In this document: piece by piece, positions 1-6,844 of the stretch
Position numbering within the stretch: position 1 is the stretch's first letter
Layout of the letters: each line of letters starts with the position of its first letter
Assembly: GCF_000143415.4 (NCBI RefSeq)
Contig: NW_003314677.1
Location: 1 to 6,844, forward strand
Length of the DNA stretch: 6,844 nt
Direction: 5' to 3'
Origin: Selaginella moellendorffii
Lineage: Eukaryota; Plantae; Lycopodiophyta
Translations under genes and position numbers: made by a program
Notes under the pieces: model-generated
The model's input: the letters and a program-made list of their open reading frames with translations, nothing else
Told to the model about the DNA's origin: nothing
The model's database searches: none

Positions 1-839
1 TGCGCCACAGCTTGAAGAAGCTGCCTAAACGCATCTGCAGGTGGTGACTCACCGCCGAGGAGCACCGACTGGAGCGAGCGGCCACAAAACTCCATGACAA
101 TGTACACTTTCGACTTGCCCGGCTCGCCTTCCTCCTTCCACATGTCGAAGTATTTGACTATGTTGGGGTGTTCGCAGCGCTGGAGCATCTCTCCCTCCTT
201 GAAGACGAGCGCGACATCCTGGTCTCTGGACTTCGTTGCTGTGCGAACCTTGATGACTTTGATGGCGTAGATTTGTTCGTCCTCCTTGCTACGGCACTTG
301 TATACTTTCCCGGACGCCCCCTGGCCAACACAAGCGAGCACTTCGTAGCTGCTGCAGAAGCGGCCTGGACAAGAGAGACAAGGGGCCACTCAGAAGCGAA
401 AAGATGCCAAAGAGACAAATTATTGTATCCACCTGCTGCTGCAACTGGAGTCTCCCCTCCCTTTTGGATCGATTCCACGATCCCGGTCACAACATTCGCC
501 GAGAGCATCTTGAATCTCTCCAAGCGTTGTGCCATTGCGAGGAATTGCCGAACATATTCTGCAAGTCATGAATCAAACCAGCAAAGAGTCGTGTCAGCCA
601 ACAAAAGGAATTCCTCGTACCAGCGTCAGGAGCAGCCTGCAACGCGGATGCATCATGATCAGTTTCTCCTGCTCCTGCTTCAACGAGGATCTTCATCAGA
701 CAAGTGCAGATGTTTCAAGTTTTGACCAACCTGATCGAGCTCGGTTAATCGGATCCAGTGGGCGGGTCCTTTCGAGCATGACGTCGGATCGCTTCTGAGT
801 GTGTAGTTTCTTCGGACCAGCAGCTCTCTTCCTCTCCAT
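1..839 (-). CDS. Spliced Ser/Thr protein kinase, GCN2/eIF2-alpha-kinase-like catalytic domain, 3' part outside window; coding exons 839-731, 674-621, 558-433, 364-<1
   Basis: Manual translation of minus strand 364->1 gives GRFCSSYEVLACVGQGASGKVYKCRSKEDEQIYAIKVIK...KEGEMLQRCEHPNIVKYFDMWKEE...VYIVMEFCGRSLQSVL...FRQLLQAVA (Gly loop, AIK lysine, alphaC Glu, HPNIV, hinge, alphaE). Three GT-AG introns (730-675, 56 bp; 620-559, 62 bp; 432-365, 68 bp), all phase 1, join in one frame to an ATG at 839 in CCACCATGG context with an in-frame TGA five codons upstream. Kinase identity is high confidence; upstream exon model and subfamily are less certain. Confidence 0.85.
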
Positions 840-876
840 GGTGGACTCTGGTCAGTGTTAACATTGTGAGTCGTTG

Positions 877-1046
877 CTGAAAGCACAAAAGAGATTGAGG
901 AGTCGTTACTGCACTTATCCAACGGCTGGAGCCTAGAATGCGCACATCAGCTGTCCGTCAATGGATTCACAACAAACTTGCTACAATTGCATTCTCACCT
1001 CCTTCTGCCTCGCCAACAGTAGGCTGCAAACCAGCAGCGCACTCAC
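877..1046 (-). other. Probable 5'-UTR intron(s) of the kinase gene
   Basis: Minus-strand donor-like sites GAG|GTGAGT (1046) and GAG|GTGAGA (998); acceptor-like sites TTCTAG| (933) and TTTTGTGCTTTCAG| (877). Exact pairing cannot be determined. Confidence 0.45.
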
Positions 1047-1258
1047 CTCTGCCCTTGCCAGATGATCACGGAGGCTCTAGATTTGGAATCTAAGCTGCAT
1101 TGAGGATCCGACGCGCTCCTCCGGCTCCCTTGCCAATAGTAGGGTACAAGAATACAAAAGGCCACATCGGATAGAGTTTAGGGCAGACGTGGCACCTTTG
1201 GTCACCTTTTGTGGCCCTTCTTCATTTCCACGGAATACGAGTCATTTTTTAGGGTATC
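1047..1258. promoter_or_regulatory. Putative short bidirectional promoter region between kinase and phosphatase; contains ABRE/G-box-like ACGTGGC at 1187-1193
   Basis: Lies between divergent genes; motif seen directly, but a single 7-mer is weak evidence; no clear TATA box. Confidence 0.4.
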
Positions 1259-1846
1259 ATGAAGAAGACACTCATTCTCGATCTAGACAATACACTGGTA
1301 TACGCTCATAAGGATCTCGTCTCTTCTGTAGATTTCAGCATGGAATTCAACGATGATGCACCACTCCACATCATGAAGAGACCAGGCGTAGATGAATTTC
1401 TGGGGAAGGTTTCAAAAGTGTACAATATCGTGGTGTTTAGTGCCGCCCAGGAGAAGTATGTCAACCTTGTGGTTGACCATCTGGATCCTACTGGGGGGCT
1501 TGTGTCGAGGAGGCTACATGGTGGCAATTGCGTTGTTCTAAAGGACGGGACGAAAGTCAAGAATCTTGACCATGTAGGGTTTCGGGATTTCAAGCGGGTG
1601 GTGGCACTGGATGACATTATTGACTTCTACCAAGGTCATCAAGAGAGCGTGGTGGTGGCTCCAAAGTTTGAGGGGTCAAAGGATGACCACTTCTTGGCAG
1701 ATGTAACCCCATTCCTTCTTGCGCTGTCAAAGTGTGTGGATTTTACCAAAGTTAACCATCGCTGGAATATTGGACAATGTGTGGAGAAGCAAGGCAAATT
1801 GTACGTCCTAGATTCATTCGATGATGAATGGGTTGTTTTTAACTGA
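1259..1846 (+). CDS. FCP1/SCP-family (NIF domain) CTD small phosphatase-like HAD phosphatase, 195 aa, intronless
   Basis: KKTLILDLDNTLV (DxDxT motif I), KRPGVDEFL, IVVFSAA (motif II), KYVNLVVDHLDP, VKNL (motif III Lys), RVVALDD (motif IV), F.G.KDD.FL....PFL..L; uninterrupted ORF; AATAAA at 1861-1866. Confidence 0.93.
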   Translation: MKKTLILDLDNTLVYAHKDLVSSVDFSMEFNDDAPLHIMKRPGVDEFLGKVSKVYNIVVFSAAQEKYVNLVVDHLDPTGGLVSRRLHGGNCVVLKDGTKVKNLDHVGFRDFKRVVALDDIIDFYQGHQESVVVAPKFEGSKDDHFLADVTPFLLALSKCVDFTKVNHRWNIGQCVEKQGKLYVLDSFDDEWVVFN

Positions 1847-1860
1847 TTATGTTATTTTGT

Positions 1861-1866
1861 AATAAA
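1861..1866 (+). terminator. Candidate polyadenylation signal AATAAA
   Basis: Exact hexamer 14 nt after the phosphatase stop codon in an AT-rich tract. Confidence 0.4.
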
Positions 1867-2257
1867 TGTTATAATTTTTCTGCCAAAGTGTAGTTTATGC
1901 AAATGAATCTTAGTGAACTTTTGAGCTCAGGATTTCCTACATGTCTCATGTAAAACAAAATGGCAAAACAAGAAAAACAGCACACCAAATTTTCAAGCTC
2001 TTTTGCCAAGGAAATCCCCTTTACATTGAGAGCCCACAGCTTTGCAACACCCCATGAACACCAATAGGAGCACGTGCCCACCTCAAACAACAAGCGAGAC
2101 TTCAAAAAGGACATCACTGATCCAACATTTGATGCCGGAGGATAAGATGCTTAGAAGACTGATTGCTTCTGAGTTCTTTTATGTCTGTTGTTTAGTGCCT
2201 ATGTGAAGCTATTGACAAAAATGTGATGATCCATATGAAGCTCTTCACAGGATCATG

Positions 2258-2314
<57 letters not shown>
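2258..2314. repeat. (GA)n microsatellite, (GA)11 AA (GA)16 G
   Basis: Directly visible; one interruption at 2280. Confidence 0.99.
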
Positions 2315-2316
<2 letters not shown>

Positions 2317-2324
2317 TCTTTGCC

Positions 2325-3284
2325 ATGACATCCAGCGAAGTAGCAAGAGGAGTGATCGCGGTGCCTCCTGCAGGCATCTCCACGCCAAATCGCGACTCTT
2401 CTGCGCCAATGTGGTGATTCCAAGTCCCTCCTGCGAGGGAAGCTCTTGCACCGCCGCCTGGCCGCCACCCTCGACCTACGCCACCACCCCTTGTTCAGCA
2501 ATCTCCTCATCCTCATGTATGGCAAGTGCTCCAGCCTCCCAGACGCATGGTCCGTCTTCCACGATCTCGTCCACAAGAACGCCTTCTCCTGTAACATCAT
2601 GATCTCGACGCTCTGCGCAAACGGCCAGAGCGCGCAAGCGATTCATCTCTTCCTCGCCCTCGCCAGCGATTCAGTCGTCCGCCCCACCCACGTCTCGTTC
2701 GTCGCCGCGCTCGCCGCCTGCGCCAATTGCCCCGATCTCCAGTCGGGCATCCGGATCCACGCCCAGATCATCGCCGTGCCACCCGCGATCGCGAGCAATC
2801 CAGTCGTGTGCTGTGCCCTCTTAACCATGTATGGGAAATGCGGCAGCCTGGCAGACGCGCGGAAGGTCTTTGATGACATGCCGCGCAAGACGATAGTTGC
2901 CTGGAGCGCGATGCTGGCTGCTTGCACCAGAAATCCCGATCAGGGCGGGCTCCCCGCTGCGATCGAGCTCTATCGCCAGCTCCGGGATGCCGGCATCGGC
3001 GCGGACTGGAACACTGCAATTGCCGCAAATGCCCATAATGGGCAGTTTAGAGCGGCGATTGCGCTGCTGTGGAAGTTGGATCTGGAAGGGATCGGGCCTG
3101 ATATGGTGACGCTGACTGAGATCCTGGCAGCGTGTTCTTGGAAGCAGGATAAAGCACAGGGTATAAAGATCCACGGAGCGTACTTGCTCGTGTGGTTGGG
3201 AGCGTAATGTTGTCGCTGGAACCTCTATCGTCAACATGTATGGAAAGTGTGGCAGAATCAAGGAAGCATAAGGAAGCAAGAATC
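2325..3284 (+). pseudogene. PLS-class pentatricopeptide repeat (PPR) gene, disrupted and 3'-truncated
   Basis: Frame open 2356-3207: IATLLRQCGDSKSLLRGKLLH (L), NLLILMYGKCSSLPDAWSVF (S), NIMISTLCANGQSAQAIHLF (P), SFVAALAAC...GIRIH (L), ALLTMYGKCGSLADARKVFDDM (S), AWSAMLAAC (P), WNTAIAANAHNG...DLEGIGPD (P), VTLTEILAAC...GIKIH (L). After a +1 shift at about 3175 it continues ERTCSCGWERNVVAGTSIVNMYGKCGRIKEA* (S; stop 3269-3271). The likely ATG (2325) is also out of frame by one base near 2364. No E/DYW domain. Confidence 0.88.
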
Positions 3285-3500
3285 TAAAATTATTTTTTGT
3301 TTATCATGGCCTTTATAAAGCAAATTTATTCATATTTTATATTCCTTTATTTATATGTTGTTATATTCCATGTAGTTTCAATTTGAACCACTTGCTTTTG
3401 TATATAAATTAGAGTTTTTGGGATAATTGATATACACATTTTATGTATTCCCTATCCATATTCCATGCACTCACATTATTTTATATTCTGTGCACTCACA
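3285..3500 (+). repeat. Putative 5' LTR (3' end defined, 5' end uncertain or truncated)
   Basis: Ends in ...CTCACA one base before the TGG of the PBS; partner LTR is not in the window. Confidence 0.6.
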
Positions 3501-3501
3501 T

Positions 3502-3519
3502 TGGTGGAGGTGAGGGGCA
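3502..3519 (+). promoter_or_regulatory. Primer binding site, tRNA-Ala type (TGGTGGAGGTGAGGGGCA)
   Basis: Starts TGG 1 nt after the LTR-terminal CA; 15/18 match to TGGTGGAGATGCGGGGTA, the complement of the plant tRNA-Ala 3' end as recalled from memory. Confidence 0.75.
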
Positions 3520-3553
3520 CCTTTGATTATTCTTGAAAAGTGCTTAAATTTGA

Positions 3554-3664
3554 GATTTTGGTTTAGATTTAGCTTTTGCATTGTCTAAATTTAGCTTTTT
3601 CCATTTCTTTCTTTTATTCTTTCTTTTTGGGATTTTGGTTTAGATCTAGCTTTTGTATTATCTA
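3554..3664 (+). repeat. 34-bp direct repeat pair (3554-3587, 3631-3664) in the retroelement 5' leader
   Basis: gattttggtttagatttagcttttgcattgtcta vs gattttggtttagatctagcttttgtattatcta, 31/34 identical. Confidence 0.85.
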
Positions 3665-3730
3665 TATCTCCCTTTCCTTCTAGCTTTTTTTTATTGCATT
3701 TCTTTTGCTCTTTCTTTTTCATTCATCTTT

Positions 3731-4650
3731 ATGGTAGAGCAATAGTCTCCTCCTCCTTTAACTTTGGAGTAGCATTTTGTACAATTGCTTAATGCTATGT
3801 GATTGTAGTTGAACAACCAAACTCAGTTGATGGTAGTATTCATAACACATGGTACAACTCTTATTGCTCTTGGTGCCAATCCTCATGTTCAACTAGAGTT
3901 CTTTTATGGGAATCTTTAGGGACAATGTGTACTATTGGTTCAATCACTTTATAGTGATTGCCATATATCATTCTTGGGATGATACTCGATGTTTGTGTGA
4001 GTTTCCCACATGTTTCCAAGGGATAGCGCTGTAGTGGTATAATAGTTTGAATGTAGCTATTTGTGGGGATTAGAGTATTCTTCGAGACGTCTTCAAACAC
4101 ACATTTGGATATGTCAACAATTGTGATAATACTTTCCAACAATTGCATCGTCTTTGTTAAGGACCATCTAAGTCGATGATGCAATTTAGCATTTGTTTTC
4201 GTAGCCTTTTGTTTCATGCGGAGCCAAATATGTTGGAGCAGATCAAACTAGGAATGTTGTGGCCAACACTCGTCAAAGTTTTATAGGACTTATGCATGCA
4301 CTTGCTTGAACGACCTCTAACAATGCTTTTTGTTTAGCACAACATTATGAGACATTGCTTTTTTCACTTCTCGCTACACATCTTTTAGCTCCACTTTCTG
4401 TGGGAGATGGTTTTGTTTCGATGGAGGTTGATGTTACTGCTACTCAGGTTTAAGGACAAGGGTGAGGATGTGGTCATAGTTGTGATATTCGTTACTGAGC
4501 ATGTAATGAAGTTAGTCACATTTATCAGTATTGTCAACGTTTTCCGGATTGGTAGCTTCTATTTCTTGGGTAGAGACTTTGGCATCAACAATGTCTTGTT
4601 GGTATTGTTGCAGTGAAAGGTCTAGACATCGAGATGCATCCAGGAAATGA
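3731..4650 (+). pseudogene. gag: Retrotransposon gag remnant
   Basis: From ATG 3731, reading through stops and shifts: EFFYGN/RDNVYYWFNHF..IA..HSWDD...FQGIAL*WYNSL....D*SILRDVFKHTFG...LHRLC*GPSKSM..F..FRSL (Retrotrans_gag-like); decayed Gly/Arg-rich tract 4451-4490; degenerate zinc knuckle CWYC...H from 4597. Confidence 0.8.
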
Positions 4651-4759
4651 GGAGTCGTGCAAGTAATGGAGGGACCTTGCACGAATAAGTCAATGACCCC
4701 TCCATCTTCCTTTTGGAAGTATCATCAAAAGGTTCATTCGGCATCAGTTCATCTAGTGT

Positions 4760-5046
4760 TTGCTTTCCAAGCTTATTTTTATAACAAAAGGTCTTTTATT
4801 ATTCTCTTTGTATCGATTCATACATGTTCAAGTTTATCTTCTATTATTCGACTTGTTACCATATGTTACCACCTACATTTGTGTCATGCGGCAGAGTCAA
4901 TTTTCATTCTTTATGGCAACGGCCATACATATGCATATGCACGGGATGAAGTGAACCTAGTTGTGTATATAGGTGATCTTGAATTTGGACTGCAGTCATT
5001 GCTAGTGGTGCCGAGTTAAGCTTTTGACTTCATCCTTGGTATGGGC
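4760..5046 (+). pseudogene. Retrotransposon aspartic protease remnant
   Basis: Degenerate catalytic region CIDS (Asp codon 4815-4817), flap-like YGNG, V.L.V.IG, and LVVPS*AFDFILGMG (D.ILG motif). Confidence 0.7.
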
Positions 5047-5247
5047 GCAATCATGCTAAATGTGACTTTGAGGCTACTTCCCCTTGTCTCATACTTCCTT
5101 ATATTTTATCCATTCCTTTCACTTCGAAACATGTTTGTCCCTTTGCTTCTACTTCTACTTTCATTACTTTTGTCTCCCCATTATTTCCTTTTATGTTTCC
5201 GTTTTGTTCTGCTTTTCCATTTTTCAATCCCTCGGTTGACAAGCTCA

Positions 5248-5945
5248 TGAAGGAGTATGCCAATCTCTTTGAGTTTCACCTATTGTCTGGGCCCAAGATT
5301 GCTATATATCATCTGATTCCAACTAGGGATACTCATCCCATCAAAGTTTCTGTTCATCATCAATCACCTAAAGAGATCAAGATTTTACATGCAAATGTCA
5401 AGGAGATGTTGGAAAAGGGTGTTATTCAAAAGTCACGGAGTCCTTGGGCATATGAACCTCATCTTGTGACGAAGCCTAATGCGAATATTCATTTCTACAT
5501 CGATTATCATTCGTTAAACAAAATGACAATTTTAGATGTGTATCCTCTTCCTCACCTGTTGATTTCTTAGATCATCTAAAAAGAAGTTGTTAGTTCACTA
5601 AGTTAGATCTTTCTTCTGGGTACTGGCAAATACTAATGGGCGAAGAAGATATTCCTAAGAATACTTTTTATACACCATTTAGTTTGTATGAGGTTTTGGT
5701 GATTCTGTTTGGTTTGAACAATGGTTTAGCATTTTTCCAACAAATGATGGATGGGGTTCTTTGTGATATGCTAGAGGTGATTACTTACTTCATTAGTGAT
5801 GTTTTGATCCACTCGAAGGGGATGTGGGAGGAATATATGTTTGTAAAGTGTTAAATCAATTATGGGAAGTTGGTTTAAAGTTGAAGTGGTCGAAGTGTGT
5901 ATTTGACTCTAATGACACGACTTATCTTGAGTACCGTATCACATT
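5248..5945 (+). pseudogene. pol: Reverse transcriptase remnant (Ty3/gypsy)
   Basis: KEMLEKGVIQKSRSPWA, LVTKP, FYIDYHSLNKMT..DVYPLP, FTKLDLSSGYWQI, F.TPF.LYE, FGLNN....FQQMMD, FISDVLIHS (YxDD site mutated, 5789-5800), GLKLKWSKCVF...YL; frameshifts near 5555 and 5840. Confidence 0.93.
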
Positions 5946-5959
5946 GCACTGTTGTAAGT

Positions 5960-6447
5960 GTTGTCGAAGTCATCAACATCATCTTTCATCTAGTTTGTGG
6001 ATTATGAGTAGGCATTCATGGATTTCAAAAAGCTATTGATGACTCTTCTGGTTTTGGCGTATCCTAACTACACTTGACCTTTCATTTTGCACATAAATGC
6101 TTTTGATATTGGTCTTGGAGGTGTATTGATGCAAAAGAGCCTGAGTGTGTTTGGTTAGCGCCATCCCATTGCATATATAAGCCGTATATTACAACCAGCA
6201 GAAAAAAACTACTTCACAACAGAGAAAGAATATTTAGTAACAATCTAGGGTTTTGAAAAACTTCACACATATCTACATGGTTCTTGGATATTATTGGAAG
6301 GTGATTATGCTACCATTACTTCATTATTGAAATAAAAAAACTTGATTGGTCATATGACTCAGTGGGCTTTGAAGCTTTAGATATATAATTTTAATAATGT
6401 TCATCACCCAGGGAGTTCTATGGCTGATGCTAATGCTTTTTCTCGAG
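5960..6447 (+). pseudogene. pol: RT connection end and RNase H remnant
   Basis: AFMDFK/LLMT..VLAYPNYT*PFILHINAFDIGLGGVLMQ, PIAYISRILQPAEKNYFTTEKE, YLHG, WALKL*.YNF..VH.PG...ADANAFSR. Confidence 0.92.
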
Positions 6448-6539
6448 CTCCTCTTCCTTATTTGCCCTTTTTTCATATTTCTAACGAGTGTGTTGTTCTA
6501 GCATCTGTGGATTTTCTAGACAAGGATTCTGTGTTGTTA

Positions 6540-6587
6540 GCAGTTGTTGTATTTAATGTTCAAGCAGTTGTTGTATTTAATGTTCAA
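6540..6587 (+). repeat. Perfect 24-bp tandem duplication (AVVVFNVQ x2)
   Basis: gcagttgttgtatttaatgttcaa at 6540-6563 and 6564-6587. Confidence 0.97.
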
Positions 6588-6749
6588 TGTCCACAAGGTG
6601 TAAAACAGAATTTACCTTCTCTAGATGAGGTTTGTGAAGCTCAAAAGATTGAGTCATGGATTTGAAGGCTTCATAATGGGTTTAAAAATTCTACATCACT
6701 TGCTGATGACTTGTCACTCTGGCATTTACTTTTTTAATATTTCTTTGGA

Positions 6750-6844
6750 AACAACCTTCTTTATTTTATGGGTACAAATCCTTATGATCATTTATAGTTG
6801 GTAGTGCCTTCAATCTTTATTTCATGGTTCCTCCATGCCTACCA
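6750..6844 (+). pseudogene. Start of integrase N-terminal (zinc-binding) region
   Basis: NNLLYF......L*LVVPSIFISWFLHAY(H) matches the LLY...LVVP.....IL..xH pattern leading into the gypsy integrase HHCC domain. Confidence 0.6.

Follow-up and report, generated by a model that had tools for sequence, protein, structure and literature searches.

The window analysed here, a stretch of 6,844 nucleotides from Selaginella moellendorffii, opens with a kinase gene (KIN1) and a small phosphatase gene (NIF1) that diverge from each other, and we infer that this adjacency goes back to an older pair of a kinase and a phosphatase and did not arise by chance. In the reading that we favour, to which we give about even odds (a probability of roughly 0.5), such an older pair would have given rise to today's KIN1-NIF1 adjacency, and NIF1 would be a conditionally expressed antagonist or regulator within the KIN1 pathway. 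It may remove activating phosphates from KIN1 itself, or phosphates from a KIN1 substrate. NIF1 would not be an obligate partner of KIN1, and would be decaying in some copies.

Layout of the locus and structure of the kinase gene

The kinase ATG lies at 839 (minus strand) and the phosphatase ATG at 1259 (plus strand), so that the two start codons are 420 bp apart, as an earlier note on this DNA had read them. The two are separate genes in the existing RefSeq annotation. The features of the window are the following.

1-364, minus strand: KIN1 exon 4, partial (codons 98-218; Pfam Pkinase 1.8e-20; spliced model, RNA junction 364/433), holding the N-lobe with G-loop GQGASG, AIK lysine and alpha-C Glu
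433-558, minus strand: KIN1 exon 3, N-terminal extension (spliced model and RNA junctions 364/433 and 558/621)
621-677, minus strand: KIN1 exon 2 (spliced model; the RNA exon is 674-621)
731-847, minus strand: KIN1 exon 1, ATG 839 plus 8 nt of 5'UTR, coding 839-731 (model and RNA)
848-1100, minus strand: KIN1 spliced 5'UTR (RNA junctions, and a fall in depth after about 1100)
1101-1258, no strand: divergent intergenic region of about 160 bp (depth 0.25-0.83 in 1101-1210)
1259-1846, plus strand: NIF1, intronless SCP/NIF-type HAD phosphatase of 195 aa (Pfam NIF 1.7e-36; match to SCP1 1TA0 at 1e-19)
1219-2006, plus strand: NIF1 duplication module, made up of the ORF with 40 bp of 5' and 160 bp of 3' flanking sequence (blastn break points, junction sequence)
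2446-3207, plus strand: truncated PPR gene fragment, 253-aa ORF (Pfam PPR_2 2.8e-19, PPR 3.8e-16)
3375-6844, plus strand: AT-rich broken retroelement remains (many stop codons; sub-threshold RVT_1 match)

The full KIN1 gene encodes 358 aa in 7 exons, with introns of 47-68 nt, and the edge of the window (base 1) cuts it after codon 218, ahead of the catalytic loop. The kinase had been called apparently intact and spliced. The start at 839 and three coding introns were confirmed by RNA, but the gene leaves the window at codon 218 of 358, and the KIN1 of the window is presumably intact, as judged from near-identical copies. All KIN1 junctions within the window were found in RNA reads. The exon 2 acceptor lay 3 nt downstream of the model in all of these reads (56 nt skipped, not 53), so KIN1 exon 2 has one codon fewer than in the database model. 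The 5'UTR contains an intron at 848-909 (alternatively 848-914), a micro-exon at 910/915-931, an intron at 932-997 and a first exon spanning 998 to roughly 1100. Two UTR splice donors had been proposed, at 998 and 1046; RNA junction 931/998 bore out the first, and no read supported the second. KIN1 transcripts extend to about 1100, i.e. about 160 bp short of the phosphatase ATG. Among the intact copies of KIN1 we counted 2 non-synonymous against 4 synonymous changes (binomial p=0.028). KIN1 is well expressed.

The adjacent pseudogene and transposable-element debris that had been described were also found, as the PPR fragment and the broken retroelement remains (weak RVT_1) downstream. Both are neighbours outside the kinase-phosphatase pair; the PPR fragment has an RNA depth of about 1-3, and the retroelement remains show 77-79% identity to co-ordered stretches at loci L003-L005.

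Families of the two proteins

From its sequence, KIN1 is classed as a stand-alone kinase of eIF2-alpha-kinase (PEK) type that is specific to its lineage, with the likeness confined to the predicted catalytic domain. Among solved structures it matched HRI (106.8 bits), PERK (101) and GCN2 (95.7), by a narrow margin over NEK1 (95.2). Its closest relative, KIN2, scored 119 against GCN2, 115 against HRI and 112 against PERK, as compared with 91 bits for Myt1, and its top 17 matches were all eIF2-alpha kinases. The kinase domain is nearer to PEK members than to other kinase groups. The kinase tree placed KIN1 and KIN2 as sisters (SH-aLRT 95), and the neighbouring clade comprised PERK/PKR-like domains (SH-aLRT 94, not starred). 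The N-lobe of KIN1 taken alone gave mixed matches (CDPK, HRI, PERK, STE20 and NEK) that left its class undecided, and a feature search of protein clusters with KIN1 returned generic kinase clusters only. The earlier label "GCN2-like" fits the PEK-type kinase domain and does not extend to the GCN2 regulatory domains, which are absent; a Pfam scan of the 358-aa KIN1 yielded Pkinase only. A class "PEK_PEK" is present in plant kinase classifications (plant kinome papers).

The catalytic loop of KIN1 reads HRDIAPHN in place of the canonical HRDLKPxN, so that Ala stands in the position of the usual Ser/Thr-kinase Lys. Of the 292 loops among the best 150 relatives, 3 had this Ala: those of KIN1, KIN2 and one further domain. 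KIN1 also has GR for GT and SPQ for APE. Given these deviations, KIN1 may have little activity or be a pseudokinase, which counts against the reading that we favour.

By family, NIF1 is a predicted small SCP/NIF-type phosphoserine/threonine phosphatase. The Pfam NIF domain (PF03031) scored 125.7 bits against a cut-off of 21.8, across residues 3-162 and profile positions 1-159 of 160. Motif I (LDLDNTL) aligned to DLDETL of SCP1 (1TA0), is invariant in the NIF alignment and has the form DxDx(T/V). The catalytic motifs D8-x-D10-x-T12, S61, K101 and D118-D119 are all intact when compared with human SCP1, in which the counterparts of the last three (motifs II-IV) are presumably T152, K190 and D206-N207. 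With all four HAD motifs present in a 195-aa ORF, the earlier description of an intact intronless HAD gene at ATG 1259 on the plus strand stands. NIF1 is 97% identical to the S. moellendorffii RefSeq protein "probable phosphatase PSR2", and the exact NIF1 sequence of the window was not found in the protein collection searched. The intronless 790-bp NIF1 module, with its AATAAA and A-rich 3' flank, may have arisen long ago as a retrocopy.

A second pair, and the copies of the first

An exhaustive search for KIN1 relatives found none above 40% identity, and the sole close relative was KIN2. The two kinases are 39% identical and have one intron position and phase in common, and their phosphatases (NIF1 and NIF2) are 38% identical. 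KIN2 resembles KIN1 as its sister kinase, with the HRDIAP loop, the shared intron and an adjoining small NIF phosphatase. It differs in being fused to an N-terminal Fumble/PanK (pantothenate-kinase-like) domain (2.6e-63), and in the placing of NIF2, an intronless gene (213 aa, DLDGTL) that sits some 0.6-1.6 kb upstream of KIN2 and is read in the same direction (tandem), whereas KIN1-NIF1 is head-to-head. The KIN2-NIF2 unit recurs every 12.9 kb, and RefSeq names KIN2 both "eukaryotic translation initiation factor 2-alpha kinase" and "wee1-like protein kinase 2". Since the only close paralogue of KIN1 also adjoins a small NIF phosphatase, the linkage appears to be old, and chance adjacency, which the earlier note had held open, is unlikely.

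In the comparison of paralogues that had been suggested, KIN2-NIF2 is linked too, in tandem, and this difference in orientation counts against the favoured reading. So do the closer NIF paralogues, which also tell against the specific reading of the earlier note: for each kinase-linked NIF there is one with no kinase within 10 kb, P0004 (53%) and P0280 (74.6%), and NIF genes have duplicated independently of the kinase (P0004, P0280 and P0003). In the NIF tree the Selaginella NIFs formed one clade (support 91/90), which depends on long branches and few outgroup sequences, a further point against the favoured reading.

The 2.6-kb core of the KIN1-NIF1 pair is present in six copies in the S. moellendorffii assembly (the window, L001 and L003-L006), with 98.3-99.7% identity, embedded in collinear segmental duplications of 16-20 kb together with unrelated genes. 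The window contains one copy of a chromosome segment that was amplified recently, and the six near-identical pairs are block duplicates and not cases of independent retention. An origin of the whole pair as a compact mobile cassette or retrocopy was rejected, the duplicated units being 16-20 kb long and including unrelated genes. At L005 the kinase is broken and the phosphatase intact; at L006 the kinase is intact and the phosphatase frameshifted. Older NIF1-type copies are all broken. The NIF1 module (1219-2006) was also found without the kinase at other loci, beside an inverted PPR segment, and has break points of its own near 1219 and 2006.

Expression, and what the linkage could mean

We examined four RNA runs, X1 and the three stranded libraries X22-X24. 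KIN1 had a depth of 90-250 in X22-X24, and NIF1 a depth of 0 (zero reads), the reads being not assignable to a single copy (at the diagnostic site 530, about 9% carry the window's allele). Run X1 was the only one with both genes, and gave a 339-nt NIF1 contig at 1259-1597 next to a spliced kinase contig. The pair has the geometry of a bidirectional pair, with opposite strands and starts less than 1 kb apart (kinase transcript at about 1100, phosphatase ATG at 1259), and its expression was not correlated in the four runs. KIN1 and NIF1 are not driven together.

This result bears directly on the proposal of the earlier note, a co-regulated writer/eraser module on a single compact bidirectional promoter. 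The two genes are on opposite strands, the kinase transcript does start some 160 bp away from the phosphatase ATG, and X1 contained both genes; however, the depths of 90-250 against 0 in three stranded libraries do not support co-regulation. As KIN2-NIF2 is tandem and not divergent, a bidirectional promoter serving both genes is not conserved between the two pairs either, and we regard the proposal as improbable. A sigma-70 promoter/terminator scan of the intergenic region was discarded as meaningless for a plant nuclear gene.

The other suggestion made earlier, a toxin-antidote or selfish cassette in which the kinase halts translation and the cell is rescued by the phosphatase linked to it, would suit a multi-copy, lineage-restricted pair with a kinase domain of the translation-shut-off family. 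An antidote should always accompany its toxin, with no single loss, but the kinase is strongly expressed without any NIF1 RNA, and either partner is broken alone at L005 and L006. The pair has also spread by 16-20 kb segmental duplication with unrelated genes and not as a compact mobile unit, and the catalytic loop is without the conserved lysine. We consider this suggestion very improbable indeed.

A more serious alternative is that the linkage was inherited but is functionless. A kinase and a phosphatase that chanced to be neighbours in an ancestor would then have been copied jointly and have remained adjacent only because breaks within 0.4-1.6 kb are rare, and NIF1 would be an almost silent passenger, in slow decay next to a kinase that functions. 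NIF1 is under weak constraint: 7 non-synonymous against 5 synonymous changes were counted (p=0.096), indistinguishable from neutral, and the window's copy has 3 private non-synonymous and 0 private synonymous changes. (For NG86 dN/dS between NIF1 and P0004 the synonymous sites were saturated, pS 0.82.) The silence of NIF1 in three libraries with abundant kinase, the frameshift at L006, the broken older copies, the NIF genes that duplicate alone and the module with its own break points all agree with a passenger; the silence and the weak constraint also speak against the favoured reading. Against a passenger, frames and catalytic motifs have stayed intact in both partners in two lineages whose proteins have diverged by about 60%, the adjacency has outlasted a change of orientation, and NIF1 RNA was present in X1. 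We judge a functionless linkage to be a real possibility, at somewhat more than one chance in three.

We continue to favour an older inherited pair with NIF1 as a conditional regulator, and a functional kinase/eraser relation between KIN1 and NIF1 would be plausible. A complex prediction for the KIN1 kinase domain and NIF1, run without controls, scored 0.00 and is evidence neither way. A wider reading is a lycophyte-specific two-gene module, in which HRDIAP kinases would have been kept beside cognate, conditionally induced SCP-type erasers since before the KIN1/KIN2 split, one of them with a PanK-like sensor; this we hold to be doubtful, at about one chance in five. A literature search found nothing on the KIN1-NIF1 pair, on SCP-like phosphatases in Selaginella or on head-to-head kinase-phosphatase pairs in plants. 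At present the finding is a modest one: the linkage is old, the kinase healthy and expressed, and the phosphatase nearly silent. If NIF1 does reverse KIN1, the pair would offer a simple system for how such kinases are turned off, and a rare eukaryotic case of conserved kinase-phosphatase gene linkage.

Compared with SCP1/CTDSP and plant SSP phosphatases, NIF1 has a domain that spans the whole profile, the DxDxT, S/T, K and DD motifs, and the insertion-domain segment KRPGVDEFL. It differs from them in being minimal (195 aa) and intronless, in belonging to a Selaginella-only, long-branched clade, in a 33-aa C-terminal tail common only to P0004, and in being almost silent in the sampled RNA.

KIN1 resembles the eIF2-alpha kinases (GCN2, PERK, HRI and PKR) in that its domain scores best against HRI, PERK and GCN2. 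Alignments with HRI and PERK show the N-lobe Y..W.E, the residues NIF just behind the catalytic loop, DFGLA, a P+1-loop Y.SP and the helix-G motif ER..L..VR.G. In contrast to these kinases, it lacks RWD, pseudokinase, HisRS-like, dsRNA-binding, haem and luminal domains as well as the long kinase insert, and has HRDIAPHN for HRDLKPxN, GR for GT and SPQ for SPE. No eIF2-alpha kinase other than GCN2 is known to have been described from land plants, and a second, sensor-less PEK-like lineage in a lycophyte is therefore of interest. This lineage has an altered catalytic loop and twice adjoins a small SCP-type phosphatase.

In bacteria, Hanks-type kinases and their phosphatases are also gene neighbours (PrkC-PrpC, Stk1-Stp1), in co-transcribed operons with PP2C phosphatases. 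KIN1 and NIF1 differ from these in being separately transcribed eukaryotic genes, with a HAD-type phosphatase and discordant expression. The likeness is that of a Ser/Thr kinase gene lying persistently beside a phosphatase gene that might reverse it. If the two-gene module is true, it would be a eukaryotic counterpart of these bacterial neighbours, and would give a land plant a second branch of translational-stress-type kinases.

The paired genes and their transcripts

The window carries a PEK-type kinase gene, KIN1, head-to-head with an SCP/NIF-type HAD phosphatase gene, NIF1. The features were as follows.

839-731, 677-621, 558-433 and 364-1, minus strand: KIN1 coding exons of the spliced model, ATG at 839
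1259-1846, plus strand: NIF1 phosphatase reading frame, uninterrupted, 195 codons, full-length NIF domain (Pfam 1.7e-36)
2248-2324, downstream of the phosphatase: (GA)n microsatellite preceding the truncated PPR reading frame
2446-3207, downstream of the phosphatase: truncated PPR reading frame, transcribed at very low depth (1-3)

We observed that the last KIN1 exon leaves the window after codon 218, short of the catalytic loop, so that the window contains only the N-terminal extension and N-lobe (Pfam Pkinase 1.8e-20). The full protein from near-identical copies (P0008) has 358 aa, encoded in 7 exons; the introns are 47-68 nt long. At 674-680 the acceptor is a tandem one, AAGCAG|G, and exon 1 is spliced to 674 in every RNA read, while the database model uses 677. 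Given this acceptor 3 nt downstream, the expressed KIN1 would be a protein of 357 aa, with one residue of 'SAGAGE' missing.

Expression was evaluated in three stranded RNA-seq runs (X22-X24), using raw reads at a minimum identity of 97%. KIN1 was covered on the expected strand at a depth of 90-250, and the reads confirmed each of the window's three coding introns. The spliced 5'UTR contained an intron at 848-909 (alternatively 848-914), a micro-exon of 17-22 nt and an intron at 932-997, and the signal stopped near base 1100. The earlier note's description of the pair thus held for the intact NIF1 frame, the divergent spliced kinase and the UTR donor at 998, but the donor proposed at 1046 found no support in the reads, and the kinase is seen to codon 218 only.

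Over the NIF1 interval (1211-1980), zero reads were found on either strand in X22, X23 and X24. A further run, X1, which is RNA since its kinase contig is spliced, gave a 339-nt contig over 1259-1597 at a word depth of 3.8, against 9.3 for the kinase, with the alleles of other copies. Most kinase reads also had other copies' alleles at diagnostic sites (91% at position 530), making the window's own copy a minor contributor at most. The two genes were therefore not co-expressed from a common promoter in the material sampled (kinase depth 90-250, phosphatase 0 in X22-X24), and the co-regulation that had been suggested is not supported. KIN1 is plainly tolerated without NIF1, and a toxin-antidote reading is not supported, as the kinase is expressed where NIF1 reads are absent.

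At 1156-1216, midway along the spacer between the two divergent genes, lies an inverted repeat, AAAAGGCCACA ... TGTGGCCC, whose arms flank about 40 bp and which a terminator scan also flagged as stem-loops.

Copies of the pair and of its parts

Window bases 1-2053 were 98.3% identical to GL377730.1 (assembly GCA_000143415.2). A 2.6-kb kinase-spacer-phosphatase core was shared by the window and GL377730, GL377769, GL377821, GL377612 and GL377877, at pairwise identities of 98.3-99.7%, and these cores are parts of 16-20-kb collinear duplications in which PPR and 2OG-oxygenase genes also lie. For this reason the six near-identical pairs are a single event that was copied, not six independent retentions; some of them may be the two haplotypes of the assembly. 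At locus L005 (about 8170-9580) a 58-bp insertion frameshifts the kinase and the phosphatase is intact, while at L006 (7837-8423) the kinase is intact and the phosphatase, which the annotation gives as 148 aa, has lost its frame through a 1-bp deletion. Synonymous changes among the intact kinase copies numbered 4, against 2 non-synonymous ones that both fell in the N-terminal extension (p=0.028 against neutrality); the phosphatase copies had 5 synonymous and 7 non-synonymous changes (p=0.096).

The NIF1 protein was 97% identical to the RefSeq entry 'probable phosphatase PSR2 [Selaginella moellendorffii]'. The exact phosphatase sequence encoded in the window had no entry in the protein collection searched, indicating that this copy was never annotated. 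Its private changes are 3 non-synonymous (D31N, D56N and T166N; window 1349, 1424 and 1755) and 0 synonymous, and at 1349 and 1424 the X1 RNA contigs show the alleles of other copies.

Older copies were also found. L005 carries a second, decayed pair in tandem at 4968-6482 (kinase remnant about 77% and phosphatase remnant about 87% identical at the DNA level), in which the 5' exons of the kinase are deleted, and the remnants therefore lie just 91 bp apart. On L001, L006 and L002 there are older decayed copies of the phosphatase only, next to a PPR segment in inverted orientation. In these, the homologous stretch runs from 40 bp before the ATG to about 160 bp past the stop codon, which indicates that a module corresponding to window 1219-2006, about 790 bp long, moved between contexts. 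With AATAAA at 1862 and an A-rich stretch at 1953-1981 in the 3' flank of NIF1, the module might possibly be an old retrocopy.

The PPR segment and the phosphatase module act as two distinct units of duplication (window 1219 and 2004-2006; L002 10053-10456; L001 5374-5747). Elsewhere the PPR segment lies upstream of the phosphatase in inverted orientation, with about 400 bp of unrelated sequence between them. AT-rich retroelement remains also lie downstream of the phosphatase in the window. Gene models of other copies fuse the phosphatase, the PPR piece and a 2OG-oxygenase (P0006, 347 aa); this fusion is probably an annotation artefact.

The sister kinase and the age of the linkage

The best single-domain match of KIN1 was P0062, the product of its S. 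moellendorffii paralogue KIN2, at 39% identity; searched exhaustively with HMMER, 1.84 billion cluster representatives gave no match above 40% identity beyond KIN1's own cluster. The two kinases were sisters (SH-aLRT 95) when the 45 best domains were placed in a tree, and a single intron, in the DFGLA codon, has the same position and phase in both genes. The long KIN2 model also has an N-terminal Fumble/pantothenate-kinase domain (Pfam 2.6e-63; L009 10001-12471, GL377674.1).

When we examined the surroundings of KIN2 on GL377674.1, we observed an intronless phosphatase gene of 213 aa, NIF2, upstream on the same strand, with a DLDGTL motif and a NIF domain (Pfam 1.7e-35). The gap between the two is 0.6-1.6 kb, varying with the gene model, and the unit recurs in tandem at 12.9-kb intervals, each time with the identical NIF gene. 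NIF1 and NIF2 are 38% identical, near the 39% between the kinases. The phosphatase tree gave two strongly supported Selaginella groups, NIF1 with P0003 and P0004, and NIF2 with P0280 and P0281; after removal of long-branch outgroups they join at 91/90 support, on long stems and with a thin outgroup sample, which is moderate evidence for a single Selaginella NIF clade. No kinase was found within 10 kb of P0004 (53% to NIF1) or P0280 (74.6% to NIF2).

A non-random and ancient linkage is supported, since KIN1's paralogue also lies beside a NIF gene of the Selaginella clade. For the two kinases that make up this family each to have a neighbour from a phosphatase clade of four loci would be a very improbable coincidence; assuming some 22,000 genes, our own rough estimate of the chance is of the order of 1e-6 or less. 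In the simplest history, an ancestral neighbouring kinase-phosphatase pair would have duplicated to give two pairs, the orientation would have switched in one of them, and later duplications would have copied the phosphatase alone.

Comparison with eIF2-alpha kinases and SCP phosphatases

Aligned with human SCP1, NIF1 has the DxDxT, Ser, Lys and DD motifs all in place. A cognate kinase/eraser relation between KIN1 and NIF1 would be a reasonable hypothesis.

KIN1 retains the glycine loop, AIK lysine, alpha-C glutamate and DFG. Its P+1 loop has GR in place of GT, its APE motif reads SPQ, and its catalytic loop is HRDIAPHN, where Ala replaces the Lys of HRDLKPxN. P0062 has HRDIAPKN; among 292 loops (150 best matches), Ala at this position occurred only in KIN1, P0062 and one other domain. 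Being common to the two and near-absent otherwise, it is a family trait and not decay.

P0062 is named 'eukaryotic translation initiation factor 2-alpha kinase' in RefSeq, and 'wee1-like protein kinase 2' in its longer model. In the domain tree, KIN1 and P0062 sit beside a clade containing P0059, a protein that is clearly PERK/PKR-like. The N-lobe of KIN1 by itself allowed no family assignment; against solved structures, full KIN1 scored best with HRI (106.8 bits), PERK (101) and GCN2 (95.7), with NEK1 (95.2) close behind. The designation 'GCN2-like' is thus apt as to a PEK-type kinase domain but not as to architecture, as Pfam finds a kinase domain in full KIN1 and nothing else. For P0062, the top 17 matches in the PDB were all eIF2-alpha kinases.
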